This document shows positions 1-64,000 of a DNA stretch of 64,000 nucleotides, piece by piece. The first letter of the stretch is position 1. Every line of letters begins with the position of its first letter. Source of the stretch: Chloroflexota bacterium (GTDB taxonomy: Bacteria; Chloroflexota; Dehalococcoidia; Tepidiformales; Tepidiformaceae); the NCBI GenBank assembly GCA_026702615.1, contig JAPPBY010000013.1, positions 27,521 through 91,520 on the forward strand, given 5' to 3'. The translations under genes were made by a program, and so were the position numbers. The notes beneath the pieces were generated by a model, which was not told the DNA's origin, ran no database searches, and saw only the letters and a program-made list of their open reading frames with translations.

Positions 1-975
1 CAGCGCCTCCGCGGGGGTGAGAACTTCCGCGACTTCGTCCACATCGGCCAGATCCTCCAGGCCTACCTCGATGAGGATGCCGAGGCCGCCGAACGCCGCG
101 AGCTTGCCGCTGTCGAGGCCGGCTTCAGCGATCTCGACCACCTGCTCGGCGGCCTCAAGCGCGAGGACCTCGTCATCGTGGGCGCCCGCCCCAGCGTCGG
201 AAAGTCATCCTTCGCCCTCGGCATCGCCCGCAACGCCGCCATCAACCAGGGAGCCAACGTCGCCTTCTTCTCCCTGGAGATGTCGGCCGAGCAGCTGGCG
301 GTTCGTCTCCTCGCCGCCGAGTCCGGTGTCGACAGCACGCGCCTCCGCCTCGGCGGCCAGACCGAGCTGGAGGAGCGCCGCATCATCCGCGCCACCGGCG
401 AGCTCGCCGGCGCCAACATCTGGTTCGACGATTCTCCCACCCTCACCGTCGCCGAGCTGCGCTCCAAGGTGAGGCGTCTTGCCAGCTCGCATGGTGTCGA
501 CCTTGTCGTCGTCGACTACCTCCAGCTCATGCAGTCCGACACGAGCTGGAACGGGCGAGAGAACCGCGTCCAGGAGATCAGCTACATCTCCCGCACCCTC
601 AAGGGCCTCGCCCGCGAGTTGAACGTCCCCGTCATCGCCCTCGCCCAGCTCTCGCGCGCCATCGAGCAGCGCCACCCCCGCATCCCCATGCTCTCCGATC
701 TCCGCGACTCCGGTTCCATCGAGCAGGACGCCGACGTCGTCATCTTCCTCAGCCGCGAGGAGCTCTACACCAGTCGCGAGCAGTGGATGGCCGAGCACCC
801 GGAGATGCCCGAGACCGCGTACCCCCAGGGCGTCGCCCAGGTGATCGTCGCCAAGCACCGCAACGGCCCCACCGGGACGGTCGATCTCCGCTTCCGCCAG
901 CGACTCGCCAAGTTCGAGGACTGGGTGCTCCAGGGTGAGGACGAGGACCTGCCGCCCGAAGGGATCGACCAGTGA
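1..975 (+). CDS. dnaB: Replicative DNA helicase DnaB, C-terminal RecA-like domain (5' end lies outside the window)
   Basis: Frame 1 is open from base 1. Walker A GARPSVGKS, Walker B DLVVVDYLQLM, and DnaB signatures ALAQLSRAIEQR, DSGSIEQDADVV, AKHRNGPTG. Confidence 0.95.
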   Translation, partial: QRLRGGENFRDFVHIGQILQAYLDEDAEAAERRELAAVEAGFSDLDHLLGGLKREDLVIVGARPSVGKSSFALGIARNAAINQGANVAFFSLEMSAEQLAVRLLAAESGVDSTRLRLGGQTELEERRIIRATGELAGANIWFDDSPTLTVAELRSKVRRLASSHGVDLVVVDYLQLMQSDTSWNGRENRVQEISYISRTLKGLARELNVPVIALAQLSRAIEQRHPRIPMLSDLRDSGSIEQDADVVIFLSREELYTSREQWMAEHPEMPETAYPQGVAQVIVAKHRNGPTGTVDLRFRQRLAKFEDWVLQGEDEDLPPEGIDQ

Positions 976-1688
976 GCGACGGCGCCCCCTTCGAGGGCTT
1001 CCCCGGCATCGGCAAGGCCACCGCCATCCCCAACACCTTCTTCTCTGCGGTGCTGCCCGCCATGCGCGAACCCGGCGACCTGCTTGCCTTCCTCTGGGTG
1101 GCCCGCCTCGTCCAGGAGCAGCAGGGCGATGCCCGCTTTGTCACGGCCGAGCAGGTCTGGGCCTTGCCCGATGCCGCATCGACCTTCGAAGCGCTGTCGG
1201 CCGGCCGCGAGTCGCTCGAACGTGGGCTCGCCGCCTGCGTCGAGCTCGGCGCCCTGCTCGCGCTCGACCTCGCCGGCAGTGGCCAGCAGGAGACCGTCTA
1301 TTTCGTGAACAACCCCACCTCCCGCCGTGCCGTGGCCCGCGCCCGGGGCGGCGACCTCGAACTCCGCCCCGGCGCCATCGCCTACGAGCCCCAGCCCGCC
1401 CGACGCCCCAACATCTTCCACCTGTACGAGGAGCACGTCGGCACGATCACGCCGCTCGTCGCCGAACGCCTCCTCGTCGCCGCCGAGCAGTACCCGCAAC
1501 ACCTGGTCGAGTCCGCCTTCCGCGAAGCGGCCGAGCGGAACGTCCGCAACTGGAAGTACATCGAGCGCATGCTCCAAAACTGGTCCGAGGGGAACCAGCA
1601 CCATGAAGCGACTGGACAAAGCCTTGCTGACCGCCGCCGTCGATACGACCGCGACGGAGCCGCAGGATCCACCTCCCGCCCCCGCTGA
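972..1688 (+). CDS. DnaD-domain (DnaB_2-type) replication/primosome protein
   Basis: GTG start overlaps the dnaB stop (GTGA). The C-terminal segment NIFHLYEEHVGTITPLVAERL...LVESAFREAAERNVRNWKYIERMLQNW looks like the DnaD C-terminal domain. Confidence 0.65.
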   Translation: MSDGAPFEGFPGIGKATAIPNTFFSAVLPAMREPGDLLAFLWVARLVQEQQGDARFVTAEQVWALPDAASTFEALSAGRESLERGLAACVELGALLALDLAGSGQQETVYFVNNPTSRRAVARARGGDLELRPGAIAYEPQPARRPNIFHLYEEHVGTITPLVAERLLVAAEQYPQHLVESAFREAAERNVRNWKYIERMLQNWSEGNQHHEATGQSLADRRRRYDRDGAAGSTSRPR

Positions 1689-2958
1689 CGAGCCGGACGA
1701 AGACGCCTGTCCACTTTGCGACGGTGCCGGCTTCGTCCGCCGCGCGCGGGAGCTCGAGGATCCGCGCTTTGGTCGTGCGGAACCCTGTTCCTGCATCCTC
1801 GACGAGACCGGCGAGGTGCGCCGCTCCCGACTCGAGCGCATCAGCAACCTCGGCGCCCTCACCCGCTTCACCTTCGATGCCCTCCGGGGCGAAGCGGCCG
1901 CCGCTGTCGCCCAGGTCCGTGCTTACGCCGACGCGCCCGACGGCTGGCTCGTCCTGAAGGGGCCCAGCGGCTCCGGCAAAACCCACCTCGCCGCCGCCAT
2001 CGCCAACGAGCGCATCGCCCGCGGCGAGCCCGTTCTCTTCATGTTCACCCCCGATCTCCTCGACGGTCTGCGCGCCTCCTACGAGCCCGCCGAGGGCGAG
2101 CCCGGCTTCGACACGCTCTTCGAGCAGGTCCGCAGCGCCCCGCTCCTCATCCTCGACGACATCGACGCGGCCGCCTCCAGCGAGTGGGCCCGGGAGAAGC
2201 TCTTCCAGCTCGTGAACGCGCGCTACAACGCCGCTCTCCCCACCGTCTGCACCTGCCACTCCCTTACCGACGCCCTCGACGAACGCCTCTCGCGACGGCT
2301 CGCCTCCGGCGCCGTCCTCGACCTCGAAGGGGGCGCCCCCCTTGCGCGCTACCGCCAGGTCGGCGGCATGACCCGCGAGCGCCTCGAGGACTTCGGGTTC
2401 CACAACTTCCATAGCCGCTTCCCCAACTACGCCTCCCAGGAGAACGAGTCCCTCCAGACCGCCTGGGAGAGCGCCCACCGCTTCGCCGACGCCCCCGAGG
2501 GCTGGATGCTTATCCTCGGCGAGAGCGGCTGCGGCAAGACGCACCTTGCCGCGGCCGTCGCGAACGCCGTCCTGCGCAACGGCGGCGATGCCTTCTTTGC
2601 CGTCGTCCCCGACCTCCTCGACCACCTCCGCGCCTCCTTCGCCCCCAACCGCGGAGACCCGGGCTACGACGAGCTGTTCGAGAGCATCCGCAACGCCGGA
2701 CTCCTCGTTCTCGACGACCTAGGCCCTCACACCAGCTCGTCCTGGGCCGTCGAGAAGCTCTTCCAGATCGCGAACTACCGCGCCTCCTCGCGCCTCCCCA
2801 CCATCATCACCGCCGCCCTCTCCCTCGATGAGCTCCGCGAGGCCCACCCCCGCGTCGCCGTGCGCGCCCTGGACCCGAAGTTGAGCCAGCACGTCGCCAT
2901 CCTCGCCCGCCCCTACAACCTCCCGCCCCGCTATGGCGGAAACCGCCGCCGCCGCTAG
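1603..2958 (+). CDS. Tandem-duplicated DnaC/DnaI-like AAA+ helicase loader with an N-terminal Cys-rich zinc ribbon
   Basis: Two colinear modules, each with Walker A (GPSGSGKTHL / GESGCGKTHL) and Walker B (LLILDDID / LLVLDDLG). CPLC...CSC lies near the N-terminus. ATG at 1603 chosen; it overlaps the upstream ORF by 86 nt, so the start is uncertain. Confidence 0.75.
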   Translation: MKRLDKALLTAAVDTTATEPQDPPPAPADEPDEDACPLCDGAGFVRRARELEDPRFGRAEPCSCILDETGEVRRSRLERISNLGALTRFTFDALRGEAAAAVAQVRAYADAPDGWLVLKGPSGSGKTHLAAAIANERIARGEPVLFMFTPDLLDGLRASYEPAEGEPGFDTLFEQVRSAPLLILDDIDAAASSEWAREKLFQLVNARYNAALPTVCTCHSLTDALDERLSRRLASGAVLDLEGGAPLARYRQVGGMTRERLEDFGFHNFHSRFPNYASQENESLQTAWESAHRFADAPEGWMLILGESGCGKTHLAAAVANAVLRNGGDAFFAVVPDLLDHLRASFAPNRGDPGYDELFESIRNAGLLVLDDLGPHTSSSWAVEKLFQIANYRASSRLPTIITAALSLDELREAHPRVAVRALDPKLSQHVAILARPYNLPPRYGGNRRRR

Positions 2959-3488
2959 CCCGCTGGCCGCTCCAGGCCCCGCCCCTCCAGCCACGCCCCC
3001 AGCGCCCAGTGCGTCGTGTCGAAGGCAAGCTCGTCCCAGGGGATCGCATCTGGTGCGAACCACCCGATCTCGCTCGTCTCCGACCCCGCCGATCCCTCCC
3101 CCAGCGCCCGCGCCTCGTACACGATCACGACCACACCGGCGTGCGTGCGCGTGTACACGCCCAGCAGCGACAGTTCGTCGACCTCCAGGTTTGCCTCCTC
3201 GCGCGTCTCCCGCGCGGCCGCCTCCTCCGCGGTTTCCCCCACGTCCATGAAGCCGCCCGGAAAGACCCACGACCCCAGTCGCGGCTCGATTGCGCGCCGC
3301 ACGAGCAGCAGGCTGCCGTCCTCGCGCTCGGGAATCGTGCCCGCGACCGGCCGCGGGTTCAGGTAGTGCACGAACCCGCAGGCATCGCAGATTAGCCGCG
3401 TCATCGTGTCGCCCGGCGGGACGCGCTCCGTCAACTCGGAGCCGCACTGCATGCAGAAGCGGCTGGTGGCGTGGGGGTGGCTCGTCAC
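2955..3488 (-). CDS. NUDIX hydrolase with N-terminal zinc ribbon
   Basis: Nudix box GGFMDVGETAEEAAARETREEANL and zinc ribbon CMQCG...CDACG. GTG start at 3488 overlaps the moaE stop (GTGA). The 3' end overlaps the convergent loader gene (CTAG). Confidence 0.85.
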   Translation of the reverse strand: MTSHPHATSRFCMQCGSELTERVPPGDTMTRLICDACGFVHYLNPRPVAGTIPEREDGSLLLVRRAIEPRLGSWVFPGGFMDVGETAEEAAARETREEANLEVDELSLLGVYTRTHAGVVVIVYEARALGEGSAGSETSEIGWFAPDAIPWDELAFDTTHWALGAWLEGRGLERPAG

Positions 3489-3943
3489 GAGCCGCGCATC
3501 GTGGCGGGCGCGCGCTCCATCCCCAGGGACTCCGGCCCCTCGATCCACTCCTCGCCGTCCGCCCACACCTCCTTCTTCCACACCGGCACCCGTCGCTTCA
3601 CTTCGTTCACGAGCCAGTGGCCCGCCTCGAACGTGGCCGCCCGGTGGCCTGCGCTCACGGCGACCAGCAGGCTCGTCTCACCGATCTCCAGCCGTCCCGT
3701 GCGGTGCAGCACGGCGCTGTCCGTCAGGTCGAAGCGCTCCAGCGCTTCCTCCGCCACCTCCCGCATCGTCTTCTCCGCCATCGAGGGATAGGCGTCATAC
3801 ACGAGGTGGTCGACCGCCCGCCCCTTGTTGGTGTTGCGAACGATTCCCAGGAACACGTCGACCGCTCCAGCTTCGTCGCGCCGAACGGCCTCGATCGCTT
3901 CCTCTGGGTTCAGACGCTCCGGCGTCACGCGGATCAGCATCAC
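3485..3943 (-). CDS. moaE: Molybdopterin synthase catalytic subunit MoaE
   Basis: 152-aa ORF with MoaE-like sequence (VDVFLGIVRN..., HRTGRLEIGETSLLVAVSAGHR, VPVWKKE), immediately downstream of moaD. Confidence 0.85.
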   Translation of the reverse strand: MMLIRVTPERLNPEEAIEAVRRDEAGAVDVFLGIVRNTNKGRAVDHLVYDAYPSMAEKTMREVAEEALERFDLTDSAVLHRTGRLEIGETSLLVAVSAGHRAATFEAGHWLVNEVKRRVPVWKKEVWADGEEWIEGPESLGMERAPATMRGS

Positions 3944-4188
3944 TAGCCTCCCGATACCGGCGGAATCAGGGCCAGTGTCGCGCCCGCCGGCACCGGCGCG
4001 TCCTCGTCGGCGTACTCTTCGTCGACTGCGTACAGCAGCGTTTCTGTGAACTCCGAGACCTGCGGATGCACTGCTATCAGCCTGTCGCGCACGGACGCCA
4101 CCGTATCCCCGGCCACGTGCGCCAGCGAAAGCTCGCGCGTGCCGACGGCATCGGCCAGTGAGGCGAAGAACAGCACCGTGATCACCAT
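3943..4188 (-). CDS. moaD: Molybdopterin synthase sulfur-carrier subunit MoaD
   Basis: Small ThiS/MoaD-like ORF ending in the C-terminal GG (LIPPVSGG). ATG at 4188 is preferred over the upstream GTG at 4218. Confidence 0.8.
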   Translation of the reverse strand: MVITVLFFASLADAVGTRELSLAHVAGDTVASVRDRLIAVHPQVSEFTETLLYAVDEEYADEDAPVPAGATLALIPPVSGG

Positions 4189-4195
4189 CGTGAGG

Positions 4196-4201
4196 ATTGT
4201 A
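4196..4201 (-). promoter_or_regulatory. TACAAT -10-like box 7 nt upstream of the moaD ATG (leaderless candidate)
   Basis: The minus strand reads gcTACAATcctcacgATG. No Shine-Dalgarno sequence. Confidence 0.3.
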
Positions 4202-4245
4202 GCGTGTAGCGCTCGCACCGCCCGACGGCGTTATCCTCCCCGCCC

Positions 4246-4947
4246 GTGGCCACCCTCCTCACCCGCGCCCTCGACCTGCTCTACCCCCCGCGCTGCGTCG
4301 GCTGCGCTGCCTTTGGCCACAACCTCTGCGAGGAGTGCGCCACGCTGCTCCTGCCCGCGAGTGGACCGGGCCGCTGCGGACGCTGTGGCGTCCGTCGCGA
4401 CGATGAGGGCCGCTGCCCGGACTGCTTCAGCTGGCGCGACCTCGACGGCGCCCGAGCCGCCTTTGAGATGACGGGAGCCGCTCGCCGGGTCGTGCACGGC
4501 CTCAAGTTCAGCGGGGTCCGCGACCTCGCGACCGACATGGCCGAAGCGCTCCACCCCGTCGTCGACGAGCTCGCCCCCGATGCCATCTTCCCCATCCCCC
4601 TCCACACCCGGCGTCGTCGCTCGCGCGGCTTCAACCAGGCCGAGGTGCTCTTCGATCGTCTCGGCTGGCCGCCCGCCCCCGGCCGCCTGGACCGCATCCG
4701 CCCCACCGCCAGCCAGGTCGGCCTGAGCGCAGCCGAGCGTCGCGAGAACGTCGCCGGAGCGTTCCGCTACCGCGGGCCCGCGCTCAAGGGCGCCACAGTC
4801 GCCGTCCTCGACGACGTTGTCACGACCGGCGCGACCGCGAGCGAGTGCGCTCGCGTCCTCCGAGAGCACGGCGCCGGCCGCGTCTACGCCCTCGCCTACG
4901 CCCGCGCCCCCTACCACTCCCCCACCTCCGGCCGCTCCGACGACTAG
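4246..4947 (+). CDS. ComF family protein (phosphoribosyltransferase-like)
   Basis: N-terminal Cys clusters (CVGC...CEEC, CGRCG...CPDC), RGFNQAE, and PRTase motif VAVLDDVVTTGATA. Confidence 0.8.
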   Translation: MATLLTRALDLLYPPRCVGCAAFGHNLCEECATLLLPASGPGRCGRCGVRRDDEGRCPDCFSWRDLDGARAAFEMTGAARRVVHGLKFSGVRDLATDMAEALHPVVDELAPDAIFPIPLHTRRRRSRGFNQAEVLFDRLGWPPAPGRLDRIRPTASQVGLSAAERRENVAGAFRYRGPALKGATVAVLDDVVTTGATASECARVLREHGAGRVYALAYARAPYHSPTSGRSDD

Positions 4948-5789
4948 GCCTTCTCCAGTTCCCAGACGATCACGATTGGGAGCCCCTCGACCGCCGCCTC
5001 CAGGAGGCCCGGTCGCTGGTCGCCAAAGCCAAGGGCCGCGATGGCGTCCCCGGTCCACACCGGTTCCCGGCAGTCGGTGACGCTCAGCCCGGCATCCCGG
5101 AACGCCGACAGGTAGTCCGACACCTGGTGGACATGATTCTGGACGAAGCCGAACTCTCCCTGACCCCGGGGGTATCTGGCGTGAGAGCCGAGCATGGACA
5201 TGAGGGGATGTACGTCCGAGATGATGACGCGCCCACCCGGCCGGACGACGCGGGCCAGTTCTCCGATCGGGGGGCGGAGCCTGGTGAGGTGCGTGAGGGC
5301 GAGCGTGCAAACCACCAGGTCACAGGACTCGGGTGGAAGTGGAATCGCGGTCAGATCGGCCAGCTCAAAGTGGGCCGCAGGAACCTTCGTTCGTGCCGCT
5401 TCAAGCATCTCGGGAGTCGTGTCGAATCCCGTGACGTCGTGTCCGAGTGACGCCAGGTGCTGCGCCCATCTTCCCGTGCCACAGGCGGCATCCAGCGCCG
5501 TTCCGATGGGGACCGTGCCCAGCATCTCCCGCACGACCGGCTCCTCCGCCAGCAGTACCGGGTTATCCGGTCGGTCGTAACCCTGGGCCCACTCGCCGTA
5601 TCCCGTTCGCACCTCGGATTCGATCTCGACGACAGGGGTAGACCATGGCGGCTCCCCCCGGCTTTCTACGACTTCGGCGATGCTCCTTGCCCTCTCCTGA
5701 ACCGTTCCAGGATCGAGACCCCAGGACCGCAGGATCGCGAGCCCCTCGAACCCCAGGATGAAGTCACCAAACGTCGGGTGCTCGGTCAT
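4944..5789 (-). CDS. Class I SAM-dependent methyltransferase
   Basis: SAM motif I LDAACGTGRW and the segment VRPGGRVIISD. ATG at 5789 is preceded by AGGAGAAGG. Confidence 0.8.
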   Translation of the reverse strand: MTEHPTFGDFILGFEGLAILRSWGLDPGTVQERARSIAEVVESRGEPPWSTPVVEIESEVRTGYGEWAQGYDRPDNPVLLAEEPVVREMLGTVPIGTALDAACGTGRWAQHLASLGHDVTGFDTTPEMLEAARTKVPAAHFELADLTAIPLPPESCDLVVCTLALTHLTRLRPPIGELARVVRPGGRVIISDVHPLMSMLGSHARYPRGQGEFGFVQNHVHQVSDYLSAFRDAGLSVTDCREPVWTGDAIAALGFGDQRPGLLEAAVEGLPIVIVWELEKA

Positions 5790-5892
5790 GGCCTTCTCCT
5801 GCTGCCGGTGTCGTGACGTACTGACACCGTAGGCGGACGGCGCACTACCGGCCAAGGCGGGACCGAGAGGCCGGCCCCCCGGTTGTTGTCGC

Positions 5893-5898
5893 TACAAT
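5893..5898 (+). promoter_or_regulatory. TACAAT -10-like box 9 nt upstream of the moxR ATG (near-leaderless candidate)
   Basis: gcTACAATggtctgtcgATG. No Shine-Dalgarno sequence and no convincing -35. Confidence 0.3.
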
Positions 5899-5907
5899 GG
5901 TCTGTCG

Positions 5908-6903
5908 ATGGCTCTCCCTGCCCAGCCACCACTCTCCCCCGATGCGTCGGCCGCCGCCGACTCGCTCGCTCGCGTCCGCAAGGAGATTCACGCCGCCGTC
6001 GTCGGCCAGGATGCGCTTATCGACCGGCTCTTGATCGGCCTGCTCGTCTCCGGGCATGTGCTCGTCGAAGGCGTGCCCGGTCTCGCCAAGAGTCTCACGG
6101 TCACGAGCCTCGCGAACGCCCTCGATGTCTCGGGCGTCCGCATCCAGTTCACGCCCGACCTGCTTCCAGCCGACCTCATCGGGACGGAGGTGCTGAATCC
6201 CGCCGAGGGGAACTTCGCCATCCGCCAGGGGCCCATCTTCGCCAACATCGTCCTCGCCGACGAGATCAACCGCGCCCCCGCCAAGGTGCAGTCCGCCCTC
6301 CTCGAAGCGATGCAGGAGCGACAGGTCAGCATCGGTGGCCAGACCCTCCCCCTGCCCGACCCCTTCTTCGTCATGGCCACGCAGAACCCCATCGAGCAGG
6401 AGGGCACCTATCCCCTCCCCGAGGCGCAGCTCGATCGTTTCCTCCTCAAGGTCCGCGTCGACTACCCCACCCGCCAGGAGGAGCGCGAGGTACTTGAGCT
6501 CGGGCTCGACGGCGGCGCTCCGCCCCCCGTCCGCGCCATCGCCACCCGCGACGAGCTCCTCGCCGCCCGCGACGCGCTCAACAGCGTCGCGCTCGACGAG
6601 GCCCTCAAGGACTACTGTGTGCAGATCGTGCAGGCCACCCGCCGCCCCGCTGCCTACCGCCTCCCCGAGCTGCGCACGCTGATCGCCTACGGCGCCTCCC
6701 CCCGCGCCACCATTGCTCTCGCCCGCACCGCCCGCGCCCGCGCCCTCCTCGAGGGTCGCGCCTACACCATGCCCGACGATGTGAAGGCGCTCGCCCACGA
6801 CGTCCTCCGCCACCGCATCGTCACCACCTACGAGGCGGACGCCGAGGAGATCACGACCGACGACATCATCGACCGCGTCCTCGAAGCCATTGAGGTGCCC
6901 TGA
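5908..6903 (+). CDS. MoxR-family AAA+ ATPase
   Basis: VVGQDALIDRLLIGLL..GHVLVEGVPGLAKS, LADEINRAPAKVQSALLEAMQE, ASPRA. Confidence 0.9.
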   Translation: MALPAQPPLSPDASAAADSLARVRKEIHAAVVGQDALIDRLLIGLLVSGHVLVEGVPGLAKSLTVTSLANALDVSGVRIQFTPDLLPADLIGTEVLNPAEGNFAIRQGPIFANIVLADEINRAPAKVQSALLEAMQERQVSIGGQTLPLPDPFFVMATQNPIEQEGTYPLPEAQLDRFLLKVRVDYPTRQEEREVLELGLDGGAPPPVRAIATRDELLAARDALNSVALDEALKDYCVQIVQATRRPAAYRLPELRTLIAYGASPRATIALARTARARALLEGRAYTMPDDVKALAHDVLRHRIVTTYEADAEEITTDDIIDRVLEAIEVP

Positions 6904-6911
6904 GGGCCGCC

Positions 6912-7868
6912 ATGCGCGCGTGGTGGCCGAGGCTCTGGCGTCCCCGGCGCGACCCCTCCCGGCCCGCGCCCGACGATGCGGCCTCGACCGAAGTCGCGAC
7001 CGAACTCCTGCGTCGCGTCCGCGCCATCGAGATACGCGCCCGCCGCCTTGTGGATGACCTCTTCCTGGGCGAGTACCACGCCGTCTTCCGCGGTCGTGGC
7101 ATCGAGTTCGACGAGCTCCGCCCCTACGTCGTCGGCGATGATGTGCGCTCCATCGACTGGAAGTCGTACGCCCGCACGGGCCAGCCCCTCGTCCGCCGCT
7201 ACCGCGAGGACCGCGACCTGACCGTGCTGTTCGCCGTAGACGTGAGCGCCTCGCAGACGGCGGGTGCCGCCGAGCGCTCCAAGGCCAGCCTCGCCGCCGA
7301 GCTCTGCGCCGTCTTCGCCCTTGCCGCCATCCGCAACAACGACCGCGCCGGCCTCCTGCTCTTCGCCAGCGCCCCCGAGCGCTACCTGCGACCCGCCGGT
7401 GGCAGCGTCCACGTGCTGCGCCTCGTCCGCGAGGTCCTCTCCGCCCGGCCCGAGACCAGGGGCACTGACCTCGGCGCCGCTCTCGAGTACCTCACCGGCG
7501 TTCAGCGCCGCCGCGCCACCCTGTTCATCATCTCGGACTTCCTTACCGAGGGGTACGCGCGCGCCCTCCGTGCCGCCGCCCGCCGCTTCGACATCATCGC
7601 CGTCCGTATCCGCGAGCCCCTCGACGAGCAGCTGCCCGTATCCGGAGTCGTGCGGCTCGAGGACGCCGAAGGCGGCCCCGCTTACGAGGTCGATAGCGAC
7701 GACGAGGCCGTGCGTGAGGCCTACGCCGCTCGCGTCCGCGAGATCGATGCCGAGCGCGAACGCCTCTTCGGCGAGCTCGGCATCGATGAGATCGCCATAG
7801 TCACCGGCGAGGACTACGTGCGCGCGCTCCTCGCCTTCTTCCGGCGCCGCGCCCGGGCCGTCGCGTGA
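6912..7868 (+). CDS. DUF58 domain protein (MoxR-associated)
   Basis: GEYHAVFRGRGIEFDELRPYVVGDDVRSIDWK...VRRYREDRDL. Lies downstream of moxR. Confidence 0.85.
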   Translation: MRAWWPRLWRPRRDPSRPAPDDAASTEVATELLRRVRAIEIRARRLVDDLFLGEYHAVFRGRGIEFDELRPYVVGDDVRSIDWKSYARTGQPLVRRYREDRDLTVLFAVDVSASQTAGAAERSKASLAAELCAVFALAAIRNNDRAGLLLFASAPERYLRPAGGSVHVLRLVREVLSARPETRGTDLGAALEYLTGVQRRRATLFIISDFLTEGYARALRAAARRFDIIAVRIREPLDEQLPVSGVVRLEDAEGGPAYEVDSDDEAVREAYAARVREIDAERERLFGELGIDEIAIVTGEDYVRALLAFFRRRARAVA

Positions 7869-8758
7869 GACGCCTCGCCCTCCTCTGCGCCCTCGCCGCC
7901 GCGCTGGTGGTTCCCGCGCTCGCCACCGCGCAGGATCCCGAGGCAACCGTTTCGCGGACATCCGCCGCCATCGGCGAGCAGGTTGTCGTCACGATCACCC
8001 TCGCCACACCCGCCGACGCTGTCGTCGAAGTGGACCCGGCCGGGGAGTCGTGGGGCGATGTTCGCGTCATCCGTGTCCTCTCACAGTCTGCTTCGGCGGT
8101 CGATGCGGGACTGCACCATCGCATCGAGGTGCTCGTGGCACCCTTCGCCCCCGGCGCGCTGACCTTCCGCCCCGCAGTGGTTGTCACGACCGATTCCGGG
8201 TCCGCCCCCGCCGCCCTCCCCGCCCTCACCCTTGAGGTGCCGTCCACCCTCTCACCCGATGAGCCGCTGGCCCTCTCCCTCCTCCCGCCGCCCGTCCCCA
8301 TCGATGGCGCGCAGTCCGTCATGCTCTGGCCTGCGATTGCCCTCGGAGGACTCGTCGCGGTCGCCATCGGGGCCATTGCCACCCTCTTCGCCCGGCGCTG
8401 GTGGCGGAACCGGCCCGTCGACATGGGCGAGGTCGCCCCCGAACCGCCACCCACCGACGATGTCCTGGCCAACGCCGAAGCGCTGCTCGAAACGGACGCC
8501 GCTGGCGCCTATCGCGCGATCTCCAGCGCCGTCCGCCACGTCCTCGGGGAGCGTTACGAATTCCCCGCCCAGTCCCTCACGGCCGCCGAGTTGGAGACGC
8601 GCATGGCCGATGCAGGTGTCGACGGCTGGGAGGAACGCATGGCGCGCGAGCTGCTGCGCGAGTGCGACGCCGTCGTCTACGCCGGCTACCGACCCGTCGT
8701 GGAGCGCCGCGTGGCCGACCTCAGGATCGCCCGCGAGATCATCGGAGGGACCGGCTGA
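7865..8758 (+). CDS. Signal-peptide / single-TM protein of the Bat-like operon (BatD/DUF4381-like)
   Basis: N-terminal signal peptide (ALLCALAAALVVPALATAQ), a central TM helix followed by RRWWRNRP, and GTGA overlap with the DUF58 gene. The family assignment is tentative. Confidence 0.5.
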   Translation: MRRLALLCALAAALVVPALATAQDPEATVSRTSAAIGEQVVVTITLATPADAVVEVDPAGESWGDVRVIRVLSQSASAVDAGLHHRIEVLVAPFAPGALTFRPAVVVTTDSGSAPAALPALTLEVPSTLSPDEPLALSLLPPPVPIDGAQSVMLWPAIALGGLVAVAIGAIATLFARRWWRNRPVDMGEVAPEPPPTDDVLANAEALLETDAAGAYRAISSAVRHVLGERYEFPAQSLTAAELETRMADAGVDGWEERMARELLRECDAVVYAGYRPVVERRVADLRIAREIIGGTG

Positions 8759-9711
8759 TGCACTTCGCCGACCCCTGGCTGCTGCTCCTTGCGCTCGTCG
8801 CCGTACCCCTCGTCATCGCACGCTGGCGGCGGACCCCACCGGTCATCGCCGTGCCCTTCGCACTCGGACTCGGCGACGCCCCCGCCGGCTGGCGCGTGCG
8901 CGCCCGGCGACTGCTGCCGCTCCTGCGGGTCGCCGCCATCCTGCTGCTCGTCGTCGGCCTTGCCCGTCCCCGCATCGGTGAGGCTGAAACGCTCGTCCCC
9001 GCCGAGGGCGTCGATATCGCTCTCGCCGTCGATGTGTCCAGCAGCATGGCCACGAACCCGTTCAGCAACGACAACACCCGTCTCGACTCCGTGAAGGAGG
9101 TCCTTCGAGGCTTCATCGCCACCCGCGAGAACGACCGTGTCGGCCTCGTCGCATTCCAGCGCGAGGCTCTTCCCCTCGCTCCCCTCACCCTCGACTACGA
9201 GGCCCTCGACACCATCGTCGCCGACCTCGGCTCCGACCTTCTCCCCGACGGCACCGGCATCGGCGTGGGGATGGCCAGCGCCGTGTCCATGTTGGAGGAG
9301 TCCAGCGCCTCCAGCCGCATCGTGATCCTCCTGACGGATGGCCGTCACAACGCCGACTCCATCAGCCCCGACGAAGCCGCCGAAATCGCAGCCGCCCTCC
9401 GTATCCGCGTCTACACGATCGGTGTCGTCGAGGATCGGGACCGGCCCTCGGGCTTCTCCCCCGCAACCATCGACGCGGAGCTGCTCGCCTTCATCGCCGA
9501 ACACACCGGCGGCAGGTATTTCGAGGCGGCGACCCCCGAGGACCTCGCGGACGTCTACGAGGAGATCGGCTCGCTGGAGACGAGTCGCGTCGGAGACGAG
9601 ACCTTCGCGCGCTACAGCGAGCTCGGCCTCTGGCTGATCGCCGCGGGCGCCGTGCTCCTGCTCGGCGAGATAGGCCTTGGCCGCACCTGGCTGAGGAGGA
9701 CGCCCGCATGA
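8758..9711 (+). CDS. VWA-domain membrane protein (BatA-like)
   Basis: N-terminal TM (MHFADPWLLLLALVAVPL), MIDAS motif DIALAVDVSSSM, VILLTDGRHN, and a C-terminal TM. The ATG overlaps the upstream stop by 1 nt. Confidence 0.85.
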   Translation: MHFADPWLLLLALVAVPLVIARWRRTPPVIAVPFALGLGDAPAGWRVRARRLLPLLRVAAILLLVVGLARPRIGEAETLVPAEGVDIALAVDVSSSMATNPFSNDNTRLDSVKEVLRGFIATRENDRVGLVAFQREALPLAPLTLDYEALDTIVADLGSDLLPDGTGIGVGMASAVSMLEESSASSRIVILLTDGRHNADSISPDEAAEIAAALRIRVYTIGVVEDRDRPSGFSPATIDAELLAFIAEHTGGRYFEAATPEDLADVYEEIGSLETSRVGDETFARYSELGLWLIAAGAVLLLGEIGLGRTWLRRTPA

Positions 9712-11444
9712 GCGACCTCAGCTTCGGTCGTCCACTCTGGCTCCTGCTGGTCCCCTGCGCCCTCGTGCTGCTCCCGCTCGCGTGGGTCATCGCGAACCGG
9801 GCCTTCACCGCTGCGACCGCGCTCACGCGCGAACCCCCGAGGCCGCGCCGCGTCGCCACTGTCGTGCTCGCCCTCGCGGTCGTGCTCGCCACCCTCGCCG
9901 CCGCCCAGCCCCGCTGGGGTGAGCGTAGCGCCACCGTCCAGACCGGCGGCGCCCAGCTTGTCGCCGTCCTCGACGTCTCCCGCAGCATGGGCGCGACCGA
10001 TGTCGCGCCCTCGCGCCTGGCCGCCGCCCGTACCGCCCTCGCCGAGACCTTCGCCCGCCTCCGTGGCGACCGCGTCGCGCTCGTCGTCTTTGCCGGTGAC
10101 GCCCGGCTTCGCTTCCCGCTCACCCGCGACCTGCAGGCGGCCGCCACCGTCGTCGAGACCATCGAAGGTGGAACGCTGCTCCTCGAACGCGGCACGAGCG
10201 CCGCCTCCGGGCTCGACGTCGCCCGTGAGCTCTTCGACGAGGAGACCAGCGGTGGCCGCCTCGTCCTGCTCGTATCCGACGGAGAGAGCCTTGGCGGGGA
10301 TCCCTCCGCCAGCGCGGCCGCCCTTGCTGCCGAGGGCATCGACGTGCTCGTCGCGGGCGTGGGCACGCCTTCCGGCGGACCTGTGCCTATCCGCAACCCC
10401 GTGACGCGCGAGATGGAACCGCTGATGAGCAACGATGGCGAGCCCGTCATCACCCGGCTCGACGAACCTGGTCTCCGCGCCATCGCTCGGGCGGGCGACG
10501 GTCGCTACCTCGGCGCAGACCTCGCCGCCCTTCCCGGGGCGGTACGCGGTCACGTGGCCGGCCTCGACCAGGCTACCTACGGCGCGACGACGATCTCCGT
10601 TCCGATCGAGCGATTTCACTGGTTCGCCGTTGCCGCAGTCGTGCTTGTGCTGCTGGGAACGGCGGTCGAATGGCGCGCCTTCGCACGCTGGCGGAGCGCT
10701 CCCGCCCTTGTCGTTGTCGTTGGGTTTGCACTGGCTCTCTCCGCCTGTGCTACGGCCGCCTACAACCTCAACGAGCGTGCACTCGATGCCCTCGACGAGG
10801 GTGACCTCGACACCGCCATCGAGCTCCTCTACGAAGCCCAGGCGGAGGATCCCCGGGACGGCCGCATCGCCCTGAACCTCGCGGCCGTTCTCGACCAGGC
10901 CGGCCGCTACGAAGAGGCCGTCAGCGCCGCCCGTCGCGCTCTCAACGACCGCGACGCCGGGGTCGCGGCCGCTGCCTACTCCAGCCTCGGCCACCACCTC
11001 TTCGCCTTGGGGGAGCTCGAAGAGGCGCTCGACGCCTTCACCGAGGGGCTCCTCCTCACGCCCGAGGACGATGTCCTCCGCCGCGACTTCGAGGTCGTCT
11101 GGCGCCTGCTCCACCCGCCACCCCCGCCCGAACAGCAGACGGCCCCGGCGCCTCCCGAGGGAGATTCCGGTGACGGCGAGCAACCCCCCGAGACCCAGCC
11201 CGCCCCGGGTCCCGACGGCGCACCGGCTGACGGCGGCGAGGGCGGCGAGCAAGCGCTCTCGCCCGAGGCTCTCCAGGAACAGCTTGCCGCCATCGACGCC
11301 GAGGTCGCCCAGCTGCGAGAAGAAGCCGGCGAGGTGCTGAGCGCGCGCGAGGCGCTCGCCATCCTCGAGTTGTTGGAGGAACGCAGCCGCCTCTCCGCGC
11401 AGAATCCCGTGCGCGGAGTCTGGACCGATGCCAGCGACTATTGA
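9708..11444 (+). CDS. VWA-domain plus TPR-repeat protein (BatB/BatC-like fusion)
   Basis: MIDAS motif VAVLDVSRSM, TM helices, TPR-like repeats (GDLDTAIELLYEAQAEDP...), and an acidic/Pro-rich tail. ATGA overlap with the upstream gene. Confidence 0.8.
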   Translation: MSDLSFGRPLWLLLVPCALVLLPLAWVIANRAFTAATALTREPPRPRRVATVVLALAVVLATLAAAQPRWGERSATVQTGGAQLVAVLDVSRSMGATDVAPSRLAAARTALAETFARLRGDRVALVVFAGDARLRFPLTRDLQAAATVVETIEGGTLLLERGTSAASGLDVARELFDEETSGGRLVLLVSDGESLGGDPSASAAALAAEGIDVLVAGVGTPSGGPVPIRNPVTREMEPLMSNDGEPVITRLDEPGLRAIARAGDGRYLGADLAALPGAVRGHVAGLDQATYGATTISVPIERFHWFAVAAVVLVLLGTAVEWRAFARWRSAPALVVVVGFALALSACATAAYNLNERALDALDEGDLDTAIELLYEAQAEDPRDGRIALNLAAVLDQAGRYEEAVSAARRALNDRDAGVAAAAYSSLGHHLFALGELEEALDAFTEGLLLTPEDDVLRRDFEVVWRLLHPPPPPEQQTAPAPPEGDSGDGEQPPETQPAPGPDGAPADGGEGGEQALSPEALQEQLAAIDAEVAQLREEAGEVLSAREALAILELLEERSRLSAQNPVRGVWTDASDY

Positions 11445-11474
11445 TCCGTCCCGTACGCTGGTGGGGGGTCTGTC

Positions 11475-12383
11475 ATGAGCGACGCCGCCCCAGGCTTCGG
11501 CGAGGTCATCGCGCAGTTCGCCTTCGATGCGCCCTGGTACGGCCTGCTGCTCGCCGCCGCCGGGTTCTACGCGGTCGCATGGTTCCGGGTGCGCGCGGAA
11601 CGCCCCCGCGTCCCTCCCCGTGTCTGGCAGCTCGTCGCCTTCATGCTGGGGTTGGCGCTCATCTTCGTCGCCACGCAGTCACCGCTCGAGCACTACGGCA
11701 ATCAGCTCCTCTGGGTCGACTTCGGCGGGATGCTGCTCCTCACGATGATCGCCCCTCCCCTCCTCCTGCTCGGCTCGCCCCTCACCCTCGCCTTCCGCGT
11801 GAGCGGTCCGCGCGGACGTGCCCGGCTCCGCCGCCTCTACCGCGGGCGAACCGCCCGCATCGTGGCCATGCCGATCGTCTCGTGGCTCGTCTTCGCCGTC
11901 GTCACCTACGCCTGGCAGTTCATGGGCATCACCGAGGAGGCCGCCGAGAACGTCTTCGTGCGCGATGTGCAGCAGCTCTCCCTGCTCGCCGTCTCCCTGC
12001 TCTTCTGGTGGCCCGCTCTCTGCGCCGACCCCGTGCCCTGGCGGATGAACCACCCGCTGCGCGTTCTCTACGTCGCCGTTGAGATGACGCACAAGGGGCT
12101 GTTCGGCGGGATGTTCCTCAGCCTCAACACGCCCGTCCACGAAACCTTCGCGGCGAACACGCCCGCCTGGGGGCCATCGCCCATGATGGACCAGCGCCTC
12201 GCCATCCTCGTGCTCTGGGTCGGGGGAAGCCTGGTGTTCCTCGTCGCCCTTGCCGCCATCGCCGTGAGCTGGATCCGCTACGAGGCGCGACAGTCGCACC
12301 GCATCGACCGGCGCCTCGAAGCGCTGCGAGAGGCCCGACGCCAGCGTGCCCGCGCCCTCGGGAGTGTCTTCGAACGCTCCTAG
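11475..12383 (+). CDS. ctaG: Cytochrome c oxidase assembly factor CtaG (Caa3_CtaG family) membrane protein
   Basis: Polytopic membrane ORF with a family-like N-terminus (FDAPWYGLLLAAAGFYAVAW...SPLEHYG) and PPLLLLGSPLTL. Confidence 0.7.
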   Translation: MSDAAPGFGEVIAQFAFDAPWYGLLLAAAGFYAVAWFRVRAERPRVPPRVWQLVAFMLGLALIFVATQSPLEHYGNQLLWVDFGGMLLLTMIAPPLLLLGSPLTLAFRVSGPRGRARLRRLYRGRTARIVAMPIVSWLVFAVVTYAWQFMGITEEAAENVFVRDVQQLSLLAVSLLFWWPALCADPVPWRMNHPLRVLYVAVEMTHKGLFGGMFLSLNTPVHETFAANTPAWGPSPMMDQRLAILVLWVGGSLVFLVALAAIAVSWIRYEARQSHRIDRRLEALREARRQRARALGSVFERS

Positions 12384-12396
12384 GCCGGCTGCCCTG

Positions 12397-13872
12397 CTAG
12401 ATGCCGAGCTCGCCCCACAGCTCGTTCGCCTGCTTCTGCAGGTCGGCCCGGAAATCGGGATGCGCCACGCTGACCAGCTCGGCGGCGCGCTGCCGGTGGT
12501 TCTTGTCGAGCAGCCTCGCCACACCGTACTCGGTCACGATCGTGTCCGCCAGGTAGCGCGGGATCGTCACGAGTGTTCCCGCTTCGTGCTTCGCCACGAT
12601 CTTCGAGAGCGAGCCCTCGATCGCCGTCGAGCGCAGCACCGTGATGGCGCGGCCATCGGGGCAGAGGGCCGCGCTGATGTGCGTGTCCGGCTGCCCGCCC
12701 GTCCCGTTGATCATCTGGCCGCCGTAGCGGTCCTCGCTCGCGATCTGCCCCAGCAGGTCCACCGCTACCGCGCTGTTGATCGAGGTCATCTGGCTGTTCT
12801 GCGACATCAGCGCCGGGTTCAGCAGGTAGTTCGGGTCGTACACCTCGAACGCGGGGTTGTCATTGATGATCCCCAGGTCCACGCCGTCGCAGCCCGTCCA
12901 GGCCACGGCCACGCAGCGCTCCTTGTGGATCGTCTTCCGCGAGTTGTCGATGATGCCCCGCGCCCAGAGCTGCGCCAGCCCCGGCGATCCCAGCTCGGTG
13001 TGCACGCCCAGGTGTTTCGCGTGATCGAAAGCGCCCGCCTTGAACATCAGCGCGCTGGGCGTCCCCACCCCTACCTGGATCGTGTCGCCGTCCCGGATCA
13101 GCGGCGCGAGATTGTCGGCGATCGCCTGCGCCTCGTCGTCGACCTCCGCAAGGCCGAACGCCTGCCGCACGATCTTCGGCGGGAGCATGTGGTACATGCT
13201 CTCCGCCAGCGCGATCTGGTCGGGGCTGGCCATGTCCAGCAGTTCCAGCAGCTCCGCGCGGTTCTCCTCGGGCGCCTGCGTGTTCACTCGCTCCCGTACC
13301 GCCTCGGCGTTCACCGGCTGGATCACGCCCTCGATGAACGCTGCGAACTCGCTCACGTGCACCCACACGTCGCCGTGCGCGGGCGTGATATTCGGGTCGA
13401 TCATCCCGATGGTCCTGGGGCAGCGCTTCGTGTACGACTTGCGCGTCCACATGTGTACGCCGAACTGCACGTAGCCCGCGTCATTCGGCTCACTGCACGA
13501 GGTGATCTGCACGTCCGGAAGGCGCGCCTCCTCGCGGCCCGCGTCGAACGCCTTCATACCCAGCATGAAGGTGTTCGGCAGGTAGGTTCCGATCTTGGCG
13601 TCGTGCGCCGCCCGGAGCGGCTCGCCGATGAACAGCTCGAACTCGCGCTCGCCGTTCTGGCCGGGACTGAAGAGCCGCGGCTCCGTTGGCGAGAGCGCGC
13701 GCACGTGCATGCTCCCCAGCTGGTCGGCGCGGTCGGCCAGGGCCGAGGCGAGTTGCGCGGGCGTCAAAACACCCATCGTTACCAGGTCGCCGTCGCCGAT
13801 GAGCGCCATCGCCTCCTCGACGCTGCAGAGGCGCTCCTTGTATGCCTCCCGCCAGTCTCCTGAGTGCGTCAT
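12397..13872 (-). CDS. Acetyl-CoA hydrolase/transferase family protein (4-hydroxybutyrate CoA-transferase-like)
   Basis: 491 aa with two-domain CoA-transferase architecture; segments IQVGVGTPSALM, INSAVAVDLLGQI. Confidence 0.75.
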   Translation of the reverse strand: MTHSGDWREAYKERLCSVEEAMALIGDGDLVTMGVLTPAQLASALADRADQLGSMHVRALSPTEPRLFSPGQNGEREFELFIGEPLRAAHDAKIGTYLPNTFMLGMKAFDAGREEARLPDVQITSCSEPNDAGYVQFGVHMWTRKSYTKRCPRTIGMIDPNITPAHGDVWVHVSEFAAFIEGVIQPVNAEAVRERVNTQAPEENRAELLELLDMASPDQIALAESMYHMLPPKIVRQAFGLAEVDDEAQAIADNLAPLIRDGDTIQVGVGTPSALMFKAGAFDHAKHLGVHTELGSPGLAQLWARGIIDNSRKTIHKERCVAVAWTGCDGVDLGIINDNPAFEVYDPNYLLNPALMSQNSQMTSINSAVAVDLLGQIASEDRYGGQMINGTGGQPDTHISAALCPDGRAITVLRSTAIEGSLSKIVAKHEAGTLVTIPRYLADTIVTEYGVARLLDKNHRQRAAELVSVAHPDFRADLQKQANELWGELGI

Positions 13873-13882
13873 GGCCTCGCTC

Positions 13883-14275
13883 CTAGGTGAAGTTGAAGTT
13901 GAACCCCCGCGGATCCTCGTACGAGGGCGGCTCGGGCTTCTTGTACTGGACTTCGATCTCGTCTGTGTCCTCGTTGTAGCGCACCGGGAAGGACGCGACC
14001 GGCCGGAACGCCGGCAGCGACTTCGCCGCGCCGTCCCGCACGTCGAACTTGGCGCCGTGGCGGGGGCAGTCGATCTCGTAGCCGACGAGCCTGCCCTGGC
14101 CGAGCGGTCCGTCGTCGTGGGAGCAGCGGTTCTCGATCGCGAAATACCCCTCTACGAGGTGGACGAGCACGATCGATTCGTCTCCGAACTCGATGATCGC
14201 GCTCTCGCCCGGCTTCAGCATGTTCGCGGGCCCTACCGGCGTGAAAGGTGTCTCGCTGTCGGTCTGCTCGCTCAT
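13883..14275 (-). CDS. Rieske [2Fe-2S] ferredoxin component
   Basis: Rieske ligands CSHDDGPL...CPRHGAKF. 130 aa. Confidence 0.85.
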   Translation of the reverse strand: MSEQTDSETPFTPVGPANMLKPGESAIIEFGDESIVLVHLVEGYFAIENRCSHDDGPLGQGRLVGYEIDCPRHGAKFDVRDGAAKSLPAFRPVASFPVRYNEDTDEIEVQYKKPEPPSYEDPRGFNFNFT

Positions 14276-14301
14276 CCGCTCGTGCTCCTCCCGTGAGGCA
14301 A

Positions 14302-14330
14302 GCGAGCCGCGACCATGGGCCGCGGCTCGC
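14302..14330 (-). other. Intercistronic GC hairpin between the Rieske alpha and ferredoxin genes
   Basis: GCGAGCCGCG-accatgggc-CGCGGCTCGC: a 10-bp perfect stem. Confidence 0.4.
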
Positions 14331-14351
14331 CGGTGCGGTCTCGCGCCGGTC

Positions 14352-15632
14352 CTAGCGGTCCGGCCCGTAGATGTAGTCGTCGATCGTCTTGTGCATGTGA
14401 CGGATGCGCCGCTCGCGGTAGTTGATGAGCAGCCCCTTGTAGGCCCGCGAGTTCATCCCCTTCTGCACGCGCGGCAGATTGTAGGAATCCTGGTCGAGGA
14501 CGAGTCCGATGGAGATCTCGCCGTGCTTGTACGTCGTGTGGGCCGGTCGCGGCGGCGGGTCCGCCCCATCCGGAATGCGCGTGTAGTTCTGCAGGTCGAA
14601 GTACATCTTGTTCGGGTCCGTCGCGTGCGGACGCTGCCGGAACACCATCACGCCTGTGTGGTGCGTGTTCAGCGTGATGCTCGGGAAGATGTAGTAGTGG
14701 TAGTCGTCCGTCATCTGGTCGTCGTTGAGCTCTGAGACGTCGATCCCGCGCGCTTCCGTGCTCTCGCGGGCCGCTGCCTGCATCATCGTGCGGACTTCTT
14801 CCGGCGCCCCGTCGAACTCATCCGGGTCGATCCCCGCCCGCACCAGCATGCCTTGCAGCGCGTCCGTGATTTCGTCCTTGTTCGGGTAACGCGGGCTCAG
14901 CAGCCCGAACGGCACCAGGTAGCGGTTGTGGCGCTCGTACAGGTCGATCTGCACGTGGATGTCGTCCAGCGACTCCAGCAGCTGCGGGTGGATACCCTGT
15001 ACGTGGTAGACCTCGTTGAAGGCGTCTACCGAGGCCTTCCAGTTTGTGTCCCACTCGATCGTCTTGTCCTGGACGATGTACATCTTCTCGAAGTGGTACG
15101 GATCGATGTGCTCCGGCAGCACGCCCAGGAACTCTTCGAGGGGCTCCGCGTCCGGGTTCATGTTGAACCAGACCCAGCCCGCCCAGGTATCGCACGGCAC
15201 TTCGACGAGCGCCGTCTCCTGGGGAACGCCCTGGGTGAAGGTGTCCTCGTCCGGGACGAACTTCTTCGAACCGTCGAGGTTGAACTCGAAGAAGTGGTAG
15301 GCGCACTGGAAGCTCTCCGCATGCCCCATGCCGGGGTTGCGGATCTGGTTCCCGCGGTGGGGACAGACGTTGTAGAAGGCGCGGACCTTGTCCTCCGCCT
15401 CCCGCACGATCAGGAACGACTCGGGACCCAGCTCGGTGGTGAAGTAGTCACCCACGTTGGGGATGTCCTGCTCCCGCCCGGCGACGTTCCACACCTTCGT
15501 CCACATGCGCTCCCACTCGAGCTCCATGAACTCCTTCGAGGTGTAGCGTTCCTTCGGGATCAGCTCCGTGCCCAGCAGAGGCTCCGGCGCCTTCTCCTGG
15601 GGGGTGCCCTTCACTCGTGCTTCAACAACCAC
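14352..15632 (-). CDS. Rieske non-heme iron oxygenase, alpha (catalytic) subunit
   Basis: Rieske motif CPHRGN...CAYHFFEF and a catalytic-domain His/Asp region (DAFNEVYHVQGIHP). GTG start is preceded by AAGGAG. No beta-subunit gene is nearby. Confidence 0.85.
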   Translation of the reverse strand: MVVEARVKGTPQEKAPEPLLGTELIPKERYTSKEFMELEWERMWTKVWNVAGREQDIPNVGDYFTTELGPESFLIVREAEDKVRAFYNVCPHRGNQIRNPGMGHAESFQCAYHFFEFNLDGSKKFVPDEDTFTQGVPQETALVEVPCDTWAGWVWFNMNPDAEPLEEFLGVLPEHIDPYHFEKMYIVQDKTIEWDTNWKASVDAFNEVYHVQGIHPQLLESLDDIHVQIDLYERHNRYLVPFGLLSPRYPNKDEITDALQGMLVRAGIDPDEFDGAPEEVRTMMQAAARESTEARGIDVSELNDDQMTDDYHYYIFPSITLNTHHTGVMVFRQRPHATDPNKMYFDLQNYTRIPDGADPPPRPAHTTYKHGEISIGLVLDQDSYNLPRVQKGMNSRAYKGLLINYRERRIRHMHKTIDDYIYGPDR

Positions 15633-15732
15633 GCCTTGACTCCTTGGACTCTTGTCCGTTTCGATTACCCGGGTGCCTGGCGACGGGTAGCCGGATTTTA
15701 CGCGAAACAGGTCCGGCCCGCCCCTCGGGCGG

Positions 15733-16251
15733 CTAGTACGAACCCGGCGTGGGCACGATCTCCGTGCCCATCTCCTCCGGCTCCATCCCGAGCGTGATGA
15801 GCACCTTCGAGAGGCTCATGAAGAGCCCCACGCCCAGCGCCATCTCGACGATCTCGGGGTCGCTGAAGTGCTCCCGCAGCCGCTCCTGCACCTCGGGCGT
15901 CACCTGTCGCGGATCCCCGATGATCGCATCCGTCAGGGCGATCGCCGCCTTGTCCTTCGAGGACAGGTCCGACTCCTCGTAGCCGTCCTCAATCTCCGTT
16001 ACCTGGTCTTCGGTCAGTCCCTGCTCACGCGCCACGGCGAAGCGAACGTTCTTTCAGTAGCCGCAGTCCGTCACGCGGGCGTTTCGCATCCGCGTGACCT
16101 CCTTTGTGCGGTGGTCAAGGGCGCCCTTGCTCCAGAACGTCCCGTAGAGCATCCCGAAGGCGCCCGCCAGGCCCGGCTGGTGCGCCAGCGCCGTGCCGAA
16201 GCTGGCCTCCTCGCCCGGTATCGCCGAACTCACTCGTGGTTTGGTCGACAT
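15733..16251 (-). CDS. AhpD-like / carboxymuconolactone decarboxylase family protein with an in-frame TGA at 16054..16056 (candidate selenocysteine; otherwise a pseudogene)
   Basis: Track ORFs 16054..16362 and 15733..16035 share one frame and are separated only by a TGA plus six sense codons. The joined product reads ...RMRNARVTDCGY[TGA]KNVRFAVAREQG... and is colinear with the upstream paralog. ATG at 16251 is preceded by GGAGGA. Confidence 0.55.
16017..16047 (-). promoter_or_regulatory. Stem-loop 6 nt downstream of the in-frame UGA (SECIS-like candidate)
   Basis: mRNA GUUC-GCUU-CGC-[CGUGGC]-GCG-U-GAGC-AG-GGAC. This gives 11 bp including two G-U pairs, one bulged U, a 2-nt internal bulge, and a GU in the apical loop. 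Folded by eye only. Confidence 0.35.
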
Positions 16252-16270
16252 CGCATCCTCCTTCGGGACA

Positions 16271-16771
16271 TCAGTAGATTGGCCCCTCGCTCGAGGCCGG
16301 CATCGGCGCCTCCACCGGCGCGGGCTCCGTGCCCAGCGCCAGTCGCAAGCGGCAGTTCGCATCGAACAGCGCCACCCCGATGGTTAGCGCCACCACGCCC
16401 GACTCGCCGAAGTGCGCGTTCAGGTTCGCGTACTCCTCGTCGGTCAGGTCGTGGTGCTGCCAGGGCATCTTCTCGGCCAGCGTCAGCGCGGCTTGCTCCT
16501 GCTCGCTGAACAGGTCGCTGCCCGCCCAGTCCGCGAGCGCCTCGACCTGCGCGTCCCTCACGCCGGATTCGGCGTGGCGAACGGCCAGCTCAGCCTCGCA
16601 GTCGTGCAACTGCGCGACCCGCAACCGGCACAGCTCGAGCAGGCTCGCGGGCAGCAGCTCCTCATCCCAGAGCTTCCCGTAGAAGGCCGCGTACAGATCG
16701 CGCAACTCGGGCCGCAGGCCCAGAGCCGCATCGAACGGCGCGCTTCCCTCTGCCCCTTCGAGCCAGGTCAT
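16271..16771 (-). CDS. Carboxymuconolactone decarboxylase (AhpD-like) family protein
   Basis: LLELCRLRVAQLHDCEAELAVRH aligns with the CxxC region of the family; here the motif reads C-E-A-E. Start taken at MTWLEG; a TTG at 16807 is an alternative. Confidence 0.7.
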   Translation of the reverse strand: MTWLEGAEGSAPFDAALGLRPELRDLYAAFYGKLWDEELLPASLLELCRLRVAQLHDCEAELAVRHAESGVRDAQVEALADWAGSDLFSEQEQAALTLAEKMPWQHHDLTDEEYANLNAHFGESGVVALTIGVALFDANCRLRLALGTEPAPVEAPMPASSEGPIY

Positions 16772-16819
16772 GGGCGCATTCTCAGCCCGCGACCCCACCC
16801 GCCGCAACGCCGCCCCGTG

Positions 16820-17338
16820 TCAGGTCGCCGCCACCTGCGGGATTCGCACCCGTCCCAGCCGCTGCGCGACCTCGGTGATCCCTACCGCGAAGGTCGCCGG
16901 GATCAGCTCGCCCCGCTCGATTGCCGCGATGAACATCGGCAGGATCGTCAGCAGCACGCGGATTCGCACCGACTCGCGCGCGTGCCACTCCTCCGACACC
17001 CGCCCCTCGGCCACCATCTCTTCGAGGTCCTTCGGCAGGTAGACCCCGCCCCGGCGCGCGTACGCCATCGTCGCGACGACCGCCATCGCCCGTGGGTCCA
17101 AATCCGTGCGGTGGAAGCCGGCGCTCTGGCTGGCCGGGAACCGCTGGATCGCTCCCTGGACGTTCTGGTGCAGCGCCTCCGCCTCCACGGCCGCCCCTGC
17201 GATGGCCCCTTCCGGGTCCTCCAGCTCCGACGTCAGCAGCGCGCCCCCCGCCAGCTCCGCCTCCGCCGCAGCCGTCACGTCCTCAATGCTGGCCCCCTCC
17301 GCGGAGAGGGACTTCAGGTGGTCGATCAGCGCGCCCAT
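16820..17338 (-). CDS. Hypothetical protein (172 aa), co-directional between lpd and the AhpD-like pair
   Basis: An ORF with a non-repetitive, protein-like sequence that fills the gap in a co-directional operon. I recognise no motif. Confidence 0.5.
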   Translation of the reverse strand: MGALIDHLKSLSAEGASIEDVTAAAEAELAGGALLTSELEDPEGAIAGAAVEAEALHQNVQGAIQRFPASQSAGFHRTDLDPRAMAVVATMAYARRGGVYLPKDLEEMVAEGRVSEEWHARESVRIRVLLTILPMFIAAIERGELIPATFAVGITEVAQRLGRVRIPQVAAT

Positions 17339-17407
17339 GACCGCCTCCGCGATCGCGTCCTGCCCCTACTGTACAGCCGGGAGAAGCCCTCGGCGGCGCC
17401 GGAAGGG

Positions 17408-18805
17408 CTAGACGTGCAGCACCCGGTCGTAGGCGTCGAGCACCGACTCGTGCATCGCCTCCGAGATGGTCGGATGCGGGAACACGGTCTCCATCAGCTC
17501 CGCCTCGGTCGTCTCCAACCCCATCGCGACGACGAACCCCTGGATCATCTCCGTCACGTCCGGGCCCACCATGTGCGCCCCGAGCAGCTCGTCCGTATCG
17601 GCGTCGAAGACCGTCTTCACCATGCCGCCCGTGTCGCCCACGGCGATCGCCTTGCCGTTCCCGACCAGTGGGAAGCGCCCGACGCGCACGTTGAAGCCGG
17701 CTTCCTGGGCCGCCGCCTCGGTCAGGCCCACGCTCGCCACCTGCGGGTGGCAGTAGGTGCAGCCGGGGATGCGACGCCGCTCCATCGGCCGCGCCGAGGG
17801 CAGCCCCGCGATGCGCTCCACGCAGATGACGCCCTCGTGCATTGCCTTGTGGGCCAGCAGCGGCGGCCCAGCGACGTCGCCGATGGCGTACAGCCCCGGC
17901 TCGCCCGTCTCCAGCCACTCGTTCACGACGATCGCCCCGCGGTCGACCGTGGCCGCCGTCGTCTCGAGCCCGAGGCCCTCGACGTTGCCCGTCACGCCCA
18001 CGGCCAGGATCGCGCGGTCGAAGGTCGCCTCGACCGTGCCGTCCTCGGTCGCAATCGTGGCCGTCACGCTGTTGTCGCCCTTCTCGAGCGACTCCACCGT
18101 GGCGTTCGTGTGCATCGTGATGCCCTGCTTCTCGAACTCCTCGCGGGCGAAGGCCGAGATCTCCTCGTCCTCCACCGGCAGGATGCGGGGCAGCACCTCC
18201 ACCACCGTTACCTCCGCCCCGAGCGACCGGTAGAAGCTCGCGAACTCGACGCCGATCGCCCCCGACCCGATGACCAGCAACGAGTCTGGCATCGTCGCCG
18301 GCACCATCGCTTCCTTGTACGTCCAGACCAGCTCGCCGTCGGGCTCCAGGCCCGGCAGCGAACGCGGCCGCGCGCCCGTCGCCACGATGACGTTGTCGGC
18401 GCCCAGCTCGGCCACGGTCTCGCCGTCCTTCTCGACGACGATCCCGCCTCCGCCCGTGAGTCGCGCCGCCCCGTCGAACACCTGGATCTTGTGCTTCCGC
18501 ATGAGGAACTTGACGCCGCTGTTGAGCTGGCGCGCCACCGACCGCGAGCGGCTCACGACCTTGTCCAGGTCGAACGAAGCCTCCGCCGTCAGGCCGTAGC
18601 GCTCGGCGTCCTGCATCTCGCGATACAGGTCGGCCGTGTGCAGGAGCGTCTTCGTGGGAATGCAGCCCCAGTTCAGGCAGATGCCACCCAGGTGCTCCCG
18701 TTCCACGAGCGCCGTCTCCAGCCCGAGCTGGGACGCGCGAATCGCGGCGACGTAGCCGCCCGGGCCGCCTCCCACCACTACGACATCGAACGTTGTTTCC
18801 GCCAT
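17408..18805 (-). CDS. lpdA: Dihydrolipoyl dehydrogenase (E3)
   Basis: FDVVVVGGGPGGYVAA, redox-active GGICLNWGCIPTK, and C-terminal HPTISE. ATG at 18805 is preceded by GGGAGGG. Confidence 0.95.
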   Translation of the reverse strand: MAETTFDVVVVGGGPGGYVAAIRASQLGLETALVEREHLGGICLNWGCIPTKTLLHTADLYREMQDAERYGLTAEASFDLDKVVSRSRSVARQLNSGVKFLMRKHKIQVFDGAARLTGGGGIVVEKDGETVAELGADNVIVATGARPRSLPGLEPDGELVWTYKEAMVPATMPDSLLVIGSGAIGVEFASFYRSLGAEVTVVEVLPRILPVEDEEISAFAREEFEKQGITMHTNATVESLEKGDNSVTATIATEDGTVEATFDRAILAVGVTGNVEGLGLETTAATVDRGAIVVNEWLETGEPGLYAIGDVAGPPLLAHKAMHEGVICVERIAGLPSARPMERRRIPGCTYCHPQVASVGLTEAAAQEAGFNVRVGRFPLVGNGKAIAVGDTGGMVKTVFDADTDELLGAHMVGPDVTEMIQGFVVAMGLETTEAELMETVFPHPTISEAMHESVLDAYDRVLHV

Positions 18806-18816
18806 CCTGCCCTCCC

Positions 18817-20205
18817 CTAGACCAGCAGCCGGAACGGCGCTTCGAGGTAGTCGCGCACCGACGCCAGGAACTGCGCCGCCGGCGCCCCGTCGAGCGCGCG
18901 GTGGTCCCAGGTCAAGCTCAGCGTCATCGCCTTCTGCCGCACGGGACGCTCCCCCTCCCAGCGCACGTCGTCGCGCAGGCGGTTCACCCCGAGGATGCCC
19001 ACCTCGGGCGGGTTGAGGATGGGCGTGAACGAGTCCACCCCGAACATGCCCAGCGTCGACACGGTAAACGTGCCGCCGGCCATGTCGTCGAGCCCGAGCT
19101 TCCCTTCGCGCGCCAGCCCCGCAAGCCGCGAGGACTCGAGCGCGATCTCCTTCAGCCCGAGCTGGTCGACGTGCCGTACTACGGGCACGACCAGCCCCTC
19201 GTCGAGCGCTACCGCCATGCCCACATGCACCTCGCCCCGCAGGTTCATTTCCGTGCCGAGGAACTGCGCGTTCATGCGCGGGTGGTCTAGCAGGGCCTTG
19301 GCCGCCGCCTTCATCACGATGTCGGTGTAGGAGGGGCGCACGCTGTCGCCTGCCCACTCCTCGATCAGCTGGCTGCGCAGCTTCACGCAGTCGTCCATGG
19401 CCACGTCCATGTCCATGGTCAGCTGCGCCGTCTCCTGCAGGCTCGCGTACATGCGCTCGGCGATGACCTTGCGCATGCCTCGCACGGCCATTACCTCGTC
19501 TTCGTGTGCCGCTGCTGGAACGGCGGGAGCCGCTGCCGGAGCAGCCGCGGGCGCGCCACCCGCTGCCGCCGCCTCAACGTCTTCTCTTGTGATACGCCCG
19601 CCGGGGCCGGTCCCCGCTACCGTCGACAGGTCGATGCCCAGCGCCTCCGCTCGTTTCCGTGCCAGCGGCGAGGCCGGCGCCGGGGCGCCCGCCGGAGCAG
19701 CTGCGGGCGCGGCTGCTGCCGCTTCGTGTGCGGTGCGCACGTCGTCTTCGGTCACGCGCCCGCGCGGTCCTGTTGCCGTAACAGTGGCGAGGTCCACGCC
19801 AAGCTCTTTCGCAAGCCGCCGCGCGGCCGGCGAGGCCGGCACACGCTCGCCCTCGGCTCGCGCCGGTGCGGCCGGAGCTGCGGCTGTCGCAGCTGCCGGC
19901 TCTGCTGCTGCGGGAGCGGCGTCCGCCGCTGGCGCGCCGCCTCCCGGCAGCACATCCGGAATCTCTTCGTCGGCGGCGTAGATCCACCCCACGACCGCTC
20001 CCGGATCGACGGTGGCCTCGGCCGGCACCAGGTGACGCACGATGCCCGCGGCTTCCGCCTCGACCTCCATCTCGACCTTCTCGGTCTCGAGCCGGTAGAG
20101 GTCCTCGCCGAGCTTCACCTCGCCGCCGTCGGGGATGTGCCACTCGGCTACGGTTCCCTCCGTCATGGTCATGCCGAGCTTCATCATGTAAATCTCGGTT
20201 GGCAT
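18817..20205 (-). CDS. Dihydrolipoamide acyltransferase (E2) with one lipoyl domain and two peripheral-subunit-binding domains
   Basis: Lipoyl motif LETEKVEMEV. Two PSBD-like segments (SPAARRLAKELGVDLATVTATGPRGRVTEDDV and SPLARKRAEALGIDLSTVAGTGPGGRITREDV). Catalytic DHRALDGA. Confidence 0.9.
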   Translation of the reverse strand: MPTEIYMMKLGMTMTEGTVAEWHIPDGGEVKLGEDLYRLETEKVEMEVEAEAAGIVRHLVPAEATVDPGAVVGWIYAADEEIPDVLPGGGAPAADAAPAAAEPAAATAAAPAAPARAEGERVPASPAARRLAKELGVDLATVTATGPRGRVTEDDVRTAHEAAAAAPAAAPAGAPAPASPLARKRAEALGIDLSTVAGTGPGGRITREDVEAAAAGGAPAAAPAAAPAVPAAAHEDEVMAVRGMRKVIAERMYASLQETAQLTMDMDVAMDDCVKLRSQLIEEWAGDSVRPSYTDIVMKAAAKALLDHPRMNAQFLGTEMNLRGEVHVGMAVALDEGLVVPVVRHVDQLGLKEIALESSRLAGLAREGKLGLDDMAGGTFTVSTLGMFGVDSFTPILNPPEVGILGVNRLRDDVRWEGERPVRQKAMTLSLTWDHRALDGAPAAQFLASVRDYLEAPFRLLV

Positions 20206-20206
20206 C

Positions 20207-21254
20207 TCATCCCCCGTCCTGTTGGAGTTGCTGTTCCTCTGGCGAGCCGCCGGCTGCCTCGTCGTTGCGATACAAACCCACGCACGCTGCGTACTCCAGC
20301 GTCGCGTGGACGTCGATGACCCAGGGACCATCCCGGGCTACTCGGAGTGTAGCCGCTTGCCCCGGTTTCAACACACGCTCGCGTTCGCCGTCGAACGCGA
20401 GCACCCCCGGTCCCGCCACGGTGACCGGTTCCCCGAGCGGGAGTCGTGCGTGTGAACGCACGGCGATGGGCTCGTACAGCCCCGGCGCGATCGGCGCGAG
20501 CAGGGAGACGCCCCCCTCGCCGGGTCCGAGCGTCAGGTGCAGCGCCTCGTCCTCGTCCGGCGTCAGCGGCGCCAGCAAGCCCCCGATGGAGGTGATCCCC
20601 ACCGCAGACGGCTCCGCCCTTGTGACGACTGCCTCGCGCAGGCGCTGTCCGCCCCAGATCGCGCGTGATCCAACGAACCGGTCTGCCGCCAGCACGGCAT
20701 CGACGAGGGCGATGTCGTCTCGTTCGCCCTCGATCTCGACGTGCACGGCCTTCACCTGTCTCGCGACCCGCTCCAGCGGCACCCGGCCGCTCGCCACGAG
20801 CCCCGCTGCCGAGCCCGCCACCGTCGCCTCGACCATCGTCGGGAAGACGTTGTTCGTGCCCGTCGAGACGGGCACGAGGGGCGCGTCCCGCCAGCCGAGC
20901 GCGAAAGCCCGGTTCGTGCCGTCGCCACCGAGCGTGATGACCGCTCCGCAACCCTCTGCCCGCAGCGATTCCGCCGCGCGGATGGTGTCGAGCGTACTCG
21001 CGGTGTGCGTCGCCTCCACGGCGACGAAGGTGGCCTCGTCGCCGAACTCCTCGGCCGCCGCCGCCGTAATGCCGTGCGTGTCGGGCATGTACCGGAAATC
21101 GCGCACACCACTCGCGAGCGCGCCCACGATGGCGCGCCGCACGATCGCGCGCTTCTCCTGGTTGTCGAAGACCGACGCGCGCGCAACGAGGCGGCGGATG
21201 TCCTTCCCCGAAGCGGGGTTCGCGGCGATCCCGAGCGGGAGTGAGCTGGTCAGG
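20207..21254 (-). CDS. ATP-NAD kinase-like (AcoX-type) protein; start codon unresolved
   Basis: GGDGT motif (VITLGGDGTN). The first canonical start is GTG at 21142, but a family-like N-terminus (LGIAANPASGKDIRRLVARASVFDNQEKRAIV) lies upstream with only CTG/ATC codons, in frame with the E1beta stop. The stop is 1 nt from the E2 ATG. Confidence 0.6.
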
Positions 21255-21256
21255 GC

Positions 21257-22261
21257 CTAGCCCAGCCCGAGGATGCTTCGCGCCTCGGCCGCAATACGCT
21301 CGGCGTTGGGCACGTACGTCTGCTCCAGCACCGGGCTGAACGGAACCGGCGAGAACGGCGCCGCCACGCGGCCCACGGGCGCGTCGAGGTGGTCGAATGC
21401 CAGCTCGGCGATCTGGGCCGCGATCTCCGCGCCCACGCCGCCAAAGCGGACCGCCTCGTGCACCACGAGCGCGTTATGCGTCTTCGAGACCGAATCGATG
21501 ATCGTGTCCGTATCCAGCGGCTGCAGCCACAGCGGGTCGATCACCTCGGCGCTCACACCCTCGCCCTCGAGGATGTCGGCCGCCTTCGTGGCCTCGTGGA
21601 TCATGCGGCCGTGGGCCACGATCGTGAGCCCGTCGCCTTCGCGCCGCACTACCGCCTTGCCGATGGGGAGATCGTAGGGCTCCTCCGGTACCTCGCCCGG
21701 AAGCGCCATCAAGCCCTTGCACATCACGACGAACACGGGGTTCGGCTCGCGCGCGGCGGTAATGATCGCGCCCTTCACGTCGTACGCCGTCGCCGGCATC
21801 ACGACCTTCAGGCCCGGAGTGTGGCACAGCCACGCCTCCAGGCTCTGGGAGTGCTGCGCCGCCAGGTTCATGCCCGCGCCCGACATCGTCAGAACGGTCA
21901 CTGGCAGCGTCGCCTTGCCGCCGAACATGTACCGCATCTTCGCGAGCTGGTTGACGATCTCATCCATGCACTCCCCGATGAAGTCCATGAACATAATGTC
22001 GACGATTGGCTTGAGGCCCGTGGCCCCGGCCCCCACCGCCAGCCCGATGATGCCGGACTCGCTGATGGGGGTGTCGATCACGCGATCCGGCCCGAACTCG
22101 TCGAGCAAGCCGCGGTAGATGCCGAACACGCTGCCGGCGCCGGCGACGTCCTCGCCGGCCATGAACGCCAGCGGCTCCTCCTGGAGCGCCTGTCGGACGC
22201 CCTCCGTGATCGCGAGGGTGTAAACGAGTTGCCGCCCGGCGGGCGCTTCTGCTGCGGTCAT
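21257..22261 (-). CDS. 2-oxoacid (acetoin/pyruvate/BCKA-type) dehydrogenase E1 component, beta subunit
   Basis: 334 aa. Transketolase-like Pyr and C-terminal domains: MAGEDV...GIYRGL, VIDTPISE, and a GR..H-type segment (VAHGRMIHEA). Confidence 0.9.
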   Translation of the reverse strand: MTAAEAPAGRQLVYTLAITEGVRQALQEEPLAFMAGEDVAGAGSVFGIYRGLLDEFGPDRVIDTPISESGIIGLAVGAGATGLKPIVDIMFMDFIGECMDEIVNQLAKMRYMFGGKATLPVTVLTMSGAGMNLAAQHSQSLEAWLCHTPGLKVVMPATAYDVKGAIITAAREPNPVFVVMCKGLMALPGEVPEEPYDLPIGKAVVRREGDGLTIVAHGRMIHEATKAADILEGEGVSAEVIDPLWLQPLDTDTIIDSVSKTHNALVVHEAVRFGGVGAEIAAQIAELAFDHLDAPVGRVAAPFSPVPFSPVLEQTYVPNAERIAAEARSILGLG

Positions 22262-22271
22262 TGGTTCGCTC

Positions 22272-23270
22272 CTAACTCGCCGCCGTGGGCGTGTAGACGT
22301 CGTTGAGCAGGTCCGCCGGATCCGGCAGCGGGCTGTTCTCGGCGAATTCGATCGATTCCGTGATGTCGGCCATCACCGCGTCGTGCACCGCCTGGATCTC
22401 TTCCTCGGTCATGACGCCCATCTCGACGAGCCGCTTCTCGTGCTGCTCGATCGGGTCGCGCTTCTTCCACTCCTCGAGTTCCTCGTCGGTGCGGTAGTTC
22501 AGGCCGATGCCGCGCAGGCCGACGTGGTCGACATAGCGGTACGTCTTGCACTCAACCAGCGTGGGACCGCCGCCCGAGCGCGCTCGCTCGATCGCTTCGC
22601 CCGCGGCCTCCCAGACCGCGACCGCGTCCATGCCGTCGCAAATGACGCCCGGCATGCCGTAGCCGGCCGCACGGTCCGCGATGTCGCTGATCGCCTGGTG
22701 GTCTTCCTGGCGGGTGAACTCGCCGAAGCCGTTGTTCTCGCAGACGAACACTACCGGCAGCTTCCAGATGGCCGCCATGTTCGCGGCCTCGTGGAATGCG
22801 CCCTCGTTCGTCGCGCCGTCGCCGAAGAAGGGGACGGCGACGTTCATCGAGTCGCGTCCTGCGATGCGGGCGAGGTACTTGTTCGAGAAGGCGGCGCCCA
22901 CGGCGATCGGCGGTCCTGCCGCCACGATGCCGTTCGCGCCGAGCATGCCCGCATCCACGTTCGAGATGTGCATGCTCCCGCCGCGGCCCTTGTTGTAGCC
23001 GGTCTCCCGGCCGTACAGCTCCGCGTACATCTTCTTGAACTCGCCGCCCTTGGCCACCAGGTGTCCGTGGCCGCGATGCGTGCTCGTGATCTGGTCCTGG
23101 TCGCTGAGGTGCACCATCACACCCGAAGCGACTGCTTCCTCGCCGATGTACAGGTGCAGCGCCCCCGGCGACTTGCCCTGTTCCATCAGCTTGCCCGCCT
23201 CTTCCTCGAAGTGGCGAATTCGCACCATCCGGAAGTGCAGGTCCTGCAGGACCTCTTCGCTTGGTTCCAT
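22272..23270 (-). CDS. 2-oxoacid dehydrogenase E1 component, alpha subunit (TPP-binding)
   Basis: TPP motif FFGDGATNEGAFHEAANMAAIWKLPVVFVCENNG. Start set at ATG 23270 (MEPSEE); GTG at 23291, preceded by GGAGGA, is an alternative. Confidence 0.85.
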   Translation of the reverse strand: MEPSEEVLQDLHFRMVRIRHFEEEAGKLMEQGKSPGALHLYIGEEAVASGVMVHLSDQDQITSTHRGHGHLVAKGGEFKKMYAELYGRETGYNKGRGGSMHISNVDAGMLGANGIVAAGPPIAVGAAFSNKYLARIAGRDSMNVAVPFFGDGATNEGAFHEAANMAAIWKLPVVFVCENNGFGEFTRQEDHQAISDIADRAAGYGMPGVICDGMDAVAVWEAAGEAIERARSGGGPTLVECKTYRYVDHVGLRGIGLNYRTDEELEEWKKRDPIEQHEKRLVEMGVMTEEEIQAVHDAVMADITESIEFAENSPLPDPADLLNDVYTPTAAS

Positions 23271-23411
23271 TGCCTGGCTGCTGTTGGCCACGGCATCCTC
23301 CGTGCACAGTGGGATAGGGACGCCGTCGCGGGCGTCCGAGCGCCCGAGCATCGTACAGGACCACTCCGACACGACAAAGGCGCGGGGCCCCTACCCGCCT
23401 GCACTTTCGTA

Positions 23412-23443
23412 GCAGTGCGCGACTCTCTAGAATCGCGCACTGC
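23412..23443. promoter_or_regulatory. Near-perfect 32-bp palindrome in the divergent E1alpha/SDR intergenic region
   Basis: GCAGTGCGCGA-ctctctagaa-TCGCGCACTGC: 11-bp perfect arms, 14 of 16 positions symmetric. It embeds a TAGAAT -10-like hexamer at 23428..23433. Confidence 0.5.
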
Positions 23444-23508
23444 CAAACAGGCGGCCGCGGCCCTGGATCCGCCCGGTCGCACCCAATAACTAGGGAGGTT
23501 CCCACACC

Positions 23509-24306
23509 ATGGATCTTGGACTGCAAGGCAAGAAGGCCCTCGTCACGGCCGCCAGCCAGGGCATCGGCAACTTCATCGCGAACACCCTCGCCGCCGAAGG
23601 CGCCGATGTCGCCATCTGCGCCCGCACCGCGGAGCGGGTTGATGCCGCCGTCGAGGGGCTTAAGTCCCACGGCACCAACGTCTGTGGCGCCGCCTGCGAC
23701 GTCGGCGACGGCGACGCTCTCAAGGCCTGGGTCGAGGCCAGCGCCGCCGAGCTCGGCGGCATCGACATCTACGTCAGCAACGCCTCCGCCGGTGGCGGCG
23801 GCTCGCTCTGGAACGAGCACTTCGCCATCGACATGATGGGCACCGTCAACGGCGTCGATGCCGCCCTCCCGTTCCTCACCGAGTCGGAGGCCGCCAGCGT
23901 CGTCGTCATCAGCACGTCGGCTGCAGTCGAGGCCTTCCCGCCGCCGCCGGCGACCTCCGCCGGCGCCTACGGCGCCATGAAGGCCGCCCTGCTCAACTAC
24001 GCGTCCTTCGCTGCTCAGCAGCACGCGCCTGCGGGCATCCGCTTCAACGTCGTGTCCCCCGGCCCCACCTACTTCGAGGGTGGTCCGTGGCACAACATCG
24101 AGCAGGCCATGCCGCCGTTCTTCGAGATGATCGCGAACGGCATCCCCCTGCGCAGCAAGAGCAAGCCCGACACCCTCGCCGGCCAGATGGGCAGCGGCGA
24201 AGAGGTGGCGAACGTCGCCGCCTTCCTCGCCAGCCCGGCTTCCAGCCACACCACCGGCGTCAACGTCGTCGTCGACGGCGGCTTCACCCGCCGCGTCGCC
24301 TTCTAG
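23509..24306 (+). CDS. SDR-family oxidoreductase
   Basis: KKALVTAASQGIG glycine-rich motif and YGAMK catalytic motif. GGGAGG Shine-Dalgarno sequence. Confidence 0.85.
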   Translation: MDLGLQGKKALVTAASQGIGNFIANTLAAEGADVAICARTAERVDAAVEGLKSHGTNVCGAACDVGDGDALKAWVEASAAELGGIDIYVSNASAGGGGSLWNEHFAIDMMGTVNGVDAALPFLTESEAASVVVISTSAAVEAFPPPPATSAGAYGAMKAALLNYASFAAQQHAPAGIRFNVVSPGPTYFEGGPWHNIEQAMPPFFEMIANGIPLRSKSKPDTLAGQMGSGEEVANVAAFLASPASSHTTGVNVVVDGGFTRRVAF

Positions 24307-24392
24307 TTCACGTAGAGCGGGAGTCCCGCGCCGGCACGCTCCGGTGCGGGACTCTTCGCGCTCCGCCGCGCACATCCTGCAGGGAGGCCCCC

Positions 24393-25169
24393 ATGCCGAG
24401 AATCGACGCCTACCTCATCGCGGGTGGCAAGTGGCACGACATCAACTTCGCCCGGCTCGAGGTCCTGAAGCTCCTTCACGAGGATGACGACGTTCGCGTC
24501 CGCGTCGGCGAGGACTACCGCGACACCGAGGCCATCGCCGCCGCCGACTTCCTCATCAGCTACACCTGCGACGTCCACCCCACCGTTGAGGAGCAGGAGA
24601 ACGTCCGCGACTTCGTCGCCTCGGGCAAGCGCTGGTTCGCCCTCCACGCCACCAACTCCGTCATGGAGTTCAGGGCCGATGGCGTCCACTGCCCCCGCGA
24701 CTATCCCATCCTCATGGAAACCCTGGGCAGCCAGTTCATCGCTCACCCCGCTATCGAGCCCTACCCGATTACCGTCAGCGAATCCGCGAAGGACCATCCC
24801 CTCGTGGCCGGAATCGAGCCATGGCAGTGCGAGGACGAACTCTACCTCTCCGAGTACCACGGCGAGATCATTCCCCTTATGGAAACCCGCTTCAGCGGGG
24901 ACAGCGGCCCCGGCTTCACCGAGCACGAGTGGCCCGACGACGAACCCCGCCTCGTCATGTACCTCCACCCCGTGGGCGAGGGCGAAGTCCTGTACCTCAC
25001 CCCCGGCCACCGGCGCTCGAAGTACGACATGCAGGACCCGCCCCTGAGCGTCCCCGAATGGCCCGTCCCTGAACTGGGCGCGTGGGCCGAGCCCACCTAC
25101 TACGAACTGCTCCGCCGCGGCATCGAGTGGGCCAAGGAGCCCGTACGCGCGGCAGCGGCCACTGGCTAG
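24393..25169 (+). CDS. ThuA-domain (class I glutamine amidotransferase-like) protein
   Basis: N-terminal LIAGGKWHD... and FVASGKRWFALHAT. AGGGAGG Shine-Dalgarno sequence upstream of ATG 24393. Confidence 0.65.
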   Translation: MPRIDAYLIAGGKWHDINFARLEVLKLLHEDDDVRVRVGEDYRDTEAIAAADFLISYTCDVHPTVEEQENVRDFVASGKRWFALHATNSVMEFRADGVHCPRDYPILMETLGSQFIAHPAIEPYPITVSESAKDHPLVAGIEPWQCEDELYLSEYHGEIIPLMETRFSGDSGPGFTEHEWPDDEPRLVMYLHPVGEGEVLYLTPGHRRSKYDMQDPPLSVPEWPVPELGAWAEPTYYELLRRGIEWAKEPVRAAAATG

Positions 25170-25181
25170 GCCCGACGCTCC

Positions 25182-26378
25182 CTAGGCGAACAGCAGGGGA
25201 TTGTCCGGCAGCTCCCCGAAGAGCATCCCCCCCAGCGTCTCGAAGTTGCGTGGCGAGGTTCCCGCGTGCTGTGTGGCCGCGTGGATGTCGCGGAAACAGC
25301 GCTCGATCGGGCTCGTCTGAAAGACGGATGTTCCGCCTGCCGCCGTGTGCACCAGGTCGGTCGCGTAGGCGGCGCTGCGCGTCGCGTTGGTGCCCGCCAG
25401 CGAGAGATCCCGCCGCTGCTCAAGGCCCACGTCGTCTCCCCGCAGCACCGTCTCCCAGGTCTCATCGACCTTCTCGTAGAGCCACGAGCGTGCTGACTGG
25501 ACAGCTGCGTGCGCCTTGGCGACCTCGTTGCGGATCGCGGTGTTGTCGCTGATCCGCGCCTGCGAGGTGCGCGCCGTCTTCGTCTTCGCCAGCTTGATGA
25601 ACTCGTCGATCGCGCGCTGCGCGATGCCGGTCGCGATAATTCCGATGGGCGCGCCCAGGATGCCCATCACCGGGAAGTGGTAGAGCGGCCCCTCGAAGTG
25701 CTTGCCGCGGACGGTCCCGGCGCCGAAGGCCGACGTGCGGTACTCCGGCGCGAACGCGTTCTCCACAGCCACATCGTTGCTGCTCGTGGCGCGCAGTCCC
25801 ACCACGTGCCACGTATCGATGATCTCCGCTTCTTCGCGGGGGAAGGTGACGAAGCGCATCTCGGGAATGCCCATCGGCGTCATCCGCGGCCGCCCGTTCT
25901 CCATGACCATGATGCCGCCGCCGACCCACTTCGCGTGGCTCGATCCGCTGCAGAATGGCCAGCGGCCCGTCACGCGGTATCCGCCCTCCACGACCTCCGC
26001 CGGGTTGAAGGGGAAGATGCCCCCCGCCCCTACGGCGCTCGGAGGTCCGTCCACGTAGGACTCCGCGATGGACTCTTCCGAGCTGGAGGACGAGAGCGCT
26101 GCCCCCGTGGACCAGATCCAGAGGTTCCATGCGGCCGAGCCGTGAACTCTGGCCACCGCCTCGAACAGCTCGAACCCCTCGCGGGGCGTGGACTCGAGGC
26201 CGCCCAGCGACTCAGGCACCCAGACGCCCAGCAGGCCTTCGTCCTTCATCGCCTCGAACGTGCGGTCCGTCAGGCGCCGCTCGCGCTCGGCCTCGTCGAG
26301 GTCTTCCTCCACGATGGGCGCGATCGCGTCGGCGCGCTCCAGCAGCGTTTTCGTCTCCGTCTGGGTTGCGGTGGCCAT
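25182..26378 (-). CDS. Acyl-CoA dehydrogenase-fold protein (type-2 / flavin monooxygenase-like)
   Basis: 398 aa with ACAD-like N-terminal, middle and C-terminal organisation (FEAMKDEGLLGVWVPE..., C-terminal helical domain). AAGGAG Shine-Dalgarno sequence. Confidence 0.7.
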   Translation of the reverse strand: MATATQTETKTLLERADAIAPIVEEDLDEAERERRLTDRTFEAMKDEGLLGVWVPESLGGLESTPREGFELFEAVARVHGSAAWNLWIWSTGAALSSSSSEESIAESYVDGPPSAVGAGGIFPFNPAEVVEGGYRVTGRWPFCSGSSHAKWVGGGIMVMENGRPRMTPMGIPEMRFVTFPREEAEIIDTWHVVGLRATSSNDVAVENAFAPEYRTSAFGAGTVRGKHFEGPLYHFPVMGILGAPIGIIATGIAQRAIDEFIKLAKTKTARTSQARISDNTAIRNEVAKAHAAVQSARSWLYEKVDETWETVLRGDDVGLEQRRDLSLAGTNATRSAAYATDLVHTAAGGTSVFQTSPIERCFRDIHAATQHAGTSPRNFETLGGMLFGELPDNPLLFA

Positions 26379-26408
26379 GGTCCTTGCTCCTTCGGAAGTA
26401 GGGCGCGG

Positions 26409-27578
26409 TTAGGCCCGGGGAAGCCCGAGCCCGCGTGTCGCGATGATGTTTCGCTGGATCTCGCTCGTGCCACCCGCGATCGTCTCGCGGACCTGGTTCA
26501 CGTAGCCGACGCCGGGCATGCCCCGCAGCGGTCCGCTCTCGTCGGAGATGTCGCCCCACATGCCGACCATGTGGGAAGCCGTGCGCGCGATGCGCTGGCT
26601 CAGCTCGGTCGTGAACAGCTTCGCGATCGAGGACTCCGCGTTGGGAATCTCGCCCGCGTCCTGCATCGAGATGATGCGGTAGGCCAGCATCGTCGCCGTC
26701 TGCACCTCGATGAAGCGCTCTGCCCACTCGAAGCGGTTGGCCTCGTACGTCGTCTGTGGAATCTCGTCCTTGTGCTCGCGCAGCCAGGCCAGGTTCCGCT
26801 CCACGCCCTGGCGCAGCCCGATCGGTGTCCCGATCGAGGAACGCTCGAAGTCCAGCGTCGTCGTTCCCACGTACCAGCCGCGGTTGACCTCACCCATGAT
26901 GTTCCGAGTGGGGACGCGGACGTCCTCGAAGAACACCTCGTTGAAGTCGTGCCCCCCGGTCATGTTCACCAGCGGTCGCACGGTGATGCCCGGGGTCTTC
27001 ATGTCGAGCAGGAAGTAGGTGATGCCCCGGTGCTTGGGCGCGTCCGGGTCCGTTCGCGCCAGCATGAACATCCAGTGCGCGCGGTGCGCCAGCGACGTCC
27101 AGATCTTCTGGCCGTTGATCACGTAGTCGTCCCCGTCGCGCACGGCGCGCGTCTGCAGGGAGGCCAGGTCCGAGCCTGATCCCGGCTCGCTATAGCCCTG
27201 GCACCACTCCACCTCGCCGCTCAGGATGCCGGGGATGTGCTGCTGCTTCTGTTCCTCGGTGCCGTGCTCGATAAGCGTCGGCCCAAGCATCATCAGGCCC
27301 AGGCCGCCCAGCCTCGGGGCGCCGGCTTCCGCGAACTCCTGGCTCAGGATGAACTGGTCCATCGGCTTCATGCCCGCGCCGCCGTATTCCGACGGCCAGG
27401 CCGGCGCGATCCAGCCGCGCTCCGCCAGTGCGACGCGCCACGCTTCCCACAGGGGCTTTTCCTCTTCCGGCCGCCCCATCGGGAACTTGCCCCGAATCTC
27501 CTGGGGGCAGTAGTCGCGCAGGAATTCCTGCACCTGGATGCGCCACTCGGCCTGAGCCGGGCTGTCTCGAAAATCCAT
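26409..27578 (-). CDS. Acyl-CoA dehydrogenase family protein
   Basis: WCQGYSEPGSGSDLASL, INGQKIWTS, IAGGTSEIQRNIIA. ATG at 27578 is preceded by GAGGAAAGG. Confidence 0.9.
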   Translation of the reverse strand: MDFRDSPAQAEWRIQVQEFLRDYCPQEIRGKFPMGRPEEEKPLWEAWRVALAERGWIAPAWPSEYGGAGMKPMDQFILSQEFAEAGAPRLGGLGLMMLGPTLIEHGTEEQKQQHIPGILSGEVEWCQGYSEPGSGSDLASLQTRAVRDGDDYVINGQKIWTSLAHRAHWMFMLARTDPDAPKHRGITYFLLDMKTPGITVRPLVNMTGGHDFNEVFFEDVRVPTRNIMGEVNRGWYVGTTTLDFERSSIGTPIGLRQGVERNLAWLREHKDEIPQTTYEANRFEWAERFIEVQTATMLAYRIISMQDAGEIPNAESSIAKLFTTELSQRIARTASHMVGMWGDISDESGPLRGMPGVGYVNQVRETIAGGTSEIQRNIIATRGLGLPRA

Positions 27579-27768
27579 GTCCTGGGCCTTTCCTCGGAAT
27601 CGCCGGCTTCGCCGGAATTCCTTGTCTGCTAGAGCGAAGGTCAAGCATAGCCGTACCCCTTCCCTACCGCCACGCGCCCTAACCTGGCCTTGTTGACGCC
27701 GGGCCTAGAATGACGCAAATGAGCGAGTGGCCGGGATGACGGCCAGCTATAGAAAGAAGGGGTACGAA

Positions 27769-29670
27769 ATGGCTGAAGGGTATTGGGGTAAGTACTGGCG
27801 AAGGCGCGTCTCGCGGCGCCGAGTCCTCGCCGGAAGCGCTGCCGTTGCTGCGGGCGCCGCCGGCCTCGTGGCCGTTGGATGCGGCGATGACGACGACGAC
27901 GAAGAAGAGCCCGAGGCTGCCGCCACGGCGGCGCCGACCGAGGCCGCCGCCGCCACCGAAGCCGCCCCTGACGAGGCGGCGACCGAAACTGCAACTGAAG
28001 CTGCGGCCACAGAGGCCGCGACGGAGGCCGCGACCCAGGCCGCCGCTACCGGCCCCAGGTCGGGCGGCATCTTCAAGGCGCAGCGCGCCTTCGCTGAAAC
28101 GGGCTACGACCCTGCCATCACCATTACGGGCTACCAGTGGGCGGCCGTCACCTACAACCACCTCCTCGGCTACTCCCTCATTGAGGACGAGGCCTGGGGA
28201 GATGCGGCCCAGAGCTGGGAGCAGCCCGACCCCTTCACGATCGTCTTCAACCTCGAGCCCAACCTCCGCTTCAACCCCGAGGCCGCGGGCGGACGCCCGA
28301 TCACGTCCAGCGACATCGCCTACAGCTACGCGCGCCTCCCTGCCGCTTTCACCAACCTCGCCTCCGAGGTCAACCCGATGCAGTTCTCCTTCATGGCCGG
28401 GTTCGACACGCCCGACGACTCGACCTTCGCCCTGAAGATGGCTTACCCGTGGGTCTCCGCCATCCCCACGCTTGCCTCCACCTCCCTCGCCATCGTCGCT
28501 CCCGAGGTCGTCGAGGCGAACGGCGGCAACCTCACCGACACCGTCAACGCCGGCGGCGGGGCCTACATGTTCGAGTCCCGCGGGCTCGACGGCTTCAACA
28601 CCTACATGCGCAACCCCAACTACGCCGGCCATACCACCGCCCGCGGGCGCTTCACCAAGGACCCGCCCTACATCGACGGCTGGGAGGACGCCCTCATCAC
28701 CGATTCCGCCACCGCCGAGGCCCGCTTCCTCGCCGGCGACTCGGACATCCTCACCGGCGTCGTCGGCGGCATCGACGCCATCAAGGCCGAAGAGCTCCGC
28801 GGCCAGGACGGCGTCAACATCATCACCGGTCCCACCAACACCCACCTCGTCATGGCCCTCGACGCCCTCAAGTGGGCGCGCTTCCCGCAACTGCGCGAAG
28901 CCCTCTCGCTCTCCGTCGACTGGGACGGCTATATCGACATCGTCCACGACGGCGACGGCATCCGCGGGGCGCCCGTCGGCCCCCGCTTCCCCCAGGTCCT
29001 CTCCCAGGACGAGATCCGCCAGCTCCAGCAGTTCGATCCCGAGCGGGCCCGCCAGCTGTGGGAGCAGGGCGGGGGCGATCAGGTCTTCCCCGACGGCCTC
29101 ACCACCCTCCTCGCCACTTTCGCGAACACACGCGGCACCGAGTTCATCTCCCAGAGCATCGAGGAGAACCTCGGCGTCAGCGTGACGATGATGCCGGTGG
29201 ATCTCGCCACCTACGTCTCCAGCCTCACGGCCCCGCCGGGCTCGAAGATCTGGCACTTCGCCCTCGTCACCGAGAACACCCTCTCGACCATCCCCGACTA
29301 CAACGCCCTCACCCACTACGTGCCGTTGGGCTACGGCGGGGCCTTCGGCCTCTTCATTCACGAGCACCCGCAGGCGCCGCTCATCCCGCCCGAGGTCATC
29401 GACATCACGCACGACATCGGCAAGCCCATCCAGGACCTCTACAACGCCCAGTCCGTGACCCACGACCCCGAGCAGCGCACCGCCCTGCTGCACCAGCTGC
29501 AGCGCCTCCTCTTCACGCAGTTCTGCTGCACCTTCCCTGTCCCCGTGGAGGCTACGGAGCAGCACGCCCTCCGCACCCGCGTCCAGAACGCGCCGTTGCC
29601 CCCGGACTTCCGCGACAACGGTTCCATGGGTTACCGACGCGCCCAGAACATGTGGCTCTCCGACGCCTGA
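27769..29670 (+). CDS. ABC transporter substrate-binding lipoprotein, family 5 (peptide/nickel type), Tat signal
   Basis: MAEGYWGKYWRRRVSRRRVLAG twin-Arg signal, VAVGCGDDDDDEEE lipobox-like site plus an acidic/Ala-Thr linker, and an SBP_bac_5-like body. Confidence 0.85.
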   Translation: MAEGYWGKYWRRRVSRRRVLAGSAAVAAGAAGLVAVGCGDDDDDEEEPEAAATAAPTEAAAATEAAPDEAATETATEAAATEAATEAATQAAATGPRSGGIFKAQRAFAETGYDPAITITGYQWAAVTYNHLLGYSLIEDEAWGDAAQSWEQPDPFTIVFNLEPNLRFNPEAAGGRPITSSDIAYSYARLPAAFTNLASEVNPMQFSFMAGFDTPDDSTFALKMAYPWVSAIPTLASTSLAIVAPEVVEANGGNLTDTVNAGGGAYMFESRGLDGFNTYMRNPNYAGHTTARGRFTKDPPYIDGWEDALITDSATAEARFLAGDSDILTGVVGGIDAIKAEELRGQDGVNIITGPTNTHLVMALDALKWARFPQLREALSLSVDWDGYIDIVHDGDGIRGAPVGPRFPQVLSQDEIRQLQQFDPERARQLWEQGGGDQVFPDGLTTLLATFANTRGTEFISQSIEENLGVSVTMMPVDLATYVSSLTAPPGSKIWHFALVTENTLSTIPDYNALTHYVPLGYGGAFGLFIHEHPQAPLIPPEVIDITHDIGKPIQDLYNAQSVTHDPEQRTALLHQLQRLLFTQFCCTFPVPVEATEQHALRTRVQNAPLPPDFRDNGSMGYRRAQNMWLSDA

Positions 29671-29775
29671 CGGCGGGGGTCTGAATCCGGCTCATTGCGG
29701 CTATTGAAAGGCGCATGGGCTTCCGTTATGAATGAGCCGATCGGCCCGTAGTACAAGGGCTTGAGGAGGGATGAC

Positions 29776-31686
29776 ATGGCTGAAGGGTATTGGGGAAAGT
29801 ATTGGCGTCGGCGCGTCTCACGCCGGCGAGTCCTGGCGGGAGGCGCGGCCGTTGGCGCTGGCGCCGCCGCCCTCGTAGCTGTCGGCTGCGGAGACGATGA
29901 CGACGACGATGCCGCCGCCCCTGCGGCGACGCAGGCGGCTCGGGCCACCGAGGCGGCCGAGCAGGCCGCCGAGGCTGAAGCGACCGAGGCCGCGCAGGCC
30001 GCCGAGGCTGAGGCCACCGAAGCCGCCCAGGCCGCCGAGGCTGAGGCGACTGAGGCCGCCGACCCGATCCAGCGCGGCGGAACGTTCCAGCACCAGAAGT
30101 CGGCCCAGAACACGACGCTCGACCCCTCGGTCACCGTCACCGACCCCACCTGGACCGCGCTCACTTACAACCACCTGCTCGGCTACTCGCTGGTCGAGGA
30201 AGAGGCCTGGGGCGATGCCGCCAACGGCTGGGAGCAGCCCGACGCCACGACGCTCGTCTTCAACCTCGAGGATGGGCTGAAGTTCAACCCCAACGCCGCC
30301 GGCGGTCGCGATCTGACCTCCGAGGACGTGGCTTTCAGCTACAGCCGCTTCCCGTCCAGCCTTTCGGACTTCGGTTCCGAGGTGAACCAGCTGCAGTGGG
30401 GCTGGATGGGTGTCGACCGTGGCGCATCCTTCGATACGCCTGATTCCCAGACCCTGACCATCAACCTCGCGTTCCCGTGGGCTTCCGCAATCCCCTCGCT
30501 GGGATCGAGCGCCATGGCGATCGTCAATCGCGAGATGGTCGAGGCCGCTGGTGGTGGTCTCCACGAAGTCCCGAACGCCGGCGCCGGCGCCTACATGTTC
30601 GAGAACATCGACGAAACCGGAAATACGTACGTACGCAACCCCAACTACCGGGGCCATTCGACCGCTCGTGGTCGCTTCACCGACGAAGTCCCCTATATCG
30701 ACCGCTGGGAGGACGCGATCATCGTCGACCAGGCCGCCCGCGAGGCGCGCCTGATTGCTGGCGATTCCGATGTCCTCGGGGGCATCGACAAGATCCAGGC
30801 CCAACTCTTCGACGGCGAAGAGAACGTCCAGGTCATCCAGGGCCCGGCGAACGACCACGCCATCATGGAGCTCGATGCCTTCAAGTGGGCCCAGCACCCG
30901 CTCCTGCGCGAGGCAGTCTCGCTCGCCATCGACTGGGAGGGCATCATTGATGTCGTCTACGACGGGGAGGGAATTCGCGGTGCACCCGTCGGGCCAGCCT
31001 TCTCCCAGGTGCTCCCCCAGGATGAGATCCGCGAGCTCCAGCAGTTCGACCCGGCCCGTGCTCGCCAGCTCTGGGACCAGGGCGGTGGCGATGACGTCTT
31101 CCCCGATGGCCTGGTGACGGTTATCCCCACCTTCGCTTCCAACACGCGGCTTATCGATTTCATCGTTCAGAGCATTGATGAGAATCTGGGCGTTCCCACG
31201 CGCCAGGAACCTGCCGATCTCGCCACCTACGTGGCCCTCGCAACGGCGCCGCCCAGCGAGAAGATCTGGCACTACTTCATCGCCGGCGAGAACTCGCTCT
31301 CCACCATTCCCGACTACAACGCCCTCACCCACTACGTCCCCAATGGGTACGGCGCCATCTTCGGTGGCCTGTACACCTTCGACCACGTGCTCTCGGCGTT
31401 CTACGAGGACGAAATCATCGCGGTCACGGACGAGATCGGGAGCGAGCTCCAGGGCCGCTACGACCTCCAGGGCGCGACCGTCGACCCCGAGGAGCGCAAG
31501 GAAGTCCTCCAGGACATGCAGCGGTATATCTTCACGAACTTCTGCTGCGTCCTGCCGCTTCCCGTTGCGTCCATCCAGTACTACGCCATGGGCGCGCGCC
31601 TCCGGAACGTGCCCGCCGTGCCCGACATCGCCAACAACGCGTCGATGGGCTACCGGCGCGCGCAGAACATGTGGATCGCCGGCTAG
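29776..31686 (+). CDS. ABC transporter substrate-binding lipoprotein, family 5 (tandem paralog)
   Basis: Same N-terminus as the upstream gene (MAEGYWGKYWRRRVSRRRVLAG...VGCGDDDDDD) and colinear similarity throughout. Confidence 0.85.
   Translation: MAEGYWGKYWRRRVSRRRVLAGGAAVGAGAAALVAVGCGDDDDDDAAAPAATQAARATEAAEQAAEAEATEAAQAAEAEATEAAQAAEAEATEAADPIQRGGTFQHQKSAQNTTLDPSVTVTDPTWTALTYNHLLGYSLVEEEAWGDAANGWEQPDATTLVFNLEDGLKFNPNAAGGRDLTSEDVAFSYSRFPSSLSDFGSEVNQLQWGWMGVDRGASFDTPDSQTLTINLAFPWASAIPSLGSSAMAIVNREMVEAAGGGLHEVPNAGAGAYMFENIDETGNTYVRNPNYRGHSTARGRFTDEVPYIDRWEDAIIVDQAAREARLIAGDSDVLGGIDKIQAQLFDGEENVQVIQGPANDHAIMELDAFKWAQHPLLREAVSLAIDWEGIIDVVYDGEGIRGAPVGPAFSQVLPQDEIRELQQFDPARARQLWDQGGGDDVFPDGLVTVIPTFASNTRLIDFIVQSIDENLGVPTRQEPADLATYVALATAPPSEKIWHYFIAGENSLSTIPDYNALTHYVPNGYGAIFGGLYTFDHVLSAFYEDEIIAVTDEIGSELQGRYDLQGATVDPEERKEVLQDMQRYIFTNFCCVLPLPVASIQYYAMGARLRNVPAVPDIANNASMGYRRAQNMWIAG
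29965..30060 (+). repeat. 33-bp in-frame tandem repeat, about 2.9 copies (encodes AAEAEATEAAQ)
   Basis: Units at 29965..29997 and 29998..30030, plus a partial unit at 30031..30060, within the linker of the second binding protein. Confidence 0.8.
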
Positions 31687-31761
31687 CGACCCCTAGCGTG
31701 CGAAGGCCTGGGCCCGGCCCGCCCGAGCCCAGGCCTTCTGGAGGGAGGAGAGGAGGAGCCC

Positions 31762-32709
31762 ATGCAGGCGTACATCATCCGCCGCCTGATCCTCGTGCCC
31801 TTCACCCTCCTGCTCATCTCCATCATCGTCTTCATCTTCATGCGCGCCGTCCCCGGAGATGCCGCCGACGTCCGCTGTGGTGCCGCCGGTAACTTCGACC
31901 AGCAGTGCTTCGATGTCGTTCGGGAAGAGCTGGGTCTCAACGAGAACAAGGTCAACCAGTACTTCAAGTGGCTGGGGGACATCGTCCTCCGGGGCGATTT
32001 CGGCTACTCCCTTTCCCAGGTCTCCCATATCAACGAGGAGCTCGGAAAGCGAATCTGGAACACAGCCCAAATCGGCATCCTCTCCATTGCCTTCACGCTC
32101 ATGATCGGCATCCCCGTGGGAATGCTCTCCGCGGTCAGGTCAGGGACGATGTTGGACTATGTGCTTCGCTTTCTCGCCGTAATGGGGCTCTCCGTGCCCA
32201 ACTTTTGGATCGCGACGCTCGTGGTCATCTTCCCCGCTGTGTGGTGGGGGGTGCGGATCGCCCCCGACTGGGTTGGCTGGGAGGAACCCCTCACTCATCT
32301 CCAGATCCTCGCCATCCCGGCCTTCATCATCGCTCTCGCGGGCGGCGGTACCATCGCCCGCATCGTGCGTTCCTCAATGCTTGAGGTGCTCCGCAGCGAT
32401 CAGGTGCGAACCGCCCGTGCCAAGGGACTTCGCGAGTCCGCAGTCGTCTCCCGCCACGTCTTCCGCCCCTCGATGATCGCGCTCTTCACCATCGTCGGCC
32501 TCCAGTTCAGTCTGGCGCTCGGCGGGTCCGTCATCATGGAGAGCATCTTCAACATCCCCGGAATGGGCCTCTGGGTCATCTCCGCCGTGGGTGAGCGCGA
32601 CTTCATGATCATCCAGGCGGTGGTCGTCATCTTCGCCGCCTGGTTCCTTCTCATCACCCTGCTTGTCGATGTTGCCTATGCGTGGGTCGACCCGCGCATT
32701 CGGTACTGA
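31762..32709 (+). CDS. ABC transporter permease (DppB/OppB-like)
   Basis: N-terminal MQAYIIRRLILVPFTLLLISIIVF and the EAA-loop region VRTARAKGL. AGGAGGAG Shine-Dalgarno sequence. Confidence 0.9.
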   Translation: MQAYIIRRLILVPFTLLLISIIVFIFMRAVPGDAADVRCGAAGNFDQQCFDVVREELGLNENKVNQYFKWLGDIVLRGDFGYSLSQVSHINEELGKRIWNTAQIGILSIAFTLMIGIPVGMLSAVRSGTMLDYVLRFLAVMGLSVPNFWIATLVVIFPAVWWGVRIAPDWVGWEEPLTHLQILAIPAFIIALAGGGTIARIVRSSMLEVLRSDQVRTARAKGLRESAVVSRHVFRPSMIALFTIVGLQFSLALGGSVIMESIFNIPGMGLWVISAVGERDFMIIQAVVVIFAAWFLLITLLVDVAYAWVDPRIRY

Positions 32710-32724
32710 TCGGAGCCGCCCGCG

Positions 32725-33642
32725 ATGACGACTGCTGAAGAAGTTGCCGGCGCCCTCGGGCTCGAGGCCCAACCCAGCTTCCTTCGCCGCAGGCTGAGCG
32801 CCTTCGGCCGCTTTGTCGTCACGCAACCACTGGGCACGGTGGGCGCCATCATCATCATCGTGCTCATCCTGGGGTCCGTCTTCGCAGGCCAGCTCAACAC
32901 CGTCGACCCCAAGACCTCCATCCGAGAGGCGGGCCCTCTCGATGCCCCCAACGCCGACAACTACTTCGGCACCGACCGCAGCCGGCGAGATGTCTGGTCG
33001 CGAGTGCTCTACGGGGGCCGCCCCACCCTTCTCATCGGTTTCGGCGCGGTCGCCATCACCATGGGAGCGGCCATCGTCCTCGCCCTCGCCGCCGGCTTCC
33101 TCGGGGGGATCGTCGATGTCATCATCTCGCGCTTAATCGAGATCATCATCGCCGTGCCCGCCATCCTGTGGCTCTTAATGTTCACCACTGCCATCGATCG
33201 CAGCGTTCAGACGCTCATGTTCTCGGTGGCCTTCACCTTCACCCCAATCGCTATCCGGCTGTTCCGGGGCAACGTCATCCAGGAACGGTCCATTGCCTAC
33301 GTGGAGGCCGCGCGCGTGATCGGCGCCTCCGGCGGCCGCATCATGTTCCGCCACATCCTGCCCAACCTGGCGCCGCTCGTGATCGTGGCCGCCAGCATCA
33401 CCATTCCCGCCGCGATGCTCGCGGAGGCGGGCCTCACCTTCCTTGGCCTCGGCCTCGAGCCCGGCACGCCTTCCTGGGCCCAGGATCTCGGCCCCAGTAA
33501 CCGCCCCTACTTCCGCCTCGCCTGGTGGCTCGTGATCTTCCCCGGCGCCGCCCTTGCGCTCGCCGTCCTCGCATTCAACTTCTTCGGCGATTCCGTGCGC
33601 GATGTCCTCGACCCGCGCCTCCGTGGCTCGGGCCTCATCTAG
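32725..33642 (+). CDS. ABC transporter permease (DppC/OppC-like)
   Basis: Polytopic membrane protein with YVEAARVIGAS EAA-loop and C-terminal GDSVRDVLDPRLR. Confidence 0.9.
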   Translation: MTTAEEVAGALGLEAQPSFLRRRLSAFGRFVVTQPLGTVGAIIIIVLILGSVFAGQLNTVDPKTSIREAGPLDAPNADNYFGTDRSRRDVWSRVLYGGRPTLLIGFGAVAITMGAAIVLALAAGFLGGIVDVIISRLIEIIIAVPAILWLLMFTTAIDRSVQTLMFSVAFTFTPIAIRLFRGNVIQERSIAYVEAARVIGASGGRIMFRHILPNLAPLVIVAASITIPAAMLAEAGLTFLGLGLEPGTPSWAQDLGPSNRPYFRLAWWLVIFPGAALALAVLAFNFFGDSVRDVLDPRLRGSGLI

Positions 33643-33663
33643 AGACCGGGACCGTTCAAGCGC

Positions 33664-34080
33664 CTACGACTGGCCCTGGAGCGAGCGCAGCATCGCGCCG
33701 CCGTGGTGGTAGTCCACCTCTAGCGTCACCTTGCCCGCGTCGTCGAACTCCAGGTAGGTCATCCCGTCGGAGTACCACTTCTTACCCTTGTGCTCCGCCC
33801 CGAACGCCTCGTGGGTGACCGTCGCGCTCATGCGCCACGTGAAGGCGACGCCGTCGTCGGCCGTCCAGAACTTCTCCGGGATGAGCGCCAGGTCCGGGGC
33901 GCCCTCCAGGCCCCCCGCGAAGAACTCGCGGATGGCCGGCCAGCCGACCTTGTCCTCACCCGCCACGATGTCGCGCAGGATGCACTCCTCCGCGAAGAAG
34001 GGCCCGGGCGCGTCGGCATCGCCGCTGCTCCACGCCTTGAACAGTTCGATTGCCGCGTCGATCTCTTGCTGTCCCGCCAT
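33664..34080 (-). CDS. NTF2/SnoaL-like fold protein
   Basis: 138 aa. Pattern AIELFKAWSSGD...W.AIREFF typical of SnoaL-like proteins. Confidence 0.6.
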   Translation of the reverse strand: MAGQQEIDAAIELFKAWSSGDADAPGPFFAEECILRDIVAGEDKVGWPAIREFFAGGLEGAPDLALIPEKFWTADDGVAFTWRMSATVTHEAFGAEHKGKKWYSDGMTYLEFDDAGKVTLEVDYHHGGAMLRSLQGQS

Positions 34081-34093
34081 TTGCTTGTCTCCC

Positions 34094-35098
34094 TTACTCG
34101 CCCTCCCGGGCGTATGACATGCCGATGATAGTGGAGAGGTGCTGAACCATTGAGAGCTTCAGCGCCGTCCCGATTGCCGCCATGTTCGGCGCCGGGTTCG
34201 CTCCGGTGATGAAGATGCGTAGCGCCGACGTGTTGGCGCACGCCCCCTTGAACTGGTTGAACACGTCCCAGTAGGCCCACGTCTCCTTCGTGATGACGTG
34301 TCCCGTCACGTCCGCGATGTACTCGCGCCACTGTGGCGGCTCCATCACCCCGCGTCCCCGCATCCCGCCCAGGAAAAGCCAGTCCTCGTTCGGGTCGCCG
34401 ATGTGCGAGAACTCCCAGTCCGTGAACGCCTGCACGTCGTCTCCCTTGTGGATGAAGTTCAGCGGGCCCGGGTCGCCGTGCACCAGTGTGAGATGCAAGT
34501 CCTCCGGGGCGTTCCGCTTCAGCCACGTTGCCGCTTCCTCCAGCAGGGGTTCCGGCAGCACGCGGCCCCAGCGATGGACGTCCATCCAGCGGTCTACCTG
34601 CTGGTGGACCGCGTCGATCGGCACCGAGGGGATGCGCGCGAACGGGACCTCCTTCTTGCGCCAGTCGATCTGGTGCAGCTCGTGCAGCTTCGTTACGTAG
34701 TCGCGCAGGGCCGCGTCGTTCGGCGGCCCGCTGCTCCCCTCCACCCAGTCCATCACGAAGAACGGCGTCCCGATGACCGCTGGGTCGAACTCCACGAAGC
34801 GGATGTTGGCCACGGGGAACCCCGCCGCCCGCATCGACCGCATCGTGCGCACCTCATCCAGGGTGTTCGTCCCGAACATCCCCGCCTGCTCCACCCGCAG
34901 CGCGAACGATCGCGCGACCGCCTCCCCGCCCTGCCGGTAGCTCGCGTTCACCCGGAACATCCCGCGCGAGTGCCCGATCGTGATGCGCTCAAGCGGCCCC
35001 ACCTCCACACCGTCGTCCGACGACAGCTTCGCGGACAGGTACGCCGCTATCTGCGGCCGCGCGACCTCAACGTTCAACACGGCGCGGCCTCCCGCCAA
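34094..35098 (-). CDS. Phosphotransferase (APH/kinase-like) family protein
   Basis: Catalytic loop LVHGDPGPLNFI and FTDWEFSHIGDPNEDW. Confidence 0.8.
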   Translation of the reverse strand: MAGGRAVLNVEVARPQIAAYLSAKLSSDDGVEVGPLERITIGHSRGMFRVNASYRQGGEAVARSFALRVEQAGMFGTNTLDEVRTMRSMRAAGFPVANIRFVEFDPAVIGTPFFVMDWVEGSSGPPNDAALRDYVTKLHELHQIDWRKKEVPFARIPSVPIDAVHQQVDRWMDVHRWGRVLPEPLLEEAATWLKRNAPEDLHLTLVHGDPGPLNFIHKGDDVQAFTDWEFSHIGDPNEDWLFLGGMRGRGVMEPPQWREYIADVTGHVITKETWAYWDVFNQFKGACANTSALRIFITGANPAPNMAAIGTALKLSMVQHLSTIIGMSYAREGE

Positions 35099-35522
35099 AT
35101 GCCGTCAGCATCGGCATCGTCTCGTTCAGGGTGTCCGTCGCCTGCTGGACGATCAGCGGCCGCAGCTGCTCCCGAATGGCCTCCGCCTCCGCCGAGTCGT
35201 TCGCGACGGCGTGGCTCAGCAGGCGGCTCGCCTGGTCGAGCACCGTGAAGCCGCGCGTCTCGCCGCCGCTCCCCTCCAGCACCGCCTCCAGCCCCGGGTG
35301 GTCCCGCAGCAGATCGGCGATGACCGCCTCCACCGCGTCGACCCGCGCGTCGACGTGCTCGTCACCCGCGATCAGTCCCCGCGCGTATTCGAGCGTGCCC
35401 ATGAGCTGGCTCGCCGCCGCCCGCGCCCAGGTGTCCTCCAGGTTTGGAAGGAGCTGGTTCTCGATCGTGTGCACCGCTCCCGCGAGCACCTCGTCGACGG
35501 TTGGTCGTTTCGCCTCCGGCAT
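35067..35522 (-). CDS. Hypothetical helical protein (151 aa)
   Basis: ORF from ATG 35522. No recognised motif. Overlaps the downstream kinase start by 32 nt, so one of the two starts may be wrong. Confidence 0.4.
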   Translation of the reverse strand: MPEAKRPTVDEVLAGAVHTIENQLLPNLEDTWARAAASQLMGTLEYARGLIAGDEHVDARVDAVEAVIADLLRDHPGLEAVLEGSGGETRGFTVLDQASRLLSHAVANDSAEAEAIREQLRPLIVQQATDTLNETMPMLTAFGGRPRRVER

Positions 35523-35533
35523 ACGGACTCGCG

Positions 35534-36568
35534 CTAGCCGCCGCGGAGCGCCGCAGCCGCTTCCGCCTCGCGCTCGAAGTCCCAGCCGCCGCCCCAGAGC
35601 GGATCCTTCGGGTTCTCCCCGATCTGGGCCATGCCCTCCTCCATGAACCACTCGAAGGTGTGGGCGTGCCCGCTGCGGAAGTCGTACTCGTTCTTGAAGT
35701 CCATCAGGGTCTCCGCCTTGCGGATGCTCAGCACCGAATGGTGCATGCGCCCGAAGAGGTGGCCGAACACCGGCTTGTTCTCGGGCTGGCGCCAGTTGAA
35801 GCCCATGTCCGGCAGCTTGTCTTCGGGGATGTACACGATGTCCGCCGGCTTCCCCACGATGTCCGCGAGCGTCTCCACGTAGTACTGGGTCGTCACCCCT
35901 TCGTTCGTCAGGTTGAACGCCTCGCCCTTGGCCACATCCTGCCCGGCGATGTCGATCTGGAAGCGCACGAGGTCGTCCACGTGCCCGTACGAGCAGGTGA
36001 CCAACCCCTCGTGCGGGATGAGGATGGGAAGGCCCCGCAGGAGGCGCAGGAACATCGGCGCCTCCATGTCGTAGATGTTGTTGTTCGGTCCGTAGATGGC
36101 CGCCGGCCTCACCGCCGTGACCGGGAAGCCCGTCTTCCGGTGCTGCTCGAACAGCCGCTTTTCCGTGTACGCCTTAAATCCCCCGTAGGTGTCCCTGGGC
36201 TGGTCCGTGTACCCGTTCGTCTCCGGCCAGGGCATGTTCCCCGACGGCTCGTAGCACATGATCGAGCTGCAGTAGACGTAGTGGCCGATATTCCCGTCGA
36301 GCAGGTCGATGAGGAAATCGAGGTCCGACTTGCCCGCCACCATCACGAACCCGGAGATGTCGAACACCGCGTCGAACTCGCGGCCGCCGAGAGCGGCCTT
36401 CATCGACTCGTTGTCCGTCCGGTCGGCGATCAACCGCTCCGTCCCCGGCGGCAGGTCGACCGAGGTCACGCCGCGGTTCAGCACGGCCACCTCGTGACCG
36501 CGCGCGGCCAGTTCCTTCACGGTGCGCAGCCCCACGAACGTGGACCCGCCGAATACCAACGTCTTCAT
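35534..36568 (-). CDS. NAD-dependent epimerase/dehydratase family protein
   Basis: MKTLVFGGSTFVG Rossmann motif and a YxxxK region (YGGFKAY). GGAGGGAAGG Shine-Dalgarno sequence. Confidence 0.8.
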   Translation of the reverse strand: MKTLVFGGSTFVGLRTVKELAARGHEVAVLNRGVTSVDLPPGTERLIADRTDNESMKAALGGREFDAVFDISGFVMVAGKSDLDFLIDLLDGNIGHYVYCSSIMCYEPSGNMPWPETNGYTDQPRDTYGGFKAYTEKRLFEQHRKTGFPVTAVRPAAIYGPNNNIYDMEAPMFLRLLRGLPILIPHEGLVTCSYGHVDDLVRFQIDIAGQDVAKGEAFNLTNEGVTTQYYVETLADIVGKPADIVYIPEDKLPDMGFNWRQPENKPVFGHLFGRMHHSVLSIRKAETLMDFKNEYDFRSGHAHTFEWFMEEGMAQIGENPKDPLWGGGWDFEREAEAAAALRGG

Positions 36569-36606
36569 CGCCTTCCCTCCGTGTGACCGGCTGCGTACGC
36601 CGTCCG

Positions 36607-37710
36607 TTACTCGAAGACCACCGCTTCGAAGTGCGCGAGACCTACGTCATCGCCGCTCCGAAGCAGCGTGAAGCTCTCCGCCCACGCGTGGTCGAACTCT
36701 TTCTCTGTGCCGTCTTCCTCGATGATCTTCTGCGGGTGGGAGGCGTCCCACACCTCGCCCTCGACATGGTACTCACCGCGCCAGACGCCCTGGCCCAGGC
36801 CGTCGTTGAAGCCACCGAAGTAGCCCCCGCCCTGGCAGTACACCCAGCCCAGGTCTTCGAGCTCGTACTCCCGCTTCGTCCCGTTCTCGTCCGTCAGGGC
36901 GAAACTCCCCGACTTCACCCGCTTCGGGCCGTCGGGGTAGAACTCGAGCTCGTGCTCGACCTCGGTGACTTCCATCTGTGAGTCGGGCAGCAGGATGGCG
37001 GCCTCCTGTTGCAGGCGAACGCCGTCGTTGCGGTCCATCGTCTGATAGAAGCCGCCGTGGTCCGGCATGTTGAACAGGACCCACTGGCGGAGCGCCTGCG
37101 TGCGCTCCCGCCGGAACTGCGAGGGCGCGCCGTGCTCCTGCGGGCCGCCCCGCCCCGGCATGGACCCCCACGAGTGGTTCCGGAAGAAGAACCACTTGTC
37201 CGGGGTGGCCGTGTACGTCTCGCCCGCCACTGTCACCGACCCCTCGACCGTCCCCACGACCTCGTACACGGCCCGCGAGCGCGTGAAGCGCCCGTTCTCG
37301 CGCACGTACGACGGCTGGTCCTCGTAGGGAGCCGCCGTCGACCGGCAGGTCAGGTCGCAGGAGATGCCGTGCTCGTTGTCCTCGAGCACCAGCCGCACCG
37401 TCTCCATCGGCTCCACGATCTCGATCCGCAGCGGTCCGATCCCGATGGTGTTGATGTCCGACCGTAGCCGCCGCGAGAGCCGGATGTTGTGCTGCTTCCC
37501 CTTGTGCCGGATGCACACGAACCCGTCGATCACGTCGTTGTTTGTGTAGAGGCGCACCAGCCCGATCATCTGGACGTTGCCATCCATGTCGCACAGGCAG
37601 ATGTAGTGCCCGTCGTTCCAGTGCTTGTCCGTCGCCGCGACGGAGCCAAACGCCTCCGTGATCTGGTGCACGGGGTGTTCGTCGAAATTCGTCAGCCCGT
37701 ACTGGCTCAT
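36607..37710 (-). CDS. Conserved hypothetical protein (predicted beta-rich; RNHSWG motif)
   Basis: 367-aa ORF with HWNDGHY and FFFRNHSWGSMPGRG segments, reminiscent of DUF proteins that accompany kinase/ACAD genes. The family is not confidently recognised. Confidence 0.5.
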   Translation of the reverse strand: MSQYGLTNFDEHPVHQITEAFGSVAATDKHWNDGHYICLCDMDGNVQMIGLVRLYTNNDVIDGFVCIRHKGKQHNIRLSRRLRSDINTIGIGPLRIEIVEPMETVRLVLEDNEHGISCDLTCRSTAAPYEDQPSYVRENGRFTRSRAVYEVVGTVEGSVTVAGETYTATPDKWFFFRNHSWGSMPGRGGPQEHGAPSQFRRERTQALRQWVLFNMPDHGGFYQTMDRNDGVRLQQEAAILLPDSQMEVTEVEHELEFYPDGPKRVKSGSFALTDENGTKREYELEDLGWVYCQGGGYFGGFNDGLGQGVWRGEYHVEGEVWDASHPQKIIEEDGTEKEFDHAWAESFTLLRSGDDVGLAHFEAVVFE

Positions 37711-37740
37711 GGCGATGTCCCTTCAGTGCGCTCCGGCGGC

Positions 37741-38706
37741 CTAGTCGTGCGCCAGTTCGACCAACGGTGCGAAGAAGTCGACCTGGTCGATCCAGTTCTG
37801 CGGGCTCGGGCAGGGCTCCCAGAACCCCGTCTCGATGATGACGTGCTCGATCCCCGCCTCCTTCGCCTCCTCAACCTTCGGCTTCATGTCCTCGGCTGTG
37901 CCGCTCCACGACATCGGACCGAAGAAGCCACCATGCCAGGGCTCGATGCCCGGCATGGTGGGGTTAGCGAAGATGCGCATGTAGTTCTTCAGCGGCCCGC
38001 GGCCGTACTCGGCCGCGAGTGCGTTCAGCCCGGCCATGCCCTGCATCACCATGTCCGGCGGCGCGCCGGCGGGATTCCAGGCGTCGGCCAACTCGGCGAT
38101 GCGGCGCTGGCCCTGCGGGTTGCCGCCGCCGCCCATCGCGATCTCGATCTGCGGCTCACCGGCCGCGTTGCGCTGGACCGGCTTCGGCGAGCTGTCGCAC
38201 TTGGGCACGTCGAAGAACTCGCCGTGGTACTCGACCGGGTCCGGCAGCCAGCACGCCTTGAGCGCCCGCACGAAGTCCGTCATGCGCGCGCCCCGCTGCG
38301 TGAAGGGCGTATCCATGTGGTCGTACTCGTCCTTGCTCCAGCCGAGCCCCAGGCCGGCGATCACGCGCCCGCCCGAGAGAATGTCGAGCGTCGTCAGGCG
38401 CTTCGCCAGCAGCAGCGGCCGGTAGTACGCCGTCACCAGGATCGACGTCCCGATCTGCACGCGCTCGGTCGCCGCTGCCACGAACGCCAGCAGCTCGATG
38501 GGGGAGAGCATGCAGCGGTACGGGTCCGGCATCTTCACTTCCGTGGGCCCGCCGGCGTACCCCACCTGCGGGTCGTCCGGGACCATGAAGTGGTCCTGGA
38601 CCCAGAGCGAGTCGAAGCCCGCCGCCTCGGCGTTCCGGGAGAAACCGAGGACCGCCGAGCGGTCCGCGTGGGGATTGAGCTGGGGCAAGCAGAGTCCGAT
38701 CTTCAT
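37741..38706 (-). CDS. LLM-class (luciferase-like) flavin/F420-dependent oxidoreductase
   Basis: MKIGLCLPQ..., GFDSLWVQDH, SGGRVIAGLGLGW. The start at 38706 is uncertain (alternative GTG at 38718). Confidence 0.8.
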   Translation of the reverse strand: MKIGLCLPQLNPHADRSAVLGFSRNAEAAGFDSLWVQDHFMVPDDPQVGYAGGPTEVKMPDPYRCMLSPIELLAFVAAATERVQIGTSILVTAYYRPLLLAKRLTTLDILSGGRVIAGLGLGWSKDEYDHMDTPFTQRGARMTDFVRALKACWLPDPVEYHGEFFDVPKCDSSPKPVQRNAAGEPQIEIAMGGGGNPQGQRRIAELADAWNPAGAPPDMVMQGMAGLNALAAEYGRGPLKNYMRIFANPTMPGIEPWHGGFFGPMSWSGTAEDMKPKVEEAKEAGIEHVIIETGFWEPCPSPQNWIDQVDFFAPLVELAHD

Positions 38707-38809
38707 GCGCGAAATCACCGTCCGTCAGAAGTGCGCGCAGTCTACCGGGTTTCCGTAGTGGGCGATGGCCCTGCCGAATCACGTTCAGAGACGAGTTTGT
38801 AAAGGAAAC

Positions 38810-38838
38810 TTGACAGACGATGCGGTGTCAAGGATACT
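38810..38838 (+). promoter_or_regulatory. Candidate sigma-70-type promoter with overlapping CTTGAC inverted repeats
   Basis: TTGACA (38810..38815), a 17-nt spacer, then GATACT (38833..38838). CTTGACA/TGTCAAG and GTCAAG/CTTGAC inverted repeats span 38809..38842, about 20 nt upstream of ATG 38858. Confidence 0.4.
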
Positions 38839-38857
38839 TGACTTCCCGGAGAACGCC

Positions 38858-39247
38858 ATGTTGGAACAGGACGTTGCCAAGCGAATCTACGACCGCTGGG
38901 TGTGGGTTGCCTTCATCGTCTACTCGGGTCTGCTCGGCGGGGTCATCACCGTCCTCCAGACCCACCCGGACGCGGCCTGGCGCTACCCCGTGGCCGTCAC
39001 GCCCATGATCCCCTGGGTCTTCATCGTGGGGGCGTACGTGCGCTACTACCGCCGCATGGACGAGCTCCATCAGCGCATGGCCCTCGAGGCCTTCGCGTTC
39101 GCATTCGCCGGAACAGCCCTCCTCACGTTCACGTACGGCTTCCTCGACCTGGCGGGTCTCCATCGAATCAGCTGGTTCTGGGTCTGGCCCGTCATGGCGG
39201 CGCTCTGGATCATCGGTGGCTTCGTCGCGAGGAAGCGCTGGCTGTGA
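38858..39247 (+). CDS. Small integral membrane protein (4 predicted TM segments) paired with an XRE regulator
   Basis: Hydrophobic segments WVWVAFIVYSGLLGGVITVL, IPWVFIVGAYV, AFAFAFAGTALLTF, WFWVWPVMAALWIIGGF. The stop overlaps the downstream GTG (GTGA). Confidence 0.65.
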   Translation: MLEQDVAKRIYDRWVWVAFIVYSGLLGGVITVLQTHPDAAWRYPVAVTPMIPWVFIVGAYVRYYRRMDELHQRMALEAFAFAFAGTALLTFTYGFLDLAGLHRISWFWVWPVMAALWIIGGFVARKRWL

Positions 39248-39441
39248 AGAACACCTTGCGCGAACTCCGCGCCGAGCGCGCCTGGACCCAGGCCGACCTC
39301 TCCGAGGAGCTCGGTGTCAGCCGCCAGACCGTCAACGCCATCGAGACCGGCAAGTACGACCCCAGCCTCCCCCTCGCCTTCCGCATCGCCGCCCTCTTCG
39401 ACCGCCCCATCGAGGCCATCTTCCACCCCGACGACCGGTGA
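39244..39441 (+). CDS. XRE-family helix-turn-helix transcriptional regulator (65 aa)
   Basis: LRELRAERAWTQADLSEELGVSRQTVNAIETGKYDPSLPLAFRIAALF, a typical short Cro/C1-type HTH protein. Confidence 0.85.
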   Translation: MKNTLRELRAERAWTQADLSEELGVSRQTVNAIETGKYDPSLPLAFRIAALFDRPIEAIFHPDDR

Positions 39442-39450
39442 GCCGGGTGC

Positions 39451-39479
39451 TCCTTATTGATACTAAGTATCAATAAGGA
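39451..39479. promoter_or_regulatory. Perfect 29-bp AT-rich palindrome with a Fur-family-like 7-1-7 core (TGATACT-a-AGTATCA)
   Basis: TCCTTATTGATACT A AGTATCAATAAGGA. It is the only strongly AT-rich island nearby and overlaps a candidate promoter (-35 TTGATA at 39457..39462, -10 TAAAGT at 39480..39485). Confidence 0.55.
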
Positions 39480-39547
39480 TAAAGTCCCAACTTCCGGCAG
39501 CCTGCGGGCTCCGGAAATTCTGTTCTGCCTTTGGAGGCACTCTCCTC

Positions 39548-40894
39548 GTGAGATTCCCGATTGTCCTCGCGGCCACCCTGGCCGCCGCCCTTCTCGTCGT
39601 CGCCTGTGGTGATGACTCCAGCCCCGAGCCAGCCCCCGCCACCGAAGCCCCCGCCGCGGCCCGCGAGGTCGTCGAGGACGACCACGCAGACGAGGACGGT
39701 CACGCCGAGGATGACCACGCCGACGATGACCACATGGTCGCGCACGCCGAGGCCGGCCGCATCATCGTCACCGACGCAGCCTCCCCCTACGCGTCCGTCA
39801 TCGAGCTCGGTTCCGACCTCGTCGTGCAGGGCGCCTTCGAGGTCGCCGCTCCCAGCGCCCGCATCTACAGCGCGCTTGGAGGCCGCTACGTCTTCGTCCT
39901 CGCCCGCGGGCCCGAGGACGCCGACGACCGCATCCACGTCTTTGATGGCGGCATTTACAGCGTCCCCCACGGGGACCACGAGGACCTCGTCACGGGTCCC
40001 CTCACCCGCCTTCTCGACATCGCCGACGAGCTCCCCATCCACTTCACGTCCGTCAACGGCTGGGTCGCGGTCTTCGCCGACTCTCACGGTCACGTCTTCC
40101 TCTTCGAAGAGGAAGGCCTTGCCTCGAGTGGCGACAGCTACGAACCCCGCGTCCTTGAAGCGGGCCCCCACCACGGCACTGCTGTCGCTCTGGCTGGCGA
40201 CCGCTTCATCGTCTCCACGAAGAACCCCGACAACGCCGAGGATCCCCTCCCCGTCGGCGTAGAGGTCCGCGACCTCAACGACAACGTTATCTACGACGCC
40301 AGCAACCGCTCCTGCCCCGGCCTCCACGGCGAAGCGCACAGCGCCCCCGGCGTCCTCTTCGGCTGCACCGGCGGCGTCCTCCTCCTCCAGCAGGAAGGCG
40401 ATGCGCTCAGTTACACCTTCATCCAGAACCCCGAGGAGATGCTGGAGAACGCCCGCGTGGGAACTGTCTTCGGCCACGGCGAGGCGAGCACCTTCTTCGG
40501 CACCGCCTCCTATCGCACCGAGCAAGGCTGGGGACAGGACGGCCTCTGGTTTATCGACCCTGCGAACGGCGCCTTCACCCGCGTGATGGACGAGTCTTCC
40601 ACGGCCTCCTTCGGGCCCCACGGTGAGCGCTTCTTCGTCTTCACCGCCGATGGCGTCCTCCATGTCTACGATGCCGGCACCGGCGAATTCGTGACGAAGG
40701 CCGCCCTTCTTGCCCCGGGCGCCGAGCGTCCCCCGGCCATGATCTTCGTCGGCGAAGACTTGGTCATCACCGATCCGGCTAACGGGCTCGTCAAGCGCGT
40801 GAGCCTCGACACCTTCTCCACGATCGACGAATGGGAGGTCGGAGGCACCCCCGCGAGCCTCGCCTTCGTTGGTCTCGGAGCGGCGGGCCACTAG
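39548..40894 (+). CDS. His/Asp-rich secreted lipoprotein, putative beta-propeller metallochaperone (AztD-like)
   Basis: Lipobox LLVVAC. N-terminal DDHADEDGHAEDDHADDDH tract. Repeated His motifs (PHGDHED, DSHGHVF, GPHHG, GLHGEAH). About 400-aa body. GTG start with GGAGG upstream. Confidence 0.5.
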   Translation: MRFPIVLAATLAAALLVVACGDDSSPEPAPATEAPAAAREVVEDDHADEDGHAEDDHADDDHMVAHAEAGRIIVTDAASPYASVIELGSDLVVQGAFEVAAPSARIYSALGGRYVFVLARGPEDADDRIHVFDGGIYSVPHGDHEDLVTGPLTRLLDIADELPIHFTSVNGWVAVFADSHGHVFLFEEEGLASSGDSYEPRVLEAGPHHGTAVALAGDRFIVSTKNPDNAEDPLPVGVEVRDLNDNVIYDASNRSCPGLHGEAHSAPGVLFGCTGGVLLLQQEGDALSYTFIQNPEEMLENARVGTVFGHGEASTFFGTASYRTEQGWGQDGLWFIDPANGAFTRVMDESSTASFGPHGERFFVFTADGVLHVYDAGTGEFVTKAALLAPGAERPPAMIFVGEDLVITDPANGLVKRVSLDTFSTIDEWEVGGTPASLAFVGLGAAGH

Positions 40895-40919
40895 CCGCCG
40901 GTCGATTCAGCTGGAGTGT

Positions 40920-40943
40920 GCCGGGCGAGACCTCGCGCCCGGC
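40920..40943 (+). terminator. GC-rich hairpin downstream of the lipoprotein gene
   Basis: GCCGGGCG-agacctcg-CGCCCGGC. No U-tract follows. Confidence 0.3.
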
Positions 40944-40959
40944 GCGCTCCTTAAACGAG

Positions 40960-40989
40960 AAGCCGCCCCTTAGGCATGGAGGGCGGCTT
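40960..40989 (+). terminator. Candidate intrinsic terminator
   Basis: AAGCCGCCC-cttaggcatgga-GGGCGGCTT followed by TCTCG. A 9-bp stem with a short T-rich tail. Confidence 0.45.
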
Positions 40990-41066
40990 TCTCGTGCGAG
41001 GCCCCTACCATTGCGACCCCGTACACTCCCCGCCGTGGCCCGCGACTCGGGCAGGGAGCGTTCGGT

Positions 41067-41852
41067 ATGGGACTCCTCGACGGCAAGAAGGCGATCATTC
41101 TGGGGGCCTCCAGCGGCATCGGCTGGGCCATTGCCGAGCGCTTCGCCGAGCACGGCGCCGAGCTCATCATCGCCGCCCGCCGCCAGGAGAACCTCGAGAA
41201 GCTCGCCTCCCAGATCGGCGCCACCCCCATCCGCTGCGACGGCCGCGACTACGATGACCTCAAGGCCCTCGCCGATGCCGCCATCGACAAGTGGGGCAAC
41301 CTCGACATCGCCGTCAACTCCGCCGGCATCGTCCGCTTCAATCTGATCAAGGACATCATCCCCGAGGAGCTCCACGAGGTCGCCGACATCCAGTACTTCG
41401 GCTTCATCTACTTCATGAAGCACATGGGTAACGCCATGGCCGCCACCGGTGGCGGCTCGCTCATCAACATCACGTCGAGCACGGCCATCTCCATCCCCAT
41501 CGGGCTCACGCCCTACTCCGCCGCCAAGGCCGCCATCAACTTCGCGACGAAGATTGCCGCCCGCGAGTTCGGTCCGGACCAGGTGCGAGTCAACGCGGTC
41601 GCTCCGGGTTTCGTCCCCACCGCCATGAACGCCTACGGCGGCGGCGGCACGCCCATTGACGAGGCCCGCGTCGACCTCCCCGAGGACTCGCCCGCCGCCC
41701 AGAGCTTCATCGAGCAGACGCCCCTCGCCCGCATCACCACCGTCGACGACTGCGCCGACGTCACGCTCGCCGTCGCGAGCGACCTCTTCGGCGACATCAC
41801 TGGCCAGGTCATCCCCGTCGAAGGCGGCAACCACCTCCTGCGCCTGCCGTAG
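41067..41852 (+). CDS. SDR-family oxidoreductase
   Basis: KKAIILGASSGIG motif, YSAAK catalytic motif. Confidence 0.85.
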   Translation: MGLLDGKKAIILGASSGIGWAIAERFAEHGAELIIAARRQENLEKLASQIGATPIRCDGRDYDDLKALADAAIDKWGNLDIAVNSAGIVRFNLIKDIIPEELHEVADIQYFGFIYFMKHMGNAMAATGGGSLINITSSTAISIPIGLTPYSAAKAAINFATKIAAREFGPDQVRVNAVAPGFVPTAMNAYGGGGTPIDEARVDLPEDSPAAQSFIEQTPLARITTVDDCADVTLAVASDLFGDITGQVIPVEGGNHLLRLP

Positions 41853-42092
41853 GAAAGCGCTCGCTGCGCTCGCTGAGTGGAGCGGCAGGCTCCCGCCCGC
41901 CTGAGAAGAGCGCTCGCGGCTGCGCCGCTCACTGAGGAGAGCGGCGGCTTCGCCTCCTGAGTGGGAGATGGCACGTGACCTGTGCCCCTGCCCTACTCGG
42001 CGAGCAGAGCGAGCGCTCCACTCAGCGCGGCCCCGCCGCGCGCTCTTCTCACCCCTCAGTCGCGCGTTAGCGCGGCGCTCTCCTACTCCGTC
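41853..42092. repeat. Degenerate short-repeat array in a convergent intergenic region (motif CTGAG-N3-GAGCG)
   Basis: Forward copies start at 41873, 41901, 41932 and 41957. Reverse-complement copies lie at 42013..42025, 42040..42059 and 42075..42092. A central GGCAC-gtgacct-GTGCC hairpin lies near 41970..41986. Confidence 0.6.
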
Positions 42093-42871
42093 AGCCAGCC
42101 GCCGTCGACGTTCAGGTAGATACCGTTGATGTAGTCCGCCAGCGGCGAGCACACGAACGCCACTGCGTTCCCGATCTCCTCCGGCTTCGCCCAGCGACCC
42201 GCCGGGATGCGCGCGATACGGTTCGCCACCGCGTCCGCGAGCCCGTTGCCCGTGAGCTGGATCGTCGCGTTCGGGTCGAGCGGGGGCGGGTCGCCGGGGT
42301 TCACCCAGGTCGCGCCCGGCGCAACCGCGTTCACGGTGATGCCGGTGCGTCCCAGCTCCAGCGCCAGCGCCCGCGTGATCTGCAGCACTGCCGCCTTCGA
42401 GCCGTCGTAGGTAACGCCCACGCCCGGCGAAACCGCCTGCGTCGAGGCAATGTTCACGATGCGCCCGCCGTTCCCGGCTGCCAGCATCACCCGCGCCGCC
42501 GCCTGGCAGCCGTAGAACACGCCATCGACGTTCACCGACCAGAGGATGCGCCACATCTCCGGCGTAATGTCGGCGATGCCTCCGCCGTACTCGCGGTAGA
42601 CGCCCGCGTTGTTCACGAGGATGTCGAGGCTGCCGTGGTCCGCGACGATCTGGTCGATGGCCGCGTCGAACGCGTCCTGGTCCGTCACGTCGAGCGGCAG
42701 CGCCGCCGCTCCCAGCTCGGCCGCGGTCGCCGCCGTCGTGTCCGGGTTCAGGTCCGAGACGACGACCGTCGCCCCGCACTCGCTGAGCACGGTCGCGATG
42801 CCCTTGCCGATGCCCTGTCCGCTCCCGGTGACCAGCGCCACCTTGCCCTGGAGGTCGATCTCCTTCGCCAT
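42083..42871 (-). CDS. SDR-family oxidoreductase
   Basis: GKVALVTGSGQGIG motif, YDGSKAA catalytic motif. ATG at 42871 is preceded by AAGGA. Confidence 0.85.
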   Translation of the reverse strand: MAKEIDLQGKVALVTGSGQGIGKGIATVLSECGATVVVSDLNPDTTAATAAELGAAALPLDVTDQDAFDAAIDQIVADHGSLDILVNNAGVYREYGGGIADITPEMWRILWSVNVDGVFYGCQAAARVMLAAGNGGRIVNIASTQAVSPGVGVTYDGSKAAVLQITRALALELGRTGITVNAVAPGATWVNPGDPPPLDPNATIQLTGNGLADAVANRIARIPAGRWAKPEEIGNAVAFVCSPLADYINGIYLNVDGGWLTE

Positions 42872-42917
42872 GTCTGTTCCTTTCGCTGTGCGGATAGCCG
42901 TCCTTGGTCGGCGAATC

Positions 42918-43334
42918 CTACGCCGAGATGGTGCGCTCTTCCGACCACTTCCCCTCGAGATTGCGCTCGACGATCTTCCACTCGCCCTCGCGCCGCTCGA
43001 AGCGGTCGATGTACGTACCGCCCATGACCCAGATCGTGCCCTCGGCGCTGACATGGCTCGCCTGCACGTAGGTGCATGCCGAGGCCCGGTCGCCATCGAG
43101 CGTGATCTCGTAGTTTCCCAGCAGGTGCTGCGTGTGTGCGTACCGCGAGAGCACACCCTCCGCGTACGTCGCCGCCTCGTCGGGTGTCAGCGCCTCGCCG
43201 TAGTGCACGACCGCGTCGTCGCTGAAGCACGTCCGGAAGCGCTCGTAGTCCTTTGCGTCCAGCGACGTCGCGTAGCGGTCGATCACCGCGACGATCGCCT
43301 GCCGGTCGGCGAGCTGCTCTGCGGTCAGGTCCAA
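42918..43334 (-). CDS. NTF2/SnoaL-like fold protein
   Basis: IVAVIDRYATSLDAKDYERFRTCFSDD pattern. TTG start at 43334 is preceded by AGAGGA and overlaps the upstream gene's stop. Confidence 0.6.
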   Translation of the reverse strand: MDLTAEQLADRQAIVAVIDRYATSLDAKDYERFRTCFSDDAVVHYGEALTPDEAATYAEGVLSRYAHTQHLLGNYEITLDGDRASACTYVQASHVSAEGTIWVMGGTYIDRFERREGEWKIVERNLEGKWSEERTISA

Positions 43335-44233
43335 GCCTGCGTCCTCTCGAGGGGCTCCGAACCGAGCGTCGCTGGCCAGAGCTCGAATAGCTCGTCTATG
43401 TCGATGAACGGGTCGTCGAAGCGCAGCAACCGTTCCCGCTCCGGTTCGCTGTAGAGCGTGATGACGTGCCCCCGGGCACCGAAGGTCTGTCCGTTCGCCG
43501 CCGCCCCCGCGTCCGAGGCAAGCCACACCGCGATCGGTGCCACGTTCTTGGGGTCGCCGGCCGTCCCCGCTGCGGAAGCGCTGGGCGGCGGGCCCTCGCA
43601 CTGCCGCCCCAGGCCGCGGTCCGTCATGCGCGTCGAGGCCCCGGGCGCGATGCAGTTGCTGGTGACGCCATAGCGGCTCAGGCCGCGTGCGTTCGAGCGC
43701 ATCAGGCCGAGCTTGCCGGCGTGCGCCGCCGAGTAGTTCGGCTGCCCGCTGCTCCCGCGAATCCCCGCGTCCGAGGTGAAGTAGATGATGCGGCCCCCCT
43801 GTCGCTCCTGGCGCCAGTGGATTGCCGCGAACTTCGTCGGCGCGAAGCACCCCTTCAGGTGCGACTTGATTGACCCGTCCCACTCGTCCTCGGTCATGTT
43901 GAAGATCATCCGCTCGCGCAGGATGCCGTGGGCGCAGCACAGGATGTCGAGCTTCCCCCAGCGCTCCAGCGCCGTCCGCACGAGCCCCTCCGCCACGTCC
44001 ATCTCCGACACGTCTCCGACCGCCGCGACCGCCTCGCCGCCCGCCGCCGTGATCTCGTCGACGACGGCGTTGACGCGGCTCGCGTCCATCCCCATCCGCC
44101 CCTCCACGTCCGCGCCCGTGTCCGCCACGATCACCTTCGCGCCGTTCTCCGCGTACAGCTTCGAGACCCAGCTGCCGATGCCGCCGGCTCCGCCCGTCAC
44201 GACCGCGGTTTTGCCTTCCAGATGCTTCGCCAT
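43325..44233 (-). CDS. SDR, MFE-2-type (3-hydroxyacyl-CoA dehydrogenase-like) with C-terminal extension
   Basis: GKTAVVTGGAGGIG, NYSAAHAGKLG, NCIAPGASTRMT. Resembles the dehydrogenase domain of multifunctional enzyme type 2. Confidence 0.75.
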   Translation of the reverse strand: MAKHLEGKTAVVTGGAGGIGSWVSKLYAENGAKVIVADTGADVEGRMGMDASRVNAVVDEITAAGGEAVAAVGDVSEMDVAEGLVRTALERWGKLDILCCAHGILRERMIFNMTEDEWDGSIKSHLKGCFAPTKFAAIHWRQERQGGRIIYFTSDAGIRGSSGQPNYSAAHAGKLGLMRSNARGLSRYGVTSNCIAPGASTRMTDRGLGRQCEGPPPSASAAGTAGDPKNVAPIAVWLASDAGAAANGQTFGARGHVITLYSEPERERLLRFDDPFIDIDELFELWPATLGSEPLERTQAWT

Positions 44234-44244
44234 CGCTTCGCCTC

Positions 44245-45156
44245 CTACGGGAACGCCGGCTCTGGCGGCGCCAGGTCGTGGACCGCCAGCGTGCGCGGCA
44301 TCTGCTCGAACAGGTCATCGATGTCCCAGAACGGCGACTGCGAATAGATCGACTGGTCCCGGAACGGCTCGCGCCAGATCGTGAACTCGTGACCAGTGGT
44401 GCCGACCACGCGACCGGTCACGCTCCCGCCCTCGTCCGATGCCAGGTAGACGATCGCCGGCACCACGTTCTTCGGGTCCATCTTCGTGCCCGCCGCCGAG
44501 AGGCTCGGCGCCGGCCCCTCGCGGTCGACGCTCCGGCCGCGGTCGGTCATGCGCGTCGAGGCTGCCGGTGCGATGCAGTTCGCGGTCACGCCGTAGCGGC
44601 TCAGCGCCTGCGCGCAGGAGAGCATCAGCCCCACCTTCCCCTGCTGCGCCGCGGAGTAGTTTGGCTGCCCCGCCTCCCCGCGTTGGCCCGCCCCCGAGGT
44701 GAAGTAGATGATGCGCCCGCCTTGCCGCTCCTGCCGCCAGTGGATGGAAGCGAACTTCGTCGGCGCGAAGCACCCCTTCAGGTGCGACTTCACCGAGTCG
44801 TCCCACTCCTCCTCGTTCATGTTGAAGATCATCCGCTCGCGCAGGATGCCGTGCGCGCAGACGAGGATGTCGAGCTTGCCCCAGCGCTCCAGCGCCGTGC
44901 GAACGAGCCCCTCCGCCACGTCCATCTCCGACACGTCGCCGATGGCTGCGACGGCCTCGCCGCCCGCCGCCGTGATCTCGTCGACGACGGCGTTCACGCG
45001 GCTCGGGTCGACGCCCATCCGCCCCTCCACGTCCGCCCCCGTGTCGGCCACGATGACCTTTGCGCCCTGCTCCGCGAATATGCGGCAGATCCAGGAGCCC
45101 ATGCCCCCGGCCCCGCCCGTCACGATTGCCGTTTTGCCTTCCAGGTGCTTCGCCAT
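44245..45156 (-). CDS. SDR, MFE-2-type (tandem paralog)
   Basis: GKTAIVTGGAGGMG, NYSAAQQGKVG, NCIAPAASTRMT. The N-terminal two-thirds are nearly identical to the downstream paralog. Confidence 0.75.
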   Translation of the reverse strand: MAKHLEGKTAIVTGGAGGMGSWICRIFAEQGAKVIVADTGADVEGRMGVDPSRVNAVVDEITAAGGEAVAAIGDVSEMDVAEGLVRTALERWGKLDILVCAHGILRERMIFNMNEEEWDDSVKSHLKGCFAPTKFASIHWRQERQGGRIIYFTSGAGQRGEAGQPNYSAAQQGKVGLMLSCAQALSRYGVTANCIAPAASTRMTDRGRSVDREGPAPSLSAAGTKMDPKNVVPAIVYLASDEGGSVTGRVVGTTGHEFTIWREPFRDQSIYSQSPFWDIDDLFEQMPRTLAVHDLAPPEPAFP

Positions 45157-45213
45157 AGCGCGCGCAGCCTAGGTTGGCTGCGAGGGCGAGTCAACGCAGG
45201 GCGTCGGCCAGGA

Positions 45214-45600
45214 CTATGCGACCACCTTGCAGCGAATCGCCGACCAGTCGTCGTCGACTGCAACCTGCGCGACTGTCTGCAGCCCCACCGTCAGTGCGTA
45301 GCGGCGGATGTCGTCGCGGTTGATGTCGGCGCTCAGGCGGGTGGAGGTCCCCTTGGGGTAGGTGAACCAGAGCTTGCCGTCCGGACTCAAAAGCGCCTTC
45401 AAGCGGGACGCCTCCGCTTCCAGAGCCGCCCGAGTGGTCACAAACACCTGGATGACGTCGAACGTTCCCTGGGGAGTGCTCGCGATCTCCACGCTGTCCG
45501 GCGCATCGAGGATGGCGGCGTACCCGTCCGGTGCGCCTACGAGCAGCAGGCGCTCGCCCGCTCGCAGGTGCATGCGGTCGGCCAGGGGCTTCGTCGGCAT
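45214..45600 (-). CDS. DUF3052-like small protein
   Basis: 128 aa with the pattern LLLVGAPDGY...FDVIQVFV...GKLWFTYPKG...WSAIRCK. Family assignment from memory. Confidence 0.5.
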   Translation of the reverse strand: MPTKPLADRMHLRAGERLLLVGAPDGYAAILDAPDSVEIASTPQGTFDVIQVFVTTRAALEAEASRLKALLSPDGKLWFTYPKGTSTRLSADINRDDIRRYALTVGLQTVAQVAVDDDWSAIRCKVVA

Positions 45601-45641
45601 CGCTCGAATCCTACGGGAGTGGTGCGCACCCGCCCCCTATC

Positions 45642-46154
45642 ATGACCCCGATGCCCCGTCTCGCCCTGCCCCGCCTGCGACGCAGCGACTGCGCCTTCCT
45701 CGCCCTCGCCACCGTCATCGTCGTCGGCGACCTGCTGACCAAGTGGATCATTCGCACCGGGCTGGATCGCGGGGACGCCTGGCCCGACCCCGACTGGAAC
45801 GTCCGCATCGTGCACTTCACGAACACCGGCGCCGCCTTCGGCATCCTCGAGGGGGCGGGACCGCTGCTCGTCGTCGCGGGCGTCGTTGGAGTGGCCCTCA
45901 TTCTCGTCTACCTCTTCAATCCCGGCATGGCGAGCCCCCTCGTCCGGGCTGGACTCGCGCTCATGCTGGGGGGCGCCATCGGGAATCTCATCGACCGTGT
46001 CGGCGACGGCAAGGTCACCGACTTCATCAAGTTCCCCGAGTGGCCCGCCTTTAACGTCGCTGACTCCGCTATTACGATCGGTGCGGTGATCCTCGTATGG
46101 GCGTTCGTGATTCAGACGCAGACGGGCCAGGAAGACGGCGACAACTCCTCGTGA
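45642..46154 (+). CDS. lspA: Lipoprotein signal peptidase II
   Basis: DLLTKW, FTNTGAAFG, GGAIGNLIDR, and the DFI...FNVADSAI conserved Asp motifs. Confidence 0.9.
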   Translation: MTPMPRLALPRLRRSDCAFLALATVIVVGDLLTKWIIRTGLDRGDAWPDPDWNVRIVHFTNTGAAFGILEGAGPLLVVAGVVGVALILVYLFNPGMASPLVRAGLALMLGGAIGNLIDRVGDGKVTDFIKFPEWPAFNVADSAITIGAVILVWAFVIQTQTGQEDGDNSS

Positions 46155-47074
46155 CCGAGGAGGGCCGCCTCGACACCGTTCTCGCCGCCGCCTACCCCGA
46201 CCTCAGCCGCGCCCGCGTGCAGCGCCTCATCGCCAACGAGCACGTCCTCGTCGACGGCGCCCCCGCTCGCAAGTCGACGTACGTCCACGAGGGCGCCGAG
46301 ATCGCCGTCACCCTCCCCGAGACCACCCGCGACGCCGCCCCCAGTGGCCTCTCCCTCCCCGTCCTTTACGAGGACGACCACGTGCTCGCCATCGACAAGC
46401 CCGCCGGCCTCCTGGTGCACGACGCTCCCGCCGAGCCCTGCGCCCCCAGCGTCGCCGCCTGGTTCGTCGAGCACTATCCGAGCGAAGCCGCCGCCTTCGA
46501 CGTCGAACGCCCCGGCATCGTGCATCGCCTCGACAAGCACACCAGCGGCGTCCTTCTCCTCGCGAAGACTCCCCCTGCCCAGACCGCCCTCAGTGCCGCC
46601 TTCGAGGCCCGCGAGACGCACAAGCAGTACCTCGCCCTCTGTGACGGCATCCCCCAGCGCGACCGCGCCGTCATCGACGCCGACATCGCCCGCAGCCAGG
46701 CCGATCGCCGCCGCATGGCCGTCGCGTCCGACGGCCGCAGCGCCCAGACGGAGTACGAGGTCCTCGCCGCCGCTCGCGAACGCTCGCTGGTCTTGGCGAA
46801 GCCCCTCACCGGCCGCACCCACCAGATACGCGTCCACCTCGCCGCCATCGGCGCCCCCGTCGCTGGCGATGAGCTGTACGGGCGCGGCCCCGGCCCCCGC
46901 CACCTCCTCCACGCCTGGCGACTGACCATGCCCCACCCGGTGGGCGGCGAGCTGACGGTTACCGCGCCCCTCCCCCGCGACATGCTGGCCGCCATCGACG
47001 ATGCCGGTTTCGCCGCCCAGGCCGCCCCCTACGCCGAGCCCGTCGACCCCACCCGCACGGAGGCGACCGCATGA
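46151..47074 (+). CDS. RluA/RluD-family pseudouridine synthase
   Basis: S4-like N-terminus (RLD..L....LSRARVQRLI) and catalytic HRLDKHTSGVLLLAKT. GTGA overlap with lspA. Confidence 0.9.
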   Translation: MTEEGRLDTVLAAAYPDLSRARVQRLIANEHVLVDGAPARKSTYVHEGAEIAVTLPETTRDAAPSGLSLPVLYEDDHVLAIDKPAGLLVHDAPAEPCAPSVAAWFVEHYPSEAAAFDVERPGIVHRLDKHTSGVLLLAKTPPAQTALSAAFEARETHKQYLALCDGIPQRDRAVIDADIARSQADRRRMAVASDGRSAQTEYEVLAAARERSLVLAKPLTGRTHQIRVHLAAIGAPVAGDELYGRGPGPRHLLHAWRLTMPHPVGGELTVTAPLPRDMLAAIDDAGFAAQAAPYAEPVDPTRTEATA

Positions 47075-48540
47075 CCGGCTCCGTGCGCACCCGCTTCGCC
47101 CCCAGCCCTACCGGCGAGCTGCACATCGGCGGCCTGCGCACGGCCCTCTTCGGGTGGGCCTTCGTCCAGGCGAACGGCGGCCAGTTCGTCCTCCGCATAG
47201 AAGACACGGACCAGAGCCGCTATGTCGAGGGCTCAGTCGAGAATATCTACGAGGGTCTCCGCTGGCTTGGCATCGAGTGGGACGAGGGCCCCGACGTCGG
47301 CGGTCCGCACGGCCCCTACGTCCAGTCGGAGCGCCTCGACAAGTACCACGCCGTCGCCGACGAGCTGCGCGAGCGTGGTCGTGCGTATCGCTGCTTTTGC
47401 ACCGCCGAGCGGCTCGCCCAGCTGCGCAAGGATCAGCAGAAGGACGGCCTTGCCCCCGGGTACGACGGCCGCTGCCGCGGCCTCGACCCCGAGGAAGCCG
47501 AGGAGCGTGCCCGCACCGAGCCCTCAGTCCTGCGTTTCCGCATGGACCGCACCGGCACAACCACCTTCCCCGACCTCATTCGTGGCGATGTCACCTTCCA
47601 GAACTCCCTCCAGGACGACTTCGTCCTGCTCAAGACCGACGGCTTCCCCACCTACCACCTCGCCATGCTCGTCGACGACCACGACATGGAGATCACGCAC
47701 GTCATCCGTGGGGAGGAGTGGCTCGCGAGCGGTCCCCGCCACCTCCAGCTCTACGAGGCGATGGACTGGCAGCCGCCCCGGTTCGCCCACCTCCCCGTGC
47801 TCGTCGACCGCGACGGACGCAAGCTCTCCAAGCGCTCCGGAGACGTCGCCGCCCTCGACTACCGCGACAGCGGCTATCTACCTGAAGCTACGCTCAACTT
47901 CCTCGCCTTCCTCGGCTGGTCCCTCGACGACCACACCACCCACATCACACCCGAGGAGTTCACCCGCGTCTTCTCCCTCGACCGCGTCGTCTCCAACCCG
48001 GCGTTCTTCGATGTCGAGCGCCTCGACGCGCTCAACGGCCACTACATCCGTGCCCTCGACCCTGCCGACTGGCGTGACCTCGTCGCCCACTGGCTCGACG
48101 GTGGCCTCCCCGCCGACATCCCCCGCCCCCTCGATGCCGACCTCGTGACCGCCGTCGCCCCCCTCCTCCAGGAACGCGTCGCGCGCCTCGACGAGGTCGC
48201 CGGGCTCTCTCGCTTCCTCTTCGCCGATCTGCCCGACTACCCCCCCGAACTCCTCACCGAGCGCATCAAGGGCGACACCGAGCTGGCCGCCCGCACCCTC
48301 GACGCCGCCATCGCTGCCGTTGAAGCCGTCAGCGCCGAGGCCTGGGCGCCGGAGCCGGTCGAAGCGGCCCTGCGCTCGCTCCAGGACACGCTCGACCTGA
48401 AGCTGAGGAAGTTCGTCTCCGTGCTCTACGTGGCGATCATGGGCGCCCCGCGAGGCATCCCGCTGTTCGACTCCGTGGCCCTCCTCGGGCGCGACGAGGC
48501 GCTCACCCGCCTCCGCTCTGCCCGGGCCAAGCTGGGCTGA
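47071..48540 (+). CDS. gltX: Glutamate--tRNA ligase
   Basis: RFAPSPTGELHIGGLRTALF (HIGH) and LSKRSG (KMSKS-like). ATGA overlap with the upstream gene. Confidence 0.95.
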   Translation: MTGSVRTRFAPSPTGELHIGGLRTALFGWAFVQANGGQFVLRIEDTDQSRYVEGSVENIYEGLRWLGIEWDEGPDVGGPHGPYVQSERLDKYHAVADELRERGRAYRCFCTAERLAQLRKDQQKDGLAPGYDGRCRGLDPEEAEERARTEPSVLRFRMDRTGTTTFPDLIRGDVTFQNSLQDDFVLLKTDGFPTYHLAMLVDDHDMEITHVIRGEEWLASGPRHLQLYEAMDWQPPRFAHLPVLVDRDGRKLSKRSGDVAALDYRDSGYLPEATLNFLAFLGWSLDDHTTHITPEEFTRVFSLDRVVSNPAFFDVERLDALNGHYIRALDPADWRDLVAHWLDGGLPADIPRPLDADLVTAVAPLLQERVARLDEVAGLSRFLFADLPDYPPELLTERIKGDTELAARTLDAAIAAVEAVSAEAWAPEPVEAALRSLQDTLDLKLRKFVSVLYVAIMGAPRGIPLFDSVALLGRDEALTRLRSARAKLG

Positions 48541-48543
48541 GCC

Positions 48544-49545
48544 TCAGCGCAGCGCCACCGTTGCGTCACGCTTGCGCGGCAGGTTGAACCACGCGTCGTC
48601 GCAGAAGGCGAGGTCCTCCTCGCTCAGTGTCAGCTCCGCGCCGCCGATGGAGTCCTCGATCTGCTCGGGTCGGCTCGCCCCGACGATCGCCGAGGTAATC
48701 CCGTCCTGTGCGATCACCCACGCAATCGCCGCGTGCGTCAGCGAGGTGTCGCGCTCGGCGAAGTACGTCCGCAGGCGCTCGACCTCGCGGAACTGCACAT
48801 CGTCCCAGTAACGGGCGCGGTAGCGCGGCCCCGCGTTCCCGATGGTGAAGCGCGTCTCTTCGCGCAGGTCCTCGGTGCCCGCGTACTTCCCGGTGAGCAT
48901 GCCGCCCGCCAGCGGGTTGTAGGCGATGACGCCCACGCCCTCCGACCGGCAGAGGGGCAGCAGCTCGTTCTCGATTTCCCGGAAGAGGATGTTGTAGCGA
49001 GGCTGGTCGCAGTCGTACCGCGCGATGCCGAGCCGCTCGCTCGCCCCGATCGCCCGCGCCAGCTGCCACGCCTGGTAGTTCGAGCAGCCGATGTAGCGCA
49101 CCTTCCCCCAGCGCACGAGGTCATCGAGCGCCTTCATCGTCTCCTCGATGGGCGTGCTCTCGTCCGGGAAGTGCGTCTGGTACAGGTCGATGTAGTCCGT
49201 GCCCAGCCGCTTCAGGCTCGCGTCGACCGCGCTGAGGATGTGCTGGCGCGAGAGTCCGCGGTCGTTCGGTCCCGACCCCGTCGCCCCCCACGCCTTCGTC
49301 GCCAGCACGACCTTGTCGCGGGGCATCGTCGCGAGCCACTTCCCCACGATCGCCTCCGTGGCGCCCGTCTCCTCGCTGCCCATCGGATAGGCGTCGGCCG
49401 TATCGAGGAAGTTCACACCCGCGTCCCAGGCAGCGCCCATGATGCGCAGGGCTGCCTGCTCGTCGGTCTGGAACCCGAACGTCATCGTCCCCAGGCAGAT
49501 CGTCGAGACGCGCAGTCCTGTGCGTCCCATCCTTCGGTACTCCAT
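48544..49545 (-). CDS. Aldo/keto reductase
   Basis: MEYRRMGRTGLRVSTICLGTMTFG, FLDTADAY, IDLYQTH. AAGGAGA Shine-Dalgarno sequence. Confidence 0.9.
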   Translation of the reverse strand: MEYRRMGRTGLRVSTICLGTMTFGFQTDEQAALRIMGAAWDAGVNFLDTADAYPMGSEETGATEAIVGKWLATMPRDKVVLATKAWGATGSGPNDRGLSRQHILSAVDASLKRLGTDYIDLYQTHFPDESTPIEETMKALDDLVRWGKVRYIGCSNYQAWQLARAIGASERLGIARYDCDQPRYNILFREIENELLPLCRSEGVGVIAYNPLAGGMLTGKYAGTEDLREETRFTIGNAGPRYRARYWDDVQFREVERLRTYFAERDTSLTHAAIAWVIAQDGITSAIVGASRPEQIEDSIGGAELTLSEEDLAFCDDAWFNLPRKRDATVALR

Positions 49546-49567
49546 CGTGTCTCTCCTTGCCGTGCGC

Positions 49568-51733
49568 CTACGAACGGAGGTGCGGTTCCAGCAGCTCGAC
49601 GTAGAAGCTGGCCCACTCGGGCCGCAGGTGGGTGCCATCTTTCCACAGCACCTCGGGACGCTCCTCAATGGCTGCCCGCCAGTCGACGAGGAACGCGCCC
49701 TCGTGGCGCTCGACGCCCTCGCGGATGACCTCGTTGTTCCCCTGCTCCCACGAGCGACTCACGCGCAGCGTCAGGAACACGACGCGCCGCTCCGGCCCCA
49801 CGACATCCATGATCTGGTCGAACTGCTTCGAGGTGAATGTGCCGTTGTTGCCCAGGTGCAGCAGCACGACATCCCCGAGCTGGCCGTTCGCCTTCCGCTC
49901 CTTCAGCAACCTTATCGCCTGCGAAACCTGCCGCCCCACCGAGGCGTCGAGGTCGATGCCGGGGATGTCCTCGGCGAGCTGGTGTGCGGCGCCGAGCATC
50001 ACCGAGTCGCCAATCGCGGTGACGCGCACGTTGATGGAGTTGCCTGCCACAACCCGACCGGCCGGTTGCGGTCCCTCGGCCTCGGGCGCTGTTCGCTTTG
50101 GCGCCAGCGCGTCCGATTGGAAGGCGTCCGTCATCGCGGCCAGCGATGCCGCCTGCTCGGCTGCCGCTGGCACGGCCGGGTCGTGAGCCGCCACGGCCAG
50201 GACTAGCGGGTCGCCGGCGGCCGCCGCCGCCACTGAACCGGTCTCCCCCGCCTGCGACGCGGGCAAGTCGAACAGCGTGGGTGGCGAAGCCGTCCGCGAA
50301 CCCTGCAGCGACACCACCCGGTATGGGTCCTCCGTTCTCGCCGAGGCTGCTTCCGTCGCCACGATATCGGTGTTCACCAGTCGCAGTCGTACCAGCGCGA
50401 AGTAGGGGGGCTCCTCCTCCGCTGGCGTCAGCGTCATGAAGATTGCGACCACGGCCACGCCGGCCGCCGTCGCCGTACCCGCCAGCGCCAGCGTTCCCCG
50501 CCGCCATTGCGGCGTCGCAGCGCCTTCCCAGAGCTGCTTCCACAGCCGCCCCAGCGCGCCCTCGCGGATTGGCTTCTCCACCCAGCGGTACGACCCCTCC
50601 GCCAGCGCCAGCGTGACCGCGACCTGCATGGCTAACAGCGGCACGCCGTCGAACGGCACGTCGACGCCGGGGCGAGTCAGGACCATTACCGGCCAGTGCC
50701 AGAGGTAGATGCCGTACGAACGCACCCCCACCCAGCGCAGGACCGGCGTTCCCAGCCCCTGGGCCAGCGGGGAACGCTCGTGCGTCGCCGCCACGATCAG
50801 GGCTGCGGTCGCGACGCCCACCAGCGCGAAGCCGCCCTGGTACAGGAACGGCGTGCTTCCGTCGGCCAGCAACGTGAGCCCGACGAGCGTCGCGAGCCCC
50901 ACGGCCCCGGCCAGCGTCAGCGCTGCCACTCCCGCCAGCGCCCGCAGGCCGCTCCCGCCCTCGCTCTGCCGCGCGCTCCACACGAACGCCAGCGCCGCCC
51001 CGATGAGCAGGCCGGAGGCCCGCGTATCGGTCCCGTAGTAGATGCGCGTGACTGCGCTCCCCGGCTCGTACAGCGCCGCCATCGCGATCGCCGAGGCGGC
51101 TGCCCCGCCGAGGATCAGGGCCAGCGTGAGCCGGTTCCGCAGCAGCGCCAGTCCGCCCGCCATGAGCAGGGGCCACACCACGTAGAACTGCTCCTCCACC
51201 GCCAGCGACCAGAGATGGCGCAGCATTGAGGGGCGCTCCCACGAATCGAAGTACGTCTCCCCCGCGACGATCAGGTCCCAGTTCGTGACGTAGGCAAGCG
51301 CCGCCCCGATGTCGCGGCGGAGCCCCGCTGCCTCACCCGGCTCGAAGATGACCGTGTAGGCCGCTACCGCGAACAGCAGCAGGAACAGAGCCGGCAGAAG
51401 CCGCCGCGCCCGTCGCATCCAGAAGGCCCCCAGTGCGATGCGCCCGCTGTTTGCGCGTTCCGCCAGCAGTGCCCGCGTGATGATGTACCCGCTGATGACG
51501 AAGAAGACCTCAACGCCGAGAAACCCGCCCGGCGCGATGCCCAGCGCGGAGTGGAAAAGCACGACTGCGATCACGGCCAGCGCCCGCATCCCGTCCAGGC
51601 CCGGCAGGTAGCGCTGCTGGGGAGGAGCGGGTGGGACCGGGGAAAGCGGTCTCTGACGGGTGGGCGTCGGCCCTGGACGGGTGTCCGGGGCGGCCAACCC
51701 ATGCTGGATGGCCAATAGGGGCAATAAAGGCAA
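49568..51733 (-). CDS. Acyltransferase-3 (OafA/YrhL-type) membrane protein with C-terminal SGNH domain
   Basis: YLPGLDGMRALAVIAVVLFH, VEVFFVISGYIIT, about 10 TM helices, and C-terminal IGDSVMLG (SGNH block I). The start (TTG at 51733) is uncertain. Confidence 0.8.
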   Translation of the reverse strand: MPLLPLLAIQHGLAAPDTRPGPTPTRQRPLSPVPPAPPQQRYLPGLDGMRALAVIAVVLFHSALGIAPGGFLGVEVFFVISGYIITRALLAERANSGRIALGAFWMRRARRLLPALFLLLFAVAAYTVIFEPGEAAGLRRDIGAALAYVTNWDLIVAGETYFDSWERPSMLRHLWSLAVEEQFYVVWPLLMAGGLALLRNRLTLALILGGAAASAIAMAALYEPGSAVTRIYYGTDTRASGLLIGAALAFVWSARQSEGGSGLRALAGVAALTLAGAVGLATLVGLTLLADGSTPFLYQGGFALVGVATAALIVAATHERSPLAQGLGTPVLRWVGVRSYGIYLWHWPVMVLTRPGVDVPFDGVPLLAMQVAVTLALAEGSYRWVEKPIREGALGRLWKQLWEGAATPQWRRGTLALAGTATAAGVAVVAIFMTLTPAEEEPPYFALVRLRLVNTDIVATEAASARTEDPYRVVSLQGSRTASPPTLFDLPASQAGETGSVAAAAAGDPLVLAVAAHDPAVPAAAEQAASLAAMTDAFQSDALAPKRTAPEAEGPQPAGRVVAGNSINVRVTAIGDSVMLGAAHQLAEDIPGIDLDASVGRQVSQAIRLLKERKANGQLGDVVLLHLGNNGTFTSKQFDQIMDVVGPERRVVFLTLRVSRSWEQGNNEVIREGVERHEGAFLVDWRAAIEERPEVLWKDGTHLRPEWASFYVELLEPHLRS

Positions 51734-51812
51734 GGCCGCGAAGGATACGTCAACGCCCTCTTAGGTGCCCCCGCAATGCCTCCGTCCGCTACCCTCGTGG
51801 GCGGAGGTGGTC

Positions 51813-52646
51813 GTGACCGCAGCGGGAACTCGTGAGTGGCGCATGGTGGCCTTTCTCGACCACGAGGACGACCCGGCGACGATGGCCAACCCCGTCCACA
51901 GCACCGACTTCGCCCGCGAGCTCGGCTTCGCCGGCCCGCTGGTCGCCGGCGCGACGGTGTGGGGCTGGAGTGTGCCTGCCATCCTCGAAACGCTCGGCGA
52001 CACATGGCTCGACAAGGGTTGGGCGCGCTTCCGCTTCCGCCAGCCCGTCTACCCGGGCGACGAGGTCCGCATCACGCTCTCGCCCCAGGAGGGCGGCGCC
52101 TTCGCCCTCCGCATGATCAATCCCGCGGGTGTCGACTGCGTCGCGGGGGAAGTGGGCCTCGGCGCCAACGCCGTGCTCGCCGAGTTCGACGCCGCGGAAC
52201 GCATGGACCCCGCCCCCGGCCCGGAACCGCAGCCCGAGCTGCGCGTCGACCCCGCCCTTGTTGGCGCCGACTGGACCCCGATGGCCGTGGACGCCTCCCC
52301 TGAGACCCTGCGCGCCTACATGCAGCTCAGCCACCGCTCCGACGATCCGCGCTTCACCGGCGATGCGGCCCGGCTCCACCCGGCCTGGCTCGTGGCGCGA
52401 GCGGAGGCTCTCATGCGCCACAACTTCGCCATCTCCAGCTCCATCCATACCCGCAGCGAGGTCGAGTTCCTCGCGCCCGCCCCCGTTGGGGGCGCAGTTG
52501 TGACGGTAGGGCGCTGCGTCGCCGTGTACGAGCGCAAGGGCCGCCCTCTCGTTGAGTTCGACTGCCTCGTGCGGGGCCCCGGCGGCCGCGACCTCGCCCG
52601 CATGCGCCACACCACCATCTTCGATGCCACGGCAGGTGTTTCATGA
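51813..52646 (+). CDS. MaoC-like (hot-dog fold) dehydratase family protein
   Basis: NPVHSTDFARELGFAGPLVAGATV and a second hot-dog-like half. GTG at 51813 is preceded by GGAGG; the track ORF starts at 51765. Confidence 0.65.
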   Translation: MTAAGTREWRMVAFLDHEDDPATMANPVHSTDFARELGFAGPLVAGATVWGWSVPAILETLGDTWLDKGWARFRFRQPVYPGDEVRITLSPQEGGAFALRMINPAGVDCVAGEVGLGANAVLAEFDAAERMDPAPGPEPQPELRVDPALVGADWTPMAVDASPETLRAYMQLSHRSDDPRFTGDAARLHPAWLVARAEALMRHNFAISSSIHTRSEVEFLAPAPVGGAVVTVGRCVAVYERKGRPLVEFDCLVRGPGGRDLARMRHTTIFDATAGVS

Positions 52647-53176
52647 TCGACTCGATCGCCGGTTTCCTTCGCTACTTCGATGGCGTCCATCGCCGCGCAC
52701 TGCGCGATGTGGCGGCCCTGCCTCCCGAGGCCGCTTCCTGGAAGCCCCCCGCCGGCGAGGGCGAAGCCGCCTGGGATGTCCCCGACCTCGTGGCCCACAT
52801 CGCCCGCTCCCGCGGCTTCTTCGTGGGCGTCTACCACGACGAGGGCTGGATCATGCCGCCGCCCCCCGACACCTCCTCCCCCGAGCTGTGGACGCCCGCT
52901 CTGGAGGAGAGCGCTGCCGCCCTCCAGCAGCGCCTCCAGGACACCCCCGACGAGTGGCTCCAGCGCCGCGTGCCCCTGATCGAGGGCGACGCCACGCTCG
53001 CCGGCTGGCGCGTCCTCATGATGCTGGTCGAACACGAGGTCCATCACCGTAGCCAGATCGACACCTATGCCGGACTGAACGGCTGGTCACCCCCCGACAT
53101 CTTCGGGATGAGCGCCGAGGGCCTTGCTGAGCGCGAGGCCGCCCAGCGCCAGCGCCTCGCCGAGCGCGGCGGCTAA
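52643..53176 (+). CDS. DinB-family (four-helix bundle, metal-binding) protein
   Basis: H...H..HR pattern (HIARSRG...LVEHEVHHRSQI). ATGA overlap with the upstream gene. Confidence 0.65.
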   Translation: MIDSIAGFLRYFDGVHRRALRDVAALPPEAASWKPPAGEGEAAWDVPDLVAHIARSRGFFVGVYHDEGWIMPPPPDTSSPELWTPALEESAAALQQRLQDTPDEWLQRRVPLIEGDATLAGWRVLMMLVEHEVHHRSQIDTYAGLNGWSPPDIFGMSAEGLAEREAAQRQRLAERGG

Positions 53177-53232
53177 ACCCGCCGAATCGCGCTTCCCGTT
53201 TCCGCCCCGTAGGCTGCGCGCGGAGGTGCGAT

Positions 53233-54033
53233 ATGAGCGTGATGGATGACTTCCGGATGGAGGGCCAGGTTGGCGTGATCACCGGCGGCGGCCGCGGCAT
53301 TGGCGAGGGCATCGCCTTCGCCATGGCCGATGCCGGCGCCGATGTTGTCGTCGCCGCCCGCCGCGAGAACGACCTTGCCCGTGTCGTCGAGGGCGTCGAG
53401 GCGCGGGGGGGACGTGGCCTCGCCGTTCCCACCGACGTGCTCGACCGGGCCGCCATCGATCGCCTCGTTGCCGCCACCGTCGAGGCCTTCGGCAAGATCA
53501 CCGTGTGGGTGAACAACGCTGGCGGCAGCCAGGACAGCGCCGTACGCGACCTCGCGGAGACCCCCGACGAGTACTGGGACGAGATGATCGAGTTCAACCT
53601 CACCTCCGCCTTCCTCGGCATCCGTGCCGTCCTCCCCCACATGCCCGACGGGTCGAGCATCGTCAACATCGTTTCCGGAGCTGCCCTCAACGCCGCCCCC
53701 CACACGGGCGTGTACGGCGCCGCCAAGGCCGGCGTCGTGAACATGACCATGACCCTCTCCCGCGAGCTCGCCGAGCGCCGCATCCGCGTCAACGGCATCG
53801 CGCCGGGCCCCATCTTCACCGAGCAGTTCGCCGCCATGTTCCCCATGACCGAGGAGGAACAGGAGGCCTACGGCAACCGGCTCCCGACCGGCCGTATGGG
53901 CAGGCCCAGCGACATCGGTGCGGGTGTCGTCTACCTCGCCTCCGAGGCCGGGTCCTGGATCACCGGCCAGACCATCGCCATCAACGGCGGGCACGTGCCC
54001 GGCTCCATCGCCGTCGTCCACCGCGGCGAATAG
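53233..54033 (+). CDS. SDR-family oxidoreductase
   Basis: GQVGVITGGGRGIG motif, YGAAKAG catalytic motif. Confidence 0.85.
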   Translation: MSVMDDFRMEGQVGVITGGGRGIGEGIAFAMADAGADVVVAARRENDLARVVEGVEARGGRGLAVPTDVLDRAAIDRLVAATVEAFGKITVWVNNAGGSQDSAVRDLAETPDEYWDEMIEFNLTSAFLGIRAVLPHMPDGSSIVNIVSGAALNAAPHTGVYGAAKAGVVNMTMTLSRELAERRIRVNGIAPGPIFTEQFAAMFPMTEEEQEAYGNRLPTGRMGRPSDIGAGVVYLASEAGSWITGQTIAINGGHVPGSIAVVHRGE

Positions 54034-54064
54034 CCGCCCCAACACCTACTCAGGAGGAGAACCA

Positions 54065-54526
54065 ATGAGTATCACCAAGCAGGAACTCGTCGAAGGCATC
54101 CGCTTCGCCGGACGCCGCGCCGCCGCCGCTCTCGAGCACGTCCCCGACTTTGACCGCCAGCTCGCCCAGGAGTGGACCACCGCCGACGCCTTCCGGCACA
54201 TCGCCGCTGGCGCGGGCTCCCTCGAGGGCTTCTACGGCGGCCTCAGCACGGGCGCATTCGAGTCGTTCAGCAACGACGATGCCGCTGCCGGCAACGCCCG
54301 CACGATCGAGCGCATGGCCGAGGTCTCCCGCGAGGAGCTCGGGACCATGATTCTCGAAGGCTCCGAGACCTCGGCCGCCTTCGCCGAGACGCTCGACGAG
54401 GACGACCTCGCCACGGTGGTCACCCTCGGCGACTACCGCATGCCCAAGGCCGAGCTCGTCGCCCAGATCTGGATCCACCACCCCATCCACCACGCCTACG
54501 AGGCGAGCCAGCGCTGGCCCCTGTAG
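54065..54526 (+). CDS. DinB-like / mycothiol-dependent-enzyme N-terminal-domain-like protein
   Basis: 153 aa, helical, His residues at FRHIAAG and IHHPIHHAYE. AGGAGGA Shine-Dalgarno sequence. Confidence 0.5.
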   Translation: MSITKQELVEGIRFAGRRAAAALEHVPDFDRQLAQEWTTADAFRHIAAGAGSLEGFYGGLSTGAFESFSNDDAAAGNARTIERMAEVSREELGTMILEGSETSAAFAETLDEDDLATVVTLGDYRMPKAELVAQIWIHHPIHHAYEASQRWPL

Positions 54527-54536
54527 TCGCGACTCG

Positions 54537-55718
54537 CTACGGGGCGAGCACCCGGTCCAGGTCGATCGTTTCCAGGCGCGCCCGCAATCGCCTGACCCAC
54601 GCGCGCGCCATATCCGCGCCCCGGTTCTCGCCCACGCCGATATCCAGGATCGTGAGCAGGCCCAGCGTCTGAACGGTGGCGAGCAGCCCCAGGCGGTAGT
54701 GGCGCTCGAACGCCTCGAACGGGTAGCCGCTCACGCCGTGTTCTTCCAGCGCCGCGTGGTACGTGCGGAGAAGCTCGGCCTCATCCGCCGGTGTCAGGTC
54801 ATCGCTCGCACCCGAGAGGAACCAGGCTACGTCGTAGGCGGCCGGTCCGCGCCGGATGGCCTGCCAGTCGAAGAAAACTGGCTCATCGCCTCGGAACACG
54901 AGGTTGTCGAGGCGCAGGTCGCCGTGTACGAGCGTTTCCGGCGCCTCCTGCTGCATCCGCTCGATCGTCTCGACGCCGTTCTCGCCGACCCACCCAAAGA
55001 GGCGCTCGAAGTCGTCGTCGAAAAGTTCCGGGTGCCGCTCTCGGAACGTCCCGCCCATCTCCAGGAACATGCTCTGCCGGACACGGGAGTCTCCCGCGAG
55101 CGGTACGAGCCAGTAGTGACCCTCGAGCGCGGGGCTCTCCCAGAGGGCGGCGTGCATCTCCGCGATGGACCGGAGGACAACTGCGCAGGCTTCCGTATCC
55201 GTTCCCGCGAGCTGATCGCCCGATGTCGCGTCGCCCAGATCCTCCAGAAGGAGCACGTAGCGTCGCTTCCGGCGCCCAGCCGCCCACAAGGCCATGCGCG
55301 TCACCCGCGGCAGGAGCGGCTGCGGCAGGCGGTTGGCCAGACTCATCGTCCCCTTCTGACGATCCGAGACGGCGTGGCGATCGAAGTCGCTGTGGTACAC
55401 GCGGGGCAACGCCACCGGCACCTCGCCCGAGAATTCCTCGTAGAAGCAGCTCTCCCGCTCGTACACGCCTACGAGCTCCCCGAACGCCCGGTTCTCGAGC
55501 CGCGGCATCTTCGAGACCACGCTTGCCGGTCCCTCCCTGCCTTCGTACGAGAGACGCAACCGTGCGATGTCCCCCATGAACCCCTCGCCCTCCCCGAGGA
55601 TTTCGCGTTCCGCGGAGGTGACCGAGCCCTCCGGCGACAGGTGGCCCCCCTCGCGCAGGGTGGTGGTCAACCACTCCGGGGTCAGGTCCTCGATCCGCTC
55701 GGGGATGAAGCGCTCCAT
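54537..55718 (-). CDS. EcKL/CHK-type phosphotransferase (DUF1679-like kinase)
   Basis: LTPEWLTTTLRE, GEGEGFMGDIARL, catalytic LVHGDLRLDNLVF, DWQ. Confidence 0.75.
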   Translation of the reverse strand: MERFIPERIEDLTPEWLTTTLREGGHLSPEGSVTSAEREILGEGEGFMGDIARLRLSYEGREGPASVVSKMPRLENRAFGELVGVYERESCFYEEFSGEVPVALPRVYHSDFDRHAVSDRQKGTMSLANRLPQPLLPRVTRMALWAAGRRKRRYVLLLEDLGDATSGDQLAGTDTEACAVVLRSIAEMHAALWESPALEGHYWLVPLAGDSRVRQSMFLEMGGTFRERHPELFDDDFERLFGWVGENGVETIERMQQEAPETLVHGDLRLDNLVFRGDEPVFFDWQAIRRGPAAYDVAWFLSGASDDLTPADEAELLRTYHAALEEHGVSGYPFEAFERHYRLGLLATVQTLGLLTILDIGVGENRGADMARAWVRRLRARLETIDLDRVLAP

Positions 55719-55727
55719 GCCTTCGGC

Positions 55728-56912
55728 CTACGCCGGCGCCCCGTCCAGCAATCGGTCGAAGTCGATACCCGACACCCGCGCGCCCAGCCGCTCGTGCCAT
55801 GCCTCCATCAGCCGTACGCCCCGGCCCTCGCCCATGTCCATCATGTCCGTGGCCGTGAGCGTCTGCATGGCCGTCAGCAGGCCCAGGTGGTAGTGCCGCA
55901 TCAGCGCCTCGAAGGAATAGTCGTGGATACCCAGCTCCTCGAGCGCGGCCAAGTACCCGTGCAGCAGCTCGGCCTCATCCTCCGTTGTCAGGTCTGGACA
56001 CGCCCCAGAGAGGAAGTAAGCAACGTCGTAGGCCGCCGGTCCCCGCCGCACGAGCTGCCAGTCGAATACGAGCGGCTCGCCGTCCCGGAAGGCGACGTTG
56101 TCCAGCCGCAGGTCGCAGTGCACCAGGGTGACCGGCGCGCCCCGCTGGAGACTCCGGGCAGCGTCTTCGCCGTGTTCCAGCGTCCACGCGAGCGCCCGCG
56201 CGAATCCTTCGTCGATGAGGTGGCTGGATCGCTCCAGGAAGGCTGGCTGCGAAGTCCGAAAGAGCCCGTGCCGGATGCGTGCGTCGATGCTGAGCGGGAT
56301 CAGCCAGAACCGGTTCTCCACCACCGGGCTGTTCCAGTAGGCGGCGTGCATCCGCGCGATCGAGGAGAGCACCGCTGCGCACCGCTCTGGCGAAACCCCC
56401 GTGAGCTGGTCCCCTGGCTCTGCGTCCCCGATGTCCTCCAACAGCAGGATGTAGCGCCGCTTCTTCCGCGCTGCGACCCATATTCCCACCCGTGTCGTGA
56501 GCCCCGACAGCAACCGCGGGGTGCGGTCTGCAATCTTCAGTACCGCCTCTTGCCGTTCCGATGTCGCGTCCCGATCGAAATCGCCGTAGTACATCCGCGG
56601 CGTTGAGAGCGGCAGGTCGGCGGCCATCTCGTCGTAGAAACAGCTCTCGCGCTCGTACGCGCCCAGCAGCTCTCCCATCCCGCGATTGGCCAGCTTCGGC
56701 AGCTTGGCGATCACCGTTGCCGGCCCCTGGCCGCCCTCGTAGGCGAGTGTCAGCCGGGCGATGTCACCCAGGAAGCCCGCGCCCTCCCCGAGTATCTCGC
56801 GCTCGGCCGAGGTCACGGTCGTCGTCGGGGTCAGCTCCCCCGACTCGCGCAGGGCAGCTGTCAGCCACTCAGGGGTGAGGTCGTCCAGGCGTTCCGGGAT
56901 CGAGAGTGCCAA
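55728..56912 (-). CDS. EcKL/CHK-type phosphotransferase (tandem paralog)
   Basis: LTPEWLTAALRE, GEGAGFLGDIARL, LVHCDLRLDNVAF, DWQ. Confidence 0.75.
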   Translation of the reverse strand: MALSIPERLDDLTPEWLTAALRESGELTPTTTVTSAEREILGEGAGFLGDIARLTLAYEGGQGPATVIAKLPKLANRGMGELLGAYERESCFYDEMAADLPLSTPRMYYGDFDRDATSERQEAVLKIADRTPRLLSGLTTRVGIWVAARKKRRYILLLEDIGDAEPGDQLTGVSPERCAAVLSSIARMHAAYWNSPVVENRFWLIPLSIDARIRHGLFRTSQPAFLERSSHLIDEGFARALAWTLEHGEDAARSLQRGAPVTLVHCDLRLDNVAFRDGEPLVFDWQLVRRGPAAYDVAYFLSGACPDLTTEDEAELLHGYLAALEELGIHDYSFEALMRHYHLGLLTAMQTLTATDMMDMGEGRGVRLMEAWHERLGARVSGIDFDRLLDGAPA

Positions 56913-57053
56913 AGTCGTGCCCTCCGGGGCTGCTGACCGGGGAGCTTACCCGCCAACGCCGGTTGGCGTGGCGTTTGGGCGACCGGCCCCGTACGATCCT
57001 GACTCCCGCAACCGCGAATCCCCCCGCTTGTCCCAGCGTTGCCAGGAGCCCGC

Positions 57054-58091
57054 ATGAAGATTCTCGATGGCGTCTACCAGCTTCTTACGCCCTTCCCCCA
57101 ATACAAATACGAGGAGGCGAAGAAGCTCCGGGTCGAGCTTGAGCGCACGCCCCGAGTCATCAAGGGCCTGCCCTACGTCATGCCCTACCTGATCAAGCAC
57201 GGGTCGGACACGATGCTGGTGGACTGCGGCTGGAACACCGACGTCGCCTACGCCGCCCTTGAGGAGGGCATGAGTGAGGTCGGCAGCCACCCCTCCGAGA
57301 TCACGCAACTCGTGATCACCCACGTCCACCCCGACCACTACGGCATGTCCGGCCGCCTCAAGCAGGTCTCCGACTGCGAGGTCATCATGCACGAGCGCGA
57401 GGCCGACTTCATCGCCTCCCGCTACTACGCCCCTCGTGGCCTCACCGACGAGATGCAGAAGTACATGGGCCAGCACGGCGTGCCAGAGATGAAGGCCCCC
57501 GAGATGTCCCGTGGCTCCATGGACATGCTCGACAAGGTCCAGCCCGCCGCCCCCGACTACAAGGTCCACGGCGGGGAGACCCTGAGCGCCGGGGACTTTC
57601 ACTTCGAGGTCATCTGGACGCCCGGCCACGCTCCCGGCCACATCTGCCTCTACGAGCCCAACCGCAAGCTCCTCTTCAGCGGCGACCACATCCTCCCCAC
57701 CATCACGCCCAACGTCTCGATGCACTCCCAGACGTCCGGGGACCCCCTCGGCGACTACATTCGCTCTCTCGACATCGTCGCCAAGCTCGATGTCGACCAC
57801 GTCCTCCCGGCGCACGAGTTCGACATCAAGGAGCTCAAGCGCCGCGTCAACGAGATCCATGACCACCACCGCGAACGCCTCGACGAGATGATGCGCTGCG
57901 TCGACGCGGGCGCCACCGCCTGGGACGTCGCCGGCCGCGTCAAGTGGGCCACCGGCACGCTCAACGACTTCGAGCCGTTCATGCAGCGCGCCGCCGTCGG
58001 CGAGACCCTCTCGCACCTGGAGCATCTCTTCGAGGAGGGACGCCTCTCCAAGGTGAAGCGCGACGGCAAGCTCCACTGGATTCCCGTCTAG
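57054..58091 (+). CDS. MBL-fold metallo-hydrolase
   Basis: ITHVHPDHYG motif, TPGHAPGH, and a C-terminal helical extension. AGGAG Shine-Dalgarno sequence. Confidence 0.85.
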   Translation: MKILDGVYQLLTPFPQYKYEEAKKLRVELERTPRVIKGLPYVMPYLIKHGSDTMLVDCGWNTDVAYAALEEGMSEVGSHPSEITQLVITHVHPDHYGMSGRLKQVSDCEVIMHEREADFIASRYYAPRGLTDEMQKYMGQHGVPEMKAPEMSRGSMDMLDKVQPAAPDYKVHGGETLSAGDFHFEVIWTPGHAPGHICLYEPNRKLLFSGDHILPTITPNVSMHSQTSGDPLGDYIRSLDIVAKLDVDHVLPAHEFDIKELKRRVNEIHDHHRERLDEMMRCVDAGATAWDVAGRVKWATGTLNDFEPFMQRAAVGETLSHLEHLFEEGRLSKVKRDGKLHWIPV

Positions 58092-58139
58092 CGGGCCTTC
58101 CGCCGAGCGCCAGCGCGCGCCGTCTGGTACCGTTGGCCC

Positions 58140-58358
58140 GTGGCAAAACAGGAATCCATCGAAGTCGAAGGGCTCGTTACCCAGGCGCTCCCCAACGCCG
58201 TCTTCCGCGTCGAGCTGGCCAACGGACACGAGGTGCTCGCCCATGTGAGCGGTCGCGTTCGCCGCTACCGCATCAAGGTGCTCCTCGGCGACCGCGTGCT
58301 CGTCGAGCTCTCGCCCTACGACCTTTCCAAGGGCCGCATCACCTACCGCTTCAAGTAG
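58140..58358 (+). CDS. infA: Translation initiation factor IF-1
   Basis: 72 aa: [39 protein letters not shown]...[29 protein letters not shown] start. Confidence 0.95.
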
Positions 58359-58379
58359 GCGCTCGCCCCAACCACTCCC

Positions 58380-59492
58380 CTACGCCCGCGGAATCGCGCC
58401 CGTCTCCTGCAGACGCGCGAACCACTTGCGGAACATGTCCTCCGTGTCCATGCACTCCGTGAAACCCGCCTGCCGCACGGCGATCGTGCTGTTCAGGATA
58501 GGCAGTGGCGGTCGGTTCGGCGCACCCAGCACCGTGTCCGCGTAGATGAGCGAGTTGTAGCCGCAGTACTCCACAAGGTCGGCGGGCGAGGTCAACCCGT
58601 GCTGCTCGACGAGTGCCGCCCACTCCGCCTCCCGCTTCGGCATCTCCTCCACCAGCGAGACCTGTCGCGCCTCCCCTGCCTCCATCCCCAGCGTCTCCGC
58701 GATGGCCGACCAGACGTTCTCCCACATGAACACATCGCCGTTCGTCAGGTTGAACGTCCCGCCCCAGGCCTTCGGTTCCTCCGTTGCCCACGAGAGCGCA
58801 TGCGCCACGAGGTCCGCGTCGACCGCCTCCCGCAGCGTCGGCGCTCCCGGCTTGCCCGGAAAGTCGAGCGGCTTCCCTTCTTCCCGCAGCAGCGCCGCGT
58901 AGGCCCCGATCACCGGGATCGGGTTCATGTTGTTTCCCGGCGCATCCCCGTAGATCACCGTCGGACGCCAGGTCGTCAGCTCCCAGCCTCCCTCTGCCTG
59001 TTTCGCCCGCAGGTAGTCCTCCTGCTCGAAGTAGAAGTTCGGGTGCTCCCTGCGCGGCTCCCGCTCCCGCAGTGGCACCTTCACGCCCTTCGCCCCGATG
59101 CTGGGGTGGTGCAGCCCGTACGCCTTCGTGCCGTGCAGCAGCGACACGTGCTCGAGCCCTGAAGCCGCCCGCGAGAGCGGCTCGAACAGGTTCCGCAGCA
59201 TGCGCGCGTTGCGCTCGATCACCTCCGGGTCGACCCATCCCGGCATCAGGCCCGGCACCTCCTGGAGCGCCGCGTACACGAGGTGCGTCACGTTCGACAT
59301 CGCCCCGAAGGCCCGCTCGCACGCCTCCTCGTCCAGCAGGTCGACGGAGAGCAACTCCGCCTCCTCCGGCAGTCCCGCCGGCACCCGTCGCGAGACTCCG
59401 ACCGCCTCCCAGCCCGACAGCGTCGCGAAGTGCCGCACCGCCGCGTACCCCACCAGCCCCGACGCTCCCGCGACCAGCACCCGCTTCGCCAT
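58380..59492 (-). CDS. Extended SDR / NAD-dependent epimerase-like oxidoreductase
   Basis: RVLVAGASGLVGY Rossmann motif. 370 aa. Confidence 0.75.
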   Translation of the reverse strand: MAKRVLVAGASGLVGYAAVRHFATLSGWEAVGVSRRVPAGLPEEAELLSVDLLDEEACERAFGAMSNVTHLVYAALQEVPGLMPGWVDPEVIERNARMLRNLFEPLSRAASGLEHVSLLHGTKAYGLHHPSIGAKGVKVPLREREPRREHPNFYFEQEDYLRAKQAEGGWELTTWRPTVIYGDAPGNNMNPIPVIGAYAALLREEGKPLDFPGKPGAPTLREAVDADLVAHALSWATEEPKAWGGTFNLTNGDVFMWENVWSAIAETLGMEAGEARQVSLVEEMPKREAEWAALVEQHGLTSPADLVEYCGYNSLIYADTVLGAPNRPPLPILNSTIAVRQAGFTECMDTEDMFRKWFARLQETGAIPRA

Positions 59493-59612
59493 GCTGCTAC
59501 CTCCGATGGCGCCTCACGGCGCCGCGGCGCACAGGATACCCAGCCCTCGCGCCCCCGTTGCGAGGCCTTCGCTGTGAGCGCACACTGGCCCCCTAACAGT
59601 TGGAGGCTCCAA

Positions 59613-60440
59613 ATGACCTCTCCCAACGTCCTCCTCGCCACGAAAGGCCACCCGTTCCAGCGCGAACCCTTCTTCTCCATGTTCGACTCGTTCCAGGCCG
59701 ACGGCGGCATCTCCGCCTGGACGCACGTCGAGCAGCCCGCCGCCCAGGCGTTCTTCAACGCCGAGGCCGCCGCGCCCTACGACGTCATCGTCGACTACTC
59801 GATGCCGGGCCGCGGCATCGGGGACGCCGACCCGCCCCAGTCCCTCAAGGACGGCTACCGCTCGCTTCTCGAAGCGGGCAAGGGCATGGTCATGATCCAC
59901 CACAACATCTGCTCCTGGCCCGCCTGGGAGGAGTACGCCGAGATGGTGGGCGGCCGCTTCTTCTACGACCCCGGCGAGCTTCGCGGCCAGCAGTGGCCCG
60001 ACTCCGGCTACCTCCTCGCCGTGAACCACAACGTTTCCGTCGTCGAGCCCGACCACCCGGTCGTCGAGGGTCTCGACCCGTCCTTCGAGCTGCAGGACGA
60101 GCTCTACCTCGCCCCCTACTTCGAGGACAACGTCGTGCCGCTTCTGCGCAGCGACTTCGAGTTCACCTACAGGAACTTCTTCTCGCCTGCCCTCGTCGTG
60201 CACGAGCGGCGCATGTACGAGCGCGGCGAGTGGAGCCACCCGCCCACCAGCAACATGGTCTCGTGGGCCAAGAACCACTACAACAGCCCGATCGTCTACA
60301 TCCAGCCCGGCGACGTGCCCACGTCCTACAACAATCCGAACTACCGCAGGCTGCTCTCGAACGCGATCCAGTGGGTCGCCTCCGAGGAGGCGCACGCCTG
60401 GGCCCGTGAGCGGAACGCCGCCGCCGTGCCCGGGAGCTAG
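59613..60440 (+). CDS. ThuA-domain protein (second copy in the window)
   Basis: VLLATKGHPF..., GKGMVMIHHN, NYRRLLSNAIQW. GGAGG Shine-Dalgarno sequence. Confidence 0.6.
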   Translation: MTSPNVLLATKGHPFQREPFFSMFDSFQADGGISAWTHVEQPAAQAFFNAEAAAPYDVIVDYSMPGRGIGDADPPQSLKDGYRSLLEAGKGMVMIHHNICSWPAWEEYAEMVGGRFFYDPGELRGQQWPDSGYLLAVNHNVSVVEPDHPVVEGLDPSFELQDELYLAPYFEDNVVPLLRSDFEFTYRNFFSPALVVHERRMYERGEWSHPPTSNMVSWAKNHYNSPIVYIQPGDVPTSYNNPNYRRLLSNAIQWVASEEAHAWARERNAAAVPGS

Positions 60441-61438
60441 TACCCCCGCTCGCGCCCGACGACGTTCGCGAGCGGTTCGCCGCGCACGTATCGCTGCAGG
60501 TTCTCCGCGAAGAACTCCGCCGCGCGTTCGAAGTAGCCGTGTATCGAACCTGAGCGGTGGGGTGTCACGACCACGTTGGACATGTCCCAGAAGGGGCTGT
60601 CCTCGGGCAACGGCTCGGGGTCGTGCACGTCGAGCGCCGCTCCCGCGATGCGTCCCTCCCGCAGCGCTGCGAGCAGCGCGTCCGTGTCGATGACCGTCGC
60701 CCGCGCGATGTTCACGATCGACGCCTCGGGCTTCATCAGCGCCAGCTCATCCGCCCCGATCATGCCGTCCGTATCCGGCGTCAACGGAACGCACAAGTTG
60801 ACGTAATCCGACTCGTCCAGCAGCTGCGGCAGGTCGCTCGATGGCAGCAGCACGTCCACGTCCGGGTCGGTGTCGCCCGGTTGGGCGCTGCGGCGCGTCG
60901 CCACGACCCGCATCCCGAAGGCGCGTGCGCGTATTGCCAGCTCTCGCCCGATCGCTCCCAGCCCCACGACCCCGCACGTCTTCCCCTTCAGCTGGCCTGC
61001 GAAGTGGAAGTTCCAGCGATGGTCCAGCTGGTCCCGCATCGCCTCGTGCAGGTCCTTCTCCAGCATCACCATCACGCCCATGCAGTACTCCGCGATGGGC
61101 ACTGCCCCAACCCCGCTCATCGTCGTGATGACAAAGTCCCGCTCGAGAATGCCCTGCTCGATGAGCTCGTCGAGCCCTGCCGTCAGCACCTGGAACCACT
61201 TCAGGTTCGGGGCGGCCTCATGCACCGCGATCGGGTCCAGGTGCGAACCGAACAGCACCTCCGCCTGCGCAAGTAGCTCGGCCTGCTCGGCGGTCGGCGG
61301 CGGGCGGAACGCACCCGGTGAGATGCGTTCCGCGGGGTAGTCCAGGATGCGCACCAGCGGCGATGCGCCCTCGATCGTCGCCCTTGTCTGCTCCGTCAGG
61401 GGGAACGACACCACCACTGGGATCGGCTCCTGCCTCAT
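60437..61438 (-). CDS. D-isomer-specific 2-hydroxyacid dehydrogenase
   Basis: NAD motif GVVGLGAIGRELAIRARAFGMRVV and the catalytic region NVVVTPHRSG. GAGGAGG Shine-Dalgarno sequence. Confidence 0.85.
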   Translation of the reverse strand: MRQEPIPVVVSFPLTEQTRATIEGASPLVRILDYPAERISPGAFRPPPTAEQAELLAQAEVLFGSHLDPIAVHEAAPNLKWFQVLTAGLDELIEQGILERDFVITTMSGVGAVPIAEYCMGVMVMLEKDLHEAMRDQLDHRWNFHFAGQLKGKTCGVVGLGAIGRELAIRARAFGMRVVATRRSAQPGDTDPDVDVLLPSSDLPQLLDESDYVNLCVPLTPDTDGMIGADELALMKPEASIVNIARATVIDTDALLAALREGRIAGAALDVHDPEPLPEDSPFWDMSNVVVTPHRSGSIHGYFERAAEFFAENLQRYVRGEPLANVVGRERGY

Positions 61439-61517
61439 GCGCCCTCCTCGCTCGGCGGCAAGTCTACCCAGCCGCTCCCGCTCGCGTTCCAGCCCCCCGT
61501 CCCCGACAATCACGCGG

Positions 61518-62597
61518 ATGCCCGAATCCCGCGACCGTTTCGAGGCCGCCGCCCTGCGCGTTCACACCGCCTCCACCCTCGAGTACTTCGGCATGCCCGC
61601 GGCCGATGCCGCCATCGCCGCCGAGGTGCTCGTCGACGCCGACCTGAAGGGCATCGAATCCCACGGCATCGCCCACCTCACCTGGCACGGGGGCTACGTG
61701 CCCGGCCTGCGCGACGGCCGCGTGAATCCCACGCCCACGGTCCGCATCCTGCGCGAGACCCCCGCCACCCTCGCCCTCGACGGCGACGGCGGCATGGGCG
61801 TCGTCGTTGCCGTCGACGCCATGGACCGCTGCATCGCCCGCGCCGAAGAAACCGGCATCGGCATGGTCACCATCCGCAACGGCCGCCACTTCGGGGCCGC
61901 CGGCTACTACGCCGAGCGCGCCGCCGCCCGGGGCCTGATTGGCATGGCGAGCTGCAACACGCCCGTGCTCGCGGTTCCCGCCGGGGGCGCCGAGCGCGCG
62001 TTCGGCACGAATCCGCTCGCCTTCGCCGCCCCCATCGAGGGCCGCGAGCCCTTCTCCCTCGACATGGCCACGACCGCCGTCGCCGGCGGCAAGCTCGAGA
62101 TCGCCGGCCGCCAGGGCAAGCGCCTCCCGGCCGGCTGGGCCGTCGATGGCGAGGGGCGCAGCAGCGACGATCCTTCGGCCCTTGGCCAGGGCGGGGCGCT
62201 CCTTCCCCTCGGTTCCTCCCTCGAGACCAGCTCCTACAAGGGCTACGGCCTCGGCCTCGTCTCCGACATCCTCTCGGGCGTCCTCTCCGGCGCGGGCTTC
62301 GGGATGATCATGCCGCGGCCTCACATGGGGCAGTGGTTCGCCGCCTGGCGCATCGACGCCTTCCGCGACCCCGCCGAGTTCAAGGCCGAGATGGCCGAGC
62401 TTGCCGACCGCATACACGCCATCGCCCCCGCCCCCGGTGTCGACCGCGTGCGTATCCCCGGCGACAAAGAGGCGGAAGCCCGCGCCGACCGTGAAGCCCA
62501 CGGCATCCCCCTCGACAGCGCCGTCGTCGACCAGCTCCGGGAGCTCGCGGCCGAGACCGGCGTCTCCTTCCCGGACCCCGTTGGGAGCCCCGCATGA
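61518..62597 (+). CDS. Ldh_2-family (malate/L-lactate/ureidoglycolate-type) dehydrogenase
   Basis: GIESHGIAHL, IRNGRHFGAAGYY, TNPLAFAAP, KGYGLGL. Confidence 0.8.
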   Translation: MPESRDRFEAAALRVHTASTLEYFGMPAADAAIAAEVLVDADLKGIESHGIAHLTWHGGYVPGLRDGRVNPTPTVRILRETPATLALDGDGGMGVVVAVDAMDRCIARAEETGIGMVTIRNGRHFGAAGYYAERAAARGLIGMASCNTPVLAVPAGGAERAFGTNPLAFAAPIEGREPFSLDMATTAVAGGKLEIAGRQGKRLPAGWAVDGEGRSSDDPSALGQGGALLPLGSSLETSSYKGYGLGLVSDILSGVLSGAGFGMIMPRPHMGQWFAAWRIDAFRDPAEFKAEMAELADRIHAIAPAPGVDRVRIPGDKEAEARADREAHGIPLDSAVVDQLRELAAETGVSFPDPVGSPA

Positions 62598-64000
62598 TTC
62601 CCGAAAACGTGCTCGCCGCCCTCCGCCAGCGCTTCGAACTGCTCTCCGCCCCCGTCACGATCGACTACTTCCACCAGGGCGAAAGCGGGCTCATCGTGCC
62701 GGGCGCTCCGCCCCGTACGCCCTGCCCCGCCTGCGGACCCACGAAGGAGACGCTCGAAGACCTCGTCGGCGTCTCACCGAAGCTTCGCCTCGTCACGCAC
62801 GAGTACCACGCCGAACCCCAGCTGGTGGAGAGCTGGAACGTCGAGCGCGTTCCCGCCGTTCTCCTGCGGCGCGGCGCCGGCGCCCCGCCCCTCCGCTACT
62901 ACGGCCTGCCCCAGGGCCTCTTCTTCGAGGTGCTGGTCGAGGTCATCTCCGCCTTCCCGGCGCCACCCTCCCCACCCGCCGCTCTCGCCGAGGTCCTCGA
63001 CCGCCTCACCGACATCCTCTCCATCGTCGTGGTCGGCTCCATGCGCCACCCGGCGGGGGCGCAGGCCGTGGCGAGCGCCTACCAGCTCGCCCTCTTCTCG
63101 AACAAGGTCGAGGCGACCGTCATCGAGGCCGAAACGTTCCCCGAGGTCGTGCAGCAACTCGGGCTGAGCGAGCTGCCCGCCACAATCGTCGCGGACAAGC
63201 ACGGCTTCTCGGGTGTGGCCAACACGATGGCCCTCGCCCAGTTCGGCGTCGACGCCCAGCAGTCCGACTCCCCGATGCCGCCACAGGTGGCGCCGGGGTC
63301 GGCGGCGGCCATCGGCGGCGCTCCCGGCGCCCCACCCGTCTCCGCTCCCCAGCCCGCCACCTCCGAGCCCCCCACCGTCGACCCCGCCGAGGAAAAGGTC
63401 GACGTCGCCATCGTCGGGGGCGGTCCCGCGGGCCTGCAGGCGGCGCTGGTGCTCGTGCGCGCCCGCAAGTCCGTCGCCGTCTTCGACGCGCCCTCCCCCG
63501 CCCGCAACGCCGCCTCCCACGGTGTCCACAACTTCATCGGCATCGAGGGCATGCTCCCCGCCGACCTCGCGCGGACCGCCTGGGAGCAAATTGACGCCGT
63601 CGGCGGTGCTGCCTTGCACCGCATCGAGGTCGCCAATGTCGAGCGCGACCACGAGGGCGACTTCGTCATTACGACGGCGGAGGGCGACAGGCTCGGCGCC
63701 CACCACGTCATCCTTGCCTTCGGTCACCGCGACGCCATCCCCGACATTCCCGGCTTTGCCGAGTGCTGGGGCGATACCGTGATCTCCTGCCCCTTCTGCG
63801 ATGGCTACGAACACCGCGATCGCGTCTGGGGCCTGGTCGTGCCCTCGACCGGGGCCAAGGCCACGCCGCCCCTCTTCGCCTACAACTGGACCGACAAGGT
63901 GAAGGTCTTCCTCGGCGGTGAGGTGGACCTTCCCGAGGAGATGGCCACCGCCCTCGAAGCCCAGGGCCTCGAGCTCCATCGCGGCGACATCACCACCATC
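62594..64000 (+). CDS. AhpF-like fusion: double thioredoxin-fold N-terminal domain plus thioredoxin-reductase-like flavoprotein (3' end outside the window)
   Basis: Not in the ORF track because it has no stop in the window; I read the frame by hand from ATG 62594 (ATGA overlap with Ldh_2). CPAC at 62723..62734, a Pro/Ala linker, VAIVGGGPAGLQAA, and CPFC at 63788..63799. Confidence 0.7.
   Translation, partial: MIPENVLAALRQRFELLSAPVTIDYFHQGESGLIVPGAPPRTPCPACGPTKETLEDLVGVSPKLRLVTHEYHAEPQLVESWNVERVPAVLLRRGAGAPPLRYYGLPQGLFFEVLVEVISAFPAPPSPPAALAEVLDRLTDILSIVVVGSMRHPAGAQAVASAYQLALFSNKVEATVIEAETFPEVVQQLGLSELPATIVADKHGFSGVANTMALAQFGVDAQQSDSPMPPQVAPGSAAAIGGAPGAPPVSAPQPATSEPPTVDPAEEKVDVAIVGGGPAGLQAALVLVRARKSVAVFDAPSPARNAASHGVHNFIGIEGMLPADLARTAWEQIDAVGGAALHRIEVANVERDHEGDFVITTAEGDRLGAHHVILAFGHRDAIPDIPGFAECWGDTVISCPFCDGYEHRDRVWGLVVPSTGAKATPPLFAYNWTDKVKVFLGGEVDLPEEMATALEAQGLELHRGDITTI

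Follow-up and report, generated by a model that had tools for sequence, protein, structure and literature searches.

A minus-strand locus in a sponge-associated Chloroflexota bacterium (Tepidiformaceae lineage) raises the question of whether an in-frame TGA separates two short genes or encodes selenocysteine (Sec) within a single one. In the window, that is, the whole 64-kb stretch of DNA that was analysed, the minus-strand ORFs 16362..16054 and 16035..15733 occupy one frame, and the gap between them consists of TGA 16056..16054 and six sense codons (AAG AAC GTT CGC TTC GCC). The ORF geometry on which the original prediction was built is therefore correct. Joining the two ORFs from ATG 16251, which follows an AGGAGG Shine–Dalgarno sequence at 16262..16257, does give the proposed 172-codon frame: 519 nt with 171 sense codons, the TGA as codon 66 and a TAG stop (Table 1). 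This TGA, three residues past Cys63 in the motif TDCGY[TGA]KNVRF, is the only interruption of the frame. The paralogue encoded upstream (16771..16271) was also claimed to be colinear with the joined product, and it is, with its LHDCEAELAVRH in register with TDCGY[TGA]KNVRF. When the complete window was searched for in-frame TGAs flanked on each side by coding-type GC3, four matches were returned, among them the AhpD-like gene. The in-frame TGA of this gene stands out beyond chance because the other three are ordinary stops that separate neighbouring genes in the same frame. No second selenoprotein candidate was found within the 64-kb window.

Table 1. Features of the AhpD-like locus and its upstream neighbours, in window coordinates.
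Feature	Position	Strand	Details
AhpD-like selenoprotein CDS	15733..16251	minus	172 residues including predicted Sec66; TAG stop 15735..15733
Candidate SECIS hairpin	16023..16047	minus	+7..+31 after UGA; -8.3 kcal/mol, 87% of ensemble
UGA codon 66	16054..16056	minus	second position of C63-G-Y-U66 redox motif (U66 predicted)
Shine–Dalgarno AGGAGG	16257..16262	minus	5 nt before ATG 16251; direct sequence reading
Upstream AhpD/CMD paralogue, 166 aa	16271..16771	minus	PF02627 34 bits; degenerate E-x11-C-E-A-E (CxxE)
172-aa unknown ORF	16820..17338	minus	between E2/E3 genes and AhpD pair
Dihydrolipoyl dehydrogenase	17408..about 18805	minus	TIGR01350 553 bits vs cut-off 409
Lipoyl-bearing E2 acyltransferase, PDH-type complex	18817..20205	minus	PF00364, PF02817, PF00198

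The TGA was proposed to occupy the position of the second redox cysteine of a CxxC motif, and comparison with homologues showed Cys at exactly that column. Orthologues are colinear with the window protein over its full length, and the codon 66 column is TGA in 77 fetched loci and TGC in 21 others. Full-length Cys homologues read TDCG[FY]CK[NR]VRF at the motif, and in all 47 of them C63, C66, E51 and R70 are invariant. The TGA loci come from marine, freshwater and other metagenomes, and TGA-bearing homologues reach down to 44% protein identity. All 27 Tepidiformaceae-type sequences, which represent 27 species-level Tepidiformaceae/Dehalococcoidia genomes, carry the TGA. We read this codon, with near certainty, as a conserved site of selenocysteine insertion within the redox centre of a small AhpD-like protein.

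A stem-loop starting 6 nt after the UGA, which had been noted in the original prediction, is present, and synonymous sites are frozen over the same stretch. The candidate hairpin, GUUCGC-UU-CGC[CGUG]GCG-C-GUGAGC, has a CGUG apical loop (16036..16033) that begins 17 nt past the UGA and places G19 and U20 at 16035 and 16034. Synonymous entropy is lower over codons 67–76, which include GTT and CGT, both rare in this 69% G+C genome, than over any other 10-codon window (0.023 versus a gene mean of 0.537), a minimum reached in 5 of 20000 permutations. Across two sequence classes, positions +10..+17, G19, U20 and +22..+24 are invariant, with variation at loop positions 18 and 21. Among sequences of the window's class the upper stem is constant and there is almost no covariation, as the hairpin hardly varies; the lower stem is kept in Tepidiformaceae and is broken or in another register in more distant relatives. 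Clean compensation is limited to the marine group, whose hairpin has two pairs that compensate perfectly at synonymous sites (CG 18/UA 5; UA 12/CG 11); the corresponding score was reached by 0 of 500 shuffles. In this G+C-rich sequence, folding energy was no better than that of dinucleotide shuffles (z = -0.35 for 25 nt, +0.58 for 40 nt and +2.19 for 78 nt), and it was left out as evidence for the hairpin.

[quoted passage not shown] The candidate lies within these limits, with a 4-nt loop, G followed by U, a spacing of 17 nt and -8.3 kcal/mol. It shares with the Escherichia coli fdhF SECIS and the bacterial consensus an in-CDS hairpin right after the UGA, a small apical loop with G then U, and an internal loop or bulge beneath a short upper stem, and a related group (L094–L100) has an fdhF-like GGUC loop at the equivalent position. 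It differs from both in its upper stem, where 3 bp (CGC/GCG) precede the 2×1 internal loop and the 6 bp below it, and it may thereby fall short of the bSECIS upper-stem rule of 4–16 bp. The sequence likeness stops at GU, and Rfam returned no SECIS or other RNA family, either over the whole window at gathering thresholds or in the local region at E values up to 10; the SelB site is a predicted one. A second CGUG at +25..+28 of the window corresponds to the apical loop in the marine group, and the exact SelB contact is ambiguous between the two CGUG sequences. An alternative hairpin centred on the second CGUG is a less likely candidate and was rejected as the main model, being much weaker and leaving the frozen positions +7..+16 unexplained.

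Several explanations that do not involve Sec have to be weighed against these data. One base separates TGC or TGT from TGA, and the first reading had a single sequence to go on, so a nonsense mutation in a decaying pseudogene or a base-call error had to be considered at the outset. This explanation is already refuted, and we assign it a negligible probability. A base-call error is incompatible with the same TGA in 77 independently assembled loci that span 44–99% protein identity, and with an identical C-terminal fragment encoded in at least six separate metagenome assemblies. A pseudogene is excluded by dN/dS values of 0.110 for codons 1–65 and 0.126 for codons 67–169, which indicate strong purifying selection on both sides of the TGA; no extra stops or frameshifts were found in any fetched orthologue. 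Termination at the UGA, with a 65-residue N-terminal piece and a separate 100-residue piece restarted at GTG 16035, is how the locus is read by public gene callers, which place two genes (65 aa and 100 aa) in every public assembly examined. The named fragments are labelled 'hypothetical protein' or carry a generic alkylhydroperoxidase-family label, and many database entries consist of a 99–112-aa fragment. In the window's sequence class a GTG does lie seven codons past the TGA. The Sec machinery was not found in the DNA analysed: SelA, SelB and SelD motifs had no match in the 64-kb window or in 103 fetched loci, the window contains no tRNA, and ARAGORN detected no tRNA-Sec in the 103 loci. Two polypeptides are nevertheless highly improbable, since the six codons that lead from the TGA up to the nearest possible restart are clearly translated, their amino acids being kept through synonymous codon changes. 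All 62 unique sequences have Arg at codon +4, encoded by CGC, AGA, CGA, AGG or CGT, and codon +5 is Phe, written TTC or TTT. Marine-group sequences have Ala or Ser at codon +7 and so lack the GTG restart codon, yet they keep the TGA and both halves. The break would also cut the conserved active-site helix pair of one compact domain, and the TGA falls exactly on an invariant catalytic Cys.

The UGA could alternatively be read through with a residue other than Sec, either Cys from a tRNA(Sec)-like tRNA or Trp/Cys inserted by near-cognate suppression. Some bacteria have been proposed to possess tRNA(Sec)-like tRNAs that bring in other residues. Cys is functional at this column in many homologues, and the identity of residue 66 is deduced here from sequence, not chemically. 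If Cys were inserted, the cheap change from TGA to TGC or TGT would be expected in some of the 27 Tepidiformaceae-type species, but none of them has made it. A conserved downstream RNA element at SECIS distance is, moreover, a hallmark of SelB-dependent decoding, neighbouring genes use TGA as an ordinary stop, and the family is catalogued as Sec/Cys (PMC2398784, PMC13188914), all of which makes read-through with another residue very unlikely. The locus is very probably one gene for a 172-residue protein of the AhpD/carboxymuconolactone-decarboxylase (CMD) fold, in which UGA codon 66 is recoded to selenocysteine.

The assignment to this fold is based on several comparisons. PF02627 (CMD) matches residues 33–107, spanning the TGA, with 37.5 bits against a gathering cut-off of 23, and a sequence search of the PDB retrieved Pseudomonas aeruginosa PA0269 at E = 2e-11, with CAYC aligned to CGY[U]. 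The Cys homologue P0001 (68% identity) was modelled with AlphaFold as a stand-in for the window protein; the model has a pLDDT of 93 and matches Atu0492, PA0269, Mlr4105 and Deinococcus radiodurans AhpD at TM 0.6–0.83 (structures 2GMY, 2IJC, 2O4D, 3C1L, 2PRR and 6K40). As judged from this model, the window protein has the all-helical AhpD/CMD fold. The best solved relatives are PA0269 and Atu0492 (PDB 2IJC, 2O4D, 7XW1, 2GMY), with a fold TM of 0.79–0.83; Glu-x11-Cys-x-Tyr-Cys of their active-site helix pair aligns with E51, C63, Y65 and U66. PA0269 forms a hexamer and reduces H2O2 weakly (PMC3141380). The window protein differs from these relatives in about 30 extra N-terminal residues, in the pairing of its gene with a CxxE paralogue, and in the active site itself, where Sec is predicted in place of Cys51 and Arg70 stands in place of His55. 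This histidine, which was called invariant among the structures compared in PMC3141380, is the last element of the AhpD proton relay Glu-x11-Cys-x-x-Cys-x3-His (PMC3141380). The relay is incomplete here, with Glu51, Cys63, Tyr65 and Sec66 at the active site and Arg at the His position throughout the subfamily, including all 47 Cys homologues; peroxidase chemistry is therefore not simply transferable to this protein.

The view that AhpD-like proteins are a described bacterial Sec/Cys family is well founded in the literature. CxxU members were reported from the Sargasso Sea by Zhang, Fomenko and Gladyshev in 2005 (PMC1088965), the GOS study lists 'AhpD-like 1' (COG2128) and 'AhpD-like 2' (pfam02627; PMC2398784, Table 2), and a 2026 review distinguishes an 'AhpD-like protein' (TIGR01926) from a 'CMD-like protein' (PF02627; PMC13188914). 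The window protein shares with these families the PF02627 domain, Sec at the second CxxC position, many Cys homologues, a hairpin with a small G-containing apical loop just past the UGA, and abundance in marine metagenomes; it differs in its origin from sponge Tepidiformaceae and in the Arg that replaces the relay His. It scores 41.1 bits with TIGR01926 ('peroxidase-related enzyme'), under the curated cut-off of 81.8, and far under the cut-offs of the other '(seleno)protein' AhpD models NF053654, NF041047, NF041238 and TIGR04169. We therefore regard it as a member of a sister subfamily that is set apart by these model scores.

The paralogue gene sits 19 nt upstream of the selenoprotein gene. 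Every Tepidiformaceae locus has a paralogue directly upstream, as do most distant Sec-type loci (26–53% identity to the window's paralogue), and this adjacency is kept from sponge Chloroflexota to open-ocean bacteria. The degenerate motif C[EDA][AS]E is conserved in Tepidiformaceae-type and several more distant loci; it had no match in marine-group paralogues. Further upstream, the E2 and dihydrolipoyl dehydrogenase genes keep their place in every Tepidiformaceae locus, but the short flanks fetched around more distant Sec-type genes do not contain them. In mycobacteria, E2 and dihydrolipoyl dehydrogenase form the electron route of the AhpD peroxidase system, as reportedly described by Bryk and colleagues in 2002. 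The position of the window pair directly downstream of a lipoyl-carrier E2 and dihydrolipoyl dehydrogenase recalls this Mycobacterium tuberculosis AhpC-AhpD-DlaT-Lpd system, and the redox centre of M. tuberculosis AhpD, also of CxxC type, sits on the same pair of helices (active site: PMC3141380). Its Foldseek match is, in contrast, remote (E > 1), its chain topology is unlike that of the window protein, and no ahpC/peroxiredoxin motif was seen within the window. The E2/dihydrolipoyl dehydrogenase genes may be functionally linked to the AhpD pair, but an adjacency confined to one family of related genomes may also reflect shared history and not function. Coupling to a downstream Rieske oxygenase was also considered and is weakened by at least eight related genomes that keep the AhpD pair while the alpha gene is missing or a remnant.

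A mechanism can be proposed by analogy with the established bacterial pathway, where SelB carrying Sec-tRNA(Sec) would bind the hairpin that starts 6 nt past the UGA and, competing with RF2, supply the ribosome with Sec. The resulting C63-x-x-U66 centre would be carried on the conserved helix-turn-helix of AhpD-like proteins, with Glu51 and Tyr65 at proton-relay positions known from PA0269 and Arg70 at the His position of that family. The protein would most likely act as a small oxidoreductase that cycles between the selenol/thiol and selenenylsulfide forms, either as a hydroperoxide reductase or as the reductant of a peroxiredoxin-type partner. It probably acts together with the co-transcribed CxxE paralogue, because AhpD-like proteins are oligomers. 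Reducing equivalents could possibly be drawn from the dihydrolipoamide of the adjacent E2/E3, as in M. tuberculosis AhpD-DlaT-Lpd.

A bolder proposal, which we consider unlikely, is that the Sec protein assembles with its CxxE paralogue into a heteromer that is a dedicated selenol oxidoreductase, with Arg-for-His chemistry unlike that of classical AhpD. Such a complex could serve as a lipoamide-driven (E2/E3-coupled) hydroperoxide or disulfide reductase, or as a reductive dehalogenase resembling Bmp8 or a deiodinase in organohalide-rich sponges. Sponges are rich in organobromines, and the window bacteria live in sponges. The reductive debrominase Bmp8 (PDB 6OHI, 6OHJ), itself a marine thiol-based enzyme, belongs to the CMD fold family and was matched at a sequence E value of 0.016 and a Foldseek E value of 3e-4 (TM about 0.6). 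This match is weak, and AhpD-like CxxC proteins are far more similar to the window protein. Open-ocean and freshwater metagenomes, in addition, commonly contain the Sec subfamily, and no halogenation genes were found near the window gene.

The window gene is a real and unannotated member of a known selenoprotein family. The biological novelty of this is small, since CxxU AhpD-like selenoproteins have been known since 2005; possibly new are the conserved pairing of the gene with a CxxE paralogue whose redox motif is degenerate, the Arg that invariably takes the position of the relay His, and the site directly behind lipoamide-handling E2/E3 genes. Some of the richest bacterial selenoproteomes belong to Dehalococcoidia MAGs (PMC13326102), and our literature search found no paper tying Tepidiformaceae or sponge Chloroflexota to selenoproteins. 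For annotation the finding matters more directly, because gene callers still split a gene that is kept in at least 27 Tepidiformaceae/Dehalococcoidia species and in many lineages from marine and freshwater habitats. Once annotated correctly, the gene would add one more selenoenzyme to the redox inventory of these abundant sponge symbionts and would imply that they need selenium.

Apart from a TGA at codon 66 (16056..16054), the 173-codon frame of the minus-strand AhpD-like gene is uninterrupted, and an AGGAGG motif lies 5 nt upstream of its ATG. The residues RMRNARVTDCGY precede the TGA and KNVRFAVAREQGL follow it, and the joined frame matches PF02627 (CMD/AhpD) with 37.5 bits (cut-off 23) over residues 33–107, a stretch that spans the TGA. 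The original prediction had joined two ORFs of one frame (16362..16054 and 16035..15733), separated by the TGA and six sense codons, and had noted a colinear paralogue immediately upstream; this observation is borne out in every detail. In a window-wide scan considering coding-type base composition on both sides, codon 66 was the only in-frame TGA that is not a mere stop between same-frame genes.

Coordinates of the predicted selenoprotein gene, its RNA element and neighbouring genes within the window
Feature	Position	Strand	Description
Predicted selenoprotein gene	16251..15733	minus	One frame from ATG, TGA at codon 66, TAG end
Candidate SECIS hairpin	16047..16023 (+7..+31 after the UGA)	minus	GUUCGC-UU-CGC[CGUG]GCG-C-GUGAGC, -8.3 kcal/mol, 87% of ensemble
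AhpD/CMD paralogue	16771..16271	minus	PF02627, 34 bits; reads ...RLRVAQLHDCEAELAVRH... in register with the selenoprotein
172-aa ORF	16820..17338	minus	No Pfam/NCBIfam match; flanked by the gene for dihydrolipoyl dehydrogenase and the AhpD pair
NAD-kinase/diacylglycerol-kinase-like ORF	20207..21142	minus	311 aa, PF01513; inserted in the PDH-type cluster, with E1 beta on one side and E2 on the other
Rieske oxygenase alpha subunit	14352..15632	minus	GbcA (glycine betaine monooxygenase oxygenase subunit) weakly closest, 129 bits, cut-off 670

Relatives retrieved by protein search were of two kinds: full-length proteins of 170–180 aa, which are at most 68% identical and carry Cys at the TGA column (TDCG[FY]CK[NR]VRF), and C-terminal fragments of 99–112 aa, the only form in which the nearest relatives (66–95% identical) are present, as expected if gene callers halt at a conserved TGA. 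Among species-representative genomes, all 27 loci of the window type have TGA at codon 66 with uninterrupted coding on both sides; these are labelled as Tepidiformaceae, Dehalococcoidia or Chloroflexota MAGs, plus one "uncultured Anaerolineaceae" record, and include many complete chromosomes and several genomes from sponges. Two Acidimicrobiia homologues have TGC at this column. Scanning metagenomes yielded a further 50 loci with TGA, the most distant at 44% identity, together with more TGC forms (77 TGA and 21 TGC across the fetched loci). Alignment with 47 full-length Cys homologues, proposed with the original prediction as a check, placed an invariant Cys opposite the TGA, with E51, C63 and R70 likewise invariant. 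At least six separate assemblies encode the identical C-terminal fragment, and in all of them the locus is called as 65-aa and 100-aa genes. The same split was seen in the gene calls of every assembly viewed (loci L104–L109; database proteins P0021, P0033, P0057, P0058, P0060 and P0062), and the fragment carries the NCBI name "hypothetical protein", as does CL897_06180 from a Dehalococcoidia MAG.

This conservation of the TGA across loci and assemblies, together with the invariant Cys column, rules out both a miscalled base and a nonsense mutation private to this genome. Alternatively, the locus could yield two separate products, with translation stopping at the UGA and restarting at a GTG beyond the next six codons. 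This is unlikely, because the six intervening codons are selected at the amino-acid level and keep their residues despite synonymous change: codon +4 after the UGA is Arg in 62/62 unique TGA-bearing sequences (CGC, AGA, CGA, AGG or CGT) and codon +5 is Phe in all 62 (TTC or TTT). Moreover, codon +7 is Ala or Ser in the marine group of distant TGA-bearing sequences, which hence have no restart codon, and a split would interrupt the pair of active-site helices in what is one compact domain. Calculated over the window gene together with 26 orthologues, dN/dS is 0.110 over codons 1–65 and 0.126 over codons 67–169.

In the same set, codons 63–76 show nearly no synonymous change, and codons 67–76 (AAG AAC GTT CGC TTC GCC GTG GCG CGT GAG) are essentially invariant, including GTT and CGT, which are unusual codons in this 69% G+C genome. 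No other stretch of ten codons in the gene varies so little (mean synonymous entropy 0.023 versus 0.537), and shuffling the per-codon values gave an equally low window in 5 of 20000 trials. The synonymous freeze coincides with the hairpin, the stem-loop that had been noted after the UGA. The bacterial SECIS consensus has a loop 16–37 nt from the UGA, an MFE of at most -7.5 kcal/mol and an upper stem of 4–16 bp (PMC13188914, Fig. 2 legend); the hairpin fits most of this, with a 4-nt apical loop that has G at the second position and then U, a UGA-to-loop spacing of 17 nt and an MFE within the limit. Its upper stem of 3 bp, followed by a 2x1 internal loop and 6 pairs, is borderline on the 4–16 bp clause. 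At the same position, a divergent group (L094–L100) forms a stem of 7 bp capped by GGUC, which is the loop sequence of E. coli fdhF. Positions +10..+17, G19, U20 and +22..+24 are invariant across the window group and L094–L100, and the flanking loop positions 18 and 21 vary.

The marine-group hairpin sits 7 nt further downstream, and two of its pairs, both involving synonymous third positions, show perfect covariation (CG 18/UA 5; UA 12/CG 11) with none broken; 0 of 500 shuffles reached the covariation score. Within the window hairpin's own group there is little covariation, its energy is no better than that of dinucleotide shuffles (z = -0.35, +0.58 and +2.19 for 25, 40 and 78 nt), and no Rfam model matches the element. 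The apical loop of the marine group is formed by a second CGUG, at +25..+28, which Sec forms conserve strongly and Cys forms do not, so SelB might contact either CGUG of the putative SECIS. At codons +8 to +10 (16024..16032) and the matching columns of L001–L100, Ala-Arg at +8 and +9 is nearly universal in TGA-bearing genes, and the Arg is spelled CGT in 45 of 51 unique TGA-bearing sequences, giving the CGUG at +25..+28; these columns are not conserved in the TGC forms. This pattern suggests that the SECIS itself limits which residues the protein can carry at codons +8 and +9.

AhpD-like proteins are indeed a described Sec/Cys family, as the original prediction stated. The Sargasso Sea study reported AhpD-like CxxU selenoproteins (27 sequences) and a "CMD domain-containing protein" with CXXU (PMC1088965), and the GOS study listed "AhpD-like 1" (COG2128; 299 Sec forms, 902 Cys homologues) and "AhpD-like 2" (pfam02627; 70 and 207; PMC2398784, Table 2). 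Such CxxU proteins also appear in a 2026 review and in BSepDB (PMC13188914, PMC13326102), where Dehalococcoidia MAGs are among the ten richest bacterial selenoproteomes (PMC13326102). The window gene would work alike and shares the Pfam family, but it reaches neither the TIGR01926 cut-off nor that of any curated NCBIfam "(seleno)protein" AhpD model; on these scores it is better treated as an additional subfamily or member than as a curated equivalog. Among the papers searched, none tied Tepidiformaceae or sponge Chloroflexota to selenoproteins. The 64-kb window contains no tRNA and no sel genes, and neither tRNA-Sec nor sel genes were found in 103 fetched loci.

The closest solved structures by sequence are P. 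aeruginosa PA0269 (2IJC, 2O4D, 7XW1; E about 2e-11), whose CAYC aligns to CGY[U] of the selenoprotein, and A. tumefaciens Atu0492 (2GMY). The Cys homologue P0001 (68% identical) was modelled with AlphaFold in place of the window protein (pLDDT 93.1, pTM 0.88), and this model matches Atu0492, PA0269, Mlr4105, 2PRR and D. radiodurans AhpD with TM 0.6–0.83. The proton relay of PA0269 comprises Glu36, Cys48, Tyr50, Cys51 and His55 (PMC3141380); the first four correspond to Glu51, Cys63, Tyr65 and the predicted Sec66, whereas the His55 position is taken by Arg70, which is invariant in the subfamily. Judged from the alignment, this His-to-Arg change sets the subfamily genuinely apart from the classical AhpD signature.

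The paralogue retains E-x11-C, and in Tepidiformaceae-type loci and several more distant ones its second redox position is occupied by Glu (C[EDA][AS]E); marine-group paralogues do not match this pattern. The redox-degenerate E-x11-C-x-x-E appears as CEAE, CESE or CDAE. Most of the distant loci with TGA also keep the paralogue directly 5' of the CxxU gene, often a few nucleotides away, and this persistent adjacency suggests an obligate two-subunit unit. The arrangement is seen in L001–L025, L028–L029, L032–L043 and many other loci, from sponge Chloroflexota to distant marine lineages.

Closely spaced genes on the minus strand surround the pair, in the transcription order PDH-type E1 alpha, E1 beta, NAD-kinase-like ORF, E2 (lipoyl and E3-binding domains), dihydrolipoyl dehydrogenase (Lpd; TIGR01350, 553 bits), 172-aa ORF, CxxE paralogue, selenoprotein gene, Rieske oxygenase alpha subunit, Rieske ferredoxin and CoA-transferase. 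The order from E2 to the selenoprotein gene is conserved in all Tepidiformaceae-type loci; E2/Lpd were not seen in the short flanks of distant TGA-bearing loci. The 172-aa ORF is 76–100% identical and in the same place in all Tepidiformaceae-type loci, and the NAD-kinase-like gene is called at the equivalent place in independent assemblies (L104, L105). At least eight related genomes with the AhpD pair lack the Rieske alpha gene or have a remnant of it, which argues against an obligatory link between the two. In L010, L011, L014, L015, L016, L018, L021 and L022 (positions about 3600–4500) it is missing or reduced to about 30–185 codons, and the Rieske ferredoxin gene and AhpD pair are retained where it is lost.

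A mechanism is proposed in which SelB with Sec-tRNA(Sec) would bind the hairpin and insert Sec at UGA 66, as is established for bacteria in general. Fold and motif are consistent with a small AhpD-type oxidoreductase whose C63-x-x-U66 centre would cycle between selenol/thiol and selenenylsulfide, reducing hydroperoxides or re-reducing a peroxiredoxin-like partner. More speculatively, electrons could come from dihydrolipoamide on the neighbouring E2/E3, given the lineage-restricted synteny and the precedent of M. tuberculosis AhpD-DlaT-Lpd. The conserved adjacency suggests that the selenoprotein may act jointly with the CxxE paralogue; because AhpD-like proteins form trimers or hexamers (PMC3141380), a hetero-oligomer of the two is plausible.

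With a conserved UGA at the Cys column, coding selection on both sides of it and a hairpin after the UGA, the selenoprotein interpretation holds: the window gene is very probably a genuine, unannotated selenoprotein gene of a long-known family, with Sec predicted at residue 66. What it would add to that family is modest: the CxxE partner conserved beside it, Arg in place of the relay His, and the nearby E2/E3 genes.

Follow-up and report, generated by a model that had tools for sequence, protein, structure and literature searches.

A probable redox two-gene unit of an AhpD-like selenoprotein and its redox-dead paralogue behind an acetoin-type dehydrogenase operon

Two AhpD-like genes, here called CMD1 and CMD2, lie closely behind the genes for a lipoyl-bearing E2 acyltransferase and Lpd in the stretch of DNA analysed here (the window, 64,000 nucleotides from a Chloroflexota bacterium of the Tepidiformaceae), and their position raises the question of whether they form part of a lipoamide-driven redox relay, as an earlier note had proposed from the sequence. 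The gene order, strand and coordinates claimed there for E2-Lpd-hypothetical-CMD-CMD agree with the open reading frames and with their Pfam and NCBIfam matches. In minus-strand order the genes of the locus are:

22272-23267, minus strand: E1alpha (Pfam and NCBIfam matches)
21257-22261, minus strand: E1beta (Pfam and NCBIfam matches)
20207-21142, minus strand: AcoX-like gene of the NAD-kinase fold (Pfam and NCBIfam matches)
18817-20205, minus strand: E2 acyltransferase, with Pfam matches to Biotin_lipoyl (one lipoyl domain), E3_binding (two stretches) and 2-oxoacid_dh (catalytic)
17408-18811, minus strand: Lpd (E3, dihydrolipoyl dehydrogenase; TIGR01350, 553 bits, cut-off 409)
16820-17338, minus strand: 172-aa protein, function unassigned, predicted all-helical
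16271-16771, minus strand: CMD1, AhpD-fold paralogue, 166 aa, C58-E-A-E61 (Pfam CMD, 34.1 bits, cut-off 23)
15733-16251, minus strand: CMD2, read as an AhpD-like selenoprotein, 172 aa, C-G-Y-TGA (Pfam CMD, 37.5 bits, cut-off 23)
14352-15632, minus strand: Rieske oxygenase alpha subunit (Pfam and NCBIfam matches)
13883-14275, minus strand: Rieske ferredoxin (Pfam and NCBIfam matches)
12397-13872, minus strand: CoA-transferase, an acetyl-CoA hydrolase/transferase family protein (Pfam and NCBIfam matches)

Judged by these matches, the AcoX-like, E1beta and E1alpha genes (20207-23267) are the front of an acetoin-type dehydrogenase operon. Short intergenic gaps (5 nt between E2 and Lpd, 69 between Lpd and the 172-aa reading frame, 48 from there to CMD1 and 19 between CMD1 and CMD2), together with the finding of no terminator-like sites on the minus strand from Lpd to the Rieske gene, suggest that E2/Lpd through CMD2 form one operon. 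The complete order from E1alpha to CMD2 was found again in every congener examined, so the arrangement from E2 to CMD2 is not due to chance, and the comparison of gene neighbourhoods that had been suggested as a check finds E2-Lpd-hypothetical-CMD-CMD kept throughout the genus. The window contains no gene for an AhpC-type peroxiredoxin, as had been claimed; AhpC-TSA has no match on the entire contig and 11 elsewhere in the genome.

Two elements bear on how CMD2 is read across its in-frame TGA:

16054-16056, minus strand: in-frame TGA, CMD2 codon 66, read as selenocysteine
16022-16047, minus strand: SECIS-like hairpin, 10 to 34 nt from the U of the UGA, with apical loop CGUG

If the TGA were a true stop, the gene would be split or decaying and the pair would amount to one intact degenerate gene plus remnants. 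Standard ORF calling does return two fragments of 102 and 100 aa, the minimum-energy fold of the 68 nt around the TGA is not better than that of shuffles, and no Rfam family gave a match. Against this stands a body of comparative evidence that leaves a true stop highly improbable and makes selenocysteine the almost certain reading. The Sec machinery of the genome is complete, with selA, selB, selD (which itself carries one TGA) and tRNA-Sec (71 bits). The CMD2 TGA is retained in 24 of 24 congeners and keeps its codon position even between species whose proteins are as little as 45% identical, while the sister genus Tepidiforma has TGC there, and the orthologues of Tepidiforma, Acidimicrobiia and Erythrobacteraceae have Cys at the Sec position. 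Selection past the TGA is purifying, since dN/dS downstream of it is 0.06-0.30. The hairpin (-9.8 kcal/mol) is likewise conserved: a 23-nt run just after the TGA and inside the hairpin (CMD2 gene nt 208-230) is invariant among 18 orthologues, and the 11-codon window from codon 65/66 shows the least synonymous change in a gene whose third positions vary at 73% of codons overall. Sec forms with 66-68% protein identity share the hairpin sequence, which Cys forms lack, and in four paralogous TGA genes a hairpin lies equally far from the TGA. The prospect that CMD2 is a decaying pseudogene, raised in the earlier note as a possible refutation, did not hold and, to the extent that sequence can tell, is refuted by the conservation data.

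CMD2 is thus read as a functional single-domain selenoprotein of the AhpD-like type, with PA0269 and YciW-related proteins as its nearest kin; among solved structures, PA0269 of P. aeruginosa is the closest (E 1.8e-11). Its site comprises E51, C63-G-Y-U66 and R70, the last at a position where AhpD has His. We match Sec66 to Cys133, the attacking residue of M. tuberculosis AhpD, and take Arg70 to stand in place of the proton-relay His; since CMD2 does not retain the AhpD proton relay, it may work by a different chemistry from AhpD. CMD1 aligns with the CMD2 profile at 98.9% probability (hhalign), and the profile-profile alignment places its Cys on the Cys of CMD2 and its second Glu on the Sec codon. 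The AlphaFold model of CMD1 (pLDDT 82) gives TM-scores of 0.62-0.82 against PA0269 and Atu0492. Among CMD1-like proteins the motif Cys is gone in most lineages and R49, H56, D111, D137 and R141 are invariant. As modelled, CMD1 is a protein that has kept the AhpD fold and lost the redox pair, and it is probably a non-catalytic partner subunit of CMD2.

The two genes are inherited together far beyond this genus. In 80 of 80 loci from three phyla (Chloroflexota, Acidimicrobiia and Erythrobacteraceae), the CMD2 orthologue has a CMD1-like gene directly next to it on the same strand; that gene lies upstream in the first two groups and, with stop and start overlapping, downstream in Erythrobacteraceae. 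A second pair in the same genome, adjoining MFS transporter genes, joins a Cys-less partner to a CxxU gene by an ATGA overlap. These loci bear out the proposed pairing of one degenerate with one Sec/Cys-active AhpD-like gene, and CMD1 and CMD2 are very likely a functional two-gene partnership. The constant adjacency would fit a two-subunit enzyme, and we favour, if less firmly, a physical heteromer, an idea with a known counterpart because fused AhpD-like proteins with one active and one dead unit have already been described (PMC11429811). The unit moves between genomes, and its usual neighbours are oxygenase genes of the Rieske, P450 or flavin kind. In Tepidiforma, Acidimicrobiia and Erythrobacteraceae the pair has a Rieske homologue close by; the cluster in Erythrobacter ramosus includes a Rieske gene, two P450s, an FAD_binding_2 gene, SnoaL genes and a glyoxalase; an Ilumatobacteraceae locus has P450-CMD1-CMD2 facing Rieske-E2-AcoX-E1; and in Dehalococcoidia MAG SJ161 the pair sits between an SDR and an FAD_binding_2 gene. 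The oxygenase context is not universal, as ftsH flanks the pair in genome G026 and MFS transporter genes adjoin the second pair described above. Rieske paralogues of ~80% identity also lie elsewhere in the present genome, on contigs that lack a CMD homologue.

The link of the pair to E2 and Lpd, by comparison, is weak. The 2-oxoacid dehydrogenase had been described as dedicated to the pair, which is not borne out: the Lpd of the locus is the sole Lpd-type gene of the genome (a complete single-contig congener, G013, likewise has one), and being the cell's only E3 it must also serve two further E1/E2 sets on another contig and so is not reserved for the pair. Six other Tepidiformaceae genera possess the same five-gene E1-AcoX-E2-E3 operon, its E3 divergent, but no CMD pair follows it, which argues that the pair was appended to an older operon. 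Conversely, the pair occurs with no E2 or Lpd within 10 kb in most lineages (about 50 Erythrobacteraceae loci, 4 of 5 Acidimicrobiia loci and three other Chloroflexota lineages). All of this weighs against a scheme in which NADH would supply electrons to Lpd, the lipoyl arm of the operon's E2 would hand them to CMD1/CMD2 and these to an acceptor, with the dehydrogenase there partly to drive the transfer. Such a scheme draws on the consecutive genes and short gaps, on the order retained in every congener, and on Tepidiforma and one Ilumatobacteraceae MAG, where dehydrogenase cluster and pair are also neighbours; yet the Tepidiforma blocks are split by an opposite-strand SDR gene, the E3-like gene there is a divergent paralogue, and the Ilumatobacteraceae cluster has no Lpd. 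On balance we consider it doubtful. The chemistry itself has precedent, in that lipoyl-E2 and Lpd reduce AhpD in M. tuberculosis, and since ahpD is unlinked to dlaT or lpd in that organism too, missing linkage elsewhere is weak evidence against lipoamide as the reductant. AhpD-type proteins of C. glutamicum prefer Lpd/SucB/NADH (PMC10460364). By analogy with these two systems lipoamide is a plausible reductant of the pair, although we advance it tentatively and at rather low probability. The place of the pair behind E2 and Lpd is, across the genomes compared, particular to this lineage and no demonstration of a dedicated lipoamide relay.

We therefore lean toward an explanation in which the pair is an obligate redox two-gene unit that was appended to a pre-existing dehydrogenase operon; that its function is redox in nature can be held with greater confidence than the explanation as a whole. 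The pair would most likely be a hetero-oligomer in which CMD2 alone performs the chemistry, with an active site of Glu51, Cys63-x-x-Sec66 and Arg70. The Sec66 selenolate would attack a peroxide, sulfenate or disulfide, Cys63 would resolve the product to a selenenylsulfide, and a dithiol would re-reduce it, for which dihydrolipoyl-E2, recycled by Lpd and NADH, could be a reasonable source. The likely task would be hydroperoxide or disulfide reduction supporting oxidative catabolism, and in this genus the pair would have been added, with the Rieske oxygenase, ferredoxin and CoA-transferase, to the older acetoin-type E1-AcoX-E2-E3 operon. It is also conceivable that the pair is not an antioxidant accessory and is itself the catalytic enzyme of a catabolic pathway, acting on an intermediate from the neighbouring oxygenases as a thiol/selenol-dependent reductive dehalogenase like Bmp8 or as a decarboxylase/isomerase like PcaC. 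The unit does recur in catabolic clusters with oxygenases, SDRs, CoA-transferases or acyl-CoA ligases, the genus has been reported from marine water and sponges (PMC10284905), and the Bmp8 debrominase is among the relatives (sequence E 0.016, structure TM-score about 0.62), but similarity to Bmp8 or PcaC-type decarboxylases is much weaker than to PA0269 and Atu0492. The CxxC/U site is invariant although a decarboxylase could work without Cys or Sec, and no one pathway is common to the different neighbourhoods. A catalytic role of this kind is accordingly unlikely.

The proposed redox unit resembles several known systems and coincides with none of them. PA0269 and Atu0492, which match CMD1 and CMD2 best in sequence and the CMD1 model best in structure, are single-domain AhpD-like proteins of the same size with CxxC in the same place; their crystal entries each hold one protein sequence with CxxCxxxH, whereas here there are two diverged, co-inherited paralogues, of which one lacks the motif and the active one carries Sec and Arg. 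M. tuberculosis AhpD (with DlaT, Lpd and AhpC) and C. glutamicum AhpD/CgAhp (with SucB and Lpd) share the superfamily and the spacing of Glu and Cys-x-x-Cys/Sec, and the known AhpD reducing system of lipoyl-E2 and Lpd is encoded beside the CMD pair. AhpD, however, is a homotrimer of two-repeat subunits with His137 and is encoded beside ahpC, while the CMD proteins are single-domain and PA0269-like, with Arg for His, a dead partner and no peroxiredoxin gene nearby, and the CMD1 model reaches a TM-score of only about 0.5 against the AhpD structure 1knc. AhpD-like selenoproteins with CxxU have been on record since 2005 from the Sargasso Sea (PMC1088965), and the GOS survey of 2008 listed 299 members of 'AhpD-like 1' (COG2128) and 70 of 'AhpD-like 2' (PF02627) (PMC2398784). 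CMD2 shares with them the CMD/AhpD fold, Sec at the second position of CxxC, common Cys homologues and a SECIS hairpin directly after (PMC1088965; PMC2398784), but the surveys list single genes, whereas CMD2 always accompanies a redox-dead paralogue and its orthologues carry Arg at the AhpD relay-His position. CMD2 also falls far under the cut-offs of curated selenoprotein models (NF053654, 46 bits against 310). Fused two-domain proteins, in which the catalytic residues survive in one unit and have been lost from the other, include 'alkylhydroperoxidases' of Corynebacterium ureicelerivorans and Comamonas aquatica, E. coli YciW and the eukaryotic sestrins, each with one Cys-less domain (PMC11429811). 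The same logic may hold for CMD1/CMD2, although those are single polypeptides and these are separate, often translationally coupled genes.

Two neighbours had been put forward in the earlier note as candidate electron acceptors. The Rieske system is not supported in this role, a ferredoxin reductase for it being present elsewhere in the genome. The 172-aa protein is not a conserved acceptor, because it is confined to the genus and its nearest neighbour; an exhaustive search among 1.8 billion representatives returned only 53 clusters. It has no Pfam, NCBIfam or PDB match, and its model (pLDDT 67) has no fold match. Its reading frame has a GC3 of 0.93, typical of genuine genes here, and on contig C8 a paralogue follows a luciferase-like monooxygenase.

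The locus lies in a window of about 69% G+C and runs along the minus strand from an acetoin-type 2-oxoacid dehydrogenase operon, through two AhpD-like genes, here CMD1 (motif C-E-A-E) and CMD2 (C-G-Y-TGA), to a Rieske oxygenase system.

Genes of the locus, by window position
22272-23267, minus strand, E1alpha (Pfam/NCBIfam)
21257-22261, minus strand, E1beta (Pfam/NCBIfam)
20207-21142, minus strand, AcoX-like NAD-kinase-fold gene (Pfam/NCBIfam)
18817-20205, minus strand, E2 (Pfam/NCBIfam)
17408-18811, minus strand, Lpd (Pfam/NCBIfam)
16820-17338, minus strand, 172-aa ORF
16271-16771, minus strand, CMD1 (Pfam CMD)
15733-16251, minus strand, CMD2 (Pfam CMD)
14352-15632, minus strand, Rieske oxygenase alpha subunit (Pfam/NCBIfam)
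13883-14275, minus strand, Rieske ferredoxin (Pfam/NCBIfam)
12397-13872, minus strand, acetyl-CoA hydrolase/transferase family protein (Pfam/NCBIfam)

The last of these genes is followed by a convergent ctaG gene. Successive intergenic gaps from E2 to CMD2 are 5, 69, 48 and 19 nt, and no terminator-like sites were found on the minus strand between Lpd and the Rieske gene. All five components of the acetoin-type operon (E1alpha, E1beta, lipoyl-E2, E3 and the AcoX-like gene) are matched by Pfam/NCBIfam; Lpd scores above its NCBIfam cut-off, and E1alpha (338 vs 394) and E1beta (311 vs 321) fall below the PDH equivalog cut-offs. The order E2, Lpd, 172-aa ORF, CMD1, CMD2 described in the earlier note is borne out, with the two motifs superposing in profile-profile alignment, and so is its statement that the window has no AhpC-type peroxiredoxin gene, there being no AhpC-TSA match on the whole contig. 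By Pfam, E2 contains two E3-binding (peripheral-subunit-binding) stretches. The AcoX-like gene has one in-frame TGA inside the match in three other Tepidiformaceae genomes (G418, C54:2240-3136; G453, C67:13096-14004; G433, C10:24091-24984), where a further selenoprotein, an error in sequencing or gene breakage could each account for it.

The in-frame TGA of CMD2 is codon 66, at the redox Cys position, and is best explained as selenocysteine (Sec). A single TGA occupies the same codon in the orthologues of all 24 congeners searched (84-99% protein identity) and is kept in remoter Chloroflexota forms at 68, 66 and 45% identity. Tepidiforma, the sister genus, has TGC at this codon (50-52% identity; the cultured T. 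flava included), and the orthologues of Acidimicrobiia and Erythrobacteraceae likewise have Cys. The genome from which the window comes (GCA_026702615.1; 2.87 Mb, 38 contigs, 95% complete) encodes selA, selB, selD and tRNA-Sec (71 bits), all above cut-offs, and selD itself has one in-frame TGA (contig C8:40194-41129). Among 18 CMD2 orthologues the third position varies in 73% of codons, the least-varying 11-codon window starts at codon 65/66, and the longest wholly invariant run, 23 nt (gene nt 208-230), begins 10 nt past the TGA. This run forms a hairpin (-9.8 kcal/mol) with a G/U-containing CGUG loop; counted from the U of the UGA, the hairpin spans 10 to 34 nt, and its sequence is identical in the 66-68% Sec forms and missing from the Cys forms. 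At the same place in their motif, four more CMD paralogues of the genome carry a TGA, with stronger hairpins following at equal distance. An Rfam scan (E up to 1) returned no SECIS or other relevant family in 14000-24000, and the 68 nt around the TGA reach no better minimum folding energy than their shuffled versions (z +1.7), so the case for a SECIS element rests on the local hairpin together with synonymous-site invariance. The opposing explanation, raised in the earlier note as a possible refutation, is that CMD2 is a decaying pseudogene. Over the 105 codons past the TGA, dN/dS is 0.06-0.30; this constraint, the conservation of the TGA, the hairpin, the Cys orthologues and the Sec machinery rule out decay as far as sequence goes. 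On these comparative grounds we identify CMD2 as a Sec-containing AhpD-like protein. The genome as a whole is rich in selenoproteins, and 11 AhpC-TSA genes lie elsewhere in it, four with a TGA.

Genes with an in-frame TGA elsewhere in the genome
C3:38211-38639, CMD-type paralogue, TGA at the CxxC position
C34:16410-16799, CMD-type paralogue, TGA at the CxxC position
C38:4296-4766, CMD-type paralogue, TGA at the CxxC position
C31:10926-11399, CMD-type paralogue, TGA at the CxxC position
C26:112557-112928, AhpC-TSA gene, one TGA
C33:14246-14683, AhpC-TSA gene, one TGA
C27:112045-112380, AhpC-TSA gene, one TGA
C27:113160-113495, AhpC-TSA gene, one TGA

CMD2 matches Pfam CMD (PF02627) at 37.5 bits against a cut-off of 23, and among proteins of solved structure it is closest to PA0269 (E 1.8e-11) and Atu0492, both AhpD-like with a single domain. 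It falls below the cut-offs of the YciW-related (seleno)protein family NF053654 (46.1 vs 310) and of the peroxidase-related enzyme family TIGR01926 (41.1 vs 81.8). Its site retains Glu51, Cys63 and Sec66 at a spacing equal to that of Glu118 and Cys130-x-x-Cys133 in M. tuberculosis AhpD. However, where AhpD proper has a relay His, CMD2 has Arg70, invariant across all orthologues and paralogues aligned, and whereas AhpD proper is encoded next to its peroxiredoxin substrate gene ahpC, CMD2 has no such neighbor.

CMD1 is likewise a member of Pfam CMD (34.1 bits, cut-off 23) and likewise below NF053654 (47.1 vs 310) and TIGR01926 (24.6 vs 81.8). It aligns with the CMD2 profile over its full length at 98.9% probability, and its predicted model (pLDDT 82) has the all-helical AhpD-like fold, with TM-scores of 0.62-0.82 to PA0269, Atu0492 and D. 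radiodurans AhpD. The earlier note's pairing of a degenerate with a Sec/Cys-active AhpD-like gene proves to be general: in 80/80 loci of a genome-collection scan a CMD1-like gene directly adjoins the CMD2 orthologue on the same strand, upstream in 32 (Chloroflexota, Acidimicrobiia) and downstream in 48 (Erythrobacter, Porphyrobacter and other Alphaproteobacteria). Few lineages keep CMD1's motif Cys, which is gone in Tepidiforma, Acidimicrobiia and Erythrobacteraceae; what is invariant is one Arg, the His shortly before the former motif (His56), two Asp and a C-terminal Arg. The pair's stop and start codons overlap in Erythrobacter ramosus. A second tandem pair in the window's own genome (C34:16410-17263, locus L044:8297-9429) joins a Cys-less CMD1-like gene to a C-F-T-Sec CMD2-like gene through an ATGA overlap; it converges with a pair of MFS transporter genes, and neither E2 nor Lpd is nearby. 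CMD2 is thus consistently co-inherited with a paralogue that, judged by its residues, is redox-dead. Because the two genes are strictly co-inherited and translationally coupled, and only one of them has lost its redox residues, we infer that CMD1 and CMD2 are the subunits of one protein, of which a single subunit is active. A similar logic is seen in sestrins and in fused bacterial AhpD-like proteins that have one Cys-less domain (PMC11429811), but there the active and dead units share a single chain, whereas CMD1 and CMD2 are separate genes.

The earlier note proposed that electrons pass from NADH through Lpd and lipoyl-E2 to the pair, with the 2-oxoacid dehydrogenase dedicated to it. The order from E1alpha to CMD2 is indeed conserved in 23/23 loci of the window's genus and its nearest neighbor, but it is not kept in other lineages that have the pair. 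In favor of a tie, the pair lies in one Tepidiforma neighborhood with the dehydrogenase block and a Rieske gene, and in one Ilumatobacteraceae MAG P450-CMD1-CMD2 faces Rieske-E2-AcoX-E1beta-E1alpha. Against it, the Tepidiforma block and pair are split by an opposite-strand SDR gene, the 172-aa gene is missing there, and the Tepidiforma E3-like gene is a divergent class-I disulfide reductase (248 bits vs the Lpd cut-off of 409). Six other Tepidiformaceae genera have E1alpha-E1beta-AcoX-E2 plus a divergent E3, followed by no pair, 172-aa or Rieske gene, which indicates that the operon predates the arrival of the pair and is independent of it. Neither E2 nor Lpd occurs within the available sequence at about 50 Erythrobacteraceae loci, at 4 of 5 Acidimicrobiia loci, in the Dehalococcoidia MAG SJ161, in the relative's genome G026, at the C34 pair or on the 2.7-kb pair-bearing Chloroflexi contig GL140 (L074). 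Moreover, the window's Lpd is the only Lpd-type gene in its genome and in a complete one-contig congener, and two further E1/E2 sets lie on contig C15, so this E3 is common to several sets and not reserved for one. The idea of a dedicated dehydrogenase is therefore not upheld, and it would be wrong to take the closeness to E2 and Lpd in a single streamlined genus for a dedicated relay. In the comparison with G013 (the complete congener), G080, G158, G428 and G123, Lpd is the single class-I disulfide reductase of the window's genus; other Tepidiformaceae genera have three or four, including a canonical Lpd elsewhere and the divergent E3-like gene in the acetoin-type operon, and it seems that the housekeeping Lpd replaced the divergent operon E3 in this streamlined lineage.

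That the genes are unlinked elsewhere is no disproof of lipoamide as reductant, since ahpD of M. tuberculosis is itself not known to be linked to dlaT and lpd. The AhpD-type proteins of C. glutamicum, which prefer Lpd/SucB/NADH, point the same way (PMC10460364). By such analogy lipoamide, supplied as lipoyl-E2/Lpd, is a conceivable, if rather unlikely, reductant of the CMD2 unit. As acceptors the earlier note had suggested the 172-aa protein or the Rieske system, and both can be set aside. The 172-aa ORF is a real gene by codon statistics, but it is confined to the window's genus and nearest neighbor, and on this distribution the protein does not qualify as a partner conserved with the pair. 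It has no Pfam, NCBIfam or PDB-sequence match and no similarity to the ORF at the equivalent place in Tepidiforma. Its predicted structure is all-helical at low confidence (pLDDT 67), a Foldseek search with this model found nothing at E below 1, and an exhaustive search among 1.8 billion representatives gave a small, unnamed family of 53 clusters. Rieske systems require one-electron donors, and a Reductase_C-type ferredoxin reductase is encoded on contig C22. Lpd as the Rieske-ferredoxin reductase was considered and rejected, both it and the Tepidiforma E3-like protein being class-I disulfide reductases with a CxxxxC disulfide. A paralogue of the 172-aa gene (C8:256479-256805; L048:10279-10812) immediately follows genes for a luciferase-like monooxygenase and a SnoaL-like protein.

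Commoner near the pair than E2 or Lpd are genes of oxidative catabolism. A Rieske oxygenase (33-41% identity) is nearby in four lineages; Erythrobacter has P450s, a KstD-like FAD_binding_2 protein, SnoaL-fold proteins, a glyoxalase-fold protein and an acyl-CoA ligase, and in SJ161 the pair is flanked by SDR and FAD_binding_2 genes. We propose that CMD1 and CMD2 would assemble, that Sec66 would attack an oxidized substrate (a hydroperoxide, sulfenate or disulfide) and Cys63 would resolve the adduct to a selenenylsulfide, and that a dithiol would re-reduce the enzyme, which may reduce hydroperoxides or disulfides for oxygenase-rich pathways. In the window's genus the unit appears to have been joined onto the acetoin-type operon along with the Rieske, ferredoxin and CoA-transferase genes, and there lipoyl-E2/Lpd, from a putative common transcript, would be the handiest candidate reductant. 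The fullest reading is an obligate hetero-oligomer of a CxxU and a dead subunit, the latter giving residues for binding or relay (the invariant His56, for example), charged by the acetoin-type E2 lipoyl arm and the sole Lpd and coupling 2-oxoacid/acetoin oxidation to hydroperoxide or disulfide reduction for the oxygenase pathway. We regard this combination as improbable; if true, the sestrin/YciW architecture would have a counterpart that is split over two genes, uses selenium and takes its input from lipoamide.

Few selenoproteins of the sea are as common as those of the AhpD-like type, and for almost none of the latter is a partner or substrate known. CxxU AhpD-like selenoproteins are themselves long known and abundant (PMC1088965, PMC2398784, PMC13188914). 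The literature on AhpD-like proteins that we consulted describes neither an obligate pairing, in three phyla, with a dead paralogue encoded by a separate gene, nor a site with Arg in place of His, nor the setting among oxygenase genes. One widespread subfamily with a constant dead paralogue, Sec/Cys switching and oxygenase-rich clusters is a concrete, testable unit, and Cys-type pairs in the culturable Tepidiforma and Erythrobacter make its partnership, reductant and substrate accessible at the bench. The genus UBA2991 occurs in marine water and sponges (PMC10284905).

The window's own Rieske oxygenase was considered as a KshA-like steroid hydroxylase, and this assignment was rejected; its nearest solved relative is carnitine monooxygenase CntA, over the N-terminal half only. 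The genome has at least 13 alpha-subunit paralogues (two on C18, five on C8, others on C10, C11, C13, C36 and C26); four are 78-81% identical to the window's, with no CMD homologue on their contigs. In Erythrobacter ramosus JCM 10282 (L099:1405-13097) the Cys-type pair is surrounded by a Rieske oxygenase, two P450s, a third CMD gene, the KstD-like protein, two SnoaL-fold proteins, the glyoxalase-fold protein and the acyl-CoA ligase, a cluster that looks like a terpenoid or steroid-type catabolic island.
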